A stretch of DNA of 64,000 nucleotides from assembly GCA_030603165.1 (NCBI GenBank), contig JAUVYH010000001.1, positions 4,837 to 68,836 of the forward strand, read 5' to 3'. Each line of letters begins with the position of its first letter. Positions within the stretch are counted from its first letter, which is position 1. This DNA is from Fidelibacterota bacterium (lineage in GTDB: Bacteria; Fidelibacterota; UBA2242). This document shows, piece by piece, positions 1-64,000 of the stretch. The notes under the pieces were generated by a model, which had not been told where the DNA came from, ran no database searches, and saw only the letters and a program-made list of their open reading frames with translations. Made by a program: the position numbers and the translations under genes.

Positions 1-213
1 TTGATGATCGAATTATGATGCCAATTGATATTGTTATGAAAGAAAACATCGAATATTTTCAAATAGACATCGATAAATAGTACATTACCTAAAAATCCCA
101 AATAAGATCGAAAAAGCTATTATCACAAACAATTAGCCACCCCCTGAAAATCGGTAGTTGTGTTACTGTAACTAATTGATAAATACGGTAGTTATTTGAA
201 GAATTGATTTAAT

Positions 214-274
214 AATAACGCCTCCAATTGTTAAATTATGGTTGTTGCAAAATCATAAAAAAGGAGGCGTTATT
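214..274 (+). promoter_or_regulatory. Stem-loop sequestering the transposase ribosome-binding site
   Basis: 12-bp perfect inverted repeat aataacgcctcc (214..225) / ggaggcgttatt (263..274); the right arm contains the SD GGAGG immediately before ATG 275. An 11-bp version is conserved in copy B (31701..31770 region, minus strand). Confidence 0.6.
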
Positions 275-1555
275 ATGACAAATTTACACACCCAAAAGTT
301 ACAGACTAAATTCAACTATTACCTTAAAAAAATGTCTGAAAATATCACAAAGCCGGAAAGCCGATTCGTACATGAAACAGTATTAGGGGTCCTAAAAGGA
401 CAAACGGTAACAATGAACAAGATAGCAATTCATATTCAGGACAGTGTCCGATTAAAGAAAACGCTTGAGAGATTTCGGCGTCATTTTCAGAAACTTGGAT
501 TTTGGAGAAGACTGATAGAGTCTCATATTCAGTCGGTTAAATCCAAAATTAACAAGGATTATTATGCCATATTAGATATATCCGACATTCAGAAGAAATA
601 TTCAAGAATGATGGAAGGGCTGGCAAGGGTACACGATGGAAGTACCAATTCTATCGGATTAGGCTATTGGCTCATGAATATAATAGGGATAAACCAGACC
701 GGAGAACAAATCACACCGTTGTATAATAAATTGTACAGTTTTGAGATAGGGACACAAAGTGAGAATAGCGAAATACTGGAGGGAATCTTTACTGTAATGA
801 AGCATGTCGGCAAACAACTTACCCGGGTTATTGACAGAGGTGGAGACAGAACAAAATTGATTGTGCCATTATTAAGAAAGCGTTTAAAATTTATCATCCG
901 ATCATTAGGAAAGCGTAAATTGATATATCGGGGAAAAGTCAGAAGTATAAAATGGATTAGTAGAAAAGTAAATCTCCAATATCGATTAGAGGCGCAGAAA
1001 ATAAAGAAGAACCGCATCAGGAAGGAAATTTATTATGCCGGCGCTGTCCCTGTCCTGTTTATCAATGAGTACACCGGCTTACCATTTCCAAATGAATTGT
1101 GGCTAGTTGTTTTAAAGGGAGAAGGCAAAGGATATGGTTGGTATATTGTATCCACCGATAAAAAAACAGAGAGAGAGGTTGTAGAAGAATCCTTTCGGGG
1201 ATATGGTTATCGTTGGAAAATTGAAGAATATCACCGACATATAAAGAATCAATTCCATCTTGAAGATATTCAGATAAGGAAATTCGAAGGTCTAAGAACA
1301 ATGTTGTCAATTTTAACTATTGCTATGTATCTAATATACACAGAGATAAGTTCGCTCCATAATCAATTGTTGCTATGCAGTCCCATCAAAACTATAGAAA
1401 AGTATAGGCTACATGAGATATTAGGATTCATCTACTATAAAATAGAATTGATAGTCAAAATACTTTTGGCTGCCGTAACGGCGAAAATGTTCAGACCTGA
1501 CAAAAAGACATGTTATATCAATCAAAACCAGCTCGCTCTTGCACTAGAATTCTAA
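275..1555 (+). CDS. IS4-family DDE transposase (426 aa from ATG 275; ORF track start 242 lies inside an SD-sequestering hairpin)
   Basis: Y-x2-R-x3-E-x6-K signature 'YGYRWKIEEYHRHIK' typical of IS4 transposases. Perfect SD aaggagg 7 nt upstream of ATG 275. ~90% aa-identical frameshifted copy at 30389..31701 (-). Confidence 0.85.
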   Translation: MTNLHTQKLQTKFNYYLKKMSENITKPESRFVHETVLGVLKGQTVTMNKIAIHIQDSVRLKKTLERFRRHFQKLGFWRRLIESHIQSVKSKINKDYYAILDISDIQKKYSRMMEGLARVHDGSTNSIGLGYWLMNIIGINQTGEQITPLYNKLYSFEIGTQSENSEILEGIFTVMKHVGKQLTRVIDRGGDRTKLIVPLLRKRLKFIIRSLGKRKLIYRGKVRSIKWISRKVNLQYRLEAQKIKKNRIRKEIYYAGAVPVLFINEYTGLPFPNELWLVVLKGEGKGYGWYIVSTDKKTEREVVEESFRGYGYRWKIEEYHRHIKNQFHLEDIQIRKFEGLRTMLSILTIAMYLIYTEISSLHNQLLLCSPIKTIEKYRLHEILGFIYYKIELIVKILLAAVTAKMFRPDKKTCYINQNQLALALEF

Positions 1556-1741
1556 AAAACGGGGGGTGGCCAACAATTCCAGCAAAAAAACACTTGACAA
1601 TTACATTCTATTTAATGTAAACTAACATTGTGTACGTACACATAGTGAGGGTTAATTTTGAGATTACGTTTTTTTTTAATTTTCATTGTATAAACGCCTG
1701 CTTAGAAAATTGGCTATAACGGATATGGGGAGAATGAATAC

Positions 1742-2080
1742 GTGATAACAATAAAAGATATTGCGAAACTCTCTGACGTTTCTATTGGAACAGTTGATCG
1801 CGTAATACACAAACGTGGTTTTGTATCTTCAGATACAAAGGAAAAAGTCGAATGGGCCATTAAAGAATTAAAATATACCCCCAATATATATGCTCGCCAA
1901 CTCAAATTATCAAAAAAGTACAAATTCGGTGTTTTAATGCCTGAGCTGCATCAGGATGCATATTATTGGCAAGAAGCTGCCGAAAGAGTTAATGTGTACG
2001 ATAACGCAATTGTTTATTTTATGCTTATTTATAATTTCTACTTTGGAAAGGAGGTAACATACGGGAATATTTTTAAGTAA
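1742..2080 (+). pseudogene. LacI-family transcriptional regulator, 3'-truncated remnant (HTH plus first ~40 aa of sugar-binding domain only)
   Basis: N-terminus 'IKDIAKLSDVSIGTVDRVIHKRGFVSSDTKEKVEWAIKELKYTPNIYARQL' is a LacI-type HTH. Only 112 aa versus ~340 aa expected. The next gene's RBS follows directly. Confidence 0.6.
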
Positions 2081-2130
2081 AGGATTTATAAACAGTAAGA
2101 AAAGGGTTTAACAAATGAGAGGAGAAAGAA

Positions 2131-5100
2131 ATGGACAAAAAATTTATATTAGTTATGCTTCTTTTGCTCTGCATGGTGCAGTACGTTTTTTCCGGAATCA
2201 CCGGTAAAATTGTTGGAAAAGTTACAGATACTGAGAGTGGAGAGCCATTGGTGGGTGCTAATGTTTTTATTAAGGGCACAACCATGGGAGCAGCCACTGA
2301 CTCGAACGGAGATTACTTAATTCTTAACATTCCGCCTGGCGTCTATACATTGGCGGCATCGATGATAGGCAACACAACCGTTAATCAAACTGACGTGTCT
2401 GTGTCTGTAGACCATACTGTTACTGTCGATTTTGCCTTACCACCTACAGTTATAGAGGGTGTGGAGGTTACAGTAGTGGCTGAGAGGAAAGTCATTAAGA
2501 TGGATATGTCTGCCAGTCAAGTCAGTATTAGCGCGTCGGATGTCGTGGAACTTCCCAACGCGACCAGCATTGAAGATGTCATTAATCTTCAAGTAGGGCT
2601 GGATTTTGATCCAACTACCAGAGGATATGATGAACAGGCAGAGGTGACTATCCGAGGGGGTGGAAGAGGACAGAACTCATTTATGGTTGATGGATTAACG
2701 ATGGTGGATAACCGATCAAACAGACCGATGATGATGGTCAATCTTAGCTCTGTAAAGGAAATTAACATCATTAAGGGAGGCTTTAATGCGGAATATGGTA
2801 ATGTTCGATCTGGATTAATTAACGTTGTTACCAAAGAAGGTTCTTCGACTGCATATAATGGTTCGCTTGAACTTCGGATGACCCCTGGCCACCTAAAACA
2901 TGCGGGTGAATCAATCTTTGATCCAAACAGCTACTATTTGCGGCCATATCTTGATCCTGCTGTATGTTGGAATGGTACCGCGAGTGGAAGCTGGGATGAG
3001 GCAACCCAGGCACGATATAATTCCTTTATGGGATGGAATGAATTTGCCAACACGTTAGAAGGTGTGACTCCGCAACAAGCCAGGGATATTTTCATCTGGC
3101 AGCACCGGGCTGAAGGCTCTGATGATCTTGGTCGGGAAGCGGGAAGCTACGGCGATAAGCCGGACTGGATTGCAGAAGCAAGTTTTGGCGGTCCGGTTCC
3201 CTTTATCAGTAAAAAATTAGGCGGCTTGAATTTTTTTGCTACTCATCGGACCAATAATGAACAGTTTGCACTGCCCACTAACAGGGACTACTTTACAGAA
3301 CAGAATTCTCAGTTAAAGCTATGCACTAAAATAACTCCGTCCCTGAAAGTTACGGTCGAGGGAGTATATGGAGAGATTCATACCGTTCAATCTGCTCCGC
3401 GTGGTTCCGGAATGGATGCCTATATGACAAGTGGAATGGATATACTCTATTCCCCAATTGCTACTGGTGATGATTATGTGCTCGGTCAGAACGCTGCTTT
3501 GTATTATCCTTCTGCCCTGAATCTATTCGATATTTATAGGTCTATGGTAGGCATAGCTATTGATCATGTTTTGAGCCCACGTACATTTTATAATGTGAGA
3601 ATCTCTCGGACTCGCGTTAAAAATCTTTGCACTGGTCCGGATAGATTTCGGGACAACACGACCATTCGAACTTTTGGTGACTTTGCCGTTGATGAAACAC
3701 CATTTGGATATCAGGTTGGTATCGAAACCATGTTTGATGGTATGTCTACAACCGGAGAGGGGTCTACCCGGGATTACTCGGAAGTCAATACCGTCAATGT
3801 TAAATTTGATATCACCAGCCAGGTCAACAAATACAATCAGATTAAGTCGGGATTGGAATATAATTATGATGATCTTGATGTTCACTACGAGCACAACCAA
3901 ATAGGTGATGCAGGTAATAACTGGATAGTTAAGTGGAGGAGATATCCGTACCGTGCCAGTATGTATATACAGGACAAACTTGAATTCAAGGGCATGATTG
4001 CCAATGTAGGTTTAAGAGCAGACTTGAATAATCCAAATTCAAAGGCATTCGTAACGGATAGATATTCCATGTATTTCCGGAAAAAATTTATGGATACGTT
4101 TCAAGATTTAGCTCCTTACGAAGATGCTAAAGTGCGCCTGAAACTTAGCCCTCGTTTAGGAATTTCTCATCCAATTACCGAAGATGCCAAACTTTACTTT
4201 AATTATGGTCATTTCTATTCGGTGCCAACATCTAATGAGATGTTTCTCATTATGAAACGGGCTCAAGGGCTTAGTGATATAGGCAATCCCAATGCTGAAT
4301 TAGCAAAAACAGTAGCCTATGAGTTAGGTGTTGAGTACAGTCTCTTAGACATGTTCCTGCTTCATTTGTCCAGCTATTATAAAGACGTCAGCGAACAACT
4401 TGCCAATATCCATTATGTCGGCTATGATGGAGGTGTCAACTATTGGTCTCGTGAAAATAACAATTACGAGGATATTCGAGGATTTGAGGCTAAAATTGAA
4501 AAGCGTTTTGGGGCATGGGTTACCGGATGGGTAAATTATAACTATATGGTGACTACATCCGGATATATTGGACGGCAGACCTATTACGAGGATCAAAGAA
4601 GGCAGGCGCAAGAAGGACTAATGAATCCGGTCCAGAATCGTCCGCTCGCACGTCCTTTAGCCCGCGCTAATATCACCATCACGAGTCCCAATGATTTCGG
4701 GCCGACAGTTGCAGGATTTAATCCAGCTGCTGGTGTCCGGTTAGATTTGCTTTATATCTGGAGAGCCGGTAAGTACGAGTCAATAGGTGATTATAGAATG
4801 TGGAATAAAGTGGGTGATGTCGAATTAATTGATGATTTGCAATGGAAAGGTCGGACCACTTTTGATTTAAGATTACGAAAAAAAATATCTTATATAAAAT
4901 ATGACTTTAGCTTGTATCTGGATATCGCCAATGTGTTTAACATAAAATACCTCGAAGAATCAGGCTTTGCAGACGCTGATGATAGAACCTCTTATATGAG
5001 ATCATTGCACCTGCAGCGGTACAACGGCGACGAGTTTGCGACTAAGGCAGAATATGAGGCTATGGACTGTATTGCCGGCGACGATAAGCCGGGAGACGTA

Positions 5101-5199
5101 AAGTCCGATGATAAACCTTACATAGATATGCCAGACCGCGAATTTCTTACCTATCTGAATCCTCGAACAATTACGTTTGGATTAGGAATTAATTTTTAA
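2131..5199 (+). CDS. TonB-dependent outer-membrane receptor with N-terminal carboxypeptidase-regulatory-like domain and plug domain
   Basis: Signal peptide; 'GKIVGKVTDTESGEPLVGANVFIKGTTMGAATDSNGDYLI' (CarbopepD_reg-like); plug region '...VTIRGGG..FMVDGLTM...'; C-terminal aromatic residue (..LGINF); 1022 aa; SD gagaggag upstream. Confidence 0.85.
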   Translation: MDKKFILVMLLLLCMVQYVFSGITGKIVGKVTDTESGEPLVGANVFIKGTTMGAATDSNGDYLILNIPPGVYTLAASMIGNTTVNQTDVSVSVDHTVTVDFALPPTVIEGVEVTVVAERKVIKMDMSASQVSISASDVVELPNATSIEDVINLQVGLDFDPTTRGYDEQAEVTIRGGGRGQNSFMVDGLTMVDNRSNRPMMMVNLSSVKEINIIKGGFNAEYGNVRSGLINVVTKEGSSTAYNGSLELRMTPGHLKHAGESIFDPNSYYLRPYLDPAVCWNGTASGSWDEATQARYNSFMGWNEFANTLEGVTPQQARDIFIWQHRAEGSDDLGREAGSYGDKPDWIAEASFGGPVPFISKKLGGLNFFATHRTNNEQFALPTNRDYFTEQNSQLKLCTKITPSLKVTVEGVYGEIHTVQSAPRGSGMDAYMTSGMDILYSPIATGDDYVLGQNAALYYPSALNLFDIYRSMVGIAIDHVLSPRTFYNVRISRTRVKNLCTGPDRFRDNTTIRTFGDFAVDETPFGYQVGIETMFDGMSTTGEGSTRDYSEVNTVNVKFDITSQVNKYNQIKSGLEYNYDDLDVHYEHNQIGDAGNNWIVKWRRYPYRASMYIQDKLEFKGMIANVGLRADLNNPNSKAFVTDRYSMYFRKKFMDTFQDLAPYEDAKVRLKLSPRLGISHPITEDAKLYFNYGHFYSVPTSNEMFLIMKRAQGLSDIGNPNAELAKTVAYELGVEYSLLDMFLLHLSSYYKDVSEQLANIHYVGYDGGVNYWSRENNNYEDIRGFEAKIEKRFGAWVTGWVNYNYMVTTSGYIGRQTYYEDQRRQAQEGLMNPVQNRPLARPLARANITITSPNDFGPTVAGFNPAAGVRLDLLYIWRAGKYESIGDYRMWNKVGDVELIDDLQWKGRTTFDLRLRKKISYIKYDFSLYLDIANVFNIKYLEESGFADADDRTSYMRSLHLQRYNGDEFATKAEYEAMDCIAGDDKPGDVKSDDKPYIDMPDREFLTYLNPRTITFGLGINF

Positions 5200-5237
5200 T
5201 TAGGTGAAAACTAAATAGAGAAGGAAGGAATACAATT

Positions 5238-7445
5238 ATGAAAAGAAATTATTTAATAATAGAACTTCTGCTAACATGTTTCCTATTTTCGTATAATATT
5301 GTATACGCGGGTTTCACCAAGAATATACAAGTTGGGAGTTATCAGACATTTGTCGATGACAATACCCATCAGGGTGAAACCTCAGTAGGCGATCGTGGTG
5401 CTATGTATCAGAATGCTTTTCACTGGGGTTGGCCTGCCTGTGCGGTACAGTTTTCAGGGTGGTACCTGGGCGCCAAAAACTGGACAGCAGAAGATGGAGA
5501 CGTATGGCCTGTGAAGCTCACTGGTGCGGCACCTGTCACGGTAAATGAGTTGCAAGCCCAGATGCCGGTAGCAGATGAGGACGGATATTTTATCAGAAAA
5601 TATGTGAGATATCGACCTCCCACGGTTGTCGTCGATGGCTTCGAAACAAATGAGCCGTTTCCATTGGAAGGTGATGAAGTCGCTCCCGATAAGATCCCGG
5701 GAACGGCAGATGTCATGGTAACATCAACAATTAATACCGATATGGGAGTCACGATAACTCAAAAAGTACTTGCCTGGAGCCAAAAAAATCACGATGATTA
5801 TATCATCTATGATTGGACATTCACCAACACGGGAAATATCGATCTGGATGAGGAAATTGAACTTCCAAATCAGACATTAGAAGGCGTTTACTTTCTCCGA
5901 TCAAGCAGGCTCGAACGATGGGATTCAGAATATTGGTATAGCGGTTTCGGGGAATATACAACAGATACGCTACGGATGCGCTATGCCTATCCAGCGAGGA
6001 GAAAAGGTGCGGACCATGATAATACCGGAAATGGTTTCTGGGCGCCACAACCGGGCTGGCTTTGGAATTCGCAGTCTGTCGGTCAGGCTATACTTCATGT
6101 TGATAAATCTGTGGACGATCCAACAGATGACTTTGATCAACCGGGTATGACCGGCACAGAGAATAGCGACCTTCTCTGGATTCGAAATGATCCTACCTCC
6201 ACCGGTCCCGCGGATTGGGCTCAGGTATATAAAGTAATGACAGAAGGATGGGTATGGCGAGGCAATGTACCCCGACTCACACAAGACAATGCCCCCGCCG
6301 GGATGACAGTACGCTCCGGATACCGTTCAGTGAGAATGCAGGATCTTGCCGTGCCTGGCACGAAATTTATTTTGGATCTCGACTGGGTTACCTACGGCGC
6401 CGCATATTTTTGGGATGCCGGTCCATACACGATGAAACCCGGGGATTCGTTCCGGATCGTCTGGGCGGATGGATTTGGAGTCATCAATCCGCTGAAAATC
6501 TGGGAAATTCAGGGAGCATGGGAACAGGGAACAGCCACACCACCTGAAGGGATGACATTTGACAATGCTACTGGAGTTGGTTTGCTTGATAACATGCCGC
6601 CCCCCTATAAAAATAATCCTGACCTGTATGATAATGATTATAATAACTGGTCCAGGGATTGTTGGATTTTTACAGGTATTGATTCTCTCATTCAAAATAT
6701 GAATGCCGCCCAGTGGAACGTGAGAAACAATTATAACGTGCCAATCCCGCCGCCGCCGCCATCAGTTACCGTCAGTTCAAAACCGAACCAGATCGTGATT
6801 GAGTGGGGTAATGAATCAGAAGCAGCGTCGGATTTTGCCGGTTACAGATTATATCGATCCGAAGGTTTCTGGTATGAAGGGCATATTCCATGGACTAATG
6901 AGACAAGGCATGGTAGGTGGGAACTTATTAGGGACTTTCATGGTAGCAGTACTCACAGTTATGAGGATACGGACGTGACCCGTGGTCTTGCCTATTACTA
7001 TTACGTAACCGCCTATGATGATGGTGAGAGCAATGGACCTGATGTCAATGGACAGAATCAAGTTCTTGAGAGTGGTGCTTTTCTAAATGTAACAAAACGC
7101 GCTGCATATCTAACCAGAGATGCAGGAAGCAAACTCGAAAATATTGTTGTCGTACCCAATCCATTTAATATTAGCGCTATAGATCTGCAATATCCAGGTG
7201 AGCCAAACAAAATAATGTTTTTGGAATTGCCCCCGGTTTGTACCATCAGGATTTACACCGAGAGTGGTGATTTAGTGAGAACCATTGAACATACCAACGG
7301 TTCCGGTGATGAAGCATGGGGCGTATTGGCGAATGAACACCTCGCCTCTGAAATAGGGCAGCTGGTCGTGAGTGGTATTTATATTGCCAACATTGAAACG
7401 CCGGACGGCGATAGCATCAATCGTAAAATCGTGATCGTAAGGTAA
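5238..7445 (+). CDS. T9SS-secreted surface protein: unknown ~480-aa N-terminal region, poly-Pro linker, FN3-like domain, type-A T9SS C-terminal sorting domain
   Basis: Signal peptide; 'PPPPPS' linker; FN3-like 'IVIEWGN...GYRLYRSEG...YYYYVTAYD'. C-terminus 'VVPNPFN...IRIYTESGDLV...SGIYIANIETPDG...RKIVIVR' matches the Por secretion tail pattern. Confidence 0.65.
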   Translation: MKRNYLIIELLLTCFLFSYNIVYAGFTKNIQVGSYQTFVDDNTHQGETSVGDRGAMYQNAFHWGWPACAVQFSGWYLGAKNWTAEDGDVWPVKLTGAAPVTVNELQAQMPVADEDGYFIRKYVRYRPPTVVVDGFETNEPFPLEGDEVAPDKIPGTADVMVTSTINTDMGVTITQKVLAWSQKNHDDYIIYDWTFTNTGNIDLDEEIELPNQTLEGVYFLRSSRLERWDSEYWYSGFGEYTTDTLRMRYAYPARRKGADHDNTGNGFWAPQPGWLWNSQSVGQAILHVDKSVDDPTDDFDQPGMTGTENSDLLWIRNDPTSTGPADWAQVYKVMTEGWVWRGNVPRLTQDNAPAGMTVRSGYRSVRMQDLAVPGTKFILDLDWVTYGAAYFWDAGPYTMKPGDSFRIVWADGFGVINPLKIWEIQGAWEQGTATPPEGMTFDNATGVGLLDNMPPPYKNNPDLYDNDYNNWSRDCWIFTGIDSLIQNMNAAQWNVRNNYNVPIPPPPPSVTVSSKPNQIVIEWGNESEAASDFAGYRLYRSEGFWYEGHIPWTNETRHGRWELIRDFHGSSTHSYEDTDVTRGLAYYYYVTAYDDGESNGPDVNGQNQVLESGAFLNVTKRAAYLTRDAGSKLENIVVVPNPFNISAIDLQYPGEPNKIMFLELPPVCTIRIYTESGDLVRTIEHTNGSGDEAWGVLANEHLASEIGQLVVSGIYIANIETPDGDSINRKIVIVR

Positions 7446-7523
7446 AAGTAATAGATGAAAACTTTCCAGACTTTGTCTACCTAATGTAGATTACATTTAG
7501 GATAAATAAGGAGTAAAATTACT

Positions 7524-8510
7524 ATGAAGAAATTAATCATACTTTTGGTCGCTATTTTTACGGCGGCTATCATAACAATACCTGCCCATGCGGCATTAAA
7601 AAAAGTGTCCCAAACCGGGTTCCAATTTCTGAAAATTGATGTTGCGCCTCGAGCTGCCGCCATGGGTGGGGCGTATACATTGACAGGGAATGACGCCAGC
7701 GCCATGTTCTATAACCCTGCAGGCATGGCTATGATGCAGCACAACGTTGATTTTTTCTCAAGCAGAACACAATGGATAGCTGATATCAGTTACAGTGTAG
7801 CGGGAATAGCTAAAAATTTTGATAAGTGGGGCACTGTTGGCGCAAGTTTTATTTTTAGTGATTATGGCGACATCATTGGTACTCGAGTTGCTAAGAACGA
7901 ACAAGGTTACGAGAAAACCGGAAATATTGATGTTGGAGCGTATGCAATAGGTGTAAGCTACGCCAAATCTTTGACAGACAAATTTTCCGTCGGTGGTCAG
8001 ATTAAATATGCAGCTCAACATCTTGGCGACAACGTGTTTACGGAGGGTGGCAAATCTTATAAAAATGAAGTATCCGGATTTGCCTTTGACTTTGGCACTA
8101 TTTTTTATCCTGGTTTCGAAAGCTTGAGATTTGGAATGAGTGTTAATAATTTTTCAGGACAGTTTCAATATGAAGAGGATCCGTTCCAATTACCCCTCAC
8201 ATTTAAAATTGGTGTTGCTATGAACGTAATGGATTTATTAGGCGATTATGAAAATCCTTTACTCATCGCCATCGATGCTATTCATCCTCGTGATTACACA
8301 GAGAGAATACATATTGGAGGTGAATATTGGTATAAAAATATGATAGCATTCAGGACCGGTTATAAATTCAATTACGATGAAGAAGGTTTCTCTGTAGGAA
8401 TTGGTTTTAAGCGCACCATTGCTGGAACGAATATGAAGTTGGACTATGCCTATAGTGACTTAGGCAGATTTAACGCAGTATCCAGAGTTTCTCTTGGAAT
8501 TTCATTATAG
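7524..8510 (+). CDS. PorV (LptO)/FadL-like outer-membrane beta-barrel protein, probable T9SS cargo shuttle (alternatively PorP/SprF-like)
   Basis: Signal peptide; N-terminal 'FQFLKIDVAPRAAAMGGAYTLTGNDASAMFYNPAGMA' with NPAG hatch motif; 328 aa; C-terminal aromatic-rich beta-strand pattern. Located directly downstream of a T9SS-CTD cargo gene. Confidence 0.5.
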   Translation: MKKLIILLVAIFTAAIITIPAHAALKKVSQTGFQFLKIDVAPRAAAMGGAYTLTGNDASAMFYNPAGMAMMQHNVDFFSSRTQWIADISYSVAGIAKNFDKWGTVGASFIFSDYGDIIGTRVAKNEQGYEKTGNIDVGAYAIGVSYAKSLTDKFSVGGQIKYAAQHLGDNVFTEGGKSYKNEVSGFAFDFGTIFYPGFESLRFGMSVNNFSGQFQYEEDPFQLPLTFKIGVAMNVMDLLGDYENPLLIAIDAIHPRDYTERIHIGGEYWYKNMIAFRTGYKFNYDEEGFSVGIGFKRTIAGTNMKLDYAYSDLGRFNAVSRVSLGISL

Positions 8511-8780
8511 AGTTAAATGCTCTTTGTGTTTTCATCAAAAGTATTTGAAGATACTGTGATTTCTATAAAAGTGCTTTTGTTGGGTGAAAATTGTGATGCT
8601 TTAAAAGAACCGCACTGGAAACAGGCCTCGGTAAAATTGTAAACTTGAAAGATTTAGTTTAATTAGCCTTTTTAATTTCACTACAGTTGCCGAGGTCTGT
8701 TTGTTGTTCTCAAAGAAGATTTTTAGAATCAAATCTAGTAGAATTAAAGTTACATCAAAAATCCATATAAGGAGGAAACA

Positions 8781-10331
8781 ATGTTACGAATTATTTATTA
8801 TTTTCTTATCGCTCTTATGATAGGAATTTCGACAACGGTTCAAGCAGCGGATTTAAATGCTCGTATTAAGATTGATACTGAACGTACGATTGGTGAAATC
8901 AACAAAAACATATATGGCAATTTTGCTGAGCACTTAGGTCGTTGTATATATGGAGGCATTTACGATCCCGGTTCGAAACTCTCTAATAAAATGGGTTTTC
9001 GAAAAGATGTACTGAAAGCAGCCAAAGGTTTGAATGTACCTCTTCTGAGATGGCCGGGAGGGAATTTTGTATCCGGCTATCACTGGGAAGATGGAATTGG
9101 GCCGAAAAAGAATCGTCCGGAAAGAACGGATCTGGCGTGGCATACTCCGGAACCAAACACGTTTGGTACCGATGAGTTCATTGATTTTTGTCGTGCAGTG
9201 GGAACAGAACCGTACTTCGCAGTGAATTTAGGTACAGGTACACTGGATGAGGCCAGAAACTGGGTTGAATACTGTAATGTAAAAGAAGGCCCTTATTATG
9301 CCGAATTGCGAAAGAAGAATGGACATACCAAACCGCATAACGTTATGTACTGGTCATTGGGCAACGAAATGGATGGCTTTTGGCAAATGGGGCACAAAAA
9401 TGCCGATGACTACGGCAAATACGCCCTGGAAGCCGCAAAGCTGATGAAGTGGACTTCCCCGGAAATTAAGCTCATCGCGGCTGGCTCTTCAAATTTTTAT
9501 GGTGGAGCAGATCCGCACGGATGGAATAGAGTTGTGTTGGATTATTTGAAAGATTATGTCGACTACATTGCGCTGCACAAATATGTCGGGAACCGCGATA
9601 ACGACTATTATTCTTTCATGGCATCGACGATGGATATCGATGAACGGACGAGTATTGTTGAAGGTCAAATTAAGGAAGCATTATCCAAATCACGTCGAAA
9701 GACGCCGATCTATGTAGCCTGGGATGAGTATAATGTATGGTATCGGGCTCGTGGTGGAGCAGCGGCGAGAGGGAGAAATGCTCTGGAAGAAAAATACAAT
9801 CTGGAAGATGCGTTGGTTGTCGCGGGTTTCTTAAATGCATTTATCAGAAATGCTCACATTGTTAAAATGGCGAATATGGCTCAGTTGGTGAATGTAATTG
9901 CTCCTATCTTTACCAGTGAAACTGATATGTTCAGACAAACAATCTATTATCCACTCGCTCTTTATGCGAATAATTCGCACGGAACCGCCCTGGACGCTTT
10001 TGTGGATTCGCCAACCTATGATACAGAACAATGGAAACAGGTTCCGTATCTGGATGTATCTGTGGCGTATAACAATGATGAGGTCATTATAAATGTTGTA
10101 AACAGACATCTAGAAGAAAGTATTAATACGGAAATTATTAGCCAAACAGGCGAATTCAGTGGTACATTTTCGGTCTATGAAGTTAATGGCCCCGATGTTA
10201 AGACAGAAAACACATTTGGCAGTGAACCTGTAAAATCTGTTAAAAAACCCGGTATTAAAGTCAAAGGGAATAGTTTCTCTTATGAATTTCCTCCTCATTC
10301 ATATGTGATGATTAAAGGAAAGTTGAAATAA
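8781..10331 (+). CDS. abfA: GH51 alpha-L-arabinofuranosidase (secreted)
   Basis: 'NIYGNFAEHLGRCIYGGIYDPGS', 'LRWPGGNFVSGYHWEDGIGP', acid/base 'WSLGNEMDG', nucleophile region 'AWDEYNVWY'; signal peptide; 516 aa. Confidence 0.88.
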   Translation: MLRIIYYFLIALMIGISTTVQAADLNARIKIDTERTIGEINKNIYGNFAEHLGRCIYGGIYDPGSKLSNKMGFRKDVLKAAKGLNVPLLRWPGGNFVSGYHWEDGIGPKKNRPERTDLAWHTPEPNTFGTDEFIDFCRAVGTEPYFAVNLGTGTLDEARNWVEYCNVKEGPYYAELRKKNGHTKPHNVMYWSLGNEMDGFWQMGHKNADDYGKYALEAAKLMKWTSPEIKLIAAGSSNFYGGADPHGWNRVVLDYLKDYVDYIALHKYVGNRDNDYYSFMASTMDIDERTSIVEGQIKEALSKSRRKTPIYVAWDEYNVWYRARGGAAARGRNALEEKYNLEDALVVAGFLNAFIRNAHIVKMANMAQLVNVIAPIFTSETDMFRQTIYYPLALYANNSHGTALDAFVDSPTYDTEQWKQVPYLDVSVAYNNDEVIINVVNRHLEESINTEIISQTGEFSGTFSVYEVNGPDVKTENTFGSEPVKSVKKPGIKVKGNSFSYEFPPHSYVMIKGKLK

Positions 10332-10514
10332 CTAGATCGGAATAATTAATTTTGCATGAATTCCTGAATCATAAATGAGTGTGACGGGAACTGTATAATT
10401 TAAAAAAGGTGGTTTGCATAAAGCGAAATTCGTTATCTCTACAAAGATGGATTAGTTCTGTGTCAAATTACTTTTAAATTTGTATCAATAGTAGATCAAA
10501 TAAAAAGGAAAAAA

Positions 10515-12104
10515 ATGTATTACAACAAAATTTGGAGAAGGGTATCACTTGTAATGATGTCTAAATGTATGGTTGCTGTTTTATCGATCGTATTGTTTGT
10601 TGGCGTTGTTTCATTGACTGCCGCGGAAAATGTTAACAAATTAATCGTCAATACTGACCAGGGTAAGGAAACGATAAACCGTCACATTTATGGGCATTTT
10701 TCCGAACACCTGGGCCATTGTATTTATGGCGGGTATTGGGTTGGTGAGGATTCAGATATTCCGAATACCAGGGGGATCAGAAATGATGTGGTTGAAGCAT
10801 TGAGAAAAATTAATATTCCTAACCTTCGCTGGCCCGGCGGCTGCTTTGCTGATGAGTACCATTGGATGGATGGTATTGGACCGCGTAACAAACGTCCAAA
10901 AATGATAAATACGCATTGGGGCGGAGTCACTGAAGATAACAGCTTCGGAACCCATGAGTTTTTAGATTTATGCGAACAGTTAGGCACCGAACCTTACATA
11001 TGTGGAAATGTCGGCAGCGGTACTGTCGAAGAAATGTCGAAATGGGTTGAATATCTAAATTCTGATGGCATAAGCCCAATGTCTGATGAGCGAAGGAAAA
11101 ACGGACGGGATAAAGCCTGGGGTGTTAAATATTGGGGTGTTGGAAACGAAAACTGGGGATGTGGCGGAAATATGACCCCTGAGTTTTATGCCGATCAATA
11201 CAAACGGTTTGCCACATATTGCAGAAATTATGGCGACAACCGTTTACTAAAAATTGCCGGTGGGGCAAATACAGATGATTATAACTGGACAGAAGTTTTA
11301 ATGAAGAAAATTACTCCTCGGGGAATGTGGGGACTTTCATTGCATTATTATACAACAAATTGGTGGAATAAGGGATCAGCCACTGAATATGATAAAAAAG
11401 GATACTTTGAGGTGATGGATCGGTGTTTAAATATTTCCAAAGTGATTGACAGGCATATGACAATCATGGATAAATACGATCCTGAAAAAAGAGTAGCCCT
11501 GGTGGTTGATGAATGGGGCACCTGGTTTGATGTTGAACCTGGAACCAATCCGGGATTTTTATTCCAGCAAAACACGATTCGTGATGCGATTGTGGCGGGC
11601 ATTCATTTAAATGAATTCAATAAAAGGTGCGACCGTATTAAAATGGCCAATATTGCCCAAACTATCAATGTGCTTCAGGCATTGATTTTTACAAAAGATG
11701 AAAAAATGTTATTAACACCGACTTACCATGTTTTTGAAATGTACAAGGTTCATCAGGACGCCACTTTACTACCCACTGAGCTGCAGTGCACGGACTATAA
11801 GTTTGGGGATGAAAAACTCCCGGCATTGAATGCCTCGGCATCGAGAGACAAATCAGGGAAGATTCACATATCAATTTGTAATTTGGATCCAAATAAGTCT
11901 GCCAAACTTGATTGCGAATTGCGGGGTATCAAGGCGAAGAAGGTTTCCGGTCGTGTGTTAACCACAGCGGCTATCAATTCACACAATACTTTTGATAACC
12001 CGGATGTAGTTCATCCAACTATTTTTAAGGATGTCAAATTAAAAAGAGGTAAGTTAACCGCAACGCTCCCGGCAAAGTCAGTGGTGGTTTTTGAAATTGA
12101 GTAG
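10515..12104 (+). CDS. abfA: GH51 alpha-L-arabinofuranosidase, second paralog (secreted)
   Basis: '[24 protein letters not shown]', '[20 protein letters not shown]', 'WGVGNENWG', 'VVDEWGTW'; 529 aa. The start may be a downstream Met (MMSK..., 10551). Confidence 0.85.
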
Positions 12105-12232
12105 CATTTTGAGTTAATATTAAATTATGGGACAATTTAGTGAATGCACTCTTATGCAAACCCATACAGTAATTAAACAGTAATTTTAATGGTCATTCAT
12201 GTGAATAGTCCATCAACTGTGAAAAGGGAAAA

Positions 12233-13699
12233 ATGATGTGTAATGAGTTTAGGACAAGGTCGTCCCAGATGAAGGCTTATATAAAATTAAGCATTGTTGC
12301 ATATCTGTTATTGTTGATACTGGGTTTAAATTCGTGCGGAAAAGAAGATCCCATTCAAACGAATACAGATCTATATGATCCTGAAATAAATGACGATTAT
12401 AGCAGCATTGCGGAGATTGGCTATTCGAGCTTATGGGGCACCTATAATTTACACGATCCTTCAATTATCAAATTCGATAATATCTATTATATCTTTTCTA
12501 CCGATGTAGCCTATGGACCTAATGGTCGATGCGGTGTGATGTGGCGACAGTCGAATGATCTTGTTCACTGGAGTTTCAATGGCTGGGTATTCAACGGTGT
12601 TCCCAATAATCCTCTTGAATTTATGGAGGCTAATCAACCTGGCTATCGACAACTATCCATTTGGGCGCCTTATATCATAAAATCCGGTGAACAGTTCAGG
12701 CTTTATTATTCAGTACCAGGAAACGATTGGTTTAAGCTGGCATGTATTGGCTTAGCCACGAGTACTTCTTCTCTTGGCCCATGGAATGATGAAGGCATCG
12801 TGATCTCTTGTCTTCCCTCAGATCATTATAATGCCATTGATCCGGCCGTAATAGTTGATCAAGATAATGGCAAACACTGGTTTATATATGGTTCTTACTC
12901 ATCTGGCATATACATAGTTGAATTGGATCCTGCCACAGGCAAAATACTCAAAGCGGGCGATAAGGGGAAACGGATTGCCTACCGGGGAAAAGACCACGAT
13001 GCTATCGAGGGCGGAGAGATCATCTATAACCCGGAGTTTGATGCCTATTACCTTTTTGTTTCGTACGACTGGCTAGAAGACAATTATAATGTGCGTGTAG
13101 GTCGTTCCGACAAGCCTGAAGGTCCGTACCTTGATATCCATGGCAATAATATGGCTGACGTAGGAGATAACTATCCGATGATAACTGCCAAATACCGGTT
13201 TAAGGGACATGCCGGATGGCAGGGAGTCGGGCATTGTGGTCTCCTGAAAGATGGTGACGATTACTTTTTTGTGAGCCAAGGGCGGTTAAGCTCCAATATC
13301 TATCTGATGGTTTTACATGTTCGGCGAATGGTATGGACTCCTGACGGCTGGCCGGTTGTTTCACCAAACAGATATGCAGGAGTGCCGCAAACAGAGATCA
13401 CTACAGATGATATCGTCGGCAAATGGGAACATATCGATCTTGATGAAATTACAACAGTAAATCAGTCAATAGAAATTGAATTACTCAGTGATGGATCTGT
13501 TTCCGGAATCGAAAACTCAAGCTGGGATTATGAAGGCGAGTTGTTAACCCTTTCGTTAAATAACAGAGGAACAATTTATCAAGCCAGGGTTTTTAATGAA
13601 TGGGACTGGGTAAATAAATACCGCACGTTAGTATATACGGGATTAACATCTAATGGACAAGCCGGCTGGGGTAAAAAAATGAGTGAATTTACTCCTTAA
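12233..13699 (+). CDS. GH43 family glycoside hydrolase (arabinanase/arabinofuranosidase-type) lipoprotein
   Basis: 'YNLHDPSIIKFDNIYYIFSTD', 'WAPYIIKSGEQFRLYYS', 'DPAVIVDQDNGKHWFIYGSY' five-bladed propeller motifs; lipobox 'LNSCG'. The likely true start is Met at 12269. Confidence 0.8.
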   Translation: MMCNEFRTRSSQMKAYIKLSIVAYLLLLILGLNSCGKEDPIQTNTDLYDPEINDDYSSIAEIGYSSLWGTYNLHDPSIIKFDNIYYIFSTDVAYGPNGRCGVMWRQSNDLVHWSFNGWVFNGVPNNPLEFMEANQPGYRQLSIWAPYIIKSGEQFRLYYSVPGNDWFKLACIGLATSTSSLGPWNDEGIVISCLPSDHYNAIDPAVIVDQDNGKHWFIYGSYSSGIYIVELDPATGKILKAGDKGKRIAYRGKDHDAIEGGEIIYNPEFDAYYLFVSYDWLEDNYNVRVGRSDKPEGPYLDIHGNNMADVGDNYPMITAKYRFKGHAGWQGVGHCGLLKDGDDYFFVSQGRLSSNIYLMVLHVRRMVWTPDGWPVVSPNRYAGVPQTEITTDDIVGKWEHIDLDEITTVNQSIEIELLSDGSVSGIENSSWDYEGELLTLSLNNRGTIYQARVFNEWDWVNKYRTLVYTGLTSNGQAGWGKKMSEFTP

Positions 13700-13710
13700 A
13701 AAAGCGAAAA

Positions 13711-16317
13711 GTGAAATTGAAAAAATCAGAAAGAGATACTCGGACGAAAAGGGAAGATACCCTATCCGAATCTAAGAAACTTACCGGATGCCGCAAATGG
13801 TTTTTCTTTTTTGTGCTAACAGTGATTATACCCGCATTATTATTTTTACTTCTTGAGATCAGTCTAAGAATTATCGGGTATGGATACCCTACAGATTTTT
13901 TCATACCAAGACAGGTTGAAGGCAATCAAGTTTTCACTGACAATATGAAATTTACCTGGCGATTCTTCCGCCCGGAGCTGGCTCGTCCCTCCTGTCGTTT
14001 AGTCATACCTGCCGAGAAATCGTCCGATACTTTTCGAATATTTGTGCTTGGCGGGTCTGCTGCTATGGGAGATCCGGACTTTTCGTTTGGCTTTAGCCGG
14101 ATACTTGAGACTATGCTGCAGCATCAGTATCCCGACGTGCGATTTGAAGTAATCAATGCAGCTGTAACAGCCATTAATAGCAACGTTGTCTTGCCTATCT
14201 CCCGGGATTGCGCAAAGCTCCAACCTGATTTGTTTATCATTTACCTCGGAAATAACGAGGTGATTGGACCTTATGGACCAGGAACTGTATTTGCGCCATT
14301 TTCGTCAAATCTGGGTTTAATTCGGGCTAATATTTTTTTGAAGTCTACGAAGATTGGGCAATTACTGAATAGCTTAAGGCAGCAATTGGACACGGATGAA
14401 GATAACATGCAGACATGGGGTGGGGTGGACATGTTTGTCAAAAACCGATTGCGTTTCAATGATACGCGCATGGCGGCGGTGTATGAGCATTTTCGTGGCA
14501 ACCTTATAGATATATGCAAGACTGGACAGCGAGCCGGCGCTAAGGTCGTTGTCTGTACTGTGCCCACTAATTTAAAAAATTGCGCCCCTTTTGGTTCACT
14601 GCATCGTCGGGATTTGATTTATGCTTCAATAAGCGAGTGGAATGCGATTTACGACACCGGTATTGCTTTAGAGTCATCTGGCAAATATGAAGAGGCTATA
14701 GAGTATTATTTGAGGGCCGCCGGTATTGATGATGAATTTGCTGATTTACAGTTTCGTTTAGCCAGGTGTTACTGGAAATTAGGACAATATGGTGAAGCCC
14801 ACAAGCATTTCATTATAGCACGGGATCTGGACGCATTGAGATTTCGTGCTGATACTCAAATCAATGAAATAATCAGAAATGTTGCTGCTGACTGTAGCAG
14901 TGAAGGCGTGTCTCTTGTAGACGCGGAAAAAGTTTTTCAAGCGGACAACTCTCATGGGAGCCCGGTCGATGATCTCTTTTATGATCATGTACACATGAAT
15001 TTTAGCGGCAACTTTCTTCTTGCCCGGCTTGTTAAGGAACAGGTTGAAAATGTCTTTGGGATGGAAAGCCGGGGCAATACTCTTTCCCAGGTAGAATGTG
15101 CCGGACGTCTGGCGTTTACGCCCCGGGATAGTTACCGTATTCAAAAGGAGATCCTTGGAAGAATGAAGTCCCCGGCGTTCGCAAATCAGATTGACAATGC
15201 CGAATCAGTACGACATTTAGAAGCGAAACTGGACAGCATGAGAACATACTTAAAACAGGATGCGTTGACCCAAGCGGTTGAAAACTACCGCCGGGCTATA
15301 GAGATAAACGAGCAGGATTGGGTAGTGCGGAATAACTTTGGGTTGCTGCTTTTGGAAGCCGGCGGCGATCCTATTGGTGCGGCTGAACAGTTCCGTTCTG
15401 TCCTGCGTGTTTTCCCTGATGACTATTTGTCCCATAACAATCTGGGACTGGCATTCGAACAGCAGGGTAAAATAGATGAGGCAGTTGCCTGCTACGAGGA
15501 GGCATTACTAATCAAACCCAACTTTCCGAAAGCCAACTTTAATCTGGGAAAAGTTCTGGAACGTCAGGGTAAATATAAAGAGGCTATCAGGCATTACTAT
15601 CTGGCACATCTGCCGACACAAGGCTTGGCGGATGCGCACAATAGGTATGGCAAAAAGCTTGCGAACGATGGTAAGATGGATCAGGCCGTCAGCCAGTTTG
15701 AAGAGGCCATCAGACTTTGGCCCGACTCACCGAATGTACATCGTAATCTGGGGAATGTATTTGCACAGACGGGGAAAACAGATTTAGCGATTCAGCACTT
15801 TTCAGAAGCGGTGAGAATCATGCCTGAATTGGCAGCGGCGCATATAGACTTTGCGTCACTGCTCTTCATGCAGGGAGATTATGGAAATGCTATCGAGCAT
15901 TACAATAAAGTACTTCAGCTTAGACCTGACCTTCCTGAGGTACACAATAATCTGGGATTGGCTCTTTGCAAACAGGGAGAATTCGAGAAGGCAATTAAGC
16001 ATTTTCAAAAAGCGCTATTAGTCAGGAAGGATTTTCTCGCTGCCCGCAACAACATGGCCGGGGCGCTAAGCCAATTAGGGAGGAGTGAAGAAGCAATCAC
16101 TCAACTGAAAGAGGCACTGCGGATAAACTCAGACAATCCAGATTTCCATAACAATATTGGGGTTGAGTTGTTGAAACTTGGCAAGATCGAACAGTCCATT
16201 ACTCATTTTGAAAAGGCGTTACAGTTAAATCCCAAATTAAAAAGTGCACAGAATAACTTGGAATATGCTTTATCTCAGCTAAAAGATAGCGACAATGAGA
16301 AGCTATCTAAAGAATAG
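13711..16317 (+). CDS. Membrane-anchored SGNH/GDSL-hydrolase-like domain fused to a long TPR-repeat array (868 aa)
   Basis: GTG start; one TM helix; putative SGNH blocks 'FVLGGSAAMG', 'IIYLGNNEV', 'YDHVHMN' (DxxH); >=10 TPR units in the C-terminal half (e.g. 'AIEHYNKVLQLRPDLPEVHNNLGLAL'). Confidence 0.6.
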   Translation: MKLKKSERDTRTKREDTLSESKKLTGCRKWFFFFVLTVIIPALLFLLLEISLRIIGYGYPTDFFIPRQVEGNQVFTDNMKFTWRFFRPELARPSCRLVIPAEKSSDTFRIFVLGGSAAMGDPDFSFGFSRILETMLQHQYPDVRFEVINAAVTAINSNVVLPISRDCAKLQPDLFIIYLGNNEVIGPYGPGTVFAPFSSNLGLIRANIFLKSTKIGQLLNSLRQQLDTDEDNMQTWGGVDMFVKNRLRFNDTRMAAVYEHFRGNLIDICKTGQRAGAKVVVCTVPTNLKNCAPFGSLHRRDLIYASISEWNAIYDTGIALESSGKYEEAIEYYLRAAGIDDEFADLQFRLARCYWKLGQYGEAHKHFIIARDLDALRFRADTQINEIIRNVAADCSSEGVSLVDAEKVFQADNSHGSPVDDLFYDHVHMNFSGNFLLARLVKEQVENVFGMESRGNTLSQVECAGRLAFTPRDSYRIQKEILGRMKSPAFANQIDNAESVRHLEAKLDSMRTYLKQDALTQAVENYRRAIEINEQDWVVRNNFGLLLLEAGGDPIGAAEQFRSVLRVFPDDYLSHNNLGLAFEQQGKIDEAVACYEEALLIKPNFPKANFNLGKVLERQGKYKEAIRHYYLAHLPTQGLADAHNRYGKKLANDGKMDQAVSQFEEAIRLWPDSPNVHRNLGNVFAQTGKTDLAIQHFSEAVRIMPELAAAHIDFASLLFMQGDYGNAIEHYNKVLQLRPDLPEVHNNLGLALCKQGEFEKAIKHFQKALLVRKDFLAARNNMAGALSQLGRSEEAITQLKEALRINSDNPDFHNNIGVELLKLGKIEQSITHFEKALQLNPKLKSAQNNLEYALSQLKDSDNEKLSKE

Positions 16318-16379
16318 TATTAGACGAGAGGATTCGTGCAAATAACATTAACCTTTGGTGACCTAAATAGAATATTAAG

Positions 16380-18392
16380 GTGGATAAAATGAATCGTCAA
16401 CTTTTTAATCACATCTCGAGATTATTGTGTATATTTTTAGCGATAGTCACGATGTCTTGTAAACCAGCAGAAAATGCTAAGTTAAGAACAGGCTATCCCA
16501 TCACTCCCGTCTCATTTACCGACGTTGAATTATCAGATAATTTCTGGTCCGAGCGCATTAAAACCAACCGGGATGTCACGATTCCCTTTGGTTTTAAAAA
16601 ATGCGAAGAAGAAGGACGGATTCGAAATTTTGCCAGAGCCGGCGGATTACTCGAAGGCGAATATGAAGGGAAAATGCCATTCGATGATACAGATGTTTAT
16701 AAAATCATAGAAGGTGCTTCATATTCTTTGACGACAAATCCGGATAAAGAATTAGAAAAATATATCGATGATATTATCGAAAAAATTGCTGCAGCTCAGG
16801 AACACGACGGTTACCTGTGTACCTGGAAAACTTTAGCTCCCGATACAACTCCCGCACCTTGGGTTAAACCAGGACCACGCTGGCATCATTTGGGAGCCAG
16901 TCATGAATTATACAATGCGGGTCATATGTATGAGTCTGCTTTTGCTCATTATCGGGCAATGGGCAAGAGAAATTTTTTAAACATTGCTTTGAAGAACGCC
17001 GATTTAATTGCAGAAGTATTCGGTCCCGGGAAAAAGCTCGATCCGCCGGGGCATCAGATCATTGAAACGGGACTCGTTAAATTATACAGGATAACCCAGG
17101 ATAAAAAGTATCTCGATTTAGCGAAGTTCTTTTTGGACCAACGCGGCAATGCAGAAGGTCATAAGCTTCATGGACCTTATAGTCAGGATCATCAGCCGGT
17201 CATTGAACAGAAAGAGGCTGTTGGACACGCTGTACGTGCAGCTTATATGTATGCCGGAATGACCGATATCGCTGCTATGATGCAAGATTTATCCTATCTG
17301 AAAGCTGTTGACAACATTTGGGAAAATGTAGTATCGAAAAAAATATATATTACCGGAGGAATTGGTGCACGTCATGGTGGCGAGTCATTTGGTGATAATT
17401 ATGAGTTACCTAATCTAACTGCCTATAATGAAACCTGTGCAGCCATTGGAAATATTTATTGGAATCATCGGATGTTTTTGTTGCATGGAGATGCCAAATA
17501 TATTGACATTTTGGAACGTACGCTCTACAATGGCGTGATTTCGGGGGTGTCTCTGGAAGGGAATTCATTTTTTTATCCCAATTGTCTGGAATCTGACGGA
17601 AAATACGCATTCAATATGGGTGCCTTAACCCGTCAACCCTGGTTTGATTGTTCTTGCTGCCCTTCAAACATTATTCGTTTTATGCCGTCCGTACCGAATT
17701 ATATATATGCGCACCGAGATGATTCGATTTTTGTTAATCTTTTTATTTCCGGAAAAACCAGAATTGATATAGATAAATCAACTGTTGAAATCTGTCAAAA
17801 AACTGACTATCCTTGGGATGGAAAAGTTATTTTAAAAATTAATCCTAAGGAGGATAAGAAATTTGCAATAAATATCCGCATCCCCGGATGGGCACGGAAT
17901 CAACCGGTGCCAAGCGATCTATATAGATATCTGGTTACAAACAAGGAGAAGGTTACACTTAAAGTCAATGGTAATTACATTGATTTAAATATGGAGAAGG
18001 GTTATGCTCGCATTTGTAGAAAATGGCAAAAGGAAGATATAATTGAGCTAAATTTACCTATGCCGGTTAGACGTGTATTGGCTTGTGAGAGAGTAAAGAA
18101 TGATCTGGGAAGGGTGGCACTTGAGCGCGGTCCAATTGTTTATTGTGCTGAATGGCCTGACAACGGGGGCAAAGTTTTAGATATTCTATTGAGGGATTAT
18201 ATGCCTCTTAAGGTCGAATACCGGGGTGACATGTTGGGAGGAATTGCTGTAATTACAGGCGAGGTCATCCATTTGGATTCTACAAGAAGTGTCAGGAAGG
18301 GCACGACTAAAAGTTTTATGGCAATACCATACTATTCCTGGGCCCACCGCGGGGTGGGTGAAATGTCTGTTTGGCTAAAACATGATCAATAA
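16380..18392 (+). CDS. GH127 beta-L-arabinofuranosidase (HypBA1/DUF1680 family) lipoprotein
   Basis: 'NETCAAIGNIYWNHRMF' (E-x-C) and 'CSCCPSN' give the Cys3-Glu zinc/catalytic-Cys pattern of GH127; lipobox 'TMSC'; 670 aa. Confidence 0.8.
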   Translation: MDKMNRQLFNHISRLLCIFLAIVTMSCKPAENAKLRTGYPITPVSFTDVELSDNFWSERIKTNRDVTIPFGFKKCEEEGRIRNFARAGGLLEGEYEGKMPFDDTDVYKIIEGASYSLTTNPDKELEKYIDDIIEKIAAAQEHDGYLCTWKTLAPDTTPAPWVKPGPRWHHLGASHELYNAGHMYESAFAHYRAMGKRNFLNIALKNADLIAEVFGPGKKLDPPGHQIIETGLVKLYRITQDKKYLDLAKFFLDQRGNAEGHKLHGPYSQDHQPVIEQKEAVGHAVRAAYMYAGMTDIAAMMQDLSYLKAVDNIWENVVSKKIYITGGIGARHGGESFGDNYELPNLTAYNETCAAIGNIYWNHRMFLLHGDAKYIDILERTLYNGVISGVSLEGNSFFYPNCLESDGKYAFNMGALTRQPWFDCSCCPSNIIRFMPSVPNYIYAHRDDSIFVNLFISGKTRIDIDKSTVEICQKTDYPWDGKVILKINPKEDKKFAINIRIPGWARNQPVPSDLYRYLVTNKEKVTLKVNGNYIDLNMEKGYARICRKWQKEDIIELNLPMPVRRVLACERVKNDLGRVALERGPIVYCAEWPDNGGKVLDILLRDYMPLKVEYRGDMLGGIAVITGEVIHLDSTRSVRKGTTKSFMAIPYYSWAHRGVGEMSVWLKHDQ

Positions 18393-18518
18393 TCAAAAAT
18401 GATAATGTATGGAAAATGAAGCATAAACGGCTATATCGTTTTATGAATTGGAATAAATGTTACAAGGCAAATAATTCTGAAAGACAAATCAATTTATAGT
18501 AGGAGAAAAAGGCTAAAG

Positions 18519-20330
18519 ATGTATATACTTGGGATTTCAGCATATTACCATGATAGCGCCGCATGTTTATTAAAAAACGGAGTAATTCTAGCGGCGGCTC
18601 AAGAGGAAAGATTTACTCGCATTAAACATGATCACGCATTCCCTGACAACGCAATAAATTTTTGCCTTAGCAAGGAGAACATACATCCCGAGAATTTGGA
18701 TTTCATTGTATTTTATGATAAACCAATTTTAAAATTTGAAAGAATTTTATATACATATCTTCAGTTTGCTCCTTCCGGAATTAGGTCTTTCATTAAAGCA
18801 ATTCCATTATGGTTAAAGAAAAAAATATGGATTAAAGAGTATATAAGAGATAGCCTTAAATATTCCGGTGAAATCTTTTTTTGCGAGCATCATCAATCAC
18901 ATGCTGCATCAGCATTTTTTCCTTCTCCATTTCAAGAAGCCGCCTTTTTAACAATGGACGGGGTTGGAGAATGGGCTACCACAAGTTTTGGATATGGTCA
19001 TGATAATCAAATAGAAATTTTAGGAGACTTATATTTTCCCCATTCATTAGGCTTGCTATATTCTGCATTTACATATTTTACTGGGTTTAAAGTCAACTCA
19101 GGGGAATATAAGTTAATGGGACTTGCTCCGTACGGAGAACCTAAATATGTTGATACAATATTTAGTGAACTTATTGACTTGAAAGAAGACGGTTCCTTTA
19201 AACTAAATATGAAATATTTTGATTATTGTGCAGGCTTAACAATGACGAATAGGCGTTTTGAAAAGATATTCGATGGTCCACCTCGCAAGCCTGAAACTAA
19301 AATTACACAACGCGAGATGAATTTGGCAAATTCTATTCAAAAAGCTACAGAAGAAGTAGTTTTAAAAATGGCTGTGCATGTTCGCAAGGAAACCGGAATG
19401 AAAAATTTATGTCTTGCCGGTGGTGTTGCCCTAAATTGTGTTGCAAATGGGGAATTATTAAAAAAGCAATTGTTTGATAATATTTGGATTCAACCTGCTG
19501 CTGGCGATGCCGGAGGTGCTTTGGGAGCAGCAATGTATATATGGTATCAATATTTAAAACATAGACGGACAAGTGATGAAAAAAATGATAAAATGCAGGT
19601 GGCATATTTAGGACCAAGATATAGCGATGATGAAATTAAGAACTTTCTTGAAAAAAATAATATAGTTTATAAAAAATATTCTGATGACAGACTTTTTGAT
19701 ATTATTGCAGAGTTAATTGCGAATGAGAAAGTTATTGGGTGGTTTCAAGGGCGTATGGAATTTGGGCCAAGAGCCCTAGGCTCACGCTCAATAATAGGAG
19801 ACGCGCGCTCAGCTATGATACAGAAAAAATTGAATTTGATTAAATTTCGTGAGAGTTTTCGTCCTTTTGCAGCTTCAATTTTATTGGCTTATACATCAGA
19901 ATATTTTGATAATAATTCTGAAAGCCCTTATATGTTATTAGTATATAATCTAAAGAAAAAACATAGATTGCTTATATCAGGCAATAAACAATATACTGGT
20001 TTTAACAAATTAAATGTGGTTAGATCAGATTTGCCTGCAATTACACATGTTGACTATTCTTCCAGGATTCAGACTGTAAATGAAGAAACAAATCTTCGAT
20101 TCTACAAATTAATTGAAAAATTCAATAATAAATATAATTGTCCAGTTATTTTAAATACCTCTTTTAATGTCCGAGGAGAACCGATAGTATGCAGCCCTGT
20201 AGATGCATTTACATGTTTCGCAAATACTAATATGGATTATTTAGTGTTAGAAAATTATTTTATAGATAAAAAACAGCAGAATTATTTACCTAAATCAATA
20301 AAATATAAAAGAAAATTTGAGTTGGATTAA
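18519..20330 (+). CDS. Carbamoyltransferase (NodU/CmcH/SxtI family)
   Basis: N-terminus 'MYILGISAYYHDSAACLLKNGVILAAAQEERFTRIKHDHAFP' and 603-aa length are typical of NodU-family O-carbamoyltransferases. The stop overlaps the start of the next gene (taATGctaATG). Confidence 0.8.
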   Translation: MYILGISAYYHDSAACLLKNGVILAAAQEERFTRIKHDHAFPDNAINFCLSKENIHPENLDFIVFYDKPILKFERILYTYLQFAPSGIRSFIKAIPLWLKKKIWIKEYIRDSLKYSGEIFFCEHHQSHAASAFFPSPFQEAAFLTMDGVGEWATTSFGYGHDNQIEILGDLYFPHSLGLLYSAFTYFTGFKVNSGEYKLMGLAPYGEPKYVDTIFSELIDLKEDGSFKLNMKYFDYCAGLTMTNRRFEKIFDGPPRKPETKITQREMNLANSIQKATEEVVLKMAVHVRKETGMKNLCLAGGVALNCVANGELLKKQLFDNIWIQPAAGDAGGALGAAMYIWYQYLKHRRTSDEKNDKMQVAYLGPRYSDDEIKNFLEKNNIVYKKYSDDRLFDIIAELIANEKVIGWFQGRMEFGPRALGSRSIIGDARSAMIQKKLNLIKFRESFRPFAASILLAYTSEYFDNNSESPYMLLVYNLKKKHRLLISGNKQYTGFNKLNVVRSDLPAITHVDYSSRIQTVNEETNLRFYKLIEKFNNKYNCPVILNTSFNVRGEPIVCSPVDAFTCFANTNMDYLVLENYFIDKKQQNYLPKSIKYKRKFELD

Positions 20331-20758
20331 TGCTAATGGCTAGTTTAAAAAGTAAAACAGTAAATATTAAAAGCACCAAAAAAGAGTTAAGAAAGTTTGG
20401 CATTATTGTGGGATTTTTATTATTGTTAACAAGCGCTTTATTTTTCAAACTTCAAAAGCCGGGAAACGCATATTATTTAACCATTGGATTATTACTTATT
20501 ATTTCAGCTATTTTTTATCCAATGATTTTAAAGGTGTTTTATAAAATATGGATGACTTTTAGTAATGTTTTTGGGTGGATAATGACTCGTGTCATTCTCT
20601 TTTTATTTTATTTTATTATTTTTACGCCTATCGCAATAATCCTTCGAATATTTGGGGAAAGGTTTCTCGATTTGAATATCAATAAAGAGTGTAATACGTA
20701 TTGGAATGATAAGTTAAAAGACAGGAAAAACACTACCGATTTGAAAAAACAGTTTTAG
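20330..20758 (+). CDS. SxtJ-like small membrane protein (co-operonic with carbamoyltransferase)
   Basis: 142 aa, 3-4 predicted TM helices; start overlaps the carbamoyltransferase stop. The position and size match the sxtI-sxtJ-sxtK arrangement. Confidence 0.45.
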   Translation: MLMASLKSKTVNIKSTKKELRKFGIIVGFLLLLTSALFFKLQKPGNAYYLTIGLLLIISAIFYPMILKVFYKIWMTFSNVFGWIMTRVILFLFYFIIFTPIAIILRIFGERFLDLNINKECNTYWNDKLKDRKNTTDLKKQF

Positions 20759-20789
20759 TACTCAGATCTGTTATTTAGGAAAGGAAAAT

Positions 20790-20948
20790 ATGAGCAAATT
20801 ATCAATTTTATATGAATTTTGGGAATTTATAAAAGTCAGAAAAAAGTGGTATCTATTTCCCATTATACTTTTTTTATTGTTATTAGGTGTCGTTATTGTA
20901 TTCTTTGAGGGATCAGCCCTAGCCCCTTTTATATATTCAATTTTTTAG
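20790..20948 (+). CDS. DUF5989/SxtK-like 52-aa membrane peptide (not in ORF track)
   Basis: Translation 'MSKLSILYEFWEFIKVRKKWYLFPIILFLLLLGVVIVFFEGSALAPFIYSIF'. The pattern '(F/L)W.F..(V)RKK(F/W).L.PII..LLL.G..IV...GSA.APFIY..F' matches how I recall DUF5989 proteins. 30 nt downstream of the SxtJ-like gene. Confidence 0.5.
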   Translation: MSKLSILYEFWEFIKVRKKWYLFPIILFLLLLGVVIVFFEGSALAPFIYSIF

Positions 20949-21090
20949 AACCCGTTATAAATGTTGTTAATTTATTAAATTAGGATATTGGTTTAATGTA
21001 TGATGTATAGTACAAATTATAAATAGTGGGTTAATGAACCGTGAATTCAATTCGTAAGTACTAATCAAGAGTTTTTAAGGAAGGGGGCAA

Positions 21091-21300
21091 GCCATCAAAC
21101 ATTATCAAAAATCTTTAGAAATATTCCCAAATTGGCCAGAAGTACTTGTTCATCTTGGAATTCTCTATAATGATCTGGACAGATATGCTGAAGCCATTAC
21201 CATTTAGTAACGGTTTATTCTTATATTAAACAATACAAAAAGGCAAAAAGCAAGCTGAAATAGACCTTGCGGATTGATCCGCAATTTCAGCCCGGTTTCA
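21091..21300 (+). pseudogene. Decayed TPR-repeat gene fragment
   Basis: Open frame 'AIKHYQKSLEIFPNWPEVLVHLGILYNDLDRYAEAITI*' followed by '..IDPQFQPGFKAIKS' in another frame. TPR consensus, no start, stops. Confidence 0.4.
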
Positions 21301-21325
21301 AAGCAATAAAGAGTTCAATTAAAAA

Positions 21326-21977
21326 GTGAGAAGGAATATTATCATGGAAAAGCTGAGAACGGACAAAGATTATGACAGTTTGCTGAAGAAAGGTTTTTAT
21401 CTCAGCAATTTTGTTATTGTGATGCTTTTCGTGCTAATTGTCCAGGTTTTTAAAACATATGCCCAAGTAGGCGATATCGCAAAGGTTCACGATCCCTCTA
21501 TCATCGAACAAAATGGCACCTATTATCTCTTTGTTTCCTTTGACTACTGCTGTCGAGGAGTGGAAAGTACATACAAAATTATAGTGGGACGGTCCTCTCA
21601 ACTTAACGGGTGGTATTATGACAAGAACGGTAAATCCATGCTGTCCGGAGGAGGCGCTCTTGTGCTTATGAGCCAAGGTCGATGGCATGGTCCAAGCTCC
21701 AACGCTGTTTTTGTAGAAAACGGCTCTTGCTCAAAACTATCCCAATCCATTTAATATGAAAACGACGATAACCTATCGGTTACCCCAAGCAGCTAATGTC
21801 AATCTCTCCGTTTATAATGTAAGAGGAAGTGTAATAGCGATTCTGGCAAATGAACGGAAAAGCGAAGGTGTTCACAAAATAATATGGGATGGAAGCAACG
21901 TAAAATCAGATGTTTATTTCATAAGATTAGCGGCTGGAAGCTTCGGAGCAATTAAGAAAATTATTTTGATTAAATAG
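21326..21977 (+). pseudogene. Remnant GH43-like N-terminus plus T9SS C-terminal sorting domain, frameshifted and internally deleted
   Basis: 21326..21754 carries the GH43 N-terminal motif 'VHDPSIIEQNGTYYLFVS'. 21756..21977 (different frame) is a clean Por_Secre_tail 'LSVYNVRGSVIAIL...GVHKIIWDG...DVYFIRL..KKIILIK'. Combined length is far too short for a GH43 plus CTD protein. Confidence 0.55.
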
Positions 21978-22013
21978 ATTAGTAATCCTAAATTTAAAGA
22001 GTTAACAAAGGAG

Positions 22014-23192
22014 TTGAAAATGAAAAAAAAGACAGAATTCGTTTATTTTATAAGTGTATTTATCGCAATGTTAATTGCGATAAATTCTTGTCAGAAACAA
22101 TCGAGATCTGATAATAACAAAACTTCAGCAATGGAAGTCAAACTGGATGTTAAAAAGGAAGCTTTTTGGAAAAACCCGGAAGGTAAAAATGTAGATTTGT
22201 ATACTCTGACAAATTCCCAAGGTTTAAAAACTAAGATCATGACGTACGGAGCTACTGTGGTTTCGCTTGAGGTTCCCGATCGGAACGGCAAATTTGCTGA
22301 TGTTGCTCTCGGTTATGACACGCTTGAGGAATATGTAAAGGGAAACGCCTATTTTGGTGCGACCATAGGCAGGTATGCAAATCGTATTGCAAAGGGAAGG
22401 TTTACGCTGAATGGCGTCGAGTATAAATTAGCAACAAACGACGGAGAAAACCATTTACACGGTGGCAATAAAGGTTTTGATAAAGTAATCTGGGAAGGTG
22501 AGCCTTTTAAACGGGAAGGGGCTGTAGGTGTTAAGTTTACATATCTCAGCAAAGATGGAGAGGAAGGTTATCCTGGTAATCTTGCCTGTACTGTTATCTA
22601 TACTCTTACCGATAGCAATGAACTCAAGATTAGCTACGAGGCTGTAACTGATAAGCCCACTTCAATCAATTTTACTAACCATACTTATTTCAATCTTGCA
22701 GGACACGGGAATGGCGATATTCTGAATCATGAGCTTATGATTAATGCTGATAAGTTTACTCCTGTTGACGAAGAACTCATCCCGACAGGTGAAATTCAAA
22801 GTGTCAAAAATACACCAATGGATTTTACCCATCCGATGACCATAGGGAGTCGTATAGGAGAGGTTAAAGGTGGATACGATCACAATTACGTTATCAACAG
22901 TGGTGGTGACTTGCTAGCTCTGACAGCTCGGGTTTACGAACCTACCAGTGGGCGCATAATGGAGGTGTATACCACAGTGCCCGGAGTTCAGCTCTATAGT
23001 GGAAATTTCTTAAATGGTGCTTCTGGCAAGCAAGGTAAAATTTACTATAAACACTACGGATTTACCCTTGAGACCCAGCACTTTCCAGATTCGCCTAATA
23101 GACCCAATTTTCCATCAACTATTCTTAATCCGGGTGAGAAATATATCCACCTCGATATTTATAAATTTGGGTCATCTCCAAATAAGTTGTAA
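22014..23192 (+). CDS. galM: Aldose 1-epimerase (galactose mutarotase-like) lipoprotein
   Basis: 'GATIGRYANRIAKGRFTLNGVEYKLATNDGENHLHGG', 'FTLETQHFPDSPNRPNF'; lipobox 'INSC'; 392 aa. Confidence 0.85.
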   Translation: MKMKKKTEFVYFISVFIAMLIAINSCQKQSRSDNNKTSAMEVKLDVKKEAFWKNPEGKNVDLYTLTNSQGLKTKIMTYGATVVSLEVPDRNGKFADVALGYDTLEEYVKGNAYFGATIGRYANRIAKGRFTLNGVEYKLATNDGENHLHGGNKGFDKVIWEGEPFKREGAVGVKFTYLSKDGEEGYPGNLACTVIYTLTDSNELKISYEAVTDKPTSINFTNHTYFNLAGHGNGDILNHELMINADKFTPVDEELIPTGEIQSVKNTPMDFTHPMTIGSRIGEVKGGYDHNYVINSGGDLLALTARVYEPTSGRIMEVYTTVPGVQLYSGNFLNGASGKQGKIYYKHYGFTLETQHFPDSPNRPNFPSTILNPGEKYIHLDIYKFGSSPNKL

Positions 23193-23514
23193 GAATGAAT
23201 CGTACGAATTTCCCTTTGGCAACAGGAATAAATTGGCAAGTATCACCTATTTGGTTGCATCGTAACCATTTCTCAACTGTTCATCCTGAAAATCCCCCGG
23301 ATTATGCTTTTGAAGCCAATCAAATAGGCAGTTGCTTCTAACCTTGGATTGTTTCTCAAGTAATGCTTTAATCTTCGGTCATACGTCTTTAAGAGGGCAC
23401 TGCCGGGTTCGCCAATGCCTGTCTCGCACATTATTTAGTGTCTGTCTATAAACTTGAAAAACTGATGAATCAGTTAAAGATTATTAATGGCTACTTTCAC
23501 CTGAATAAATTCAG

Positions 23515-23805
23515 GTGTTATCTCAATATCTTGATAATATTACAGTTGAGGCAACACCATCCCGAAAAGTCGGGATTATGGTGATAAAAATATTCTTTGT
23601 ATCAAATAACCACTTCAGTGGTTTATACTTTATGGACAGACTCTATTTAGTCCAAAGTGTATCGAATATATCGGTCACCCAAATAGAAATGATAATAAAG
23701 AGTATTACGGCGCGAGAAATATTTAAAAGACATCCGGGAGTAAAGCGATTCTTAAGGGGGCGGGAACTTTTGGACAAGTGGCTATTATTCCCATACGGTT
23801 GGTAG
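23515..23805 (+). pseudogene. IS200/IS605-family TnpA (Y1 transposase) remnant
   Basis: C-terminal 'VSNISVTQIEMIIKSITAREIFKRHPGVKRFLRGRELLDKWLLFPYG' aligns to the IS200 TnpA C-terminus (..SVSEVVKRLKGISAREIFKKFP.LKKRLWGGHLWS.SYF). The HuH region is degenerate (DRLYLV). Confidence 0.5.
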
Positions 23806-24139
23806 ATATGAGATCGAGGGCAGTTAAAGTTATTCGAAGGTTTGTCATAGTTGAGGTGTACCCCTGAGGCTTGTGTCGGGGGTAGCTCATTATATCCTAA
23901 CCTGGATAAACCGGAATTTCAAATTGCAAATATCAAATTCTCTTTAGAATAGTTTGAATAATGAACAAGGAACATCGATTTTCGAATAATGAATTTTACT
24001 TCTTCCGCAAGGAATGCCTTTGGCAAAAAATCAACATTCAGCATTCCTTGTTCGATATTCAATATTCATTATGTGTCTTTTTACCGTCGAGAACTCCAGA
24101 TATTCTTTACAAAAAAACAAGAATTTGGGAATTAAGAGA

Positions 24140-25645
24140 CTAAGAATAGCTGACAGTATTCCAGCGGATTTCTTTCTTGAATTCGGACATTTTGGTTGAA
24201 TCGTCAATTTGAAGCAATTCAATGCCTGCGATTTCAGCGAAGTCCTCAATATATTCGGCAGTTAACGCCTGACTAAATCCGGAATGATGCGCTCCGCCTG
24301 CCAATATCCAGCTTTCTGCGGCGATTTCAAGATCGGGTTTAGGAATCCAGACTGCCCGTGCTACCGGTAATTTCGGTAACTCTTCATCCGGTAAAACGAC
24401 GTCAACTTCATTGAGGATCATTCTGAAGCGATTTCCCAGATCGATCAGCGATACGTTCAAAGCCGGTCCGGCAGGAACATTAAATACCAGGCGCGGCGGG
24501 TCGTCTTTTCCGCCGATTGATAACGGATGGACTTCTAATCCGGGTTTGCCGGCTGTGATGGATTCGCATACTTCAAGCATGTGTGCGCCGAGCACTTTCA
24601 TACCTGACGGATCCAGATGATATGTATAATCTTCCATAAAAGAAGCGCCGCCATTTAAGCCAACCGACATTATTTTCATTGCTCGCACCAAAGCCGCTGT
24701 TTTCCAGTCGCCTTCAGCTCCAAATCCGTAACCGTCCGCCATCAATCGCTGGACGGCTAATCCGGGCAGCTGTTTTAATCCATGCAAGTCCTCGAATGTC
24801 GTCGTGAATCCGGTAAAGTTTCCATCCTCAAGAAATTGCCTTATCCCGAGTTCAATCCGTGCCGCTTCACGCAAATCGGAATGTTTACTGCCGCCGATGG
24901 CAGCCTCAGCCGCAATAATATATCTATCTTGATATTCACTAATCAGAGTATCTATTTCTTTGTCGGTTATGGTGGTTACATATTTTACCAAATCACCGAC
25001 ACCGAACCCGTTTACCGAATAACCCAATCGTAGTTGCGCTTCGACTTTGTCGCCTTCGGTAACGGCTACTTCGCGCATGTTATCGCCAAATCGTGCAATT
25101 TTGCCGCCTTGGGCGTCCTGCCAGGCAAAGGCGGCTCGCATCCAAATCGCCAATTTATTTTGAACTTTCTCATCTTTCCAATATCCGACGATGACTTTCC
25201 GGGATTTTTTCATTCTGGTACAAATGAATCCGAACTCCCGTCCGCCGTGGGCTGACTGATTCAGGTTCATAAAATCCATATCGATCTTCGACCAGGGTAT
25301 ATCCCGGTTATATTGGGTGTGCAGATGAACAAAGGGTTTTTGAAGCACCTTTAATCCGGCAATCCACATTTTAGCCGGCGAGAAAGTATGCATCCAGGTG
25401 ATAAGACCAATGCATGTTTTCGAATTGTTTGCCTCAAGCATCAAATCATAGATGGAATCGGGTGTCGTGAGTACCGGTTTAAACACAACCTTTATTGGAA
25501 TATTCGGAGATTTGGATAGACCTTTGGCAATTTCTTTGGAATGTTCTGCTACCTCTAATAAAGTCTTTTCACCGTATAAATGCTGACTGCCGGTAATGAA
25601 CCATACTTCATAATTTTTTAATTTTTTCAATTTTTTATTCCTCAT
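24140..25645 (-). CDS. araA: L-arabinose isomerase
   Basis: '[15 protein letters not shown]...' N-terminus and 501-aa length match AraA (E. coli 'NYEVWFVIGSQHLYG'). Confidence 0.9.
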
Positions 25646-25690
25646 ATTAAAAAGATTTTTATTTTACAAATGGAACAAAAGTTTAAAAGA

Positions 25691-26380
25691 TTACTTTTGA
25701 CCGTAATAGGCATCGGGTCCGTGTTTCCTTGAGTAGTGCTTTTTCAGAATGTATTTTGGTATTTCCTCAATATCTTTATTTAGCAACAGACTGTTTAGCG
25801 CCATTTTAGCAACCCGTTCAAGGACAAGACTGTTTTTTACCGAATCCCGGGGATCTTTGCCCCAGGTAAAAGGAGCATGTCCGGCAACAAGCACTCCGGG
25901 CATGTCGTTGGGAATTAAATTGGCGAATCGTTCAATAATAACCTGACCCGTATAGTGCTCGTAATTTTTGATTGTTTCTTCTTCAGTCAAAAATCGTGTT
26001 ACCGGAATGCGACCATCAAAATGGTCTGCGTGGGTTGTACCATAACAGGGAATTTCCCTGCACGCCTGTGCAAAGGCAGTTGCATATTCGCTATGACTAT
26101 GCGCTATACCGCCGATTTTTGTAAATTTTTCATATAAAGTTAAATGAGTAGGAGTATCTGACGATGGACGCCATTTACCCTCCACCAGTTTACCATCAAT
26201 ATCGACTGTAACCATATCATTGACTGTCATTTTCTCGTAATCGATACCGCTGGGCTTAATGACGATCAGACCTTCGGCGCGGTTAATTCCACTGACATTA
26301 CCCCAGGTTAATGTAACCAGTCCGTATTTGACCAGTTCAAGATTGGCTTTAAATACTTCGGTTTTCAGAGCTTCTAACAT
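25691..26380 (-). CDS. araD: L-ribulose-5-phosphate 4-epimerase (class II aldolase fold)
   Basis: 229 aa; 'GLVTLTWGNVSGI', 'IAHSHSEYATAF', 'HADHFDGRIPV' metal-binding His pattern of AraD. Confidence 0.85.
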   Translation of the reverse strand: MLEALKTEVFKANLELVKYGLVTLTWGNVSGINRAEGLIVIKPSGIDYEKMTVNDMVTVDIDGKLVEGKWRPSSDTPTHLTLYEKFTKIGGIAHSHSEYATAFAQACREIPCYGTTHADHFDGRIPVTRFLTEEETIKNYEHYTGQVIIERFANLIPNDMPGVLVAGHAPFTWGKDPRDSVKNSLVLERVAKMALNSLLLNKDIEEIPKYILKKHYSRKHGPDAYYGQK

Positions 26381-28080
26381 TATTTATCCTTTCGAACCCT
26401 GTCTCGGATATTTAACAGAGTTTTCATAATATTATACATATTACCCGACCATCCTGCGGTACCGAATCCATCGTGCAATTGTTTATATAAATGATATAAC
26501 TCTTTATAAACTTTATGGTTTTCTGCAATCGGTTGATAAACTATATCTGAGCCGGTCATAGCTTTCTGCGCATCCGCAATACCGGAAAATCCACTAACAT
26601 CCTTACCTGCTGCAACAGCAGCAAATATCGCTGCGCCCAACGCGGGGGTCTGTTCACTCCTTGATACTTTCATAGGGCGCCCGGTGATATCGGCATAAAT
26701 CTGCATTAGTAAAGGATTCTTCGCTGCCAACCCGCCGCAATTCATTACCTCGCGAACGGGTACTCCATTATTCTCGATTCTGTCTATAATTGCAAGTGCA
26801 CCGAATGCAGTTGCCTCTACCAGAGTGCGGTATATTTCATGCGCTTGAGTATGCAGAGTCTGACCGAGCAGTAAACCGGTAAGCCTGACATCCACCAGGA
26901 TGGTTCTGTTGCCGTTATTCCAATCCAGTGCAAGCAAGCCGCTCTCACCGGGTTTTAGTTTTGCTGCTTCGATCTCCAGATTCTTAAATTTATCTTCATT
27001 GGTTTTTCCATAGGATTCTGGAACCAAATTATTTACAAACCACAAAAAGATGTCGCCGACAGCGGACTGTCCCGCTTCGATTCCAAAAAATCCACCCATT
27101 ACAGATCCGTCCACAATTCCGCAAACACCGGGAATATCTTCTAATTTTGAATCATTTGGCCAGATCATAATATCGCATGTACTGGTTCCGAGGATTTTTA
27201 CAAGCGTGCCCATTGAAATACCGGCGCCGACTGCGCCCATGTGTGCATCGAAGGCTCCTACAGCGATAGCAACATTCGTTGAAAGTCCCAATTTTGACGC
27301 CCACTTATCGGAGAGGGTTCCTATTTTTTCTTCAGCCGGATAGGCGTTACTGTATAATCGCTGATGCATCTCGGCGAGTTTGGGGGACAGCTCTTTTAGA
27401 AAAACCTCATCAGGTAAACCGCCCCACTTATCATTGAACATTGCCTTATGTCCCGCGGCGCATATACTCCGTTTTATTTGGCGAGGGTTCATTTCACCGG
27501 TTAATATGGCAGGAATCCAATCACAGATTTCAACAAAACTGTAAGTCTCGTTAAAAACTTCAGAGTCTTCTTTTTGCAGATGCCAAAGTTTACTCCAGAA
27601 CCATTCTGATGAGTACACTCCGCCAATTTTAGCCAGGTATTGCGGACGAATTTTACTTGCAAGTCCGGTGATTTTCTGTGCTTCTTCGTAACCGGTATGA
27701 TCCTTCCACAGCCAAACCATTGCGGATGGATTGGCACTAAACTTTTTATGGAAACATAAGGGACATCCATCTTTATCGACCGGTAAGGGGCTACTGCCGG
27801 TTGTATCGACACCAATACCGATTATGTTTTTGGGAGAAAAGTCCGGCTCATTCTCCGAGGCTATTTTAATTCCCTCTTTTATCGTTACTTCAATACCTTG
27901 TATGTAATCAGCAGGATTCTGTCTTGCCAGATTAGGGTTTGCCGGATCAATGATGACGCCTGCTTCACCCGATGGATAATTATAGACAGAACCGGCAAGT
28001 TCTCTTCCATTCGATATATCGACGATAAGCGACCGGCAGGAATTAGTTCCGAAATCCAATCCAATTGCGATTTTATTCAT
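26380..28080 (-). CDS. araB: Ribulokinase (FGGY carbohydrate kinase)
   Basis: 'IAIGLDFGTNSCRSLIVD' FGGY N-terminus; 566 aa typical of AraB; ATGA overlap with araD. Confidence 0.85.
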   Translation of the reverse strand: MNKIAIGLDFGTNSCRSLIVDISNGRELAGSVYNYPSGEAGVIIDPANPNLARQNPADYIQGIEVTIKEGIKIASENEPDFSPKNIIGIGVDTTGSSPLPVDKDGCPLCFHKKFSANPSAMVWLWKDHTGYEEAQKITGLASKIRPQYLAKIGGVYSSEWFWSKLWHLQKEDSEVFNETYSFVEICDWIPAILTGEMNPRQIKRSICAAGHKAMFNDKWGGLPDEVFLKELSPKLAEMHQRLYSNAYPAEEKIGTLSDKWASKLGLSTNVAIAVGAFDAHMGAVGAGISMGTLVKILGTSTCDIMIWPNDSKLEDIPGVCGIVDGSVMGGFFGIEAGQSAVGDIFLWFVNNLVPESYGKTNEDKFKNLEIEAAKLKPGESGLLALDWNNGNRTILVDVRLTGLLLGQTLHTQAHEIYRTLVEATAFGALAIIDRIENNGVPVREVMNCGGLAAKNPLLMQIYADITGRPMKVSRSEQTPALGAAIFAAVAAGKDVSGFSGIADAQKAMTGSDIVYQPIAENHKVYKELYHLYKQLHDGFGTAGWSGNMYNIMKTLLNIRDRVRKDK

Positions 28081-28114
28081 CTTTATCCTTTCGCTGGTTT
28101 ATTATTAAAATTCA

Positions 28115-29869
28115 TCAGCCGGTAAAAGAGAGGTATATCAGAACAATGATTGCCACCAATGACACTGATGTAACAACATCCCCAACAGACCAACTTGCCC
28201 GCGATTCTTTACGATGCGTATCTGTTACTGTACCGAAAGTTAAACCGCTTATTTTTTCGTATGAAGGAGCTTCAGTCATATAACTGACAACAATCATGAC
28301 TACTACCGATACAATAAAAATGACTAAACTGTAATACTGGAAAAATATATTGTTTATGATCCAAAGGAATGAACCGTGAGTATATTCAAAGTTATTAAAA
28401 AGTTTTACCGGAGTATCCACTGCCAACCTGAAGATACCGAGTGCAAAACCGGTTAATAAAGCAGATATACATCCTTTTGCATTCAAGCGTTTCCAAAATA
28501 CGCCTAAAAAGAATACCACAAATATCGGCGGAGCCAAGTAAGACTGTACGCCTTGCAGATAATCGTACAGACCTTTACTGCCCTTGATTACCGGTATCCA
28601 AATTAAACCGATTAAAACCATAACTGCTGTGGCAACCCGACCGATCCATACAAGTTTCTGCTGAGATGCTTCGGGTTTGAAGCGTGAATAAAAGTCCATT
28701 GTGAATAGGGTTGATGAAGCATTGAAAACACCGGCAAGTGAGCTCATTAATGCTGCGAGTAAACCGGCAACTACAATTCCTCTAACACCGATGGGAAGAA
28801 TGTATGCAACTAATAAAGGAAAAGCACGTTGTGCATTTTCTCTGATTAGTTCCCCATCCGGGCCGATTAATTGTTGCTGAATTTCCGGTGATATTCCGCT
28901 GCTTGCCAGTGCGAATGTAATCATACCGGGAATGATGAAAATAAATACGGGCAATAACTTCAGAAATCCGGCGGCAATCGAACCACGCCGGGCTTCTTTT
29001 TCGTTCAGAGCTCCTAATGCTCTCTGAACGATATACTGGTCGGTCGTCCAATACCACAAACCTATAATAGGAGCGCAGAAGAGCATACCCAGCCATGGAT
29101 AATTATCGTTGAAGTACCAGGCCATCCTGCTGGTTTCAAGTACCGGAGCCCAGGTACTTTCAATTCCAGCGGGTGTCAGAGGTTTCCACAAATTGAACAT
29201 TTCAGAACCGACGATTTCACGTAGTGCGCTCCAGCCGCCTAAAGCATGAAGACCAAAAATGGTAACAAGAATTGAACCGAATATTAAGATGATTGTCTGC
29301 AGCGCTTCGGTGTAAACAACAGCACGCAAACCGCCAAGAATGGTATACAAACCGGTTAACACAATCACCAGAATTGAACCGAGCCAGAAACTGTCTAATC
29401 CCCACAGACTCATATCGGGCAGAAGTACACTGAAGACGATTCCACCGGCAAAAATACCTACGGCAATTTTTGTCAACACATAAGCAACAAGGGAAATAGC
29501 CGAGAGTATTGTTCGGGCGGAAGGTGAAAAGCGTCTTTCCAGAAATTCCGGCATCGTAAATACCTTTGAGCGCATATAAAACGGAACCATTACCCATCCA
29601 AGCACGAGCAGACACCAGGCATGCAGTTCATAGTGCGCCATGGCAACACCGTCTGTTGCTCCGGAACCTGCTAAACCGACCAAGTGCTCAGAGCCAATGT
29701 TTGAAGCAAAAATGGAAGCACCTACAATGAACCATCCCAAATGTCTCCCTGCCAGAAAATAATCGGTTGATGTGTTTTGTTTTTGCTTTATTACCCACCA
29801 GGCAAGCCCGAGAATGATAACAAAATAGCCTACAACAATAATCCAGTCTAATGGTTGAAGTGTCGTCAT
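28115..29869 (-). CDS. Sodium:solute symporter (SSS/SGLT family), probable arabinose/pentose transporter
   Basis: 584 aa, ~13-14 TM helices; 'YFLAGRHLGWFIVGASIFASNIGSEHLVGLAGSG' is the SSS family signature region; first gene of the araBDA operon. Confidence 0.8.
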   Translation of the reverse strand: MTTLQPLDWIIVVGYFVIILGLAWWVIKQKQNTSTDYFLAGRHLGWFIVGASIFASNIGSEHLVGLAGSGATDGVAMAHYELHAWCLLVLGWVMVPFYMRSKVFTMPEFLERRFSPSARTILSAISLVAYVLTKIAVGIFAGGIVFSVLLPDMSLWGLDSFWLGSILVIVLTGLYTILGGLRAVVYTEALQTIILIFGSILVTIFGLHALGGWSALREIVGSEMFNLWKPLTPAGIESTWAPVLETSRMAWYFNDNYPWLGMLFCAPIIGLWYWTTDQYIVQRALGALNEKEARRGSIAAGFLKLLPVFIFIIPGMITFALASSGISPEIQQQLIGPDGELIRENAQRAFPLLVAYILPIGVRGIVVAGLLAALMSSLAGVFNASSTLFTMDFYSRFKPEASQQKLVWIGRVATAVMVLIGLIWIPVIKGSKGLYDYLQGVQSYLAPPIFVVFFLGVFWKRLNAKGCISALLTGFALGIFRLAVDTPVKLFNNFEYTHGSFLWIINNIFFQYYSLVIFIVSVVVMIVVSYMTEAPSYEKISGLTFGTVTDTHRKESRASWSVGDVVTSVSLVAIIVLIYLSFTG

Positions 29870-30225
29870 TATTCTATCCCTCTATTGGTAAAAATTATTT
29901 CCTTATCTCCGTGAAAACTGGTAAATCCTTGTTTTCTTATACTCTTCATCCGGTTTTAAAACTACCGAAGGAAAGTCTGGTTTATTTAGCAAACCGAACT
30001 ATCATTCAGTTGTTCAGCCAATCAGACCGTTTTGAAAAAAACTTTTGTCCCTTCACACGGATGGTTTTCACCGTCATTGATGATAAGATGATGTTCCTTT
30101 ACGTCTATGCTGAATTTTCCTTTGCCGATCCGGTTTCCGTATCTGCCTGCACTGGTACGCGACATCATTTAACCAATTCTTTCAATTCTAAGTAAATCAT
30201 TTCTACTTATTCTCCCCATATCCGG

Positions 30226-31812
30226 TGTAGATAATTTTCTATTATGCAAGTTTTTATACAATGAAAACTATAAAAAAACTGTAATCTTAAAATTAATCTT
30301 CACTATGTGTACGTACACATAGTTAGTTTACATTAAATAGAATGTAATTGTCAAGTGTTTTATTGCTGGAATTGACCACCCCCGTTTTTTAGAATTCTAG
30401 TGTAATAGCGAGTTGGTGCTTGTTAATGTAGCATGTCTTTTTGTCAGGTAAGAATATTTTCGCCGTTACGGTAGCCAAAAGCATTTTGACTATCAGACCT
30501 ATTTTATAGTAGATGAATCCTAATATCTCATGCAGTCTATACTTTTCTATAGTTTTGATGGGACTGCATAGCAACAATTGATTATGGAGCGAACTTATCT
30601 CGGTGTATATTAAATACATAACAATAGTTAAAATTGATAACATCGTTCTCAAGCCCTCAAATTTTCTTAACTGAATATCTTCAAGATGGAATTGATTCTT
30701 GATATGTCGATGATATTCTTCGATTTTCCAGCGATAACCATATCCCCGAAAGGATTCTTCTACAACATCTCTTTCTGTTTTTTTATCGGTGGACACAATA
30801 TACCAACTATATCCTTTGCCTTCTCCCTTTAAAACAACCAGCCACAATTCATTTGGGAAAGGTAATCCGGTGTACTCATTGATAAACAGGACAGGAACAG
30901 CGCCGGCATAATAAATTTCCTTCCTGATTCGTTCTTCTTTATTTTCTGCGTCTCTAATCGATATTGGAGATTTACTTTTCTACTAATCCATTTCATACTT
31001 CTGACTTTTCCCCGATATATCAAATTACGTTTTCCTAATGATCGGATGATAAAGTTTAAACGCTTTCTTAATAATGGAACAATCAATTTTGTTCTATCTC
31101 CACCTCTGTCAATAACCCAGGTAAGTTGTTTGCCGACATGCTTTATTACAGTAAAGATTCCCTCCAGTATTTCACTATTCTCACTTTGTGTCCCCTCATT
31201 AAAGCTGTACAACTTGTTATAGAGCGGTGTGATTTGTTCTCCGGCGTGGTTTATTCCTATTATATTCATGAGCCGGTAGCCTATTCCGATAGAATCGGTG
31301 CTCCCATCGTGTACTCTTGCCAGCCCTTCCATCATTCTTGAATATTTCTTCTGAATATCAGATAAATCTAATATTGCATAATCACTCTTATTAATTTTGG
31401 AGCTAACCGACTGAATATGAGACTCAATCAATTTTCTCCAAAATCCTATCTTTTGAAAGTGACGCCGAAACCTCTCAAGCGTTTTCTTTAGTCGAATGCT
31501 ATCCTGAATATGAATTGCTATCTGGTTCATTGTAACCGATTGCCCTTTTAGTATTCCTAATACTGTTTCATGTACGAATCGGCTTTCCGGCTTTGTGATA
31601 TTCACAGATAATTTTTTAAGGTAATAGTTGAATTTTGTCTGTAACTTCTGTGTGTGTAATTTTGTCATAGTAACGCCTCCTTTTTTATGATTCTTTAACA
31701 ACCATAATTTAACAAATGGAGGCGTTATTATTAAATCATTTCTTCAAATAACTACCGTATTTATCAATTAGTTACGATAACACTATTACCGATTTCCAGA
31801 GGGTGCCAATCA
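30226..31812 (-). mobile_element. IS4-family insertion sequence, copy B (inverted, decaying)
   Basis: Nucleotide similarity to copy A across the whole element, including the tgtgtacgtacaca palindrome (30308..30321) and the SD-sequestering stem. Confidence 0.75.
30389..31701 (-). pseudogene. IS4-family transposase disrupted by 1-bp deletion (two ORFs 30829..31701 and 30389..30847)
   Basis: Copy A 'aagaagaaccgcatcaggaagg' versus the reverse complement of copy B 'aagaagaacgaatcaggaagg' (around 30945). ~90% aa identity to copy A on both sides of the frameshift. Confidence 0.8.
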
Positions 31813-31908
31813 ATTTATAAACACTGCCGCTTTTTACCAATGGAATACCTTTGATGATTTTTTCCTCTGAAGTTACCCCAAAATTTAAGCGCTGTACCTT
31901 GGTTAATA

Positions 31909-32026
31909 GAGGAAATAAGGGAATAAGGGAAATAGGGGAAATATTGATGAGATTTCTAATATATCAGAAACCAGATAAAATCTACCAAATGAAATCTTAT
32001 ACCCCTTATATCCTTATATCCCTCCT
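31909..32026. repeat. Tandem GGAAATAAGG-type octamer array plus inverted GGGATATAAGG array (related to 56246..56342)
   Basis: 'ggaaataagggaataagggaaataggggaaata' (31911..31941) and 'cttataccccttatatccttatatccctcc' (31996..32026). The second is the reverse complement of the motif present at 56251..56283. Confidence 0.5.
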
Positions 32027-32269
32027 GCCTGCCCTCGGAAAGGGGAGGTCGATTGGAATATCCATGAAACAAGGCTTTTTCCAGCTCAACTTTCCTAAAT
32101 TACTATTCCACTTGTCAATGTGTTTTATCATCTTTAAATATAAAATATTGCGCTATAAGGGATTTCCAATTTCGGGGGAACTTTAGTTTTTCCTCTATTG
32201 AATCTTTCACAACATATATACAATCTCAGCAGTTTGATTCCTTGACATTTAAGCAAATAGAATGGAAAT

Positions 32270-33091
32270 TTGCTCATTATGAAAGATTTAAACTGGTATT
32301 TTCCCAAATCCATTGCCGAAGCTGTCGATTTAGTGCAGCAAGGTAAAATTCTTCCTCATGCAGGCGGAACAGGTCTGTTGCCAAGAGGTTTCACCGGAAT
32401 TGGCGGGCTCATTGATCTTTCCCGCCTGCCATTACATTATTCTAAAATTGAAAATGGTTCCGTTGAAATCGGCAGTATGAGTACTTATGCCGAAGTTGTC
32501 TCCGCATTAATGGCGATTAACCCGGAACATATTCTGGTGAAATCCTTGCGCAATTCCGCCAATACGCCCCTCAGAAACAGGATAACAATCGGCGGCAGCA
32601 TCGCCTTTTTTCCACCCTGGTCGGATCTTATGGGCGCACTGCTGGCGCTGGAAGCAAAGTTGGTGTTGGTCGGCAAGAACAGCGGTGAATTTTCAGTGAC
32701 CGATTATGTGACGAACAAAACCTTGCGGGAAAAATCGCTGATAACTGCGGTCAAATTCAACTTGTCGAATTTGCGCTCTTACCATTACCGTGACATTCGG
32801 ACTAAAAGCGACTATCCGGCTTTCAATATCACAATCCTGTTGAAACAAAGCATGAATAAAATCGAAAACAGCCGGGTTATTATTGTCGGAACTGTAAAAA
32901 AGTATAGCCGTCTCACAACTATTGAAGAATATCTGAAAAACCGGGATGTTGGAAAAATCAATATCGAAGAAATTGAAAAATTGGTTGAAGTTAAATTCGC
33001 CGGTAAAAGAATAGACGATCCGGAGTATTCAAGTTATTTAGCCGGTGTGGAGCTGGGCAGAGGAATCGAACAGCTATTGAGAGGACATTAA
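32270..33091 (+). CDS. Molybdenum hydroxylase FAD-binding subunit (CoxM/XdhB/YgfM-like)
   Basis: 'LPHAGGTGLLPRG', 'TIGGSIAFFPPWSDL'; 273 aa; stop overlaps the FeS subunit start. Confidence 0.8.
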   Translation: MLIMKDLNWYFPKSIAEAVDLVQQGKILPHAGGTGLLPRGFTGIGGLIDLSRLPLHYSKIENGSVEIGSMSTYAEVVSALMAINPEHILVKSLRNSANTPLRNRITIGGSIAFFPPWSDLMGALLALEAKLVLVGKNSGEFSVTDYVTNKTLREKSLITAVKFNLSNLRSYHYRDIRTKSDYPAFNITILLKQSMNKIENSRVIIVGTVKKYSRLTTIEEYLKNRDVGKINIEEIEKLVEVKFAGKRIDDPEYSSYLAGVELGRGIEQLLRGH

Positions 33092-33564
33092 TGGAAAGCG
33101 TATTTACTGTTAACGGGAAAAATATAAAATTTACCTTTACACCTGACGAAAGACTGCTTTTTACATTGCGAGAAAACGGATATACCGAGGTGAAAAACGG
33201 CTGCCAGGAAGGCGAATGCGGCGCCTGTTTAATTTTGCTTGATGATAAACCCGTAAATTCCTGCCAGGTGCTCACGGCATCCGCCATCGATAAAAATATC
33301 AAAACGGTGAAAGGAATTGGCGACTTGCATTCTCCGCATATCATTCAACGCGCTTTTGTTGAGACCGGAGCCGTGCAATGCGGTTTTTGCACACCGGGAA
33401 TGATTATTGCGACCTATGCTTTATTGCGGGATAATCCGAATCCTACGGAAGAAGAAATAAAAAACGCACTGGACGGCAATCTCTGCCGCTGCACCGGTTA
33501 TGTAAAGATTATCGAAGCGGTTCAGCTGGCTGCCGAACGGATGAAGAATAGAGAATTGGAGTGA
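33091..33564 (+). CDS. Molybdenum hydroxylase [2Fe-2S] small subunit
   Basis: 'GCQEGECGACLILLD..NSCQVL' and 'QCGFCTPGMI...LCRCTGY' give both 2Fe-2S cysteine clusters; 157 aa. Confidence 0.88.
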   Translation: MESVFTVNGKNIKFTFTPDERLLFTLRENGYTEVKNGCQEGECGACLILLDDKPVNSCQVLTASAIDKNIKTVKGIGDLHSPHIIQRAFVETGAVQCGFCTPGMIIATYALLRDNPNPTEEEIKNALDGNLCRCTGYVKIIEAVQLAAERMKNRELE

Positions 33565-33657
33565 TGGAGTGTTGAAACGTGGAGTATTGGAGTTTTGGAG
33601 TATTGTTTACAATAGTCTTTACATTACTCCTTTACTCCAGTACTCCACCACTCCAAA
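33556..33657. repeat. Long imperfect inverted repeat built from (GGAGT-N3) units / (ACTCC-N3) units
   Basis: Left arm 'ttggagtgatggagtgttgaaacgtggagtattggagttttggagtattg'; right arm 'cattactcctttactccagtactccaccactccaa'. The outer 16 nt pair 14/16. Overlaps the stop of the FeS gene. Confidence 0.6.
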
Positions 33658-33743
33658 CAAATTTTAAGCGGAGATAAATGTAAACCATGCCCGATTATTA
33701 TTAGTTAGATTATGATTAACTTTGCGTAAACAGGACTTGTATA

Positions 33744-35063
33744 TTGAAGAAAATGCATAAAATAATAAACGGTGACAGTCGACAGATGAATCTTGTCTCT
33801 GATAAGTCGGTACAATTGGTAGTAACATCCCCACCGTATTGGCAGCTGAAAGACTACGGAACAGAAAACCAAATAGGATATCATGAAGATTACGAAACGT
33901 ATATTAATAGCCTGAATTTGGTTTGGAAGGAATGTTACCGTGTGCTCGATAATGGTTGCCGTTTATGTATTAATATCGGAGACCAATTTGCTCGCGCTGT
34001 CTATTATGGACGTTATAAAGTTATCCCAATTCGAACTGAGATAATCAAATTTTGTGAAAGTATCGGATTTGATTATATGGGGGCTATCATTTGGCAAAAA
34101 CAGACCACCACTAACACGACAGGTGGTGCATCATTAATGGGAAGCTATCCTACGCCAAGAAACGGAATAATCTCTATTGATTATGAATTTATCTTATTGT
34201 TTAAAAAGTTAGGCTCACCACCTAAAGTAAGTAGGGAAATAAAGGAACAATCGAAACTTACAAAAGAAGAATGGAAAGAATATTTTTCAGGCCATTGGAC
34301 TTTTGGTGGAGCCAGGCAAGATGGTCATATTGCCATGTTTCCTGAAGAATTACCAAAGAGACTAATAAAAATGTTCGCTTTTAAGGGTGAGACAGTATTA
34401 GACCCTTTTATGGGGAGTGGAACAACATCTTTAGCTGCAAGAAACTTAAATAGAAATTCGATCGGCTATGAAATTAATCCCGACTTCATTGAGATAGCCA
34501 AAAAGAAACTGGGCGTTAACTATACAGATATTTCGGGAATAAAATATGAGTTCCCGAAAGATAGTTTCAATTTAGACATAGAAAGAAAACTTAATAATCT
34601 TCCTTACAGATTTGTTGATTTACAAAAGCTTGATAAAAAAATCGATCCCAAGAAAATGAGATTTGGGTCAAAAATAGATCAACATAATTTTCAAAGAGAA
34701 GAATATTACTCCGTAAAAGAAGTTCTCAGTCCTGAACTTATTAAATTAAACAATGACCTTGTGGTTCGCCTTATTGGTGTTAAACAAAAAGAATCTACAA
34801 ATGGACGAGCAATAAAGTTTATAATTGATAAAACAAAAGGGCAGAAGGTTTTTTTAAAATTTGATAATCAGAAATATGATAATGCAAACCATCTTTTATG
34901 CTATCTGTATTTAAAGAATAAAACTTTTATCAATGCTCACCTTATTAAAGAGGGCTTGGTTGAGCCGGCAACATCATTCGATTTTAAATACAAAGACAAA
35001 TTTTTTACTTTGAGCAATAATAAAGACACCATTAACCAGATGGAACAGATTATACAATGTTGA
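33744..35063 (+). CDS. Orphan beta-class DNA methyltransferase (N6A/N4C; motif IV SPPY before motif I) with C-terminal SNase/thermonuclease-like domain
   Basis: 'LVVTSPPYW' (motif IV), 'VLDPFMGSGTTSLAA' (motif I). C-terminal 'VVRLIGVKQKES...HLLCYLYLKNKTFINAHLIKEGLVE' resembles the SNase OB-fold (..RLLLVDTPE...[24 protein letters not shown]), but DTPE is replaced by KQKE. Appears AT-richer by eye. Confidence 0.75.
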   Translation: MKKMHKIINGDSRQMNLVSDKSVQLVVTSPPYWQLKDYGTENQIGYHEDYETYINSLNLVWKECYRVLDNGCRLCINIGDQFARAVYYGRYKVIPIRTEIIKFCESIGFDYMGAIIWQKQTTTNTTGGASLMGSYPTPRNGIISIDYEFILLFKKLGSPPKVSREIKEQSKLTKEEWKEYFSGHWTFGGARQDGHIAMFPEELPKRLIKMFAFKGETVLDPFMGSGTTSLAARNLNRNSIGYEINPDFIEIAKKKLGVNYTDISGIKYEFPKDSFNLDIERKLNNLPYRFVDLQKLDKKIDPKKMRFGSKIDQHNFQREEYYSVKEVLSPELIKLNNDLVVRLIGVKQKESTNGRAIKFIIDKTKGQKVFLKFDNQKYDNANHLLCYLYLKNKTFINAHLIKEGLVEPATSFDFKYKDKFFTLSNNKDTINQMEQIIQC

Positions 35064-35324
35064 TTTTTTTATTAAAATTCAGGACAAATTTATCGGTCTT
35101 CAAATTAAACCAGTAAATCAGGGGATACAACTATCTCAAATATTTAAAGAAAAAGGACTTCAAGAAAAAACACACCGAAAATTCGAAAAAGAATTTGGCG
35201 GGAAAGTCTTTTACATATTTTCATCAAAAGCAAATGGAAAAAAGGTAATTGTCAACACGGATATAATAGACGAGATCAGGAATGAGATAAAAAAACTCGA
35301 AACACTTCAAGAAGTTAAATAATT

Positions 35325-37649
35325 ATGAATAAATATATGATCATCGGTAAATCCGAAAAGAAAATTGATTCCCTGTCCCTGGCGACAGGCAGCAGCAGGT
35401 TTGTTGAGGATTTTGAAGTCAAAAACCCACTCTATCTTGCCTTTTTGTATTCGCCTTATGCACACGCTGAAATCCTGGACATCGACGATCGGAATGCTCG
35501 CAATATTACCGGTGTGGTTGATGTTTTTCATTATCAAAATGTCAAACCGGTTTTACATACAACTGCGGGGCAGGGATTTCCGGAGCCGTCACCCTATGAT
35601 ACGGTTTTGTTTGATAAAAAGGTGCGCTATGTCGGCGACAGAGTTGCCGTTGTCGCGGCTGAAAGTCTGGCAATCGCCACAGATGCCACGAAATTAATAA
35701 AAGTTGACTATAAAATTCTCGAACCCCTGTTTGACCCGGAAAAATCGATGCAGAAAGGTGCGCCGATCCTCCACGGTAAAGACCGCTATGCACCCATCCC
35801 GGTTAAATACGAGCCCGAGCATAATCTGGCGGCGGAAGTCGAAATCGGTTTTGGAAATATGAAGAACGGCGAAGTGGAAGCTGACTTTATTATTGACGAA
35901 ACATATCATGCCCATTATGGTTCTCACTGCGCTATTGAACCCCATGCAGCGCTATCGTTTTTCGATGAAATGGGACGGCTGGTAATTGTTTGTACAACGC
36001 AAGTGCCCTTTCATGTACGCCGAATCGTCTCCAGAGTTTTAGAATACCCGCTTGCGAAAATCCGGGTAATTAAGCCTCGTATCGGTGGAGGATTTGGCGG
36101 TAAACAGGAGGTTTTTCTGGAACCCGTCGTCGCTTTAGCCACTATTCGTCATAAACGACCAGCGAAAATCGTACTCTCCCGCAAAGAGGTTTTTCAATCC
36201 AGCCGCACCCGGCATCCTATCAGGATCAGGTTGCGCACTGGCGTAAAGAATGACGGTGAAATCACCTCCCTGGAAATGGACGCCCTGCTTAATTCCGGTG
36301 CCTATGGGACTCATGCACTTACAGTTCTGTCCAATAACGGCGCCAAAGTTTTACCGCTGTTTAATAAAATAAAGAATCTTCATTTTATCGGTAGGTCGGT
36401 CTATACCAATTTGCCGGTAGGCGGCGCGTATCGCGGCTATGGCGCAACTCAGGGATATTTTGCACTTAACCAGCAGCTGGATATCATCGCCCGCAAACTG
36501 GACATAGATCTTCTGGATTATATTAAGAAAAACCATATTAGAGAAGGCGAAACCTCACAGGTTTTTAAAGCTCTCGGTGAAGGCACGGAAGGCGTCACCC
36601 AGATTATCAATTCCTGTAAACTGGATGAATGTATTGACATTGGCGCTGAAGAAATCGGCTGGTATGAGAAGCGGGATAAACGCCTGAGCGACGGTGATAA
36701 GGTTCGCGGTGTCGGCGTTGCGGTTTCCATGCAGGGCTCCGGGATTCCACTGATCGACATGGGCAGCGCTTCCATGAAAATGAACGACGACGGCTCATTT
36801 AATCTGGATATAGGAGCTACTGATCTTGGAACCGGTTCCGATACTATCCTGGCTCAGATCGCGGCGGAAGTTCTGGGGATTGGTTTGGATAAAATAATTG
36901 TGCTTTCGTCCGATACGGATAGAACACCTTTTGACGTCGGCGCTTACGCTTCATCCACAACCTATATATCCGGCGCTGCCGTGAAAAAATGCGCCGAGAA
37001 AATCAAAGAACAGATTATTAGTGTAGCTGCAAAAATGCTGAACAGCGGTAAAAACGAATTGTATCTCGCAGAGGGTAAGGTCATTGATAAAAAGAAAAGT
37101 AAAGAACTTAGCCTTGCTGAAGTAGCCGCCCATTCTCTTTATACCAAAGATCAATTTCAAATCCAGGCTAATGCGTCACATGTCGCAGAACAATCACCAC
37201 CGCCTTTTATTGCTCAGTTTGCCGAAGCTGAAGTGGACAAGAAAACCGGGAAAGTTCGCATTATAAAATTTGTTTCGGCGGTTGATTGTGGGCAAGCAAT
37301 CAATCCCAAACTTGCCGAAGGGCAGATTGAAGGTGCAGCCGTCAACGGCATTTGTTACGCTCTGACCGAGCAGTACAAATTTTCCTCCAGTGGAAATTTG
37401 CTGAATAAAAGTTTCCGGGATTACAAAATCTGGACAGCGGCGGATTTGCCGGAGTTCAGGACTTTTGTTGTGGAATCCCATGAAGAGACTGGCCCCTTCG
37501 GCGCAAAATCGGTGGGTGAAATCGGTATAAACGGTCCTATGCCTGCCATTGCCAATGCAATATATGACGCAGTTGGTATCAGATTGTATAAAGCGCCATT
37601 TACCCCGGAAAAAGTCTATCGCGAAATGAAACGGACGGGAAAGATTTGA
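35325..37649 (+). CDS. Molybdenum hydroxylase large (molybdopterin-binding) subunit, xanthine-dehydrogenase family
   Basis: 774 aa; 'GGGFGGKQE' Mo-site motif, 'FGAKSVGEIGINGPMPAIANAI' C-terminal motif. Confidence 0.85.
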   Translation: MNKYMIIGKSEKKIDSLSLATGSSRFVEDFEVKNPLYLAFLYSPYAHAEILDIDDRNARNITGVVDVFHYQNVKPVLHTTAGQGFPEPSPYDTVLFDKKVRYVGDRVAVVAAESLAIATDATKLIKVDYKILEPLFDPEKSMQKGAPILHGKDRYAPIPVKYEPEHNLAAEVEIGFGNMKNGEVEADFIIDETYHAHYGSHCAIEPHAALSFFDEMGRLVIVCTTQVPFHVRRIVSRVLEYPLAKIRVIKPRIGGGFGGKQEVFLEPVVALATIRHKRPAKIVLSRKEVFQSSRTRHPIRIRLRTGVKNDGEITSLEMDALLNSGAYGTHALTVLSNNGAKVLPLFNKIKNLHFIGRSVYTNLPVGGAYRGYGATQGYFALNQQLDIIARKLDIDLLDYIKKNHIREGETSQVFKALGEGTEGVTQIINSCKLDECIDIGAEEIGWYEKRDKRLSDGDKVRGVGVAVSMQGSGIPLIDMGSASMKMNDDGSFNLDIGATDLGTGSDTILAQIAAEVLGIGLDKIIVLSSDTDRTPFDVGAYASSTTYISGAAVKKCAEKIKEQIISVAAKMLNSGKNELYLAEGKVIDKKKSKELSLAEVAAHSLYTKDQFQIQANASHVAEQSPPPFIAQFAEAEVDKKTGKVRIIKFVSAVDCGQAINPKLAEGQIEGAAVNGICYALTEQYKFSSSGNLLNKSFRDYKIWTAADLPEFRTFVVESHEETGPFGAKSVGEIGINGPMPAIANAIYDAVGIRLYKAPFTPEKVYREMKRTGKI

Positions 37650-37736
37650 TCTTAAAGAATGGTAAAATATCATTATCAGGTAAAAGAACTTTTCAACATC
37701 TTGACCTGTCGGAATTCAAGATAGGACATATACTAT

Positions 37737-39020
37737 ATGGCTGAAAAATATATTATCGGAAACGGAATCATAACCGACGGCTTTTCGTTTCTGATTGAAG
37801 ACGGCGCTATAGAAATTGAAAACGGTATAATCAAGCAAATTGGCAAAACCGATGAATTGAAAAGTAAAAACGTGGAATTCTTTAATTTGCAGGGTCGGCT
37901 GGTTCTTCCCGGTTTGCTCAATCCCCATCATCACCTCTATTCGGCTTTGGCAACTGGAATTTCTCCAATCGGTGAAACCGATAATTTTACCCAAATTCTT
38001 GAAAATCTCTGGTGGCATTTAGACAAAAGTCTTGATGAAGAATCTATCTATTATTCGGCTCTTTACGGACTTATTAAATCGGTAAAATACGGTGTGACGA
38101 CCATATTTGATCACCACGCTTCCATGAATTACATTTCCGGGAGTCTTCGGCTAATTGAAAAGGCATTCAAGGAAATTGGCGTTAAAGGATTGCTATGTTA
38201 TGAAATCTCCGATAGAATGGGCGAGAAAGCGATACCTCAGCAACTGGACGAAAATATTACTTTCCGGGAAGATCATATTGATGATAAAAACGTTCATGGT
38301 TTGCTTGGATTGCACGCCAATTTTACACTAAGTGAAGAAACGTTAGCGTTGATCAAACAACGGAAACCGGCGGACCTGCCCATTCACATTCATTGCGGCG
38401 AAGACAAGGCGGATATGCAGTATTGTGTTGATCACGGCTATGACGGACCGGTGCATCGCCTGCATGAATTTGGACTTTTATCGCCTAACTCTCTGCTTGC
38501 CCATTGCATTCATCTATCGCCCAAGGATTATGACATTATTCGTGAAATTCAGCCGATTATCATTTCCAACCCGGAATCCAACGCCAATAATAACGTTGGT
38601 GAAATGGACCTGTCTAAAATTGAAAAATACTGCCTCGGCACCGATGGCATGACGGGCAATATACTCGGCACTATGCGTTCACATTTTCTTCGGCACAATG
38701 GAAAGATTAGCCAGCCGCTGGATATTCTATTTCAATATTCCGGAAACATTGTGAAACGGTTTTTCCCTGATTCCGGTGCGCTGGAGATCGGAAAAAACGC
38801 CGACCTGGCTGTCACAGATTATATCCCCGTGACGGGGATTAATCTTGATAACCTGTTTTATCATCTTATCTTTGGGGTCGAAGGACAAAAAATGTATATG
38901 ACGATCTCCGATGGAAAAATCCTATATAAAGATGGGGAAATTCAAACTATTGGCGAAGAAGAAATTATTGCAAAAGTAAAAAAAGCGGCTCAGAAACTAC
39001 ATAAAAAATACTATGAGTGA
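37737..39020 (+). CDS. ssnA: SsnA-like amidohydrolase (chlorohydrolase/aminohydrolase superfamily)
   Basis: 'LPGLLNPHHHLYSALATG' metal-binding HxH; 427 aa; position between the xdh large subunit and the ygfK-like gene, as in E. coli ygfK-ssnA. Confidence 0.65.
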   Translation: MAEKYIIGNGIITDGFSFLIEDGAIEIENGIIKQIGKTDELKSKNVEFFNLQGRLVLPGLLNPHHHLYSALATGISPIGETDNFTQILENLWWHLDKSLDEESIYYSALYGLIKSVKYGVTTIFDHHASMNYISGSLRLIEKAFKEIGVKGLLCYEISDRMGEKAIPQQLDENITFREDHIDDKNVHGLLGLHANFTLSEETLALIKQRKPADLPIHIHCGEDKADMQYCVDHGYDGPVHRLHEFGLLSPNSLLAHCIHLSPKDYDIIREIQPIIISNPESNANNNVGEMDLSKIEKYCLGTDGMTGNILGTMRSHFLRHNGKISQPLDILFQYSGNIVKRFFPDSGALEIGKNADLAVTDYIPVTGINLDNLFYHLIFGVEGQKMYMTISDGKILYKDGEIQTIGEEEIIAKVKKAAQKLHKKYYE

Positions 39021-42000
39021 AAATTTTTCAATTATCCCGATCCGACAACTTCTTTCCCAAATATTGAAATCAGGGGCAAAAGGTTCCATTTTCGGGATTT
39101 ACCAAAGTCAATTTTTTACACCAAATAAAAAAGATGTTTATCGAACATCTATGTTTGATCAGATGCTGGAAACTCCGTTAGGCGTTGCGGCGGGTCCGCA
39201 TACCCAATTGGCGCAGAACATCATTTCCGCCTGGCTCTGCGGCGCCCGGTATATTGAATTGAAAACCGTTCAGACACTTGACGAAATAGAGGTTTCCAAA
39301 CCGTGTATTGATATTCAGGACGAGGGCTACAATTGCGAATGGTCGCAGGAACTCAAAATCGAAGAATCCTTCGATGAATATCTGAAAGCCTGGATCATCA
39401 TCCATCTTTTGCGGCACAAGTTCGGCTGGATCGGCGACATCGGTACGATTTTCAACATGAGCGTCGGCTATGATATGACGGGAATTCTGAAAGACAATGT
39501 GCAGTGGTTTTTGGCTAAAATGACGAATTGCCGCGAAGAAAAGGATGCTTTTATAGATGAAATAAAAGAACTATATCCTGCCGTAAATGACATTGAAATT
39601 ACCGACTGTATTTCAAATAACGTTACTCTCTCAACGATGCACGGCTGCCCTTCCGAGGAGATTGAAAAAATCGGGCAATATCTTATCGAAGAAAAGAAAC
39701 TGCATACATTTATCAAATTAAATCCGACGCTTCTGGGAAAAGAGAAAATTCACAAAATACTGACGGAAAAATTGGGCTACGAAACTATCGTACCGGATAT
39801 TGCTTTCGAACATGACATAAGCTACCCCGCTGCCGTAAAGGTGATTCAATCATTGCAACAATCCGCTCAAAAACAGGGCGTTTTCTTCGGTGTGAAACTG
39901 ACTAATACACTGGAAGCAATCAACCATAAAAACATTTTCAGTGACGAATCCATGTATATGAGCGGCAAAGCGCTGCATCCGATCAGCATCAACGTTGCGC
40001 GAAAATTAAAGAATACTAATAAAATCAAAGATTTGCACATATCCTTTTGCGGAGGTGTGAATGCCTTCAATGTGGCTGATGTCCTGACTTGCGGTTTATA
40101 TCCGGTGACGGTTTGCTCGGATTTATTGAAGCCCGGTGGATATGCCCGGCTGCCGCAATACCTGGAGGAAATCGAAAAAACCTTTATCAGCTATCAAGCA
40201 ACCGATTTACAGGATCTTATTGTCAAGAAAAGTAAGCAAACGGACCTTACCGCCGGAGTGCTGGCGAACTTAAATGAATACGCCGACAACGTCGTCAACG
40301 AACCGGTCTATAAATCAGTCTTTACCGATATTAAAACTCAGCGAGAATTAACCGAATTTGACTGTATTGTTGCTCCCTGTGTGAATACCTGTCCGTCGAA
40401 TCAAAATATTCCCGAATACATGTACCGGACGGCTAAAGGTGAATTTTCCAATGCCTTTGATACAATTATGCTCACTAATCCATTTCCGTCGGTTACGGGA
40501 ATGGTATGCGATCACCCCTGTCAAAGCAAATGTACCCGGATTAATTATGACAATTCGCTGCTGATTCGCGAGATTAAGCGCTTTATCACCGAGAATGCAG
40601 TAAAAATGGACAGCATTGTTCCTAAACAAAAGATTAGTAAAAAAGTCGCTATTATTGGCGCGGGACCATCCGGATTATCTTGCGCCTGGTTCCTTGCTTT
40701 AGCTGGTTTTGATGTAGAGATATTTGAGACGAAAGAATTTCCCGGAGGGATGCTGGCGGACGCTATACCCTTATTCCGGTTGTCGGAAAAAGCTCTGAGC
40801 GATGACATAAACCGTATCCGGCGTCTCGGCGTTAATATCCATACGTCAACGCGAATCGATGTATCGGCATTTAATAAAATTAAAGACAAATCCGACTTTA
40901 TATATATTGCGGTCGGCGCTCAACAGTCGATGAAAGTTTCCATCGAAGGAGACGATGTCGAACGGGGCTTGCTGGACCCCTTAAAATTTTTATCGGCAGT
41001 GCGAAGATGCGAATCCATTGAATTGGGAAAAAAGGTCATCGTTCTCGGCGGAGGAAATACCGCCATTGACGCCGCCAGAACCGCTAAGCGATTTGTTGGA
41101 AAAAACGGTTCCGTAACCATTGCTTACCGCCGAACACGCAGAGAAATGCCCGCCGATCAGGATGAAATCCGGGCGGCGCTGGATGAAGGCATCGAACTCA
41201 TCGAACTGGCTGCTCCCGCTAAAATCAATTCAGTAAACGGTAGCGTCAGGTCACTGGCTTGTTACCGGATGAAATTAGGCGGCGTCGATGAATCTGGTCG
41301 TCCCCGACCGGTGAAAATCGATGGCAGTGAGTTTGAAATCGCGACTGATACGATCATACCGGCATTCGGGCAAACTGCGGATATTGATTTTATTGATCAG
41401 GAGCTACTGGAAGTCACTGATCTGGAAACCAGGGAAATCAAACCCCAAAATATATTTATCGGCGGCGATGCTTTCCGGGGCGCTTCAACGGTAATTAAAG
41501 CCATTGCCGATGGACGTAAAACCGCCGGGACGATTATCCAAAAAGCGGGAATTGATCTTGATGGAACGGTTCTGAGATCAACCAATAAAGAGCTAACCCG
41601 GGAACAGCATCACGAAAAAAGAGCGCAAATCGTACATGGAATCAAATCGGAAGAAACACCGCTGGCGGAGCGGGATTACTTTAGCTTGGTCGATCTGACG
41701 CTGACTGAAGAAGAAGCGCAGCGGGAAGCGTCGCGTTGTCTTTTCTGTGATGAAGTCTGCGATATTTGCGTGACCGTCTGCCCCAACCGGGCAAATTATG
41801 GTTACACCGTCGAGCCCTTTGAAGTCAAGCTGCAAAAGGCTGTCAATGATAACGGCAAAATCAAAATAGTGGATGATGGAATATTTAAGATCGAGCAGCC
41901 ATACCAGGTGTTAAATATCGACGAATTTTGCAACGAGTGCGGCAATTGTGCGACCTTTTGCCCGACCAGCGGCGCGCCTTACAAAGACAAACCCAGGGTG

Positions 42001-42267
42001 TTTTTGACTGAAAAAATCTTCCGAAATGCAGAAAGCGGCTATTATCTCAAATCGGGTAAATTGCTATATAAAATGCAAAATGAGATAAACTCCCTGGAAA
42101 TAAAAGAAGATCAATACTATTTCGAATCCGAAGCCATTACCGCGACATTAAATCGGGATGATTTTTCAATTATTGATATTAAATTTAAAGATGATATTTT
42201 AAAGGAAGCGTCACTGGTAAACGCCGTGAAGATGAGTGTGATTTTTTTTGCATTAAAGGATTTGTAA
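39013..42267 (+). CDS. ygfK: YgfK-like Fe-S/FAD oxidoreductase (putative selenate-reductase-type subunit; DPD-like TIM barrel, NAD(P)/FAD-binding and 4Fe-4S domains)
   Basis: 1084 aa. N-terminal DHOD/DPD-like 'PLGVAAGPHTQLAQNI'; 'CVNTCPSNQNIPEYM'; Rossmann 'VAIIGAGPSGLSCAW'; C-terminal ferredoxin 'CNECGNCATFCP'. Confidence 0.7.
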   Translation: MSENFSIIPIRQLLSQILKSGAKGSIFGIYQSQFFTPNKKDVYRTSMFDQMLETPLGVAAGPHTQLAQNIISAWLCGARYIELKTVQTLDEIEVSKPCIDIQDEGYNCEWSQELKIEESFDEYLKAWIIIHLLRHKFGWIGDIGTIFNMSVGYDMTGILKDNVQWFLAKMTNCREEKDAFIDEIKELYPAVNDIEITDCISNNVTLSTMHGCPSEEIEKIGQYLIEEKKLHTFIKLNPTLLGKEKIHKILTEKLGYETIVPDIAFEHDISYPAAVKVIQSLQQSAQKQGVFFGVKLTNTLEAINHKNIFSDESMYMSGKALHPISINVARKLKNTNKIKDLHISFCGGVNAFNVADVLTCGLYPVTVCSDLLKPGGYARLPQYLEEIEKTFISYQATDLQDLIVKKSKQTDLTAGVLANLNEYADNVVNEPVYKSVFTDIKTQRELTEFDCIVAPCVNTCPSNQNIPEYMYRTAKGEFSNAFDTIMLTNPFPSVTGMVCDHPCQSKCTRINYDNSLLIREIKRFITENAVKMDSIVPKQKISKKVAIIGAGPSGLSCAWFLALAGFDVEIFETKEFPGGMLADAIPLFRLSEKALSDDINRIRRLGVNIHTSTRIDVSAFNKIKDKSDFIYIAVGAQQSMKVSIEGDDVERGLLDPLKFLSAVRRCESIELGKKVIVLGGGNTAIDAARTAKRFVGKNGSVTIAYRRTRREMPADQDEIRAALDEGIELIELAAPAKINSVNGSVRSLACYRMKLGGVDESGRPRPVKIDGSEFEIATDTIIPAFGQTADIDFIDQELLEVTDLETREIKPQNIFIGGDAFRGASTVIKAIADGRKTAGTIIQKAGIDLDGTVLRSTNKELTREQHHEKRAQIVHGIKSEETPLAERDYFSLVDLTLTEEEAQREASRCLFCDEVCDICVTVCPNRANYGYTVEPFEVKLQKAVNDNGKIKIVDDGIFKIEQPYQVLNIDEFCNECGNCATFCPTSGAPYKDKPRVFLTEKIFRNAESGYYLKSGKLLYKMQNEINSLEIKEDQYYFESEAITATLNRDDFSIIDIKFKDDILKEASLVNAVKMSVIFFALKDL

Positions 42268-42315
42268 TTTTAACCTGATTAATTTACAAACCGCAGAGAA
42301 CGCAAAAAACATAGA

Positions 42316-42856
42316 GATATGATAAATAAAAAAGAATTTTTATTGATATTAGGAGAAGGTGATTGGAAAAATGGATTTCTCTAAACTGCGTAATATTACA
42401 ATCGGCAGAATCTTTTCCGAATTAAAGATTATCGAGCAGTGGGGACGAGGATTTTCTAATATTATTAAATCTTGTAAACAGTGTGAGAATATTGTTCCAG
42501 AATTTAAAGAAGAATTGTTGCAGTTTAAGATTATTTTTTGGAATAAGAAAATAGATAAAAGAGTCGGTGATAAGTTCGGAGAAAAGGTGGGTATAAAGGT
42601 CGGTGATAAGGTCGGTGATAAGGTGGGTAGAAAGGGTGGTCAGAAAGGGTGGTCAGAATTAACTGAACGACAGGAAGAAATATTAAATTTAATTGAACAA
42701 AATAACAAAATATCAAGAAAGCAATTATCGGAAATATTAAATATAAACCCTTCCGCTATCCAAAAACACATAAATAAACTAAAACAGAAAGGTCTTCTTA
42801 AAAGAATCGGTCCGGCAAAAGGTGGATATTGGGAGATTGTTTCCGATGCCCAGTAA
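42316..42856 (+). pseudogene. Internally deleted copy of AlbA_2/HATPase_c_4 HTH protein (N-terminal 16 aa fused out of frame to C-terminal ~165 aa)
   Basis: 42316 'MINKKEFLLILGEGDW' matches 'MNKKELSLILQEGEGY' of 43339. ORF 42359..42856 matches the C-terminal third of 43339..44712 (..KLKQKGLLKRIGPAKGGYWEI vs ..KLKQEGKLKRVGSAKGGYWKV). Confidence 0.65.
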
Positions 42857-43338
42857 ATACCCAGAAACTACCCGGAAAAAATTACAATGAATGGTTTTAG
42901 TTCGGAGAAATGTTGGTCAGAAAAGGTAGGCAGAAATGGTGGGTAGAAAAAGTGGTCAGTAAATACCCAGTAAATATTTACACCGAATGAGTATTCACAA
43001 TTTGTTCGGAGAAAGTTCGGAGAAAAGGTGGGCAGATAATAAACAGAAATCTAAAATATCACTGGAATGTCACCACTTGTCACCAGATGTCACTACGATT
43101 TAAAAAATGTAGATTAATATCAAATATGGAAAGAAAGATTGCACTAGAGGATTTGATGAGTCAAACTTAAGAAATATGAGAATGTTTTATCTAACATTTC
43201 CAAAATGTAACGCACTGCGTCACGAATTGAGTTGGACCCATTACTGCTGTTTTAATAAAGTTGAAAATTAGGAATTAGATAGAGAATTAACCAGAGAAAG
43301 ACAAATGATTGAATTGGAAAGAAGATTGGGGAAAAAAG

Positions 43339-44712
43339 ATGAATAAGAAAGAACTATCTTTGATATTACAAGAAGGTGAAGGATACTTCACAGAATTCAA
43401 AGAAGGACTTTCGGGTGTTGATAAAGATTTTGTTGCATTTGCAAATTCTTCTGGAGGTAAAGTATTAATCGGTGTTACTGATGACGGAAAAGTTAAAGGC
43501 ATAACAATAACAAATAGAATAAAATCTGAAATCCAAAATATTTCAAGAAATTGTGATCCAGAAATAAAACTTTTCGTTAAATCCTTTGAAAACATTCTTA
43601 TTGTAGAAGTAAGAGAAGGTAAGGATAAACCATATAAATGTTCATCAGGATTTTACAAACGGATAGGTGCAACATCTCAAAAAATGACAAGAAATGAAAT
43701 CTTAAGTTTCTTTAAATCTGAAGGTAAAGTAAGATTTGATGAACTTATAAATACAGAATTTAAATATCCCAAAGATTTTAACAGAGATAGGCTAAATATC
43801 TTTTTGGAATTAGCAGGACTTTCTAAAACATTATCAATTGATAAAATTCTCACAAGTTTAGGAGTGGTAGAGCATCAAAACGGAAATTTATATTTTAATA
43901 ATGCAGGTGTTCTCCTATTTGCAAAAGAACCTCAGAATATTATATCCTGGTCTGTGTTTACAGTAGTATTATTTAAGGACAAAGAAGGAGTTGATGTAAT
44001 TGATAGAAAAGAAATAACAGGATCATTATTTGAGATCATTGAGCAAGTAATGGGATTTGTGAAATTATATACAAAAGTTGCCTATAGAATTACTGGAAAA
44101 CCTCAAAGAGAAAATATATATGAATATCCATTTGAAGCAATTCGGGAAGCTGTCATAAATTCTGTTATGCATAAAGATTATTTTGAACGTGGACATAATA
44201 ATATACTGAAATTTTTCCCGGATAGAATTCAAATAGAAAATATCTGGGTCAAGCCACAGAACTTTATTCTGGGTAAAACTGTTTTTAGAAGAAATCACCT
44301 TATTGCTGATCTATTCTCTCGTATAAATTTTGGTGAGAAACTGGGTTCAGGTGTGAAAAGAATGAGGGATGTCTGCCAGAAAGAAAATTCTCCCTATCCT
44401 GAAATAGAATATACTAACACTCATTTTTATATTGTATTCAAGCAAAGTAAAGAATATTTGAAATTAGAGAGTATTACCCCAAAAACTACCCAAAAAACTG
44501 GGGTTAAAACTGGGGTTAAAACTAGGGTGAAAACTAGGGGGGAAATAATAAACCTTATTAACGAGAACTCTAAGGTAACCATTCGAGAACTTGCTGAAAG
44601 AACGAGTTTGACTGTTAAAGGAATTGAATGGAATATTAAGAAACTTAAGCAAGAGGGCAAATTAAAAAGAGTAGGATCTGCTAAAGGCGGATATTGGAAA
44701 GTGATAAAATGA
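43339..44712 (+). CDS. AlbA_2 (divergent AAA/Schlafen-like) + HATPase_c_4 + C-terminal wHTH protein, 'RecG-like' putative transcriptional regulator
   Basis: 'YFTEFKEGLSG...FANSSGGKVLIGVTDDGKVKGI' AlbA_2 N-domain; C-terminal wHTH; internal (TGVK)n tandem peptide repeat 'TTQKTGVKTGVKTRVKTRGE'. The ORF track starts at 43309, but the homologous remnant supports 43339. Confidence 0.65.
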   Translation: MNKKELSLILQEGEGYFTEFKEGLSGVDKDFVAFANSSGGKVLIGVTDDGKVKGITITNRIKSEIQNISRNCDPEIKLFVKSFENILIVEVREGKDKPYKCSSGFYKRIGATSQKMTRNEILSFFKSEGKVRFDELINTEFKYPKDFNRDRLNIFLELAGLSKTLSIDKILTSLGVVEHQNGNLYFNNAGVLLFAKEPQNIISWSVFTVVLFKDKEGVDVIDRKEITGSLFEIIEQVMGFVKLYTKVAYRITGKPQRENIYEYPFEAIREAVINSVMHKDYFERGHNNILKFFPDRIQIENIWVKPQNFILGKTVFRRNHLIADLFSRINFGEKLGSGVKRMRDVCQKENSPYPEIEYTNTHFYIVFKQSKEYLKLESITPKTTQKTGVKTGVKTRVKTRGEIINLINENSKVTIRELAERTSLTVKGIEWNIKKLKQEGKLKRVGSAKGGYWKVIK

Positions 44713-44828
44713 AATTTTTGTGTGAAAAGAAAGAAGAAATATGAATAAAAAATTATACGAAGAAAAAAAAGAAAAAGTAAAAGCTGGCTTGGAAGAATAT
44801 TTCTCTAATGGTGTAAGAAAGGAAAAAA

Positions 44829-45149
44829 ATGATTATCAAAGAATCAGTGAAAATTGAAATAAAAGAGATTATTGAAAAATTCAATAGAGAAAAATTTGCA
44901 AGTAAAGATGTTTTTTATTTCCCGAAATTTAAGAAGAATTATTTATATCTATTTATAAATAGATACGGGGATATCGATCCTATGTGCCGATTAAAATATA
45001 ATGGCAAAATGACAAACTGGGATTTCGAGATCTTCAAATATTCATCGGAAACTTATACTGATGATATTTTCCTTATGCCGGGAGCAGAAGAAGTTGATGG
45101 TACAATCAAGGGAGCAATGCTCGCAGGTTTAGAACTTTATCCTGTTTGA
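44829..45149 (+). CDS. Hypothetical protein (106 aa), no recognizable domain
   Basis: ORF with reasonable codon usage following the AlbA_2 gene; weak RBS. Confidence 0.35.
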   Translation: MIIKESVKIEIKEIIEKFNREKFASKDVFYFPKFKKNYLYLFINRYGDIDPMCRLKYNGKMTNWDFEIFKYSSETYTDDIFLMPGAEEVDGTIKGAMLAGLELYPV

Positions 45150-45225
45150 AAATAAATCAAAATAATAATCTGTGCGTATCTGTGAAAATCCGTGGAGAAA
45201 AAAAAAGAAAAGGAGATATATAAAG

Positions 45226-46247
45226 TGAACTACACAAAATCACTAAAAGGTAAACACCTTATCACAACACAGGATTGGGGAAAAGAAGAACTGGATATTG
45301 TTCTTAAGCTTGCAAAGGAAATGAAGGAAAACCGCTTTCATCATCCGTTATGTAAATCACTGGAGAATAAAAGTTTCTTTATGTTTTTCTACAATCCCTC
45401 GGTAAGGACCCGGCAATCTTTTGAGATAGCGGCTACCGAGTTAGGCGGACACGCCCTGTTTTTAGAGCCAAAATCCATGCGGCTTAAAACGGCAACATCA
45501 GCGGGAGAAACAATTGAAGACGCCGCCAAAGTAATGTCAAGATATGCCTGTGGTCTGGGCATCAGAATACTCGAGGATAAAATTCCGCATTATGGCGCCG
45601 GCGAAGACCTGATTCGGGAATATGCGCAGTATTCAACTATTCCAATCGTGTCCATGGCGCATGATAAATATCATCCATGTCAGGGGCTGGCTGATATAAT
45701 GGGAATTCAAGGGCATTTGGGCGAGCTTAAAGGTAAAAAGACGTTACTGACATGGGGACATGGCGCTCTTGCCCGGTCGTGGTGTTCGGTTCAGGAATAC
45801 CTGCTAATGGCTTCGAGATATGGGATGTCCATTAATCTTGCGCATCCTGAAGGTTATGATTTGGATCCGCAAGTAATCGAGCAGACAAAAAAGAATTGTG
45901 AACAGAATTCAGAAGAATTTAATATCACAAATGACGTGCAAGAGGGATATAAGGACGTCGATGTTGTCTATTCAAGAAACTGGATGAGTCCCCAGGCTTA
46001 TAGGGATGGTCAATTGCATAAAGAGCCGGAGATTGAAAAAGCATTACAGTTCAATGAATGGATATGTGATGCGGAAAAAATGAGATTAACAAATGACGCT
46101 TTATACATTCATCCGATGCCTGTTGACCGGGGCAATGAAGTTACGGATGAGGTCGCGTCAAGCCCTCATTCGATTATATACGATGTTGCCGAAAACAGAC
46201 TGCATGTTCAGAAAGCGGTGATGGCGTTGACAATGGGTGAATATTAA
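45226..46247 (+). CDS. ygeW: YgeW-like knotted carbamoyltransferase (OTCase/ATCase fold), paralog 1
   Basis: 'SVRTRQSFE' (STRTR-type carbamoyl-phosphate motif), 'KYHPCQGLAD' (HPxQ), 'INLAHPEGYDLDP'. GTG 45226 has SD aaggag; the ORF track start is 45192. Confidence 0.75.
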
Positions 46248-46276
46248 AAACATTAGCAAGATTCAGGGAGATTAAT

Positions 46277-47359
46277 ATGACAGTTAAAAGAATAAGAATA
46301 TTTGCGTTAGGCGGGAATGAAATATCCCCGGTTGACATTAAAGATAAAGATGGGAACTCTGTAAGCGCCGATATACCGATGCAGTGGCAAAGGACAGCGG
46401 ATACATGTAAGGAAATAGCCAATATTATCGAGGAGTTTCCGGAAGATTCTTTTATAATCATACATGGCAACGGTCCGCAGGTGGGAAATATTTTATTAAG
46501 AGCCGAACACTCTTTGGATATTTTACCACCGCTGCCTTTAGATATATGTGGGGCTGACAGCCAGGGCGCAATAGGTTATATGATAGGACAGCTTTTAAAT
46601 AATGAGCTGAGAGCGAGGAATATCAAGAGAGGCGTTGATACTATTGTAACGCAAGTAGTCGTTGATAAAAACGATCCCAATTTTAAAGACCCGAACAAGT
46701 TCATCGGACCTGCATTTACGAAAGAAGAAGCCTTCGAGCGTAAAGAAAAAGCCGGCTGGATTGTGAAACTTTATAAAAAAGATTCACACGGAAATGATAT
46801 ATGGCGGAGAGTTGTACCCTCTCCTCAACCCATAGATGTTGTTGAACTTGATCTGGTTCAATCGGCATTAGAAAAGGGAATTATTCCTATTACTGTCGGC
46901 GGCGGCGGCATTCCGGTAGTAGAAGTTGAAGCAAATAAAGAAGGTGTTTATAAGTGTAATTATAACATCGACTATAAAAACAATAATAATCCGAAAATAT
47001 TTATGGGTGTTGAAGCTGTCATTGATAAAGACCTTGCATCGGCGCTTATTGGAACATTATTGAGACAGAGATATAAACAATGCGGCGAGGATATTGAGGT
47101 AATAATGACAATTTTTACGGCAGAAGACGGAGCAAAGTTGAATTATCAAATGCCCGATGAAAAAAATCTGAGATTGGCTACTGTTGAAGAATTAAAAAGA
47201 TACTATAAAGAAGGTCATTTCCCGCCCGGCAGTATGGGACCCAAAATCAAAGCCATTATTAATTTTATGGAAAACGGCGGTGAGAAAGCCTATATCTCGC
47301 TGACTACGAAATATAAACAAACCATCAAGGGTGAAGCCGGAACAACTGTTGTTAAATAG
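46277..47359 (+). CDS. arcC: Carbamate kinase
   Basis: 'IFALGGNEI', 'IIIHGNGPQVGNILL', 'DSQGAIGYMIGQ', 'VVPSPQP', 'ITVGGGGIPVV', 'VIDKDLASAL', 'GSMGPKI' all align to E. coli ArcC/YqeA; carries a low-complexity insertion (KNNNNPK). Confidence 0.85.
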   Translation: MTVKRIRIFALGGNEISPVDIKDKDGNSVSADIPMQWQRTADTCKEIANIIEEFPEDSFIIIHGNGPQVGNILLRAEHSLDILPPLPLDICGADSQGAIGYMIGQLLNNELRARNIKRGVDTIVTQVVVDKNDPNFKDPNKFIGPAFTKEEAFERKEKAGWIVKLYKKDSHGNDIWRRVVPSPQPIDVVELDLVQSALEKGIIPITVGGGGIPVVEVEANKEGVYKCNYNIDYKNNNNPKIFMGVEAVIDKDLASALIGTLLRQRYKQCGEDIEVIMTIFTAEDGAKLNYQMPDEKNLRLATVEELKRYYKEGHFPPGSMGPKIKAIINFMENGGEKAYISLTTKYKQTIKGEAGTTVVK

Positions 47360-47479
47360 TAAAAAGGAACGAAGCCGTAAGTAATTTTGCTTTTAAGAGA
47401 ACGTAAAAATTCTATCTTATGAAAAAATATTATAAATAGCAGATTAGAGTTAGTAAATGATAAAATAGTAGGAGAACAC

Positions 47480-48556
47480 ATGAAGACAAACAAATTTTTA
47501 GGAAGAGACTGGATTGACGCCGAATTGGATTACACCAAAGAGGAATGGGAAACATTAATTGATATGGCGCTTTATTTGAAACGCCGTCATGCCATGAATG
47601 ATGATCAAAGCAATATTCTAAAGGGCAAAACTTTATTCTCTATGTTTTTCAATCAATCGCTGAGAACTCGCAGCACTTTTGCGGCGGGAATTCAGCAGTT
47701 GGGTGGAATTTATGTAGATCTGGAGCCAGGGAAGACATATACTCCGGCAAGAAAAGGTTTTGATATTCCGTATAAAACCGAGAGAATTTCTGATGTAGCC
47801 GGAATGTTGAGCCGGGTTGGGGACGCCATCGCCATACGCATGTACGGTCCCCCGGCTTATTGGATATATGGATTTGCTAATGCTTTAATAAAAGAATTTG
47901 CCGAATATGCCGACATTCCTATAATCAATATGGAATGTGATAAATACCATCCGACCCAGGCTCTGGCGGACCTCATTACTATCAAAGAAAAATTTGGAAC
48001 GTTTAAGGATGTGAACCTCACAATGTCCTGGGCATATTCCGGTTCTATCGAAAAACCGCGAGCCGTGCCTCAAAGCGTCATCCTGGCGGCGACTAAAATG
48101 GGTATGAACGTGACGCTGGCTCATCCGAAAGGATTTGATTTGGATCCTGAAATCATTAAAGCAAGTCAGCAATTTTCTGAGCAGACAAACGGTTCACTCC
48201 GGATAACCAATGACTTCGAAGAAGGCTTTAAGGGCGCGGACATTGTCTATCCTAAATCCTGGGGTGCCGTACCCTGCTTCAATTACACAGATGAAAGTGG
48301 TAATACCATTAAAGAGCAAAACCATGATGAAGCAGAAAGATTGAACAGTGCCAGCAAAAACTGGAAGACTACCGAGAAGGAAATGCGATTAATTAATAAG
48401 AATGGCATTTATATGCACTGTTTGCCGGCAGATAGAGGACAGGAAGTGACTGACGAAGTGATTGACGGACCCAGTTCGGTCGTTATTGATGAAGCGGAAA
48501 ACAGGCTGCACGCTCATAAAGCGATCATGGCCATGATTATGGGGGGACGACTGTAG
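47480..48556 (+). CDS. ygeW: YgeW-like knotted carbamoyltransferase, paralog 2 (closest to E. coli YgeW)
   Basis: 'SLRTRSTF', 'DKYHPTQALADL', 'VTLAHPKGFDLDPE', 'ADIVYPKSW', 'YMHCLPAD', 'AIMAMIMG' are near-identical to E. coli YgeW blocks. Confidence 0.8.
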   Translation: MKTNKFLGRDWIDAELDYTKEEWETLIDMALYLKRRHAMNDDQSNILKGKTLFSMFFNQSLRTRSTFAAGIQQLGGIYVDLEPGKTYTPARKGFDIPYKTERISDVAGMLSRVGDAIAIRMYGPPAYWIYGFANALIKEFAEYADIPIINMECDKYHPTQALADLITIKEKFGTFKDVNLTMSWAYSGSIEKPRAVPQSVILAATKMGMNVTLAHPKGFDLDPEIIKASQQFSEQTNGSLRITNDFEEGFKGADIVYPKSWGAVPCFNYTDESGNTIKEQNHDEAERLNSASKNWKTTEKEMRLINKNGIYMHCLPADRGQEVTDEVIDGPSSVVIDEAENRLHAHKAIMAMIMGGRL

Positions 48557-48579
48557 GATTGTAGATTGATGATTTATGA

Positions 48580-48850
48580 TTTTTAGTAAGAAAAGTTTAT
48601 GAATTTTAATTACCAATGCTCCGAATGCGGCCGGGAATATGACATTACCGCCGAATTGATGCTTTGTCCGGAATGTAGTAAATTACAGTAACCGGATAAA
48701 CCGCTGCGAGGTATTCTGGAAGTTGCTTTTGACGGTTATTTTCATCATCAACCCAAGATGTCCGACCTGCTGCCGGTTGAGACATTATAACTGCCAATGT
48801 GTAGCGGTTTCCGATTAGGCGATTATGGCTATGATTATGGGAAAACGTCT
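48580..48850 (+). repeat. Diverged duplicate of the ygeW2-3'end / thrC-like-5'end junction (in swapped order)
   Basis: 48597..48790 is ~85% identical to 50395..50600 and encodes 'MNFNYQCSECGREYDITAELMLCPECSKLQ*PDKPLRGILEVAFDGYFHHQPK' with an in-frame TAA. 48800..48850 'gcgattatggctatgattatgggaaaacgtctttaa' copies the ygeW2 3' end 'gcgatcatggccatgattatggggggacgactgtag'. Confidence 0.7.
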
Positions 48851-49032
48851 TTAATAAAAGAATTGGGTCTGACTTTGATTAGGTTGTTGACAAATATCCC
48901 TGACTATTCTGCAATATGATACTTGAATAACCCTGACAATTATGCAGGAATATTAAAATATATCCTTTACAATTCGACATGTATCCTGTATATTCTGATG
49001 AAGTGAAAACTTAGGACGAAAAATATTTTTAC

Positions 49033-50397
49033 ATGATTGATCGAACGATTCTAAAAGATTTGCGTAAGTGGGCAATTTCAAATCCCCGGAAACCGCTGAT
49101 TTTGCGAGGCGCCCGTCAAGTTGGTAAAACAACTGTGGTTGATATATTTTCAAAGGAATTTGATCAATATATCTATTTAAATCTGGAAAAGGATTTTGAT
49201 ACAGAGTTTTTTAAAAGAAAACTCCCGGCAAGAGAGGTTCTTCAGGCAATTGCGATTGACAAAGGGGTAAATATCACAGCAGGTCGGACACTTATCTTTC
49301 TGGATGAAATCCAAAATTCGGCTGAAGCAGTGACAATGCTGCGTTATTTTTTTGAAGATACTCCGGAATATTTTTTCATTGCCGCCGGTAGTTTGTTAGA
49401 AATAATGCTGGAAAATAAAAAGATAAGTTTTCCGGTAGGCAGAGTAACATACTTGTATATGTATCCGTTAACATTTAATGAATTTACAAAGGCAGTTGGG
49501 GAAAAACAGGCTCTGAAATATCTATTTCAGATACCCTGTCCGGAATTTGCGAATTTCAAATTATATAAACTGTTTCATCTCTATACATTAGTTGGTGGAA
49601 TGCCGGAAGTTGTGAGTAAATATATCGAGACACAGGATATCGTATCGTTAGGGTCGGTCTATAAAGATTTGATAACCGCTTACATCAATGATGCCGGTAA
49701 ATATGCTCGTACGAAGCAATTTGCGCATATATTGCGTTATGCAATTGAATCAGTTCCTTTTGAAGCCGGTCGTCGAATCAAATTCGAGGGATTTCATCAG
49801 TCAAATTATCGATACCGGGAAATGGCGGAGTCAATGCGGAGCCTCGAACGGGCGATGTTGATCCGGATTATATATCCCACAACATCTGTTAAACCGCCAT
49901 TAATACCCGATTATCGAAAATCACCGCGTTTACAATATCTGGATACGGGGTTATTGAATTTTCAGGTCCAATTGCAGAAATATTTTTACCAGTATAATGA
50001 TCTACATGCCTTCTATCAGGGAATTCTCGCGGAACACATTGCTTATCAAGAGATTATCGGTACAGATAATAGTGCAGATTCAAAACCGGCTTTTTGGGTG
50101 AGGGAAAAGCGCCAGTCCAATGCGGAAGTGGATTATTTGCTTCAATATAAAAATTTACTGATCCCGGTTGAAATTAAAGCCGGGAAAAGCGGAACACTTC
50201 GGTCGCTGCATCAATTCGTCGACGCTGCCGACCACAATTATGCTATTCGTCTTTACGCCGGGTCATTGAAAATTGAAAAGACAAAGACTTTATCCGGAAA
50301 ATCTTTTATACTATTAAATTTACCATATTTTTTAGCAGGTCAGTTAAACAATTACGCTGATTGGTTTGTCAAACAAAATAACAAAAAAGAAAGTTGA
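49033..50397 (+). CDS. AAA-family ATPase with DUF4143 C-terminal domain (AAA_14/DUF4143 'orphan ATPase')
   Basis: Walker A 'LRGARQVGKTT', Walker B 'LIFLDEIQ'; 454 aa; stop overlaps the TTG/ATG start region of the next gene. Confidence 0.75.
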   Translation: MIDRTILKDLRKWAISNPRKPLILRGARQVGKTTVVDIFSKEFDQYIYLNLEKDFDTEFFKRKLPAREVLQAIAIDKGVNITAGRTLIFLDEIQNSAEAVTMLRYFFEDTPEYFFIAAGSLLEIMLENKKISFPVGRVTYLYMYPLTFNEFTKAVGEKQALKYLFQIPCPEFANFKLYKLFHLYTLVGGMPEVVSKYIETQDIVSLGSVYKDLITAYINDAGKYARTKQFAHILRYAIESVPFEAGRRIKFEGFHQSNYRYREMAESMRSLERAMLIRIIYPTTSVKPPLIPDYRKSPRLQYLDTGLLNFQVQLQKYFYQYNDLHAFYQGILAEHIAYQEIIGTDNSADSKPAFWVREKRQSNAEVDYLLQYKNLLIPVEIKAGKSGTLRSLHQFVDAADHNYAIRLYAGSLKIEKTKTLSGKSFILLNLPYFLAGQLNNYADWFVKQNNKKES

Positions 50398-50408
50398 TTT
50401 TTAGTCAA

Positions 50409-51587
50409 ATGATCGAATTTACCTACCAATGTTCCGAATGTGGTCTTGAATACAATATCACAGCGGATATAATGGTCTGTCCGGTATGCAGCAAACTGCA
50501 GGAACCGGATAAACCGCTGCGAGGTATTCTGGAAGTTATTTTTGACGGTCACTTTCATCATCAACCCAAGACGTCCGATCTGCTGCCGGTTGAGGCAGAA
50601 TACTTTCCAAAAATTCCCGTCGGCAGGACACCGCTTTGGATACCGGCAAATATTGCCGACGAACTGGGTTTTCCGAATCTCTATATCAAGGATGATACTC
50701 ACAATTTGACCGGCTCTTTAAAAGACCGCGCTTCCTATCTTGTGGCAGCTTTTGCGAAAAGAGAAGGAATCAGGGAAATTGTCGTGGCGTCCACCGGAAA
50801 TGCCGCTTCCTCTATGGCGGGGGTTGGCGCTGCCGCGGGATTAAATATTACGATTTTCTTACCTGAATCCGCGCCCAGGGCTAAAATGGTTCAGTCGCTG
50901 CAATACGGCGCTAATGTGATTTTGGTTGCCGGAAATTATGACAGGGCTTTTGATCTTTCCCTTGAATTTTCGAGAAAATCAAAAAATGTTCTCAGCCGCA
51001 ACACCGCTTACAATCCCTTGACAATTGAAGGGAAAAAGACCGTTTCCCTGGAAATCTATCAAACCTTGAAACGGTCGCCGGATTTTGTTTTTGTTCCTAC
51101 CGGAGACGGCGTCATCCTTGGCGGCGTTTATAAAGGGTTCCGGGATTTTCAAAAGCTGGGATTTCTCGATAAAATTCCAACGATTGTAGCAGTACAAGCC
51201 GAAGGCAGCAACGCTATTGCAAAAGCGTTTAAAAAAGGTGACTTTACCGAAATCGACGCGCATACGGTTGCCGATTCGATTTCTGTGGGCATTCCCCGCA
51301 ACGGCTATTACGCTTTGAAGCAACTCAAACAATATAATGGTAAATGTGTGACGGTTTCGGACGAAGAAATACTTATTGCCCAAAAAGAATTGTCCTCAAA
51401 AGCCGGACTGTTCACCGAACCGGCGGCGGCGGCGTCCTACGCAGGATTTCTGAATATGAAGGCTAAAATCCCCAATGACGCTACAATCATACTGCTGGCT
51501 ACGGGCAACGGCTTGAAGGATATTGATTCTGCTATAAAAAGCGTTGAATTTCCTAAAAAAGCCATCTCCTCTCTGGAGGAGCTGTGA
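50409..51587 (+). CDS. Threonine synthase family (archaeal/short type, fold-type II PLP) with N-terminal Cys4 zinc ribbon
   Basis: 'YQCSECGLEYNITADIMVCPVCSKL...GILEVIFD' zinc ribbon as in archaeal-type ThrC; 'NLTGSLKDRAS' (PLP-Lys), 'ASTGNAASS', 'NPLTIEGKKT'. The ORF track start 50394 is TTG; ATG 50409 is supported by the duplicate copy. Confidence 0.7.
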   Translation: MIEFTYQCSECGLEYNITADIMVCPVCSKLQEPDKPLRGILEVIFDGHFHHQPKTSDLLPVEAEYFPKIPVGRTPLWIPANIADELGFPNLYIKDDTHNLTGSLKDRASYLVAAFAKREGIREIVVASTGNAASSMAGVGAAAGLNITIFLPESAPRAKMVQSLQYGANVILVAGNYDRAFDLSLEFSRKSKNVLSRNTAYNPLTIEGKKTVSLEIYQTLKRSPDFVFVPTGDGVILGGVYKGFRDFQKLGFLDKIPTIVAVQAEGSNAIAKAFKKGDFTEIDAHTVADSISVGIPRNGYYALKQLKQYNGKCVTVSDEEILIAQKELSSKAGLFTEPAAAASYAGFLNMKAKIPNDATIILLATGNGLKDIDSAIKSVEFPKKAISSLEEL

Positions 51588-52165
51588 GCGGAACGGAAGG
51601 CGTTATTCTTGCGGCGGGATTTTCCGAACGAGCCGGGCAATTCAAAATGACATTGCCGATAGGCGATAAGACGATACTTGAAAAGTGTATAGAAGGAATG
51701 ACCTCAGTTTGTGACCGCATAATAGTGGTTGGCGGTTACAATTACGATAAAATCAAAAAAATTGTCGCTGATATTCCAAACGTTGAATTCTGCTATAATA
51801 AAAACTACGAAGCGGGAATGTTCACGTCTGTAAAAAGGGGAATCCGTGAGATAAAGGCAGAGCGCTTTTTCATCATTCCGGGCGATCAGCCGCTGGTAAA
51901 ACCGGAAACCTATCGAAAACTTTTGAGCATTGACGCCGATATCGTCATCCCCCGCTTCAATGGCAAAAAGGGTCACCCGGTCTTATTCGCCAGCCATCAC
52001 ATTCCGGAAATCCTGGCGATGCCGGATACAGCGATTTTACGGGATTTTATTCATAGTAAAGAAGCAACAATAGTGGATGTCGATGATCCGGGCGTCGGTC
52101 TGGATGTGGACAGTCCTGAAGATTATGAAAAAATCAAAGTTTATTTTCAAGAGGAAATGCTGTGA
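51584..52165 (+). CDS. mocA: MobA-like NTP transferase, probable molybdenum cofactor cytidylyltransferase
   Basis: 'GVILAAGFSERAG' and 'IIPGDQPLV' MobA/MocA motifs; 193 aa; GTG start overlapping the upstream stop. Confidence 0.7.
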   Translation: MSGTEGVILAAGFSERAGQFKMTLPIGDKTILEKCIEGMTSVCDRIIVVGGYNYDKIKKIVADIPNVEFCYNKNYEAGMFTSVKRGIREIKAERFFIIPGDQPLVKPETYRKLLSIDADIVIPRFNGKKGHPVLFASHHIPEILAMPDTAILRDFIHSKEATIVDVDDPGVGLDVDSPEDYEKIKVYFQEEML

Positions 52166-54261
52166 AAGATTCTATCAGCAAACCCATTACCCGTGTCGAT
52201 GCGCCGGCTAAAATAAGCGGCGCTGCGAAATATATCGGCGATATACATTTTGAAAACCAGCTATTTGCAAAAACGGTAAGAAGCGACAAACCCAAGGCTA
52301 AAATAGTATCAATAAAAACACCGTCACTCCCCGATGGCTATTATATCATCGATAAAAATGACATTCCCGGCATAAACCGGATGCGCACGGTGGTTTCGGA
52401 CCATCCCATTTTTGCCGATGACGAAGTTAATTATATCGGGCAGCCGATTCTGTTGGTTGTCGGTCCCGAGCGGGAAAAGATTTATGAGATTGTTTCCCAA
52501 ATAAAAATCGAATACAAAGACGAATCAGCGGTTTTCAGCATCGAGGAAGCGGAAGAAAAGGGAACCGTTTTTACAGAATACAGTTATTCCAAGGGTGAAC
52601 CGGAAGCAGCATTTCACGATGCGGTAAAGATTATCGAAGACGAATACCATACCGGGTTGCAGGAGCATGTCTATCTGGAACCCCAGGGAATTACCGGCGA
52701 GTATAAAGACGAAACGATGTTTATTTACGGCTCCATGCAATGTCCGTTTTACGTGAAAGGCGCCATTCAGGACGTTCTTGGATGGGATTCAGACCGTATC
52801 CGCATTATTCAATCAATCACCGGCGGCGCATTCGGCGGCAAGGAGGAATTTCCATCATTAATGGCTTGCCAGGTAGCAGTGGCTTCGTTAAAAACGAAAC
52901 GTCCCGTTCAAATGATCTACGACCGGGATGAAGATATTATCTGCTCAACCAAACGCCACCCGTCAATTGTTCATTATAAAGCAGGTCTTGGTAAAAGCAA
53001 CCAAGTTATTGTCCTGAACATTGATATAATATTCGACGCCGGCGCCTATTCGGAATTATCTCCGGTGGTGCTTCAACGAGGAATGTTTTCGGCAACCGGG
53101 GTGTATAATTTTCCCCATCTCAGCGTGCGGGGCAGAAATTTCATGACCAATAACGTGCCTTCAGGCGCTTACCGGGGATTCGGCGCACCCCAGACCATTT
53201 TCGGCACGGAAATGCTCATGCACAATATCGCTGTAAAATTGGGCGTCGATCCATTGAAATATAAAATTAATCATTTGATAAAACGAGGCGATCCGACCTG
53301 TACCGGCGGAAAGATTCGGGATGAAGTGAAACTCCTGGAAATCATAGAAAAGGTTGAGAAAATGTCCGGGTACCGCCGAAAAATTGAACGGCGCAAAAAA
53401 TTCAAAGGTATCGGCGTATCGCTGTTCCTCCACGGCTGCGGCTTCACCGGGAAGGGCGAAGCGACCATTAAGGGAAAAATTATCCTTAAGAAAAACGGTG
53501 ATACTGTGATCCTGAAAGTGTCCAGTGTGGAAATGGGTCAGGGTGCTGAAACCTGTCTCAGAAAGATCGTCGCTCATACGCTTTCACTGCCGATGGAAAA
53601 GGTTATCTGCGAAACCATTGACACCGGGTTGATTCCCGATTCCGGTCCCACCGTCGCTTCCCGAACGACCATGATCGTCGGTGGATTGCTACGCCAAGCC
53701 AGCCTGGAGTTGAAAGATTGTTGGAACGAGGCGAATGAAATCGAAATCTCTAAGACCTATAAACATCCTGATTTTCTTAGTTGGGATGATGATAAATTCG
53801 TAGGCGACGCCTACCCAACTTACTCGTGGGGCGCCAATGTGGCGGAAGTGGAAATCGATTCGCTCACCTATGAAATCAATGTAAAAAAGATATCAGCGGT
53901 GTATGATGTAGGCGTTCCAATCGATGAAAAAATGCTCAGGGGGCAGATGCAGGGCGGCATTGTCCAGAGCATCGGCTGGGCGACCATTGAGGTAATGAAT
54001 TCATCAAAGGGCAAACTGGCGCAGCACAACCTGACGGATTACAAAATCCCCACATCCATGGACGTACCGGAAATTGCGTGTAAATTTATCGAAAACCCCT
54101 ATGAATTCGGTCCTTTCGGAGCTAAATGCGCCGGTGAATTACCTTCTGCGGGTGCGCCACCGGCAGTAGCCGCAGCCGTCTCCAATGCGTTAGGTATTCC
54201 AATTAAATCAATACCGCTGACGCCTGAATATCTCATGGAGATAGATAAACATGAAGATTGA
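52162..54261 (+). CDS. Molybdenum hydroxylase large subunit, second paralog (XdhD-like)
   Basis: 699 aa; 'TGGAFGGKEE' Mo-site motif, 'FGAKCAGELPSAGAPPAVAAAVSNAL' C-terminal motif; GTG start overlapping the mocA stop. Confidence 0.85.
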   Translation: MKDSISKPITRVDAPAKISGAAKYIGDIHFENQLFAKTVRSDKPKAKIVSIKTPSLPDGYYIIDKNDIPGINRMRTVVSDHPIFADDEVNYIGQPILLVVGPEREKIYEIVSQIKIEYKDESAVFSIEEAEEKGTVFTEYSYSKGEPEAAFHDAVKIIEDEYHTGLQEHVYLEPQGITGEYKDETMFIYGSMQCPFYVKGAIQDVLGWDSDRIRIIQSITGGAFGGKEEFPSLMACQVAVASLKTKRPVQMIYDRDEDIICSTKRHPSIVHYKAGLGKSNQVIVLNIDIIFDAGAYSELSPVVLQRGMFSATGVYNFPHLSVRGRNFMTNNVPSGAYRGFGAPQTIFGTEMLMHNIAVKLGVDPLKYKINHLIKRGDPTCTGGKIRDEVKLLEIIEKVEKMSGYRRKIERRKKFKGIGVSLFLHGCGFTGKGEATIKGKIILKKNGDTVILKVSSVEMGQGAETCLRKIVAHTLSLPMEKVICETIDTGLIPDSGPTVASRTTMIVGGLLRQASLELKDCWNEANEIEISKTYKHPDFLSWDDDKFVGDAYPTYSWGANVAEVEIDSLTYEINVKKISAVYDVGVPIDEKMLRGQMQGGIVQSIGWATIEVMNSSKGKLAQHNLTDYKIPTSMDVPEIACKFIENPYEFGPFGAKCAGELPSAGAPPAVAAAVSNALGIPIKSIPLTPEYLMEIDKHED

Positions 54262-54721
54262 GTTTATATTGAATGATAAAAAGCGGGTAATTCAGGTTGA
54301 TCCGGCGAGTCGCTTACTGGATATTCTGCGGGACGATTTTGAATTGACCAGCGTTAAAGAGGGCTGCGGCGAGGGCGAATGCGGCGCCTGTGTCGTTCTG
54401 ATGGACGGTAAAGCGGTGAATTCCTGCCTGATTCCCGCCGGTCTAATTGAAGGTCGTCATATTGTGACGATGGAAGGTTTTCGAAAGACGGAAAGATATA
54501 AAGTCATTGAAGAATCTTTTCTAAAAGCCGGCTCCGTGCAATGCGGATTCTGCACGCCGGGAATCGTGATGTCAACGGAATCGCTTTTACGGGAGAATCC
54601 CCTGCCTAGTGAAGAGGAAATTAAAGAGGCGCTTTCCGGAAATCTATGCCGTTGCACCGGCTACAATATGATTTTCGAGGGAATCAAATTAGCTGCCGAG
54701 AGAGGAAAAGGCTTATGGTAG
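54251..54721 (+). CDS. Molybdenum hydroxylase [2Fe-2S] subunit, second paralog
   Basis: 'GCGEGECGACVVLMDGKAVNSC', 'QCGFCTPGIV..LCRCTGY'; 156 aa. Confidence 0.88.
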   Translation: MKIEFILNDKKRVIQVDPASRLLDILRDDFELTSVKEGCGEGECGACVVLMDGKAVNSCLIPAGLIEGRHIVTMEGFRKTERYKVIEESFLKAGSVQCGFCTPGIVMSTESLLRENPLPSEEEIKEALSGNLCRCTGYNMIFEGIKLAAERGKGLW

Positions 54722-55557
54722 AGGGATTCAGACCAGCAGATCTTCAAGAGGCGCTGGAATTCATGGCAAAACATCCATCTATTCCCATAGCCGGCGGAAC
54801 GGACCTGATGATCCAAAAAGCCCGGGGGTTCGGACTGAAACCGGATTTTAATAAACCGCTGCTGTTCATCGGTCATTTGCGGGAACTCCGGCAGATTTCT
54901 GTCAGGAATGGAAACATCCACATCGGCGCCAGCGTGCTTTTAAATGAATTAATCAAAAATGATAAAATTCCCGAAGCTTTAAAAATGGCGGTTCGCCAAA
55001 TGGCTTCCCCGCCCTCCAGAAATCTGGCAACTATTGGCGGCAATATTTGCAATGCTTCGCCCGCCGGTGATACGCTGCCTTATTTATATGCGGCGGATGC
55101 GTTTTTGGTCCTGAAAAGTAGCCAAGCCGAACGAAAAATTCCAGTGGGGAAATTTATCACCGGTCCGGGAAAAACAACTTTGAAATCGGACGAACTGTTG
55201 ACCGAGATTATCATCCCCGACAAAGTGTTCAGTGCTAATTATTATAAAAAAGTGGGCACGCGCAAAGGCATGAGCCTTTCCAAAGCTTCGTTCACCGGAT
55301 TGGCTGATATTGAAAGTGAAAAAATTACCGACATCAGAATTGCATTTGGATCGGTAGCGCCGACGATTGTCCGGTCGCGGGAAATCGAAGCGAGTATCAT
55401 CGGAAAACCGGTTTCGGAGATCAAAAATGCTGTTCCGGAAATAGTGAAAAAGTTTGCGCCGCTGATCCGACCGATTGACGATGCGCGATCTTCGGCAGAG
55501 TATCGCAAGCAGGTCAGTTTGCGGCTGTTGGAGAATTTTCTAATGAAATTGACTTAG
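54715..55557 (+). CDS. ygfM: Molybdenum hydroxylase FAD-binding subunit, second paralog (YgfM-like)
   Basis: ATG 54715 overlaps the FeS stop (ATGGTAG). 'IPIAGGTDLMI', 'TIGGNICNASPAGD'; 280 aa from this start. The ORF track's upstream extension (54646) lacks homology. Confidence 0.8.
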   Translation: MVEGFRPADLQEALEFMAKHPSIPIAGGTDLMIQKARGFGLKPDFNKPLLFIGHLRELRQISVRNGNIHIGASVLLNELIKNDKIPEALKMAVRQMASPPSRNLATIGGNICNASPAGDTLPYLYAADAFLVLKSSQAERKIPVGKFITGPGKTTLKSDELLTEIIIPDKVFSANYYKKVGTRKGMSLSKASFTGLADIESEKITDIRIAFGSVAPTIVRSREIEASIIGKPVSEIKNAVPEIVKKFAPLIRPIDDARSSAEYRKQVSLRLLENFLMKLT

Positions 55558-55585
55558 AAATAGAGAATAACTAAGGAGAAATAAA

Positions 55586-56212
55586 ATGGACGATAGTAAA
55601 AAGTTATTACGAATTGTGCTATTTTACGGCGGTTTGTGGGGAATTACAGAAGCCACGTTAGGTTACCTGCTGCATTTTCTGCCTAACGGTTTTTCCGGTA
55701 TGTTCATGTTCCCGATCGGGTTTTATTTTATGTTCAACGCGTTTAAAATGACCGGCAGCCAACGCACAATATTTTATACGGCACTCATCGCCGCGGCAAT
55801 AAAACTCACCGACCTGTTTGTTCCTTTAAGAACGCCTATGACCGCTATTAATCCTGCGATATCCATCATTCTCGAATCCCTGGTCGTCTTCGCTTTTGTG
55901 AAGGTTTATAAAGAGAACAGACACTATGCCGGCGCGGCGGTAATCAGCCTGAGCTGGATGGTGATTTTGGTGTTGGCGCAGCAGTTCATTTTTAAACCTG
56001 TCGAAGGGTTGTACCTGATGCCGCTACCCAGGCTGGCCGGTTTCCTGGTTTTATCTACTGCTGTCAGCGGATTGATCATCGGAACGTATTTAAAGAAACC
56101 CGCCGTTTTGGCTTTGCAATTCAATTTCCGGAAACTGTCATATTTGCAGCCGGTGGCTGTTGTATTAATTGCTATTATATGTGAGATTGGGAATTCGCTG
56201 ATCGCTATATAG
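55586..56212 (+). CDS. Small polytopic membrane protein (5-6 TM; possibly ECF-transporter S-component-like)
   Basis: 208 aa, hydrophobic segments throughout; sits between the xdh set and the TA/xdhC genes. Confidence 0.4.
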   Translation: MDDSKKLLRIVLFYGGLWGITEATLGYLLHFLPNGFSGMFMFPIGFYFMFNAFKMTGSQRTIFYTALIAAAIKLTDLFVPLRTPMTAINPAISIILESLVVFAFVKVYKENRHYAGAAVISLSWMVILVLAQQFIFKPVEGLYLMPLPRLAGFLVLSTAVSGLIIGTYLKKPAVLALQFNFRKLSYLQPVAVVLIAIICEIGNSLIAI

Positions 56213-56245
56213 CCTAAATTACTCATCGCCACTAAGATACTACAA

Positions 56246-56342
56246 GGGTATAGGGATATAAGGTATAAGGTATAAGTTATAAGCGTTCGGGATATAGAGG
56301 TATTCCCTGTATTGCCCATATTTCCATATTTCCACTATTTCT
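56246..56342. repeat. Tandem GGTATAAGG / inverted GGAAATATGG octamer arrays (related to 31909..32026)
   Basis: 'gggtatagggatataaggtataaggtataagttataag' then 'cccatatttccatatttccactatttc'. The same two motif classes occur in opposite order and orientation at 31909..32026. Confidence 0.5.
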
Positions 56343-56503
56343 CTTGTTCCATTCACTAAGTCTTAATGTCTTTCCCCGAAGGGATTCGGAAGTGGCAAGA
56401 TTTATGAATTAAACAGGATAGAGAGTTCCATTTCCGGTTATAAGATTATTGCATGAGTCAATATCCTGATGTATATTCTTACTGGTAAGATAAAAGGTGC
56501 AAT

Positions 56504-56767
56504 ATGAAAACAATCTCAACAACTAAAATGTCATCTAAAGGACAGGTCGTTATTCCAGAGAAAATCCGCAAACAATTGGGGTTGAAGTCCGGGGTGCAAT
56601 TTGTCGTGTTAGGTAAAGACGATGTAGTTATTTTAAAAGCCATCGAATCGCCGTCCATTAGCGAATTTGATAAATTAATTCTTCGGGCAAGAGAACAAGC
56701 TGTGCAATATGGCTTAAAACAGACAGATATTGAGGAAGCAATTTCGGAAGTCAGGAACGCTCATTGA
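56504..56767 (+). CDS. AbrB/MazE/SpoVT-type antitoxin
   Basis: 'MSSKGQVVIPEKIRKQLGLKSGVQFVV' swapped-hairpin AbrB-type motif; 87 aa; TTGA overlap with the downstream toxin. Confidence 0.75.
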   Translation: MKTISTTKMSSKGQVVIPEKIRKQLGLKSGVQFVVLGKDDVVILKAIESPSISEFDKLILRAREQAVQYGLKQTDIEEAISEVRNAH

Positions 56768-57177
56768 AAATTGTTCTTGATACCAATGTGTTGATGTCCG
56801 GTATGTTTTTTAGCGGTCCGCCACATGAAATTTTAAAACTGTGGAGGGATGGACAAATTGAACTTTTAATATCAGATGCAATTTTCGAAGAATATCAGCG
56901 TGTTGGTTTGGTATTGGCAAAAAAATACCCTGGAATTGATATCAGTAGTTTTCTTAATTTGATCCAACGGAGAGCAATTTTGATCGATACACTGGTTGAA
57001 ATCTGTAATATTTGCGCCGATTCCGATGATGATAAATTCCTCGAATGCGCTGTTAATGCAAAGTGTAACATGATTGTCAGTGGCGATAAGCATTTGCTGG
57101 CAGTTTCCGGATTTCAGAGTATTCAGGTACTTAGTCCAAGAGAATTTACCACCCTTTTCCGGGAGGATTATCGATGA
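56764..57177 (+). CDS. PIN-domain toxin (VapC-like, PIN_3 type)
   Basis: 'IVLDTNVLMSGMFF' N-terminal acidic motif, 'ISDAIFEEYQRV', 'VSGDKHLL'; 137 aa; TTG start. Confidence 0.7.
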   Translation: MKIVLDTNVLMSGMFFSGPPHEILKLWRDGQIELLISDAIFEEYQRVGLVLAKKYPGIDISSFLNLIQRRAILIDTLVEICNICADSDDDKFLECAVNAKCNMIVSGDKHLLAVSGFQSIQVLSPREFTTLFREDYR

Positions 57178-57977
57178 AGAATATTTATAACGAAATTTTA
57201 GAACTCAGTCACGGAAAAGGCGCCGGCGTTCTGGTTACGGTCGTGCAAAAAACCGGTTCGGGACCGGCGGATTCCGGCGCCAGAATGCTGGTCTATCCCG
57301 ACGGATCGATTTTGGGAACAGTCGGCGGCGGCACGATTGAGAAACTGGCGATTGAAAAAGCGACGGCGATGTTTAAGACCCATGAAAACTGTCTCGAAGA
57401 GTTCACCATGAACGAATCCGCAAGCGATGGCACTCCGACAGGGATGCTTTGTGGTGGAACAGCAACGCTTTTTTTTGAATATTTCGCTCCGAAGAACCAC
57501 ATCTACATTTTTGGCGCCGGGCACGTGGGTAAGGCGCTGGTGTACCACTTGAGAAATCTGGATTATTTCGTGACGGTAGTTGACGACCGCAAGGAAGTTC
57601 TTGATAAAATATCCGGCGCCGACGAAAAAATATCAGGCAGTTTTGAAACAGCACTGGAGAATCATGATGTCGCTGTAAACGCCTACTTTGTTATCGCAAC
57701 GTATCAACATAAATACGATGGTTTGGTACTGAACCGCATTTACAAATCCGGCTGGAGTCCGAAATATGTCGGGATGGTTTCGTCACGGAGTAAGCAGAAA
57801 ATCCTGTTGGATAAACTCAAGGCTGAAGTTCCGGATGCGAACCTTGAAAATTGTTTTATTCCGGTCGGGCTGGATATCGGCGGCGGTTCACCGGATGAAA
57901 TCGCGCTGTCTGTCATCGCTGAAATCCAGGCGGTCAGGTATGGCAAAAGCGGCGGGTATTTGCGAGATAAAAATTAG
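57174..57977 (+). CDS. xdhC: XdhC/CoxI-family molybdenum hydroxylase maturation protein (YqeB-like)
   Basis: 'VLVTVVQKTGSGPADSGARMLVYPDGSILGTVGGGTIE' XdhC_CoxI N-domain; 'IYIFGAGHVGKAL' Rossmann domain; 267 aa. Confidence 0.8.
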   Translation: MKNIYNEILELSHGKGAGVLVTVVQKTGSGPADSGARMLVYPDGSILGTVGGGTIEKLAIEKATAMFKTHENCLEEFTMNESASDGTPTGMLCGGTATLFFEYFAPKNHIYIFGAGHVGKALVYHLRNLDYFVTVVDDRKEVLDKISGADEKISGSFETALENHDVAVNAYFVIATYQHKYDGLVLNRIYKSGWSPKYVGMVSSRSKQKILLDKLKAEVPDANLENCFIPVGLDIGGGSPDEIALSVIAEIQAVRYGKSGGYLRDKN

Positions 57978-57986
57978 AGCAGAATT

Positions 57987-58544
57987 TTGGTAAATATAAT
58001 TACGGGAAATGTCAACCAGGGTAAAACCCGCTATATGCGTTCGCTGTATGAAAAAATAGGCGGCGACGGATTTATCTGCGTTAAAGTTTTTGATAAGAAT
58101 AATTTTCAGGGGTATGATCTCGTCCGGTTAACAACTGGTGAAAGTACGCCTTTCGCGCGGAAGAACGATGCAATACCTGGTAATTGGGATGAAATGTATC
58201 GGGTTGGGATATTTTCTTTTTCCGGTCATGCTTTCACTATCGCCGATATAATCATTGCAGAAATTATTAAAGGTGGAACAGTACCGATATTTATTGACGA
58301 AATTGGCCCATTAGAAATAGTTAAACAAAAGGGGTTTTACGAACTACTTAAACGGGTTTTGAAATTAAAACAAGAAGTGTATATTTCGATCCGGAATGAA
58401 TTAGTCAACGAATTGATAAAAGATTTTAAGATAAATGAACCACGAATTATCCGTCAGCTGTCCGTCAGTAGCCGGATTCTCAAACCGGATGTCTTTGACA
58501 CACCAATTACACGAAGTAAAATTAAAAATGAAAATAAATTATAA
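57987..58544 (+). CDS. P-loop NTPase (THEP1/NTPase_1-like; possible YqeC-type accessory protein)
   Basis: N-terminal Walker A 'IITGNVNQGKT', 'FIDEIGPLEI' Walker B-like; 185 aa; TTG start directly after xdhC. Confidence 0.45.
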   Translation: MVNIITGNVNQGKTRYMRSLYEKIGGDGFICVKVFDKNNFQGYDLVRLTTGESTPFARKNDAIPGNWDEMYRVGIFSFSGHAFTIADIIIAEIIKGGTVPIFIDEIGPLEIVKQKGFYELLKRVLKLKQEVYISIRNELVNELIKDFKINEPRIIRQLSVSSRILKPDVFDTPITRSKIKNENKL

Positions 58545-58678
58545 TGACGACGGAACTGCTTTTTAAAGATGAAGTATTAGAGACAGGGGTATATGTATTC
58601 ATAAAGATATTAATGAGAGTGCAATAATAAATTAAATTAGTGTAATTAGTGTAATTAGTAGTTAAAAAAGAGGAAACT

Positions 58679-60139
58679 ATGATCGACTTAACAGTAAATG
58701 AGAAGCAACTGGCAAACACAGTAAAACGGTGTAAAGAACGGAATATTATCATTCCCACCTTTGAACAGATGAAAACCCCCGGGTTAATTCCCGATTCAAT
58801 AATAGAAGAATTAAAAGATATCGGGCTTTGGGACGTGCATTCCCGGAATCTGTTCCGGGTGAGCTGGAAGAATGAACCGGTCGCCACAGGCGGAGGATTT
58901 GGTGGTCTTAATTATATGATTCTTCCGCCGGAATTAACGGACGTTAAAGCAAAAATAATCGCTTTGGTTGGAAAATGGTTTCCGACCGGATCACATAAAG
59001 TCGGCGCTACTTTTGGTTGCCTCGTTCCCCGGTTAGTTACAGGGCAATTTGATCCGGTTGTTCAGAAAGCGGTCTGGCCATCGACGGGAAATTATTGTCG
59101 GGGGGGCGCTTATAATTCTGCTTTACTGGCTTGTGAATCCATCGCGATTCTGCCGGAAGAGATGTCAAAGGAACGCTTCGAATGGCTGTCAAATGTTGCC
59201 GGCGAAGTCATTCCCACGCCCGGTTGCGAGAGCAATGTGAAAGAGATTTTTGACAAGTGCTGGGAATTGAAGGAAACACGGGATGATATTGTAATTTTCA
59301 ACCAGTTCGATGAATTCGGAAATCATCTCTGGCATTATGAAGTTACGGGAAATGCGATGGCGGAAGTATTGAAAGAGGTCATGGGAGATAATGACCGCTA
59401 TTCCGGCGTGGTGCTGACTTCCGGTTCGGCGGGAACCCTGGGAAGCGGTGATTTTCTTAAGGAGCTGTTCCCCACTTCAAAAATCGCCGTTGCCGAGGCG
59501 CTGCAATGTCCGACATTACTTTTGAATGGTTTTGGCGGTCACCGGATCGAAGGCATCGGAGACAAACATGTACCCTGGATTCATAATGTCAGGAACACCG
59601 ACATGGTAGTCGCCGTGGATGATGAGCATACCATTCGCCTGATGCGCCTGTTCAACGAACCGATTGGACGAGAATATCTCGAACAGCATGGCGTTGATCA
59701 GAATATCGCCGAGAATCTTGATCTGCTCGGTATTTCGTCCATCGGAAACATGGTGGCGGCGATCAAATATGCCAAATATTATGAACTGACCGAACAGGAT
59801 ATTGTCCTGACGGTGTTCACCGATTCCATGGAACTTTACGGCTCCCGCATTCGCGAACTTAATGAAGAAAAAGGGAGTTATACCCACGATGATGCTGTCC
59901 GGGATTATGAACTTCTCAATAATATCAATGTCGAATATGCTCTGGAACTGGATTTCTACGAGAAAAAACGCATCCACAACCTGAAATACTACACCTGGAT
60001 CGAGCAGCAGGCAAAAGAATTAGATGAGTTGAATGCCCAATGGTACGATCACCGTGAATATTGGGGATCGATTCACAGCATGATGCCTAAGATCGATGCG
60101 TTGATTGAAGAGTTTAATGAAAGAGTATTGCAAAAATAA
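58679..60139 (+). CDS. Fold-type II PLP-dependent enzyme (TrpB-like) with ~100-aa N-terminal extension
   Basis: 'FPTGSHKVGATFG' (compare TrpB 'HTGAHKINNALG') and 'PSTGNYCRGGAYNS'; 486 aa. Confidence 0.5.
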   Translation: MIDLTVNEKQLANTVKRCKERNIIIPTFEQMKTPGLIPDSIIEELKDIGLWDVHSRNLFRVSWKNEPVATGGGFGGLNYMILPPELTDVKAKIIALVGKWFPTGSHKVGATFGCLVPRLVTGQFDPVVQKAVWPSTGNYCRGGAYNSALLACESIAILPEEMSKERFEWLSNVAGEVIPTPGCESNVKEIFDKCWELKETRDDIVIFNQFDEFGNHLWHYEVTGNAMAEVLKEVMGDNDRYSGVVLTSGSAGTLGSGDFLKELFPTSKIAVAEALQCPTLLLNGFGGHRIEGIGDKHVPWIHNVRNTDMVVAVDDEHTIRLMRLFNEPIGREYLEQHGVDQNIAENLDLLGISSIGNMVAAIKYAKYYELTEQDIVLTVFTDSMELYGSRIRELNEEKGSYTHDDAVRDYELLNNINVEYALELDFYEKKRIHNLKYYTWIEQQAKELDELNAQWYDHREYWGSIHSMMPKIDALIEEFNERVLQK

Positions 60140-60145
60140 AATCCT

Positions 60146-61573
60146 TTGAGAAAAATAATGGACAGATCTATCCTCATAAAAAACCCCCTCCTTTGCTGCC
60201 GAATGGATATCGATGTTCATTCCAATGATGTGTTGAACACTTTTTCCGGCGGACATATCTATATTGAAGATAATAAGATCATTTCTGCCGGACCGGAGGA
60301 ATTTTCCGGCGCTGCCGACCGGATCATTGACGCCAGCCGGATGGTGGCGCTGCCGGGCTTCGTGAACACACATCATCACTTTTACCAGACTCTGACCCGC
60401 AATATTTTCGCGACGCAAAAGTCAGAACTGTTTGACTGGCTAATCACCAACTATGAAATCTGGCGCGGAATCAGCGGCGAAGCAATTTACATTAGCGCCA
60501 AACTGGCAATAGCCGAACTCTTGAAATCAGGTTGCACGACTACTTCCGATCATCTGTATCTTTTTCCGAATAAAGCCGAACCGACGCTGATCGACCGGGA
60601 GATCAAAGCCGCCCGGGAATTGGGAATTCGCTTTCAGCCGACCCGCGGTTCCATGTCCAGGGGTAAATCCGACGGCGGACTGCCCCCGGACGATGTCATC
60701 CAGACCGAAGCGCAGATCGTTGAAGATACATACCGGTTGATCAATGAATATCACGATGATTCCTTCGGAGCAATGACCCGCATTTCACTGGCGCCCTGTT
60801 CGCCCTTTTCGGTGACACCGGAGTTAATGAAAGAAACCGCCCGAATTGCCCGTGAGAATAAGTTGCAGATCCACACCCATCTCGCTGAAACAGCCGATGA
60901 AGTAAATTTCTGCCTGGAAAAATTTAAGATGCGTCCGTTTGAATTCATGAGGTCGCTTGATTGGATCGGTTCCAATGCCTGGTTTGCCCATTCCATCTAT
61001 CTCAATGACGATGAAATCCGGCAGGGCGGTGACGCCGGGATTGGTGTGGCTCACTGTCCGTCGTCGAATATGCGGCTCGGTTCTGGAATCGCCCGGATCA
61101 GGGAAATGCTCGATGCAGGTATAAAGGTTGGGATCGGCGTCGATGGTTCGGCGTCCAACGATTCATCCAATATGTTGATGGAGATGAGAAATGCGTTGCT
61201 GCTATCCAGGTTAAGAGGACCGGAATACTGGCTCGGTACTGAAGAAGTCCTCTGGATGGCGACGGTGGGTGGTGCAAAAGCGTTGGGACGGGATGATATC
61301 GGGCAAATCGCTCCGGGAAAATGCGCCGACCTGACTCTGATTTCAATGGACAGGCTGGAATATTCCGGCGCTCAACACGATCCGGCGGCGGCAATCCTGT
61401 TTTGTGTTGCCATGAGTCCGGTGGATTGGGTGATTGTGAATGGGAAGATTATTGTGGAAGATGGCAGGATTAAAGATTTGGATGAGCCTGCATTGATTAG
61501 GAAACAGCAACAAATATCCGACGAATTAGTTGCCCGGGCGGAAACTGAAACCGGGGAAAAATTGAGACGCTAA
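60146..61573 (+). CDS. Amidohydrolase of the TRZ/ATZ/guanine-deaminase group (8-oxoguanine/cytosine-deaminase-like)
   Basis: 'LPGFVNTHHHFYQTLTRN' metal-binding HxH, 'HTHLAET', 'VGIGVDGSASND'; 475 aa. Confidence 0.7.
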   Translation: MRKIMDRSILIKNPLLCCRMDIDVHSNDVLNTFSGGHIYIEDNKIISAGPEEFSGAADRIIDASRMVALPGFVNTHHHFYQTLTRNIFATQKSELFDWLITNYEIWRGISGEAIYISAKLAIAELLKSGCTTTSDHLYLFPNKAEPTLIDREIKAARELGIRFQPTRGSMSRGKSDGGLPPDDVIQTEAQIVEDTYRLINEYHDDSFGAMTRISLAPCSPFSVTPELMKETARIARENKLQIHTHLAETADEVNFCLEKFKMRPFEFMRSLDWIGSNAWFAHSIYLNDDEIRQGGDAGIGVAHCPSSNMRLGSGIARIREMLDAGIKVGIGVDGSASNDSSNMLMEMRNALLLSRLRGPEYWLGTEEVLWMATVGGAKALGRDDIGQIAPGKCADLTLISMDRLEYSGAQHDPAAAILFCVAMSPVDWVIVNGKIIVEDGRIKDLDEPALIRKQQQISDELVARAETETGEKLRR

Positions 61574-61603
61574 AAATTAAAACGTGTTTAATAGTAAAGT
61601 GAT

Positions 61604-62506
61604 TTACCGGCGACGCCAAAACGCCCCAAACAGTGCTACAATATAAAGTAAGCCCAGAAACAGCAACAATTTCGTGCCCCTGACTTCCGCCACTTCGATG
61701 ATGCTGTCGTAGTACATTCCGCCGGGGTTGATAATGATGTTATGAGCATCAATCCGTTGTGGCTGTTTCATACTGATATGATAATATTTATCATTGACGC
61801 GCAGGTTGAATTGCCGGGTCTGATGATTAAAATCCTCTAGGACGAAGTAACCGTTTGTCAGCGAAACCGAATCACCAAAACTCATGCTGTGAATCTGATC
61901 GTCGATACTGACTGCAAAGGTGAATTTCTGATCGTAGGCGCTTTGATAGAGGCGATAGCGGTCGATGGCGTAGGGTTTATTTACCGCCAGTCTAACTGTG
62001 TCCATGTTGTTGATCAGTAGATGACTGATAAAGGCTTTAGGTGTGCGCTGATCGGAATGATGCCGGATCTCGAAACGAATTAACTTTACCCGGACATTGT
62101 GTTTCTCCGAAATAGCGCCGGTATAATCCGAAAACAGAATTTCTTCGCCCTCACTGATCGTTATATTAAAGCGCCGATTGCTGCTTTTTTCAACAGCGAT
62201 AATGATAAAGCACAGCGCCAGCAGAAGATGAACGACTTTCTGAATCGGTGTGCGGAATACCTTAAACAAAATACCGCCGATAATGATCAATGACAGCAAA
62301 CCCCAAAGCGCAATATTGATTGGTGATCCGTAAAATCGGTCAAGATGCAAAACACGGATCAAACTATTTGCGGCTCCGGGATATTCGCCGGGGGGGAATT
62401 CATTTACTTGAGGGATAAATGTACTGATTGTCAGGAATAACAGTATCAGAATGCTGATAATTTGAAAGGCTTTGATCCAGGTTTTTCGCATTGTTTGTGA
62501 TCTCAA
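61604..62506 (-). CDS. Membrane protein (N- and C-terminal TM helices with ~200-aa extracytoplasmic domain; weak ResB-like topology)
   Basis: 300 aa; hydrophobic segments at residues ~15-35, ~60-80, ~85-105 and the C-terminus; no confident family assignment. Confidence 0.4.
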   Translation of the reverse strand: MRSQTMRKTWIKAFQIISILILLFLTISTFIPQVNEFPPGEYPGAANSLIRVLHLDRFYGSPINIALWGLLSLIIIGGILFKVFRTPIQKVVHLLLALCFIIIAVEKSSNRRFNITISEGEEILFSDYTGAISEKHNVRVKLIRFEIRHHSDQRTPKAFISHLLINNMDTVRLAVNKPYAIDRYRLYQSAYDQKFTFAVSIDDQIHSMSFGDSVSLTNGYFVLEDFNHQTRQFNLRVNDKYYHISMKQPQRIDAHNIIINPGGMYYDSIIEVAEVRGTKLLLFLGLLYIVALFGAFWRRR

Positions 62507-62804
62507 TAGTTACGATTAATTTAGTATAAAATCGGGAGATTGCAACATTGACAGGACTTAAATCATTAGGCTTGAGTTATGTCTGATGGTTATTAACGAC
62601 TTAACTCATCCCGCAAAGCGGGGTAAGCCAAGTCTTTTAGAACTTGGTTGACGACGGATCTTCATCTATACGATAATAGTCAGTAATAGTTAATTCTTGA
62701 CATTACTGAATATCTCAAGTAAAATTACAGCGAATAGTAAAAAGGCGAAGATGCCCGAGTTTAGTTTTTGTAGTAAGCCTAATAGCAATAATGCCAGATG
62801 CCCA

Positions 62805-62921
62805 ACACCTGTCAGGTTTAATCAGTTAATCTTATCTGGGTCGGAAGAACCTAATAAACCTGACAGGTGTAATAGCTTAATCTTATCCGGGTTGGAAGAA
62901 TCTAATAAACCTGACAGGTGT
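62805..62921. repeat. REP-like palindromic elements (one complete 16-bp-stem hairpin plus a partial tandem unit)
   Basis: acacctgtcaggttta (62805..62820) / taaacctgacaggtgt (62855..62870) perfect 16-bp stem with 34-nt loop. The loop plus right arm is repeated at 62871..62921. A third copy is at 63286..63351. Confidence 0.7.
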
Positions 62922-62924
62922 AAT

Positions 62925-63281
62925 AGCTTAATTACCCAGGCTTTTTCTAATTTATTCAACTGCTACGCTAAATCCATCAACCGACAAGAGAACCGCTCGG
63001 GCAGTCTGTTTGAAAGACCATTCAAGCGAAAACTCATTGATACCGAAGAATATTTGAGAATGATTATCATCTATATTCACTTGAATCCCGTTCATCATCA
63101 AATAACCCAATCTTTCGAAAATTATCGCTGGAGTTCCTATAAAACTCTGCTTGGTAACCAGCCAACTAAATTGCCTCGCAAAACCGTGTTTGATATTTTC
63201 AAAGGGAGAGACCGGTTTATAGAAGATCATCGAAACGCAAAAATAAATTATCTGGAGATAGCGAAATATGCATTGGAATAA
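62925..63281 (+). pseudogene. RAYT / IS200-like Y1 transposase remnant lacking the HuH N-terminal half
   Basis: 'AFSNLFNCYAKSINRQENRSGSLFERPFKRKLIDTEEYLRMIIIYIHLNPVHH...YRWSSY' aligns to the C-terminal half of RayT/PF01797. The upstream part of ORF 62697..63281 is translation of the REP-like hairpins. Confidence 0.6.
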
Positions 63282-63285
63282 CCTT

Positions 63286-63351
63286 ACACCTGTCAGGTTT
63301 AATCAGTTAATCTTATCTGGGTTGGAAGGATCTAATAAACCTGACAGGTGT
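63286..63351. repeat. REP-like hairpin, third copy
   Basis: acacctgtcaggttt...taaacctgacaggtgt with the same loop sequence as 62805..62870. Confidence 0.7.
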
Positions 63352-63536
63352 ATTCCCCGACGGTCTCTGTCGCAGCATAAAACAATTCTTGACTTTAAAA
63401 GGATTGTCGAGTATCTTCAAGCGAAATAAAAGCGCAGTCTGGAATGATGAAAAGAACGGCAAAAATATTATACTTATTAGATTCAAAACTGCAAATAAGA
63501 AAAATCCTTCTTATAGAAAATTTTTAAAAGGTATCT

Positions 63537-64000
63537 ATGATTACAACCAAACCAATTATCATTCAGAATATCATGACCCAAGATATTCTTTATTATGATT
63601 CTGAATTTAAAAATCAATGTTATGAGTTTTGTGTTAAGAGAAATATCGATTGTTTACTATCAATTATAAAACTGGATCAATTTTACCTAAGGCAGGATAA
63701 ATTTAAAAATTTTAAAAGACAGAAAATAAGTGAAGATCGCATTATCGCCCAGTCAGAATATATATTCAATCCAATATTATCCAACAGATTTGAAAAACAA
63801 AATATTTTATTTGTCTATGACAAAAACAGATTAACCGGAATTGTACATTTTTCGGATTACAATAAAGGAAATGTAAGAGTATATCTGTATTCGCTGCTGA
63901 ATGAGTATGAGAGACTGCTGAGAAAATTATTAATAGTTAACGATTTAAAAAATGACGATATGTTAAAACATTTTGAAATGCAGTCTATGAAGGATAAACA
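63537..64000 (+). CDS. Partial (5' part) gene, AT-rich, CBS-domain-like N-terminus; runs off the window
   Basis: ATG 63537; 'PIIIQNIMTQDILYYDSEF...' and 'RLTGIVHFSDY' resemble a CBS pair; open to the window end; very AT-rich relative to neighbours. Confidence 0.4.
   Translation, partial: MITTKPIIIQNIMTQDILYYDSEFKNQCYEFCVKRNIDCLLSIIKLDQFYLRQDKFKNFKRQKISEDRIIAQSEYIFNPILSNRFEKQNILFVYDKNRLTGIVHFSDYNKGNVRVYLYSLLNEYERLLRKLLIVNDLKNDDMLKHFEMQSMKDK

What the first reader, a model, noticed from the sequence alone, without database searches (positions are those of the whole stretch)
33744..35322. Orphan DNA methyltransferase fused to a degenerate SNase-like domain, inserted between the FeS and Mo subunit genes, followed by a start-less ORF
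The MTase (SPPY...DPFMGSGTT, beta class) carries a C-terminal thermonuclease-fold domain in which the catalytic DTPE is replaced by KQKE, so it probably binds nucleic acid without cleaving. A 100-codon open frame (35014..35322) with no ATG/GTG/TTG start follows; it may be the relic of a partner gene, for example a restriction endonuclease. The block looks AT-richer than the flanks and splits what is normally a contiguous xdh FeS-Mo gene pair. Candidates are a decayed R-M system or a new MTase-based defense or epigenetic module.
Basis: partly seen in the sequence, partly recalled or inferred. Interest (0 to 1): 0.55.

Follow-up and report, generated by a model that had tools for sequence, protein, structure and literature searches.

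The report
Decayed MjaI-type restriction-modification cassette
A horizontally acquired restriction-modification gene pair of the MjaI family (probably CTAG-specific) sits between two xanthine-dehydrogenase subunit genes and has lost the front half of its restriction enzyme gene, leaving an intact stand-alone DNA methyltransferase; this is an ordinary fate for such systems.

Summary
ORF 33744..35063 is an intact beta-class N4/N6 DNA methyltransferase with a C-terminal SNase-like domain that lacks the Ca2+/catalytic residues. The start-less frame is the last ~95-100 codons of an MjaI-family restriction endonuclease gene (Pfam RE_MjaI; 92.7% nt identity to the 3' part of an intact 215-aa gene in metagenome contig L001). 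A ~486-nt deletion removed the last 3 MTase codons, the M-R spacer and RE codons 1 to ~115-120.

The MTase plus SNase-like architecture is not new. It is a very large, highly conserved family (~80% aa identity across phyla) that matches one PADLOC Type II MTase model end to end. An MjaI-family RE gene followed the MTase in every locus where downstream DNA was available.

The cassette is foreign: GC is 29-38% against 45-50% in the flanks, and dS to L001 is 0.3 against a saturated 2.8 for the flanking Mo gene. It replaced a small 23S_rRNA_IVP gene that the closest Neomarinimicrobiota relatives carry at this site. More distant relatives have FeS and Mo adjacent. CTAG/m4C specificity is inferred, not shown.

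Verdict: new member of a known kind, low interest.

The parts
33565..33660 (+). GGAGT/ACTCC-repeat hairpin in the FeS-Mo spacer. It is host DNA that predates the cassette and is part of the earlier occupant of the site.
   Evidence: Predicted RNA fold -52 kcal/mol, z -5.5. The repeat pattern gives 4 matches against 0 expected. The stretch 33427-33698 is 95% identical to L013 and 87% to L009, where the hairpin precedes an intact 23S_rRNA_IVP gene.
33687..33698 (+). First four codons (ATG CCC GAT TAT) of a 23S_rRNA_IVP (four-helix-bundle) gene that the cassette replaced. The left junction shows 7-nt microhomology, CGATTAT.
   Evidence: Alignment A1. L009 and L013 continue from here into a 151-aa ORF that hits PF05635 (E 9.5e-22). 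Homology between the window and the L001/L028 cassettes begins at 33692.
33692..35322 (+). The horizontally acquired R-M cassette as a whole: promoter-like motif, MTase gene and endonuclease relic.
   Evidence: The MTase block is 93.5% (L001) and 93.8% (L028) nt identical and the endonuclease relic is 92.7% identical to L001, while flanking xdh genes are 69-77% (L001). dS is 0.30-0.35 in the cassette against 2.8 in the Mo gene. GC is 0.29-0.38. No terminal repeats or target duplication were found.
33717..33724 (+). TAACTTTG, a conserved promoter-like motif 20 nt upstream of the MTase start. It matches the Bacteroidota-type -7 consensus TAnnTTTG (consensus from my own knowledge; function inferred).
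   Evidence: TAACTTTGC is invariant in the upstream regions of the cassettes in the window, L001, L002 and L006, although the surrounding sequence diverges.
33744..34523 (+). MTase catalytic core (aa 1-260): beta-class N4/N6 DNA methyltransferase with SPPY at aa 29-32 and DPFMGSGTT at aa 220-228.
   Evidence: Pfam PF01555 E 8e-45. 2ZIE E 1e-53. 34% identity to the characterised CTAG m4C methylase M.MthZI of pFZ1. dN/dS 0.03 against L001. No private substitution at any column that is invariant in the 17 other sequences.
34596..35021 (+). C-terminal extension (aa ~285-426): the conserved LPYRF..DKKIDPKK..FGSKID motif followed by a catalytically degenerate SNase-like (OB-fold) domain.
   Evidence: Pfam SNase 23-25.8 bits against a cut-off of 21. 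NCBIfam NucI E 2e-6. A profile of 32 diverse homologues hits thermonuclease chains in the PDB at E 8e-6. hhalign probability 78%. Foldseek hits SNase at E 7e-6 with TM 0.55-0.65 (the model is of modest quality). The domain is conserved in all 18 family members, none of which has the Asp40/Thr41 equivalents.
35024..35036 (+). Deletion junction. About 486 nt present in L001 (4699-5184) are missing here: the last 3 MTase codons, the M-R spacer and endonuclease codons 1 to ~115-120.
   Evidence: blastn break points are 35023 to L001:4698 and 35037 to L001:5185. Alignment A2. tblastn of the L001 endonuclease matches only its residues 116-215.
35024..35063 (+). New 13-codon tail of the MTase ORF (DTINQMEQIIQC and stop), created by reading endonuclease DNA out of frame.
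   Evidence: Family alignment A3: the window's tail is unrelated to the others, and the family's C-terminal tails vary in length and sequence anyway. Junction.
35037..35322 (+). Pseudogene relic: the last ~95 codons of an MjaI-family Type II restriction endonuclease. It has no start codon and lacks the N-terminal ~115-120 codons.
   Evidence: Pfam RE_MjaI 29.8 bits (cut-off 22.7), profile positions 116-160 of 164. 92.7% nt and 90% aa identity to L001 endonuclease residues 116-215. No ORF with a start codon in this frame. dN/dS 0.08 and no internal stop, so the deletion is recent relative to the cassette's divergence.
33091..33564 (+). Context: [2Fe-2S] subunit gene of the xanthine-dehydrogenase-family cluster (left flank).
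   Evidence: Pfam Fer2_2 and Fer2. 92-94% aa identity to the Neomarinimicrobiota MAGs L009 and L013.
35325..37649 (+). Context: molybdopterin subunit gene (right flank). Its ATG lies 2 nt after the relic's TAA, as in L001.
   Evidence: Pfam Ald_Xan_dh_C, MoCoBD_1 and MoCoBD_2. The junction TAATTATG is identical in the window and L001.

Best explanation
The block 33692-35322 is a two-gene Type II restriction-modification cassette of the MjaI/MthZI kind. It consists of a beta-class methyltransferase followed on the same strand by an MjaI-family endonuclease.

The cassette entered a Candidatus Neomarinimicrobiota genome by horizontal transfer. It landed in the spacer between the FeS and Mo subunit genes of an xdh-type cluster and replaced a small 23S_rRNA_IVP gene that previously occupied that spacer. 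The junctions show only short microhomologies, which indicates illegitimate or homology-facilitated recombination. There is no transposase or integrase.

Later, a ~486-nt deletion removed the 5' half of the endonuclease gene together with the last three MTase codons. Losing the endonuclease first is the only order in which such an addictive gene pair can be lost without killing the host. What remains is an intact, apparently expressible solitary methyltransferase.

By inference from the MjaI-family partner and from the SPPY motif, the MTase most likely makes N4-methylcytosine in CTAG. Its C-terminal SNase-like domain is a conserved, non-catalytic part of this MTase family. It most likely serves as an extra nucleic-acid-binding module, not as a nuclease.

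Shown: the gene identities, the deletion, the foreign origin, the site history and the loss of catalytic residues. Inferred: the CTAG/m4C specificity, present-day MTase activity, the role of the SNase-like domain and the recombination mechanism.
For: MTase identity and integrity:
- Pfam, 2ZIE and PADLOC matches. The PADLOC MTase_II model PDLC03259 matches aa 4-421 to model positions 3-420 of 423 at E 3.5e-170.
- No private substitution at any family-invariant column.
- dN/dS 0.06.

Relic identity:
- RE_MjaI hit above the curated cut-off.
- 90% aa identity to residues 116-215 of the intact L001 endonuclease.

Intact version at the same site: L001 has FAD - FeS - MTase (96% identity) - 215-aa RE_MjaI - Mo. 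L028 has FAD - FeS - MTase and then the contig ends.

MTase and MjaI-family RE linked in unrelated contexts: L002-L008 and L029. The experimentally characterised CTAG system MthZI on pFZ1 is also a PF01555 methylase next to an MjaI-family endonuclease.

Foreign origin:
- Low GC.
- Cassette 93-94% nt identical between hosts whose flanks are 69-77% (L001) or 90% (L028) identical.
- dS 0.30 in the cassette against 2.8 in the Mo gene.

Site history:
- 13 loci have FeS followed by Mo with a gap of 0-118 nt.
- The closest relatives, L009 and L013, carry a PF05635 gene there.
- The window keeps that gene's upstream hairpin and first four codons.
- L001 and L028 keep its codons 1-15 and 1-17 respectively.

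SNase-like domain without Asp21/Asp40/Thr41/Arg87 equivalents, family-wide.

Recurrent endonuclease loss in the family: L029 is truncated after about aa 126 and L008 is split by an IS.

Insertion of R-M systems into operon-like clusters, and substitution of genomic regions by them, are described behaviours (PMC2993543).
Against: - Specificity is not shown. The MTase core is only 34% identical to M.MthZI and the L001 endonuclease only 28% identical to R.MthZI, so recognition could differ from CTAG.
- CTAG depletion in the window (O/E 0.26) is matched in relatives that lack the cassette (pooled O/E 0.39), so it says nothing specific.
- Selection on the MTase after the endonuclease was lost cannot be measured, because the deletion looks recent. 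The relic still has dN/dS 0.08 and no stop codon.
- How the same cassette came to occupy the same spacer in three lineages with an identical right junction, but two different left junctions, is not resolved.
- Both AlphaFold models were poor (pLDDT 43 and 40), so the fold evidence for the SNase-like domain rests mainly on sequence profiles.
- Whether the deletion is fixed in the population, or is an assembly or strain variant, cannot be checked.
Confidence: 0.85

Rival explanations
1. The solitary methyltransferase is now kept by selection for a role of its own. One possibility is immunity ('molecular vaccination') against re-invasion by the same widely circulating R-M cassette. Another is epigenetic regulation, as proposed for orphan CTAG methylases of haloarchaea. 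On this view it is not merely a recently orphaned gene awaiting decay.
For: The ORF is intact with no substitution at family-invariant positions and a conserved promoter-like motif. The cassette family is extremely widespread and mobile, so re-exposure is plausible. Vaccination by solitary methylases and orphan CTAG methylases are both documented (PMC2993543; PMC5867850).
Against: The deletion appears recent, because the relic is still an open frame with dN/dS 0.08. Intactness therefore needs no selection to explain it. The closest relatives, L009 and L013, lack the gene altogether, so it is not a conserved lineage-wide orphan. This rival is compatible with the main explanation and concerns only the gene's present role.
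Confidence: 0.25
2. The MTase-SNase fusion is a single-polypeptide modification-plus-nuclease enzyme, or a new MTase-based defence module in which the SNase-like domain cleaves nucleic acid.
For: Only the presence of a nuclease-family domain on a methyltransferase.
Against: The equivalents of the Ca2+ ligands Asp21, Asp40 and Thr41 and of Arg87 are absent in all 18 close family members and in 31 diverse homologues of the domain. The columns at the DTPE position are not even conserved. In intact cassettes a separate PD-(D/E)XK-type MjaI-family endonuclease supplies cleavage. The whole protein matches an existing Type II MTase model end to end.
Confidence: 0.03
3. The endonuclease relic is still expressed, either as a C-terminal extension of the MTase through a +1 frameshift in the 35014-35063 overlap or from a non-canonical start codon, and it has a residual function.
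For: The relic frame is open for about 100 codons and overlaps the MTase 3' end. It retains the 'VDFFIKIQDKFIGLQIKP' segment, which contains the likely catalytic core of the endonuclease.
Against: The arrangement was created by a deletion, not conserved: no other family member examined has it. I saw no slippery motif by eye. The N-terminal ~115-120 residues of a 215-residue enzyme are missing. The open frame is explained by the recency of the deletion.
Confidence: 0.03
4. The MTase is a native, vertically inherited component of the xdh-type cluster in this clade.
For: The same gene sits between FeS and Mo in three contigs (window, L001, L028).
Against: 13 loci have FeS and Mo adjacent, and the two closest relatives have a different gene there. 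Cassette dS is about one tenth of flank dS. GC is 10-15 points lower. The same cassette occurs in unrelated contexts in other phyla.
Confidence: 0.02

Closest known systems
MthZI R-M system of Methanothermobacter plasmid pFZ1 (CTAG; M.MthZI makes m4C) and its relative MjaI of Methanocaldococcus jannaschii
   Same: A beta-class PF01555 methyltransferase with SPPY, paired with a PF09568 MjaI-family endonuclease of about 200 aa. The MTase cores align over aa 1-256 at 34% identity. The endonucleases align at 28%. CTAG/m4C for M.MthZI and M.MjaI comes from PMC5867850 and PMC11033074.
   Different: In pFZ1 the genes are convergent, whereas here and in all bacterial relatives they are tandem, M then R. 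M.MthZI (355 aa) has no SNase hit, and the characterised CTAG methylases are 303-364 aa. In the window the endonuclease is a start-less 3' fragment. Identity is low enough that the same specificity is not guaranteed.
The bacterial MTase family represented by PADLOC model MTase_II PDLC03259. Its members are annotated 'DNA methyltransferase' or 'thermonuclease family protein' in Lentimicrobium, Anaerophaga thermohalophila, Psychroflexus, Saprospiraceae, Calditrichia and Lentisphaeria.
   Same: Full-length match, aa 4-421 to model positions 3-420 of 423, E 3.5e-170. 78-96% aa identity to more than 100 database proteins with the same PF01555 + PF00565 architecture. An MjaI-family endonuclease follows in every locus examined that had downstream DNA.
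   Different: Only the C-terminal tail differs: the last 3 residues are replaced by 13 residues read from endonuclease DNA. The partner gene has also been lost.
TTHA0409 of Thermus thermophilus HB8 (PDB 2ZIE/2ZIF/2ZIG), a putative DNA modification methylase
   Same: It is the closest solved structure for the catalytic core: E 1e-53 over aa 4-257, and the top Foldseek hit.
   Different: The 297-aa protein has no C-terminal SNase-like domain. The depositors' name gives no specificity.
Staphylococcal nuclease (thermonuclease) and its catalytically inactive SNase-like relatives
   Same: Sequence-profile and fold-level similarity across the beta-barrel and helices, from 'vrLlGv' to 'NahLikrGla'.
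   Different: The Ca2+ ligands and Arg87 are missing. The DTPE position reads KQKE here and is variable in the family. The domain carries its own conserved N-terminal motif, LPY.F.D...K.DPK..FGSKI. Nucleic-acid binding without cleavage is an inference.
Orphan CTAG methyltransferase HVO_0794 of Haloferax volcanii, and solitary methylases such as Dcm that derive from or mimic R-M systems
   Same: A Type II beta-class MTase without a functional cognate endonuclease (PMC5867850; PMC2993543).
   Different: Those orphans are conserved across their lineages. This one is a recent orphan: its endonuclease relic is still recognisable, and the closest relatives lack the gene.

Membership tests
Beta-class N4-cytosine/N6-adenine DNA methyltransferases (Pfam PF01555 N6_N4_Mtase) | Profile match above the curated threshold across the whole domain | tested here: met
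   153.9 bits against a cut-off of 26.7, profile positions 1-221 of 221. 2ZIE E 1e-53.
Beta-class N4-cytosine/N6-adenine DNA methyltransferases (Pfam PF01555 N6_N4_Mtase) | The catalytic motif IV (S/D)PP(Y/F) lies N-terminal to the AdoMet motif I FxGxG (beta permutation) | tested here: met
   SPPY at aa 29-32 and DPFMGSGTT at aa 220-228. Both are invariant in alignment A3.
Beta-class N4-cytosine/N6-adenine DNA methyltransferases (Pfam PF01555 N6_N4_Mtase) | DNA methyltransferase activity | not testable with these tools
   Only integrity can be assessed: the ORF is intact and has no private change at invariant columns.
CTAG-specific m4C methylases (M.MthZI / M.MjaI / M.BfaI group) | Genetic linkage to an MjaI-family (PF09568) endonuclease | tested here: met
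   A relic is present in the window. Intact or disrupted MjaI-family endonuclease genes follow the MTase in L001-L008 and L029. pFZ1 has the same pairing.
CTAG-specific m4C methylases (M.MthZI / M.MjaI / M.BfaI group) | Close sequence similarity, including the target-recognition region, to a characterised CTAG methylase | tested here: inconclusive
   34% identity to M.MthZI over the core. That establishes homology but is too distant to transfer specificity with confidence.
CTAG-specific m4C methylases (M.MthZI / M.MjaI / M.BfaI group) | m4C at CTAG in genomic DNA | not testable with these tools
   No methylome data. CTAG depletion (O/E 0.26) is also seen in relatives without the cassette.
MjaI-family restriction endonucleases (Pfam PF09568) | Profile match above the curated threshold | tested here: met
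   29.8 bits against a cut-off of 22.7, but only profile positions 116-160 of 164.
MjaI-family restriction endonucleases (Pfam PF09568) | A complete, translatable gene of about 200-215 codons with a start codon | tested here: not met
   Only residues 116-215 remain and there is no ATG/GTG/TTG in frame. It is a pseudogene fragment, not a member enzyme.
Complete Type II R-M system | Both a functional MTase gene and a functional REase gene | tested here: not met
   The REase is truncated by a ~486-nt deletion. No second copy exists in the 64-kb window. The rest of the genome was not available.
Staphylococcal-nuclease (SNase, PF00565) superfamily | SNase-like fold or sequence homology | tested here: met
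   Pfam 23-25.8 bits against a cut-off of 21. The profile hits PDB thermonuclease at E 8e-6. hhalign 78%. Foldseek E 7e-6, TM 0.55-0.65, on a model with pLDDT 63-82 in this region.
Staphylococcal-nuclease (SNase, PF00565) superfamily | The catalytic and Ca2+-binding residues of active thermonucleases: Asp21, Asp40, Thr41, Glu43, Arg35 and Arg87 | tested here: not met
   Only the Arg35 equivalent is conserved. Asp40-Thr41-Pro42-Glu43 aligns with K-Q-K-E here and with variable residues in relatives. The Arg87 position is H or N. It is not an active thermonuclease.
Lineage-conserved orphan methyltransferases (Dam, CcrM, haloarchaeal CTAG type) | Conserved without an endonuclease partner across related genomes | tested here: not met
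   The closest relatives, L009 and L013, lack the gene, and L001 has it with an intact endonuclease.

The most novel reading that the evidence does not exclude
The catalytically dead SNase-like domain may be a functional innovation of an unusually successful R-M family that is about 80% identical across several phyla. It could be a second DNA-binding module that autoregulates the cassette, which has no conserved controller gene, or one that clamps the methylase on DNA. The orphaned copy in this genome may be retained as immunity against re-invasion by the same cassette at a recombination hotspot formed by a 23S_rRNA_IVP gene with GGAGT-repeat hairpins.
Probability: 0.12. Interest if true: 0.4.

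Novelty: new member of a known kind. Interest (0 to 1): 0.17.

Why it matters
The significance is limited. The locus is a clean, datable snapshot of the usual life cycle of a Type II R-M system in an uncultured marine phylum (Neomarinimicrobiota): horizontal arrival, insertion into an operon-like cluster, loss of the endonuclease first, and a solitary methylase left behind.

In practical terms:
- It tells annotators not to call the start-less frame a gene.
- It predicts a methylation motif, probably Cm4TAG, to look for in long-read data.
- It flags that the xdh Mo-subunit gene now lies downstream of foreign DNA.

Two side observations might repay a specialist's attention. One is the uncharacterised, conserved, non-catalytic SNase-like domain of this very widespread methylase family. 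The other is the repeated use of the FeS-Mo spacer, with its IVP gene, as a landing site.

Tried and rejected
- **AlphaFold2, full protein (18-sequence alignment) and C-terminal domain (11 sequences).** Both models were poor (mean pLDDT 43 and 40), probably because the homologues are too similar. The Foldseek hits are treated as supporting evidence only.
- **Profile of close family C-termini against the PDB.** No SNase hit. SNase appeared only after the profile was rebuilt from diverse 50%-cluster representatives.
- **CTAG avoidance as evidence for specificity.** O/E is 0.26 in the window but 0.39 pooled over relatives without the cassette, so it does not discriminate.
- **Recombination tract in the flanks.** There is no gradient of L001-like identity at the start of the Mo gene or the end of the FeS gene. 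Simple homologous replacement with long flanks is therefore not supported.
- **Terminal inverted repeats or target-site duplication around the cassette.** None found.
- **Rfam scan of 33300-35500.** Only sub-threshold miRNA-hairpin matches to the GGAGT hairpin, which are spurious.
- **Conserved small gene (controller) between M and R in intact cassettes.** The spacers are 115-326 nt with non-homologous small ORFs and no Pfam HTH.
- **Exact-sequence look-up of the window's MTase.** Not on record.
- **Literature search for 'SNase' together with 'N6_N4_Mtase'.** No papers.
- **tblastn against plasmids.** No full-length (MTase + SNase) match. The best hits cover only the core at 39% identity or less.
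- **Terminator scan.** None found between the cassette and the Mo gene.
Full report
**1. What is in the sequence**

The ORF list shows a 439-codon ORF on the + strand at 33744..35063. It lies between a 157-aa [2Fe-2S] subunit gene (33091..33564) and a 774-aa molybdopterin subunit gene (35325..37649), in a cluster that also encodes the FAD subunit (32270..33091) and an amidohydrolase.

The ORF hits Pfam N6_N4_Mtase (E 8e-45) and, at aa 354-421, SNase (23 bits, cut-off 21). SPPY precedes DPFMGSGTT, which is the beta-class order. The catalytic core aligns over aa 4-257 with the solved methylase TTHA0409 (2ZIE, E 1e-53).

Frame 35014..35322 is open, ends in TAA two bases before the Mo gene's ATG, and contains no ATG, GTG or TTG. 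GC falls to 0.29-0.38 across the block, against 0.45-0.50 in the flanking genes.

**2. The start-less frame is the 3' part of an MjaI-family restriction endonuclease gene**

Its translation hits Pfam RE_MjaI at 29.8 bits (cut-off 22.7), but only over profile positions 116-160 of 164.

A metagenome contig, L001, encodes an MTase 96% identical to the window's. It has the order FAD - FeS - MTase - 48-aa ORF - 215-aa RE_MjaI protein - Mo subunit. The L001 endonuclease hits RE_MjaI end to end (E 6e-50).

tblastn of that endonuclease against the window matches only its residues 116-215, at 90% identity, at 35020..35319. At the DNA level, window 33692-35023 aligns with L001 3367-4698 and window 35037 onward aligns with L001 5185 onward.

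About 486 nt are therefore missing from the window. They comprise the last three MTase codons, the M-R spacer and endonuclease codons 1 to ~115-120. As a by-product, the MTase ORF now ends with 13 codons read out of frame from endonuclease DNA.

**3. The MTase plus SNase-like architecture is a family trait**

The homologue search saturated at 8000 hits. The best 120 are 77-96% identical full-length proteins of 405-452 aa, most with precomputed PF01555 + PF00565. They come from Lentimicrobium, Anaerophaga, Psychroflexus, Saprospiraceae, Calditrichia, Lentisphaeria and many metagenomes.

One PADLOC Type II MTase model (PDLC03259, 423 positions) matches aa 4-421 at E 3.5e-170, so the whole architecture is already catalogued.

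In an 18-sequence alignment the C-terminal domain is conserved throughout. The stretch equivalent to SNase 'RLLLVDTPE' reads RLIG[VI]K[EQK]K in all members. A search with the domain alone against 1.84 billion cluster representatives found 618 relatives.

A 32-sequence alignment of diverse relatives shows no conservation at the positions of Asp21, Asp40, Thr41, Glu43 or Arg87. That more diverse profile hits thermonuclease chains in the PDB at E 8e-6.

The two AlphaFold models were poor overall (pLDDT 43 and 40).

This is true of the entire family and is not a sign of decay at this locus.

**4. Linkage and probable specificity**

An MjaI-family endonuclease gene follows the MTase on the same strand in all other contexts examined: L002-L005, L006-L008 and L029.

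The experimentally characterised CTAG system MthZI on plasmid pFZ1 also pairs a PF01555 methylase (355 aa, no SNase hit) with an MjaI-family endonuclease, in convergent orientation. M.MthZI and M.MjaI are reported as beta-class m4C CTAG methylases of 303-364 aa (PMC5867850; PMC11033074).

Identity to the MthZI proteins is only 34% for the MTase core and 28% for the endonuclease. I therefore regard Cm4TAG as the most likely product, at roughly 0.6, but not as shown.

CTAG is strongly under-represented in the window (17 observed, 65 expected). It is also under-represented in relatives without the cassette (pooled O/E 0.39), so this is not discriminating.

**5. Origin and history of the site**

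Relatives of the Mo subunit identify the host as Candidatus Neomarinimicrobiota. L009 and L013 are 92-95% identical to the window in protein.

The state of the FeS-Mo spacer differs between relatives:
- In 13 loci the FeS gene is followed by the Mo gene with a gap of 0-118 nt.
- In the two closest relatives the spacer is 634-667 nt. It holds a 151-aa gene that hits Pfam 23S_rRNA_IVP (E 9.5e-22), preceded by a GGAGT/ACTCC-repeat hairpin and followed by more ACTCC repeats.
- The window retains that hairpin (33565-33660; -52 kcal/mol, z -5.5) and the first four codons of the IVP gene (33687-33698). The stretch 33427-33698 is 95% identical to L013. The window then switches into cassette DNA at a 7-nt microhomology, CGATTAT.
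- L001 and a third contig, L028 (flanks 90% identical to the window, MTase 93.8%), keep IVP codons 1-15 and 1-17 respectively before the cassette.

Between the window and L001, the MTase block is 93.5% identical and the endonuclease relic 92.7% identical in DNA, against 69-77% for the xdh genes. dS is 0.30-0.35 in the cassette against a saturated 2.8 in the Mo gene.

The cassette is therefore much younger than the split of its hosts. It has moved horizontally among these lineages, each time ending up in the same spacer at the expense of the IVP gene.

I found no transposase, integrase, terminal repeats or target duplication, and no gradient of donor-like identity in the flanks. Short-homology or illegitimate recombination is my inference for the mechanism.

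Insertion of R-M units into operon-like clusters, and substitution of resident DNA by them, are described behaviours of R-M systems (PMC2993543).

**6. State of the surviving methylase**

The window's MTase has no private substitution at any column that is invariant in the other 17 sequences, whereas those sequences have 0-7 each. dN/dS against L001 is 0.06 overall, 0.03 for the core and 0.115 for the C-terminal domain.

A TAACTTTG motif 20 nt upstream of the start codon is conserved in all cassettes compared. No terminator-like site was found between the cassette and the Mo gene.

The relic has dN/dS 0.08 and no stop codon. Most of its divergence therefore accumulated while it was still a working gene, and the deletion is recent. 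For that reason the MTase's intactness does not prove selection after orphaning.

Endonuclease loss recurs in the family. L029's endonuclease is truncated after about residue 126 and L008's is split by an IS. This fits the known asymmetry of these addictive gene pairs: the endonuclease can be lost safely, but the methylase cannot be lost while the endonuclease is active.

**7. Verdict**

This is a decayed Type II R-M cassette of a known, very common family, sitting in a foreign-DNA landing site inside an xdh-type cluster. The suggestion of a new MTase-based module does not.

Novelty: new member of a known kind. Interest: low (0.17).

Two residual points might interest a specialist. One is the unknown role of the conserved, non-catalytic SNase-like domain in this highly successful methylase family. 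The other is the repeated targeting of the IVP-occupied spacer.

Noticed in passing
window 30389-31701 (- strand): An IS-like transposase is split into two overlapping ORFs of 290 aa and 152 aa. Only the second hits Pfam DDE_Tnp_1. It lies about 570 nt upstream of the xdh FAD-subunit gene and is probably a frameshifted or decaying IS.
   Followed up: no
window 33565-33698; L009 5336-6000; L013 1288-1919: A GGAGT/ACTCC-repeat hairpin is followed, in the closest relatives, by an intact 151-aa 23S_rRNA_IVP (PF05635) gene and then by more ACTCC repeats. The unit looks like a small inserted element in the FeS-Mo spacer. The R-M cassette displaced it in three lineages.
   Followed up: partly
whole window: GGCC is depleted even more than CTAG: 38 observed against 180 expected, O/E 0.21. 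CGCG has O/E 0.50. This hints at past or present GGCC-specific restriction in this lineage.
   Followed up: no
proteins P0001-P0120; alignment A3: The MTase family is extraordinarily conserved: about 80% aa identity between members annotated from different phyla, and residues 77-134 are invariant in 18 sequences. This implies very recent and wide horizontal spread or unusually strong constraint.
   Followed up: partly
L029 6565-6945; L008 6555-7034 and 10801-10983: Two independent disruptions of the partner endonuclease occur in other cassettes: truncation after about residue 126 in L029, and interruption by IS elements in L008. The MTase stays intact in both.
   Followed up: partly
L001 4709-4822; L002 6285-6436; L006 6243-6554; L029 6240-6564: The spacer between the MTase and endonuclease genes is variable (115-326 nt). 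It carries unrelated small ORFs of 48-105 aa with no clear family, so there is no conserved controller protein.
   Followed up: partly
window 37737-42267: Downstream of the Mo subunit lie an amidohydrolase (427 aa) and a 1084-aa ORF. From memory, the cluster resembles the E. coli ygfK-ssnA-ygfM-xdhD purine-catabolism neighbourhood. Only the amidohydrolase was checked against Pfam.
   Followed up: no
window 31867-32186: About 320 nt upstream of the FAD gene have no counterpart in the otherwise 90%-identical contig L028. The blastn alignment jumps from window 31866 to 32187 while staying contiguous in L028. The stretch contains a 111-aa ORF of unknown nature.
   Followed up: no

What the first reader, a model, noticed from the sequence alone, without database searches (positions are those of the whole stretch)
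42316..45149. Tandem AlbA_2/HATPase_c_4 wHTH genes (one internally deleted) with different tandem tetrapeptide-repeat linkers and echo repeats in the spacer
The intact 458-aa protein and the remnant share N- and C-termini. At the same linker position, however, they carry different DNA tandem repeats: (ggtgataaggtc)n encoding VGDK repeats versus (aaaactggggtt)n encoding TGVK repeats. Fragments of the first repeat (gttcggagaaa, ggtgggtagaaa, ggtcag) recur in the 42860..43030 spacer. The block looks AT-rich and interrupts the ygfK-ygeW gene order. AlbA_2-domain ATPase/HTH proteins are frequent in defense islands, so this could be a variable, slippage-prone sensor or regulator module.
Basis: partly seen in the sequence, partly recalled or inferred. 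Interest (0 to 1): 0.5.

Follow-up and report, generated by a model that had tools for sequence, protein, structure and literature searches.

The report
Repeat-tethered winged-helix on Schlafen defence genes
A worn-down anti-phage island holds one intact and one truncated Schlafen-nuclease/ATPase gene, and their odd tetrapeptide repeats prove to be a widespread, apparently undescribed hallmark: slippage-prone 12-13-nt DNA repeats that always precede one kind of DNA-binding winged-helix module.

Summary
Window 42.27-45.22 kb is an AT-rich (about 30% GC) remnant of a defence island between ygfK-like and ygeW-like genes of a probable Cloacimonadota genome.

Gene 2 (43339-44712) is an intact prokaryotic Schlafen nuclease + GHKL ATPase + winged helix (wHTH). 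Gene 1 (42359-42856) is a chimera, not a simple internal deletion. It joins 14 codons of a gene-2-type paralogue to the last ~165 codons of a different paralogue that is 477-493 aa long in relatives. The spacer "echoes" are the decayed linker of a second repeat+wHTH module, followed by a DUF1016 fragment.

The repeats are not peculiar to this locus. In 80 genomes from many bacterial and archaeal phyla, 91% of such wHTH modules are directly preceded by mostly perfect 12-nt or 13-nt tandem repeats, against 0 of 237 control windows.
- Unit number varies in frame among near-identical genes.
- Whole modules are swapped, duplicated and left as fragments.
- Unit DNA is conserved beyond the protein level and is read in different frames.

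Most likely the repeats encode a variable-length disordered tether for a DNA-sensing arm. A cis-acting DNA role is not excluded. The gene family is known; I found no description of the repeat hallmark.

The parts
39013..42267 (+). ygfK-like oxidoreductase; left flank of the island
   Evidence: Pfam Fer4_20 and Pyr_redox_2. Orthologues precede the island in L001 and precede a DUF1016 gene in L100.
42319..42384 (+). Leftover 5' end of a gene-2-type Schlafen gene (MINKKEFLLILGEGD, then out of frame to a stop)
   Evidence: Window 42325-42362 is 92% identical to the start of the gene-2 orthologue in L001. 78% identical over 49 nt to window 43331-43379.
42359..42856 (+). Open 165-codon remnant of the gene-1-type paralogue: HATPase_c_4 C-half, repeat linker and wHTH of the INPSAIQKH class. 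The fusion junction is at about 42362.
   Evidence: Pfam. Window 42362-42400 is 95% identical to the interior of the 477-aa gene in L003. Full-length orthologues are 477-493 aa. dN/dS against them is 0.11-0.21.
42563..42658 (+). Linker array of the remnant: 12-nt units (VGDK/FGEK/VGIK) followed by two 13-nt units AGAAAGGGTGGTC read as GRKGGQKGWSE
   Evidence: TRF and the repeat finder family D1. Orthologues carry six 13-nt units, five of them perfect in L001/L002.
42857..43040 (+). Spacer echoes: decayed linker of a second repeat+wHTH module. Segment IPRNYPEKIT..., 13-nt array at 42906-42963, then ..NEYSQFVRRKFGEKVGR at 42986-43036.
   Evidence: Matches the inter-module linker of the two-wHTH homologue P0008, TPTKYPEKLTIDEYAQLVRRKVGEKVGEKVG. 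Matches the post-stop regions of L006, L087 and L089. TRF.
43129..43268 (+). DUF1016/YhcG N-terminal domain pseudogene fragment
   Evidence: Pfam DUF1016_N, E 2.3e-7. Window 43146-43338 is 91% identical to L003 9808-10000, where a 150-aa DUF1016_N ORF is called.
43339..44712 (+). Intact Schlafen nuclease + GHKL ATPase + wHTH gene (457 aa); nuclease motif E14-x4-E19-x-K21 at 43378-43401
   Evidence: Pfam. E19 is invariant and E14 and K21 nearly invariant in 40 homologues. Fold matches to 3LMM and human SLFN N-domains. 83-89% identical orthologues in Cloacimonadota.
44473..44544 (+). Linker array of gene 2 (TPK TTQK TGVK TGVK TRVK TRGE); predicted disordered
   Evidence: TRF 44494-44539, period 12 x3.8, 94% matches. 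pLDDT <50 for residues 377-394. Two units more than in the orthologues of L001, L003 and L087.
44545..44709 (+). wHTH module of gene 2 (LTVKGIEWNI class, ending KRVGSAKGGYWKV)
   Evidence: HTH_24, E 9.9e-9. pLDDT about 82-86. The same class with the same TRVK DNA unit occurs on an Aliarcobacter plasmid.
44829..45149 (+). Orphan 106-aa ORF; in relatives it is the last gene of an N6_Mtase/Eco57I + Methylase_S module
   Evidence: Only two protein clusters known. Context in L092-L095. No Pfam, NCBIfam or PADLOC hit.
45225..46247 (+). ygeW-like carbamoyltransferase; right flank (probable GTG start at 45225, 340 aa)
   Evidence: Pfam OTCace_N and OTCace. Homologues are 340 aa. AAGGAG lies 8 nt upstream of the GTG.

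Best explanation
What it is. The block is a reduced copy of a defence island. In related Cloacimonadota the island reads RadC, Schlafen-ATPase gene 1, variable cargo, Schlafen-ATPase gene 2, (RadC), restriction-modification genes, orf106. In this window gene 2 is intact. Gene 1 survives only as its last ~165 codons, fused to the first 14 codons of a gene-2-type paralogue. The RadC and restriction-modification genes are gone.

What the repeats are. Both genes end in the same kind of module: a run of 12-nt units (or 13-nt units used in threes) followed directly by a small winged helix ending in ..RIGPxKGGYWE. The repeat run encodes a disordered tether.

How the region changes (shown).
- Units are gained and lost in frame, most plausibly by replication slippage, so tether length differs between close relatives.
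- Whole repeat+winged-helix modules are exchanged between genes, duplicated in tandem and left behind as fragments.
- The spacer echoes are one such leftover.

How it probably works (inferred by homology and analogy).
- The tethered winged helices are the DNA-sensing or regulatory arms.
- Tether length and module identity set which DNA, and in what geometry, the oligomer can hold. This parallels the TAEL 12-bp repeats that set half-site spacing in EcoR124 HsdS.
For: Domains, motif and fold.

Island layout in relatives: L001/L002, L003, L087 and L093/L094.

Chimeric junction. Full-length gene 1 orthologues.

A second module as the origin of the echoes: P0008, L006, L058 and L049, L015.

Repeats as a hallmark of the module.
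- 91% of 94 linker windows score >=12, against 0 of 237 control windows in the same ORFs.
- Period is 12 in 57 of 97 modules, 24 in 11 and 13 in 10; most arrays are perfect.
- Homologues with the same body but another C-terminal HTH family lack repeats: near-perfect tetrapeptide repeats (>=~2.5 copies) in 30 of 85 KGGYWE-type versus 1 of 32 other C-termini.

In-frame copy-number polymorphism within >=90%-identity clusters and at this locus.

Module swapping: among pairs 80-90% identical in the body, 41% are <35% identical in the last 62 aa. P0152 carries a different module within the P0054 cluster.

The tether is predicted disordered.

Family biology: PMC13056530 and bioRxiv 10.64898/2026.05.29.728809. 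TAEL precedent: PMC3874165.
Against: - No experiment shows that this protein defends, oligomerises or binds DNA. In PMC13056530, defence was found only for a DUF262 fusion and an Ig-like fusion, not for the HisKinase fusions tested.
- A pure tether model does not explain why unit DNA is conserved at synonymous sites (88% versus 47%).
- It also does not explain why the same 9-mer persists in different frames and at different spacings.
- The tether is predicted disordered, not a rigid ruler like the helical TAEL repeat.
- The AlphaFold model is of moderate quality (mean pLDDT 68.5).
- The slippage mechanism is inferred from the pattern, not observed.
Confidence: 0.55

Rival explanations
1. The arrays are cis-acting DNA elements as well as, or rather than, a protein tether. 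Each repeat unit would be the cognate binding site of the winged helix encoded right behind it. The module would thus carry its own operator or docking platform wherever it moves. The site is hidden in a linker whose amino-acid sequence is free to vary.
For: - Between lineages whose wHTH are <=85% identical, array codons are identical in 134 of 153 cases, against 638 of 1363 at conserved wHTH residues.
- The same cyclic unit GGTGGTCAGAAA is read as GGQK, RWSE or VVRK/GGQK/RWSE.
- 24 of 25 INPSAVQKH-class modules have >=2 copies of GGTGGTCAG (<=1 mismatch) at spacings of 12, 13, 18, 21 or 33 nt. This holds in Slfn and Fic hosts. Only 3 of 73 other modules do.
- Unit class tracks recognition-helix class.
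- Q codons in arrays are CAG 11: CAA 2, against 248: 309 elsewhere in the same ORFs.
- Homologous GHKL domains tetramerise, which would present several wHTH to several units.
Against: - Unit and helix lie within 100 nt of each other, so co-inheritance alone gives the covariation.
- The pair counts are not phylogenetically independent.
- No recurrent extra copies occur in promoters or elsewhere in the +/-3 kb held. Outside hits are mostly decayed downstream modules.
- L006 combines a type-A-like array with another wHTH class.
- A 12-nt spacing is out of phase with the DNA helix.
- No binding data exist.
Confidence: 0.25
2. Truncated remnants and downstream orphan modules are silent cassettes. 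They would be used to replace the C-terminal module of the intact gene by recombination, a specificity-switching system like hsdS cassette shuffling.
For: - 20 of 94 modules lie in short internal ORFs that keep only the C-terminal part.
- The window remnant is still open and shows dN/dS of 0.11-0.21, like full-length pairs.
- Methanosarcina loci carry chains of array+wHTH units behind a full-length gene.
- Module swapping is rampant.
Against: - Copies are in direct orientation with no recombinase or inverted repeats nearby.
- Several downstream modules carry stops or frameshifts.
- The window's two modules and their flanks are only 32% identical at protein level, too divergent for homologous exchange.
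- Low dN/dS is equally explained by recent truncation.
Confidence: 0.1
3. The repeats and echoes are functionless debris. They would be low-complexity expansions tolerated in an unconstrained linker of decaying mobile genes.
For: - The tether is predicted disordered.
- The island is visibly eroded: chimera, DUF1016 fragment, lost RadC and RM genes.
- The peptide sequence of the linker varies freely.
Against: - Repeats occur in 91% of modules, against 0 of 237 control windows.
- They are absent when the same body carries another HTH family.
- Arrays are mostly perfect in very distant taxa.
- Units are conserved beyond the neutral expectation.
Confidence: 0.07
4. The 13-nt units make an ON/OFF phase-variation switch. 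Gain or loss of one unit would frameshift the winged helix off the protein.
For: The unit length is not a multiple of three, and arrays of 4-6 largely perfect units exist.
Against: All 10 evaluable 13-nt arrays (L001, L003, L004, L084, L085, L087-L091) keep the wHTH in frame. Unit numbers are 6 or 4 according to lineage, and no out-of-frame allele was seen. All four members of the one 13-nt-type cluster examined (P0016) are 457 aa.
Confidence: 0.03

Closest known systems
Prokaryotic Schlafen nucleases (pSlfn), HisKinase-HTH architecture (Perez Taboada et al., Nat Microbiol 2026, PMC13056530)
   Same: PF04326 domain with the Ex4(E/D)xK motif, fused to a His-kinase-like ATPase and a C-terminal HTH. 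Located in defence islands. This architecture makes up 19.2% of 5,930 pSlfns.
   Different: That paper showed defence only for DUF262 and Ig-like fusions. The HisKinase-HTH class is untested. A search of its main text for 'repeat' and 'linker' found no mention of a repeat linker, module swapping or truncated copies.
'Schlatpase' supradomain and SLFN-pAgo RzAgo (bioRxiv 10.64898/2026.05.29.728809)
   Same: SLFN (PF04326) + GHKL (PF13749) pair. The PADLOC pAgo model aligns to residues 28-435. The paper notes that most Schlatpase proteins are small, with nothing else or a short C-terminal HTH.
   Different: Here the sensor is a tethered wHTH instead of an Argonaute core. ATP-driven tetramerisation and tRNA cleavage are extrapolated, not tested.
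EcoR124I/EcoR124II HsdS TAEL repeats (reviewed in PMC3874165)
   Same: A 12-bp unit encoding four residues sits inside a DNA-recognition protein of a defence system. Unit number differs between variants and changes in frame.
   Different: TAEL repeats are helical, lie between two target-recognition domains and change the spacer of the recognised site. Here the repeat is predicted disordered, precedes a single wHTH, has 2-8 units and its effect is unknown.
Simple-sequence-repeat contingency loci and hsdS cassette shuffling in restriction-modification systems (the first is the subject of PMC7383803, abstract seen; the second is from my own knowledge)
   Same: Slippage-prone repeats and partial gene copies associated with defence genes.
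   Different: No frameshifting alleles. No inverted cassettes or recombinase.
PDB 3LMM, DIP2311 of Corynebacterium diphtheriae (structural genomics)
   Same: Best whole-chain fold match to the model (Foldseek E 1.6e-15).
   Different: Only 14-17% identity. The entry description gives no function. Global TM is only about 0.3 because domain orientations differ.
Iteron-binding winged-helix Rep proteins (my own knowledge; a lead, not tested)
   Same: Winged-helix domains that bind arrays of direct repeats.
   Different: Iterons are 17-22 bp, non-coding and lie at replication origins. Here binding is hypothetical and the repeats are coding.

Membership tests
Prokaryotic Schlafen nuclease (pSlfn, PF04326) | Match to the SLFN_AlbA_2 domain above the curated cut-off | tested here: met
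   Gene 2: 70.3 bits against a cut-off of 25.3, E 2.6e-19. The remnant has no such domain.
Prokaryotic Schlafen nuclease (pSlfn, PF04326) | Catalytic Ex4(E/D)xK motif | tested here: met
   E14-GYFT-E19-F-K21 in gene 2. E19 is invariant and E14 and K21 are >=90% conserved in 40 homologues. The motif definition comes from PMC13056530. The remnant keeps only the first E.
Prokaryotic Schlafen nuclease (pSlfn, PF04326) | Schlafen nuclease fold | tested here: met
   Foldseek hits to human SLFN12, 14, 5, 11 and 13 N-domains at E 1.6e-4 to 7e-3. [quoted passage not shown]
Prokaryotic Schlafen nuclease (pSlfn, PF04326) | Phage-triggered tRNA cleavage and phage defence | not testable with these tools
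   Needs expression, phage challenge and tRNA assays.
Schlatpase supradomain (SLFN + GHKL ATPase PF13749) | Both domains in one chain, in that order | tested here: met
   SLFN_AlbA_2 at residues 5-127 and HATPase_c_4 at 300-377. His-kinase catalytic-domain fold matches are weak: E 0.03-0.06, probability 0.44-0.93.
Schlatpase supradomain (SLFN + GHKL ATPase PF13749) | ATP-dependent oligomerisation | not testable with these tools
   Known for RzAgo only.
Defence-island resident gene | Neighbouring known defence genes in this and related loci | tested here: met
   Relatives carry AbiEii, N6_Mtase/Eco57I + Methylase_S, AAA_14/DUF4143, DUF4365 and a type I RM operon. In the window itself only remnants lie within the block, and a PDC-S01 gene lies 4 kb away.
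Phase-variable contingency locus (ON/OFF by repeat slippage) | Alleles whose repeat number puts the downstream reading frame out of register | tested here: not met
   10 of 10 evaluable 13-nt arrays are in frame. The 12-nt arrays cannot frameshift.
EcoR124-type repeat ruler | 12-bp unit whose number varies in frame between close variants | tested here: met
   Clusters of P0045, P0071, P0116 and P0067. Window gene 2 against its orthologues.
EcoR124-type repeat ruler | Rigid helical repeat between two DNA-recognition domains | tested here: not met
   Residues 377-394 have pLDDT <50 and no regular structure. Only one wHTH follows the repeat.
EcoR124-type repeat ruler | Unit number changes DNA specificity | not testable with these tools
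   Needs binding assays.
Pseudogene (for ORF 42359-42856) | Loss of essential domains relative to full-length orthologues | tested here: met
   Lacks the Schlafen domain and most of the ATPase. Orthologues are 477-493 aa.
Pseudogene (for ORF 42359-42856) | Relaxed selection (raised dN/dS, stops, frameshifts) | tested here: inconclusive
   The ORF is open. dN/dS is 0.11-0.21, against 0.08-0.13 among full-length orthologues. Recent truncation cannot be told apart from retained function.

The most novel reading that the evidence does not exclude
The tandem units in front of this winged-helix module may be a portable, frame-independent DNA element that co-evolves with the recognition helix. They would be the module's own binding sites, embedded in the coding sequence of a linker. 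Schlafen-ATPase and Fic proteins across Bacteria and Archaea would then carry both a DNA-binding domain and its docking array as one mobile cassette.
Probability: 0.25. Interest if true: 0.85.

Novelty: new variant of a known kind. Interest (0 to 1): 0.6.

Why it matters
Schlafen-ATPase-HTH proteins are the second most common architecture of a newly recognised anti-phage nuclease family. What their HTH does is unknown.

This analysis shows that the HTH comes as a mobile cassette. The cassette has an obligatory array of mostly perfect, copy-number-variable repeats, shared with Fic proteins and present from Nanoarchaeota to Bacteroidales.

That gives three direct experimental handles on how the sensor arm works:
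- unit number;
- unit sequence;
- module identity.

It also raises a testable question: is a coding repeat conserved for its DNA rather than for its peptide?

For genome annotation, it explains the many short "DNA-binding" ORFs and odd spacers next to such genes. They are module remnants.

Tried and rejected
- ON/OFF phase variation by the 13-nt units. A metagenome scan for >=3.7 perfect units gave 8 loci, and every evaluable array was in frame.
- Operator copies in promoters. I searched each locus for its own unit outside the linker. Hits were almost all decayed downstream modules, and none recurred upstream.
- RNA element. Rfam found nothing at E <= 1 over 41500-46000. There is no tRNA in the window that could serve as an integration site. 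The promoter and terminator scan was at chance level.
- Phage origin. The 12/13-nt GGTGGTCAGAAA repeat is absent from 2.9 M viral contigs. Only 29 viral loci encode the module.
- Arrays as the crossover points of module swapping. In P0054 versus P0152, similarity ends just upstream of the array (..EY[LM]KLAG), so the array travels with the wHTH.
- Exact look-ups of the window's own proteins found no record.
- No solved structure is detectable by sequence.
- No NCBIfam model fits gene 2.
- Literature searches for the repeat peptides and for tetrapeptide repeat + winged helix returned nothing relevant.
- Planned but not run: folding the C-rich/G-rich units of the gene 2 linker as RNA. I dropped it because the orthologues lack the C-rich/G-rich pairing pattern.
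Full report
**1. What is in the window**

The ORF map, Pfam scan and composition profile show an AT-rich block (GC about 0.28-0.33) between two flanking genes. These are a ygfK-like oxidoreductase (39013-42267) and a ygeW-like carbamoyltransferase (probable GTG start at 45225). Flanking GC is 0.40-0.50.

The block holds these features:
- A 165-codon ORF (42359-42856) with only the C-terminal half of HATPase_c_4 plus an HTH_24 winged helix.
- A 480-nt spacer.
- An intact 457-codon gene (43339-44712) with SLFN_AlbA_2, HATPase_c_4 and HTH_24.
- A 106-codon orphan ORF (44829-45149).

The first linker runs from 12-nt units (42563-42628) into two perfect 13-nt units (42629-42658). The spacer has 4.5 units of the same 13-mer (42906-42963) and two 11-nt units (43004-43025). 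The second gene has 3.8 units of AAAACTAGGGTT (44494-44539). Eight of the 13 window-wide near-matches to the 13-mer fall in 450 nt. This clustering is not chance.

**2. The remnant is a chimera**

Related contigs from Cloacimonadota carry two different paralogues in tandem. These contigs are L001/L002, L003 (which is the same contig as L005), L004, L087 and L089.
- Gene 1 is 477-493 aa, begins MKELLSKQE... and has a wHTH with recognition helix INPSAVQKHI.
- Gene 2 is 449 aa, begins MNKKELSLILQEGEGYF and has a wHTH with LTVKGIEWNI.

BLASTN places window 42325-42362 on the 5' end of gene 2 orthologues (92%). It places 42362-42400 inside gene 1 orthologues (95%). The remnant therefore joins 14 codons of a gene-2-type copy to codon ~319 onward of gene 1. 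It has lost the Schlafen motif.

The remnant is still open. Its dN/dS against full-length orthologues is 0.11-0.21, similar to 0.08-0.13 among those orthologues. The truncation is either recent or the piece is still used.

**3. The spacer**

- Window 43129-43268 is a DUF1016/YhcG N-domain fragment (E 2.3e-7). It is 91% identical to the same fragment between the two genes in L003.
- Window 42857-43040 translates, across frames, to IPRNYPEKIT..., a 13-nt array, then ..NEYSQFVRRKFGEKVGR.
- This matches the linker between the two winged helices of the two-module homologue P0008, TPTKYPEKLTIDEYAQLVRRKVGEKVGEKVG.
- It also matches the post-stop regions of L006, L087 and L089.

The echoes are thus the decayed linker of a second repeat+wHTH module. 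The same kind of leftover occurs elsewhere. Methanosarcina loci L058 and L049 have chains of array+wHTH units behind a full-length gene, some with stops. L015 has an internal deletion joining two modules.

**4. The island**

In relatives the layout is RadC, gene 1, cargo, gene 2, (RadC), N6_Mtase/Eco57I + Methylase_S, orf106. The cargo is AbiEi/AbiEii, an AAA_14/DUF4143 gene or the DUF1016 fragment.

The island sits after ygfK in L001, after recX/NIF3 in L003 and after an aldehyde dehydrogenase in L087 and L093. The closest relative of the flanks is L100 (ygeW 93% identical). It has only a split DUF1016/YhcG gene between ygfK and ygeW. The junction is therefore a variable insertion site, and the window holds an eroded version of the island.

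**5. The family**

Gene 2 has the motif E14-x4-E19-x-K21. Its predicted fold matches PDB 3LMM across the whole chain, human Schlafen N-domains and, weakly, His-kinase catalytic domains.

Perez Taboada et al. show that prokaryotic Schlafen domains are anti-phage tRNases. They report the HisKinase-HTH fusion as 19.2% of 5,930 proteins, and found defence only for DUF262 and Ig-like fusions. A 2026 preprint names the SLFN+GHKL pair "Schlatpase". It shows that ATP binding drives tetramerisation and nuclease activation in SLFN-pAgo, and notes that most members are small with at most a short C-terminal HTH. Searches of both main texts for relevant terms turned up no mention of a repeat linker.

**6. 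The repeats are a hallmark of the module**

Among the 120 best homologues, most of those ending in ..KGGYWE have 4-residue periodic linkers. The repeat types go with the type of wHTH. Those with the same body but another C-terminal HTH family have none. Near-perfect repeats occur in 30 of 85 versus 1 of 32.

A genome scan with an alignment of the wHTH alone returned 80 loci. They range from Nanoarchaeota, Methanosarcina and ANME to Bacteroidales, Spirochaetia, Brocadia, Elusimicrobia and Omnitrophota. Findings:
- In 91% of 94 modules the 186 nt spanning the wHTH start (150 nt upstream, 36 nt into it) hold a tandem repeat of score >=12. The figure is 0 of 237 for control windows in the same ORFs.
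- Among all 97 module hits, the period is 12 in 57, 24 in 11 and 13 in 10. Most arrays are perfect, with 2-8 units.
- Hosts are Schlafen-ATPase proteins, Fic-like proteins and others.
- A search of 1.84 billion representatives finds proteins with up to 11 tandem wHTH modules. One has three array+wHTH units in a row.

**7. Dynamics**

- Within >=90%-identity clusters, unit number differs by whole units exactly in the array. Examples are TREK/TRGK 3 versus 2, and TTQK/TAQK 2, 3 or 4. A repeat-free control cluster shows no such steps.
- Window gene 2 has two units more than its orthologues.
- Among pairs 80-90% identical in the body, 41% are <35% identical in the last 62 residues.
- One 90% cluster contains a member with a different module. 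Its similarity ends just before the array.
- Twenty of 94 modules lie in short internal ORFs like the window's remnant.
- All evaluable 13-nt arrays are in frame. This argues against ON/OFF switching.

**8. An unexplained layer**

The 13-nt unit GGTGGTCAGAAAA taken three at a time encodes VVRK-GGQK-RWSE. This is one DNA unit read in all three frames. The 12-nt version is read as GGQK in some lineages and RWSE in others.

Grouped by peptide, array codons are identical between lineages in 88% of comparisons. The figure is 47% at conserved residues of the adjoining wHTH. These pair counts are not independent.

For the INPSAVQKH class, 24 of 25 modules carry >=2 copies of GGTGGTCAG (<=1 mismatch) before or at the wHTH start. 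This holds whatever the frame, spacing (12-33 nt) or host protein. Only 3 of 73 other modules do. Unit class tracks recognition-helix class.

This pattern fits a DNA-level role, such as the module's own binding sites. Tight linkage could also produce the covariation. I found no extra copies in promoters.

**9. Verdict**

- The gene family is known.
- The window's copy is an eroded island.
- The repeat+wHTH cassette, its turnover and its DNA-level conservation appear undescribed in the searchable literature.
- The tether/ruler reading is the best supported (0.55).
- The portable cis-element reading is the most novel one not excluded (0.25).

Noticed in passing
window 49033-50397 (+): An AAA_14 + DUF4143 ATPase gene matches the PADLOC candidate defence family PDC-S01 at E 4.9e-170. 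It sits in a second lower-GC patch (about 0.36-0.39) after the second carbamoyltransferase-like gene. A paralogue of the same architecture is the cargo between the two Schlafen genes in L087.
   Followed up: partly
window 44829-45149 (+); L092-L095: The 106-aa ORF is an orphan, with only two 90% clusters in 5.8 billion proteins. In relatives it always follows N6_Mtase/Eco57I + Methylase_S. In the window the RM genes are gone and it directly follows Schlafen gene 2.
   Followed up: partly
window 44741-44857 (+); L003 9481-9933: A short ORF, MNKKLYEEKKEKVKAGLEEYF..., begins right after gene 2. It resembles the start of the DUF1016_N ORF that follows gene 1 in L003 (MSKILYEGKKEEVKVEPEEFL). Each Schlafen gene seems to have been followed by the same kind of gene. 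The window copy is cut short and overlaps orf106 in another frame at an A-run.
   Followed up: no
window 43067-43093: A 10-nt tandem repeat, ATGTCACCAC x2.7, lies between the echo repeats and the DUF1016 fragment. It is unexplained.
   Followed up: no
L001 5861-6550, L003 7326-8015, L087 4983-5672 and 10418-11155, L093, L094: A RadC (JAB-domain) gene lies immediately upstream of Schlafen gene 1, 2 nt apart, in every relative. A second RadC follows gene 2 in L001 and L087, so the island is bracketed by RadC copies. Both are missing from the window.
   Followed up: no
L058 2850-3650 (Methanosarcina hadiensis chromosome); L049 2950-3700: Behind a full-length gene ending in (SSEK)6-wHTH lie further LGEK/WGEK arrays, a second wHTH with an internal stop, and the start of a third SSEK module. 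In L049 the segment between the wHTH and the next gene (hsdS-like start) is duplicated around an inserted stand-alone module.
   Followed up: partly
P0325 (1182 aa), P0326, P0327, P0373, P0328: Some proteins are made of 3 to 11 tandem copies of this wHTH module, a few with signal-peptide-like N-termini. P0328 is three consecutive LVDG/LVEG-array + wHTH units.
   Followed up: no
L097 (Aliarcobacter cryaerophilus plasmid pCNAC48) 5992-7335; L096 (Parabacteroides distasonis) 4798-6129: On the Aliarcobacter plasmid a Schlafen-ATPase-wHTH gene sits inside a type I RM operon: hsdM, RhuM, hsdS, KAP NTPase, the Slfn gene, hsdR. In Parabacteroides two such genes are embedded in a glycosyltransferase cluster, one with a perfect (ERVN)4 array.
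   Followed up: no
L100 6697-7743: In the closest relative of the flanking genes, the ygfK|ygeW junction holds only a DUF1016_N ORF (110 aa) and a separate YhcG_C ORF (162 aa). This looks like a split DUF1016 gene, and there are no Schlafen genes.
   Followed up: no
window 45192-45225: The mechanical ORF for the ygeW-like gene starts at GTG 45192. Homologues are 340 aa, and an AAGGAG lies 8 nt before the GTG at 45225, so the real start is probably 45225.
   Followed up: partly
model m95f362f0f436, residues 400-457: Among solved structures, the C-terminal winged helix alone is closest to Z-alpha (Z-DNA-binding) domains (4KMF target-normalised TM 0.83, 1QBJ 0.70) and to PapI/PefI. This may only reflect the generic small wHTH fold.
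   Followed up: no

Follow-up and report, generated by a model that had tools for sequence, protein, structure and literature searches.

The window analysed here, a stretch of 64,000 nucleotides, comes from an uncultured Neomarinimicrobiota bacterium of a recombining population, and carries between two intact metabolic genes a single ATPase gene preceded by remnants of both neighbours, laid out as follows:

47480–48556, forward strand: ygeW2, an intact OTC/ATC-family carbamoyltransferase of 358 aa (Pfam OTCace_N + OTCace)
48557–48598, no strand: IG1, the ygeW2–thrC spacer native to the ATPase-free haplotype
48599–48797, forward strand: B', a thrC-like 5' stub of ~66 codons, a pseudogene fragment (repeat search, tblastn)
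48798–48811, no strand: putative illegitimate joint of ~14 nt
48812–48854, forward strand: A', the last ~13 codons of ygeW2 and a TAA stop, of the ATPase-bearing haplotype type
48866–48997, forward strand: direct repeats spaced at 33 and 33 nt, with the core CCCTGACWATTMTGCA at 48898, 48931 and 48964
49033–50397, forward strand: ATPase X2, 454 aa, AAA_14 + DUF4143 (Pfam, PADLOC)
50409–51587, forward strand: thrC-like PLP enzyme, intact, 392 aa (PALP; just above the TIGR00260 cut-off)

The genes on both sides remain full length, as an earlier note on this DNA had stated. The ygeW2 product reaches neither the YgeW nor the AOTCase cut-off of NCBIfam and is 97% identical in amino acids to its L002 and L003 counterparts; the last ~150–290 nt of the gene, TAG stop included, lean towards the allele of the ATPase-free ('empty') haplotype represented by L071 and L072. 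The thrC-like protein, with an N-terminal CxxC..CxxC zinc ribbon, aligns with its orthologues over residues 1–392, and its gene leads a thrC-mobA-xdh block. Its ATG at 50409 is conserved among orthologues and lies 11 nt downstream of the ATPase stop (TGA, 50395–50397); the overlap of stop and start described in the earlier note involves only a mechanically called TTG. The neighbours of the ATPase gene encode carbamoyltransferases, carbamate kinase, the PLP enzyme, MobA and xanthine-dehydrogenase-type proteins, with no defence genes adjoining. An exact-sequence look-up of the window's ATPase and thrC returned no record.

X2 matches AAA_14 (4e-26) and DUF4143 (1e-13) in Pfam, the latter listed as a PD-(D/E)xK family (PMC3424549), and aligns over residues 1–447 with positions 1–446 of 448 in the PADLOC PDC-S01 profile PDLC04788 (E = 4.9e-170); G31-K32-T33, D91-E92, E365, D367, E380 and K382 are invariant in 40 homologues. 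An AF2 model (pLDDT 89) comprises AAA+, helical, winged-helix-like and alpha-beta-beta-beta-alpha-beta parts, for which a fold search returned generic AAA+ matches (best 2qen, Orc1/Cdc6, RFC and STAND) and a PDB sequence search with X2 gave no match. X2 is 58% identical to the same-slot ATPases of relatives and 58–59% to the nearest other sampled cluster, and its single further close relative comes from a contig of 1.5 kb; judged by sequence, it represents a new allele of PDC-S01, a candidate defence gene listed by PADLOC. Two homologues (L031, L068) stand among toxin–antitoxin genes. One PDC-S01 homologue, assayed in E. coli, fell outside the four protective systems, and the family is a candidate awaiting validation (PMC12988326).

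Weaker repeat copies flank the three cores upstream of X2, and 33 is the top autocorrelation lag; exact matches to the core in the 64 kb occur only within this array, and similar arrays lie 5' of the ATPase in relatives and in other taxa. The array is the upstream region of the cassette itself. A sigma-70 scan predicts one promoter, a 10/12 match at 48966–48994, inside the array, and an Rfam scan of 48400–50600 gave one sub-threshold chance match and no structured element. The GC content of the cassette (0.37–0.41) is only slightly under that of its flanks (0.42–0.48) and is thus not diagnostic. The cassette is self-contained, consisting of the repeat array and a gene of predicted AAA+/winged-helix/PD-(D/E)xK architecture from the candidate anti-phage family PDC-S01.

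The two gene fragments reported 5' of the ATPase are real, being recovered by repeat search and tblastn and shared with L001, a locus from a different metagenome-assembled genome (MAG) that is ~94% identical and has the same layout with indels of its own; their order (ygeW2-end, thrC-start', ygeW2-end', ATPase, thrC-start) is also as the note gave it. In the repeat search, 48605–48797 pairs with 50418–50610 over 193 nt at 81% ungapped identity with 0 indels; tblastn with the thrC-like protein matches 48599–48784 (77% aa, E = 1e-28), and the likeness extends into ~14 nt of 5' leader (TGATTTTTAGT). The ~85% identity first given for this copy falls within the method-dependent range of 81–85%, but the fragment is strongly mosaic along its length, matching the window's thrC start (B) at 72% in its 5' half and 93% in its 3' half. 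The in-frame TAA described for it (48689–48691) is the sole stop in B' and is window-specific, L001 lacking it. A' pairs 48814–48853 with 48516–48555 (40 nt, 78%; repeat search) and reads in frame AIMAMIMGKRL*, its stop (48852–48854) lining up with that of ygeW2. Taken alone, A' has little statistical weight (E = 0.024 within the window for its 23-nt core); it is corroborated by the same position in the independent assembly L001, where a 12-nt deletion indicates that it is decaying. No further copy of either fragment, and no ATPase paralogue, was found within the 64-kb window.

The two sides of the joint point to different haplotypes. IG1 is collinear with the L071 and L072 spacers (TAGGATTGTAGATT..TTAGTAAGAAAAGTTTATG) and has no counterpart in ATPase-bearing loci, whereas A' (GCTATGATTATGGGA, with GCTATG and the TAA stop) is of the L002/L003/L075 type and not the L071/L072 type, and is followed directly by repeats and then the ATPase, as in L002, L003 and L075. 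The intervening 48798–48811 fits neither parent in a three-way comparison with the thrC and ygeW2 registers and diverges between the window and L001; in place of a clean microhomology, of which none was found at this joint, there are ~14 unassignable nt, which may be either filler or decayed sequence.

A direct OTC/ygeW2–thrC junction, which the earlier note proposed to look for in relatives, exists at L045, L071, L072 and many OTC3-type loci. In the metagenomic loci L071 and L072, which lack an ATPase, ygeW2 is followed by the window's short spacer and then by a complete thrC-like gene (391 aa) beginning MNFNYQCSECGREYDITAELMLCPECSKLQEPD, the B' sequence; positions 46711–48765 of the window align contiguously with L071 1–2064 at 90.7%. 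Conversely, at least 11 loci (L002, L003, L044, L048, L075, L004, L028 and L038–41) bear the ATPase without any duplicate, the layout in L002, L003, L044, L048 and L075 being ygeW2, 33-nt repeats, PDC-S01 ATPase and thrC-like gene. Those duplicate-free relatives whose flanks nearly equal the window's (97% in ygeW2 and 86–93% in thrC at the amino acid level) are 58% identical to it in the ATPase. Between the haplotype types, ygeW2 is ~93% identical in nucleotides and the thrC classes are ~71–77% identical. Among relatives the slot is either empty or filled by one of at least three allele classes (X1, X2, X3). The X1 copies of L002 and L004 agree at 95%, against 76.5% for thrC, and the two loci have different paralogues upstream. 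None of the sampled loci showed X2 without the scar. Empty and occupied haplotypes are found together in metagenomes, and at L042 two PDC-S01 cassettes are separated by a thrC' (47 codons)::OTC' (28 codons) joint with a 7-nt microhomology, TTGACGG, common to both parents; this joint is independent of the window's.

The window is itself mixed. Its ygeW2/CK region at ~47.0–48.3 kb is 94–96% identical to the occupied type versus 86–94% to L071, and for at least 4 kb the downstream genes are of the occupied-relative class, at ~71–73% to the empty type. A switch from occupied to empty is placed at 48268–48424, with a marginal max-chi2 permutation result (p = 0.04–0.06, parent L002/L003); with L044 as parent the best breakpoint lies elsewhere, in CK at ~47.0 kb. 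Further empty-like patches occur in CK and make the window a mosaic, so that a direction of transfer can be named only tentatively.

B' is likewise a chimera, joining an empty-haplotype allele to sequence like the resident thrC. Its 5' half matches L071 (94%) better than the resident thrC (72%), and its 3' half the resident thrC (93%) better than L071 (74%); the 5' half and the spacer are together collinear, at 94% identity, with the functional thrC allele of empty haplotypes, and the N-terminus agrees with the full-length proteins P0143 and P0148. The allele switch lies at ~48690, beside a 35-nt identical block common to B and B'. A word-filtered protein search with the B' peptide returned two proteins, one of them the L042 fusion ORF. 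The differences between B' and B fall 9/6/19 over the three codon positions (dS 0.72, dN 0.09, dN/dS 0.12), a ratio inside the span seen for functional orthologue pairs (0.05–0.29), which indicates that B' diverged as a working gene elsewhere. Over a patch of ~50 nt, the L001 B' is all but identical to B of the window, so that gene conversion between the copies is directly visible.

These data bear on several accounts of the duplicates. The earlier note proposed a tandem duplication of the ygeW2/thrC junction into which the mobile ATPase gene landed. Spelled out, a junction of ~270 nt would have been doubled in place, the gene would have entered the second copy and the inner copies would have decayed to ~80%, a history with which the fragment order and the variable presence of the ATPase among relatives would agree. 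In-situ tandem duplication is nevertheless contradicted and now appears very improbable: the dN/dS of 0.12 compares with ~0.5 or more expected under neutral drift of one copy, whose own branch should show a ratio near 1 as well as indels; the 193 nt are free of indels, yet two indels and a stop have arisen there within the ~4% divergence of the window from L001; B' with its spacer corresponds to the distinct functional allele of L071 and L072, and A' to another ygeW2 allele type; at least 11 loci are occupied without duplicates; and a target-site duplication is missing, the longest word common to the cassette ends, the A-rich AAAAGAA, being equalled or beaten in 130 of 500 shuffles. The short direct repeats suggested for those ends likewise yielded nothing significant. 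A site-specific or transpositional element, a unit of 1.5–1.8 kb with the repeated fragments as att sites or ends, might draw on the 35-nt identical core in B and B' and on the PD-(D/E)xK nuclease domain of the ATPase; it is still less credible, given that the ATPase is the single ORF in the unit, with no recombinase ORF in 48.5–50.4 kb and no integrase or transposase, that the repeat search found no terminal inverted repeats and there is no significant flanking direct repeat, that the 'repeat' holds an upstream-gene stub in swapped order and not an att recombination product, and that cassette edges in relatives fall on the neighbours' stop and start codons. The insertion footprint once seen here holds in that the fragments mark the meeting of ATPase-free and ATPase-bearing arrangements, but it comes with neither a recombinase gene nor a jump-in duplication. 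Equally hard to credit is a metagenome assembly chimera of co-occurring strains: both haplotype types do co-exist in metagenomes, but no k-mer-length sequence is common to the two sides of the joint, and the joint recurs in L001, an independent MAG, where substitutions and indels set it apart, which argues that the structure is not an assembly artefact.

By these comparisons the window combines an empty with an occupied haplotype through an illegitimate joining, 48557–48854 being the recombination scar. The course of events that we favour, at about even chances, has the ATPase side resident and gene conversion following; the event fits homology-facilitated illegitimate recombination (HFIR) combined with gene conversion between the copies, and a resident ATPase side is weakly favoured. 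The left parent, empty as in L071 and L072, would have been kept to ~nt 200 of its thrC, and the right, occupied parent would begin ~43 nt ahead of its ygeW2 end; from such a joining, both stubs remain in swapped order and one full ygeW2 and one full thrC survive. With the ATPase already on the chromosome, a fragment of roughly half a kilobase would have been taken up from a relative lacking the gene and exchanged homologously, at its left end, within ygeW2. The right end, in a thrC allele ~71–77% identical, would not have paired and would instead have been joined illegitimately just 5' of the cassette, in effect an aborted swap of the cassette for the empty allele. The functional thrC may later have homogenised the 3' half of the stub by gene conversion, and the stubs would be decaying at present. 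The Class-I-like 3' half of B' is what demands an extra step in this account, whether gene conversion or an earlier cassette array.

The opposite polarity, possible in our view though unlikely, would have an ATPase-free chromosome gain a long fragment (ygeW2 tail, repeats, X2, thrC-mobA-xdh and further), joined illegitimately at its left end in the resident thrC and homologously at its right end far downstream; the scar would then be the footprint of the ATPase's arrival, without tandem duplication. The final structure would be identical, B' retains its native leader, start and spacer, L042 resembles a cassette added beside a resident one, and X2 is an outlier allele (58% to all other ATPases) beside flanks that elsewhere bear X1, from which it follows that X2 did arrive at some point. 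Against it, the upstream ygeW2/CK region is nearer the occupied type than L071 over ~1.3 kb and the downstream genes are of the occupied class as described; with occupied-like flanks on both sides, a long import, a further upstream replacement and gene conversion of B' would all be needed. More doubtful is a two-cassette array (ygeW2, cassette, thrC'::ygeW2', X2, thrC), formed by tandem duplication or an L042-like addition, that lost its upstream cassette through double homologous recombination with an empty fragment, with one crossover in ygeW2 and the other in the conserved thrC block at nt ~90. Such a history would explain the B' chimera, with its switch beside the 35-nt block, without gene conversion, and two-cassette arrays do occur (L042); no X2-containing array was found, however, and since L001 offers independent evidence of B/B' gene conversion, the additional array step is unneeded.

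The data show the duplicates, their collinearity with each of the two haplotypes, the purifying selection under which B' diverged and the lack of hallmarks of a transposon or integrase; the HFIR mechanism, the direction of transfer and a defence function we infer. HFIR, for which PMC5361080 cites de Vries & Wackernagel 2002, Prudhomme et al. 2002 and Meier & Wackernagel 2003, has been tested in E. coli, where single-crossover products duplicate 109–950 bp of the anchor (PMC3240628), and the model has been proposed for orphan-gene arrays at Vibrio T6SS loci (PMC5361080). As there, one end is conserved here (ygeW2), the other (thrC) is too diverged, the joint is non-homologous and short duplicated stubs are retained, with the L042 joint and its microhomology as a parallel; both parental layouts of an HFIR-type event, diverged relatives with one conserved anchor, have been recovered in nature. 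In contrast to the experimental case, the event is read here from natural haplotypes only, the window's joint contains the unassignable ~14 nt, and it may be that the empty allele was what came in, so that an aborted deletion resulted in place of gene gain. T6SS effector–immunity and Rhs/CDI orphan arrays, explained by sequential displacement (PMC5361080), similarly have variable cassettes between conserved flanks, neighbour-gene leftovers that mark successive recombinations and heterogeneous cassette arrays (compare L042); here, however, single PDC-S01 genes sit in a metabolic carbamoyltransferase/xanthine-dehydrogenase-type cluster, and the stubs derive from housekeeping-type flanking genes, not cassette genes. 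X2 itself resembles PDC-S01 (COG1373) in its full-length HMM match, two domains and conserved Walker A/B and PD-(D/E)xK residues, and departs from it in its distance from the nearest sampled cluster and its place in a metabolic operon, not a defence island. At defence-gene hotspots between core genes, alleles turn over by flanking homologous recombination. The slot, with X1, X2, X3 or nothing, behaves alike; it differs in holding a single gene, with no mobile-element genes, and in being seen only in metagenome-assembled Neomarinimicrobiota.

A more speculative and improbable idea is that the PDC-S01 protein recognises its own 33-nt-spaced repeats and acts on incoming or empty-allele DNA, so that replacement attempts end as illegitimate joints, which would make the gene a selfish defence element of addiction- or homing-like type, resistant to curing through recombination. 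Period and core of the repeats persist across phyla and vary together with the ATPase allele, and on this idea two independent thrC'::OTC' scars (window/L001 and L042) would be accounted for.

The kind of event is ordinary and its resolution unusually good: the locus is a clean natural example, from an uncultured marine phylum, of a single-gene defence-type cassette kept, swapped or lost between metabolic genes, and the recovery of both parental haplotypes from metagenomes is uncommon for such scars. The conserved 33-nt-spaced repeat array 5' of the gene offers a lead on the very common, uncharacterised PDC-S01 family. If the favoured polarity is true, the scar would record how an empty allele began to 'cure' the chromosome of an accessory gene and failed because the flanking gene was too diverged to recombine, and divergence of the flanks would be a mechanism by which accessory genes are retained.

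The ATPase gene of the window belongs to a metabolic operon and not to a defence island, and is separated from the intact gene upstream by 476 nt of non-coding DNA that holds truncated copies of both neighbours:

47480-48556: ygeW2, intact OTC-family carbamoyltransferase
48599-48797: B', stub of a thrC-like 5' end
48812-48854: A', stub of a ygeW2 3' end
49033-50397: AAA_14 and DUF4143 ATPase, 454 aa
50409-51587: thrC-like PLP enzyme, intact, with its ATG at 50409

Both stubs, described in the earlier note, were recovered by repeat search and are real: the thrC copy aligns ungapped over 193 nt at 81% identity (48605-48797 with 50418-50610), and the ygeW2 copy over 40 nt at 78% (48814-48853 with 48516-48555). 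B' has its own ATG at 48599 and an in-frame TAA at 48689-48691 (tblastn E = 1e-28), and A' retains frame and stop (AIMAMIMGKRL*, TAA 48852-48854). The overlap of the ATPase stop with the thrC start, also noted there, concerns only a mechanically called TTG, which the TGA (50395-50397) overlaps; the ortholog-conserved ATG is 50409.

Scanning genome contigs with the thrC-like protein, which placed the window in Candidatus Neomarinimicrobiota (Marinimicrobia), returned 30 loci, a metagenome scan added 24, and exact-protein look-ups yielded further loci; mapping the window's proteins onto this collection defined five architectures (loci are numbered L001 onwards):

(i) ygeW2, ATPase, thrC, no fragments: L002, L003, L044, L048, L075
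(ii) OTC3 (43% to ygeW2), ATPase, thrC: L004, L028, L038-41
(iii) OTC3 and thrC directly joined: many loci, with upstream repeats but no ATPase in L007, L047 and L059
(iv) ygeW2 and thrC directly joined: L045, L071, L072
(v) the window layout with both fragments: L001 only, ~94% identical over 2.1 kb

The L001 scar, from an independent MAG, bears changes of its own: its spacer has gained 14 nt, its A' has lost 12 nt, and the TAA is absent. This excludes an assembly artefact and shows the fragments to be in decay. At 843-1034 of L001 the B' stub is still an open 63-codon ORF, which GenBank lists as a hypothetical protein (P0121) and which could supply a stand-alone zinc-ribbon peptide expressed from the native thrC leader.

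The observation of the earlier note thus stands, although its mechanism, a tandem duplication of the gene junction followed by ATPase insertion, is not upheld: in architectures (i) and (ii) the ATPase is present without any duplicate, an arrangement that the earlier note itself named as refuting its proposal, and B' diverged as a functional allele. Compared with the start of the resident thrC, B' has 9/6/19 differences at the three codon positions, and the Nei-Gojobori estimates (dS 0.72, dN 0.09) give a ratio of 0.12, where functional orthologues range from 0.05 to 0.29. Drift of one copy as a pseudogene would give a ratio near 0.5 and many indels, of which the 193 nt contain none; the scar itself gained two indels and a stop within the ~4% divergence of window and L001. 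Local duplication and decay is contradicted by this ratio and the indel-free alignment, and B' had therefore already diverged as a functional allele before it was reduced to a stub.

Among the N-termini of 120 thrC-like homologues, two full-length proteins of 391 aa (P0143 and P0148) were singled out, which begin MNFNY(Q/K)CSECGREY, the B' sequence. Their contigs (L071, L072/73) carry ygeW2, a spacer of 35-51 nt that corresponds to that of the window (TAGGATTGTAGATT...TTAGTAAGAAAAGTTTATG), and thrC, with no ATPase. Window positions 46711-48765 align contiguously with 1-2064 of L071 at 90.7%, and B' in its 5' half shares 94% identity with L071 against 72% with the window's own thrC. A', with its TAA stop and GCTATGATTATGGGA, reads as in ATPase-bearing relatives and is followed directly by a repeat array and the ATPase, as in L002, L003 and L075. 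This collinearity with both haplotypes identifies the window as the empty haplotype to about nt 200 of thrC, then the occupied haplotype from nt -43 of ygeW2; the ~14 nt at the joint (48798-48811) match neither parent. Over its 3' half (48691-48781), B' matches the window's thrC at 93% and L071 at 74%, probably through later gene conversion. In L001, B' carries a further patch of ~50 nt that hardly differs from the thrC allele of the window, making gene conversion from functional thrC to stub directly visible. Alternatively, the 3' half might descend from an earlier two-cassette array that lost its upstream cassette when it recombined in the ordinary way with an empty allele.

The hallmarks of a mobile element were sought at the same locus. 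The short direct repeats expected at the insert ends reduce to AAAAGAA, which is at chance level (130 of 500 shuffles did as well or better); a repeat search found no terminal inverted repeats of the cassette, the window ORFs and a domain search no recombinase, an Rfam scan no element at the locus, and the 64-kb window holds no paralogue of the ATPase or the fragments elsewhere.

As to which side was incoming, the window between ~47.0 and 48.3 kb is 94-96% identical to occupied-type relatives versus 86-94% to L071, and over the last ~200 nt of ygeW2 the order is reversed (93% to L071 versus 90%). Sites separating L071 and L072 (empty type) from L002, L003 and L044 (occupied type) are both occupied-type before 48290 and thereafter seven empty-type, three occupied-type and one other. 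A maximum chi-squared breakpoint falls at 48268-48424 (p = 0.04-0.06) when L002 or L003 represents the occupied-type parent; taking L044 instead moves the best breakpoint to the upstream carbamate kinase gene at ~47.0 kb. A ~0.5-kb empty-type patch within an occupied-type chromosome is weakly favoured by these alignments; the ATPase would then be resident and the scar an aborted replacement by an incoming empty allele, the second homologous crossover having presumably been prevented because the thrC alleles (71-77% nt) were too diverged. The ATPase side may instead have been the incoming DNA, which would reverse the polarity.

A second junction scar is present in L042 (2159-2386, ORF P0122, and 2491-3237), where ygeW2, repeats and an ATPase of the X1 type are followed by the 75-aa P0122 and then by another PDC-S01 ATPase, which belongs to a different subfamily (PDLC04790). 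In P0122, 47 N-terminal thrC codons are fused in frame to the final 28 codons of a gene of the OTC3 type at a 7-nt microhomology, TTGACGG, that both parental sequences contain. This scar is independent of that in the window; its breakpoints and OTC paralogue differ, and such joints therefore recur at the slot. Upstream modules (ygeW1-carbamate kinase-ygeW2 or M20-OTC3) and downstream thrC classes occur in all four combinations, marking the OTC/thrC junction as a general reassortment point. Three OTC-family paralogue types (ygeW1, ygeW2 and OTC3; 35-43% identical) are found upstream of thrC, and all three stay below the NCBIfam cut-offs for YgeW, OTCase and AOTCase (window 45192-48556; L004-L011). 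Within the operon, window 51856-52255 (the 3' part of a mobA-like gene and the start of an xdh-like gene) falls to 62-80% identity to L001, against 92-98% in adjoining 100-nt windows, and so forms a further recombination mosaic with sharp edges.

The ATPase has long occupied the OTC/thrC slot, and its alleles have turned over there. In architectures (i) and (ii) the ATPases, termed X1, are 58-59% identical to that of the window, X2, and the flanks are much closer (ygeW2 97% aa, thrC 83-93%). Between L002 and L004, X1 is 95% identical, although thrC is 76.5% identical and different paralogues stand upstream; in L028 the ATPase (69%) and thrC (67%) are about equally diverged. X2 has a single close relative, on a 1.5-kb contig, all others, including proteins of Thermodesulfobacteriota, Acidobacteriota and Spirochaetota, being at most 59% identical. 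In L032-L037 (~3160-5365), fragments of M20 peptidase and OTC genes precede the ATPase and its repeat array, with a sigma-54 activator downstream and not thrC; here the cassette persists while the surrounding cluster is broken up. The Thermodesulfobacteriota contig L031 (2569-5356) carries tandem AAA_14/DUF4143 genes (356 and 451 aa) near a PemK toxin gene and an rve-family transposase.

The window's ATPase is a full-length match to PADLOC PDC-S01 (E = 4.9e-170), and GKT, DE and E365/D367/E380/K382 are invariant in 40 homologues. In the AlphaFold model (pLDDT 89), the first two thirds resemble the P. abyssi Walker ATPase 2qen, Orc1/Cdc6, RFC and STAND NTPases, and the C-terminal part forms an alpha/beta nuclease-like domain; DUF4143 has been assigned to PD-(D/E)xK (PMC3424549). 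By analogy with the family, the protein is likely an ATP-dependent, DNA-binding nuclease switch. PDC-S01 is described as the fourth commonest defence candidate in prokaryotes and as still unvalidated (PMC12988326), the one homologue tested in E. coli being absent from the protective systems; a candidate defence role is plausible but unproven.

Upstream of every X1 or X2 gene in the Neomarinimicrobiota loci lie three to four direct repeats at exact 33-nt spacing, lag 33 being the top autocorrelation in all these regions, and related, recognisable arrays precede homologues in other taxa:

Window, 48866-48997
L002, 2866-2964
L028, 3066-3181
L032, 3895-3993
L069 (other taxa), 2899-2985
L068 (other taxa), 2910-2990
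L031 (other taxa), 3905-3990

The window's core, CCCTGACWATTMTGCA, lies at 48898, 48931 and 48964 and occurs exactly only at the array within the 64 kb; that of X1 (TTGCCYTGACTTTGTTACA) differs, and the core thus co-varies with the protein, a pattern which suggests a putative operator recognised by the cassette's own product. The OTC3-thrC spacer (~100 nt) of L007 (5893-6000), L047 (6131-6235) and L059 (5268-5372) retains 33-nt repeat motifs and no ATPase ORF; either the ORF was precisely deleted, or the repeats are able to exist alone.

In its anatomy the scar matches a product of homology-facilitated illegitimate recombination, or else one of a single crossover in which anchor sequence is duplicated (PMC3240628). 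It is also similar to the arrays of orphan fragments that have been proposed at T6SS and Rhs loci (PMC5361080). The event is of an ordinary kind, and the ATPase adds a new allele to a candidate family already known. The interest of the locus is moderate and lies in a reconstruction of unusual completeness, which includes the two parental haplotypes and a further, independent scar, and in the 33-nt repeat array as a lead for PDC-S01.
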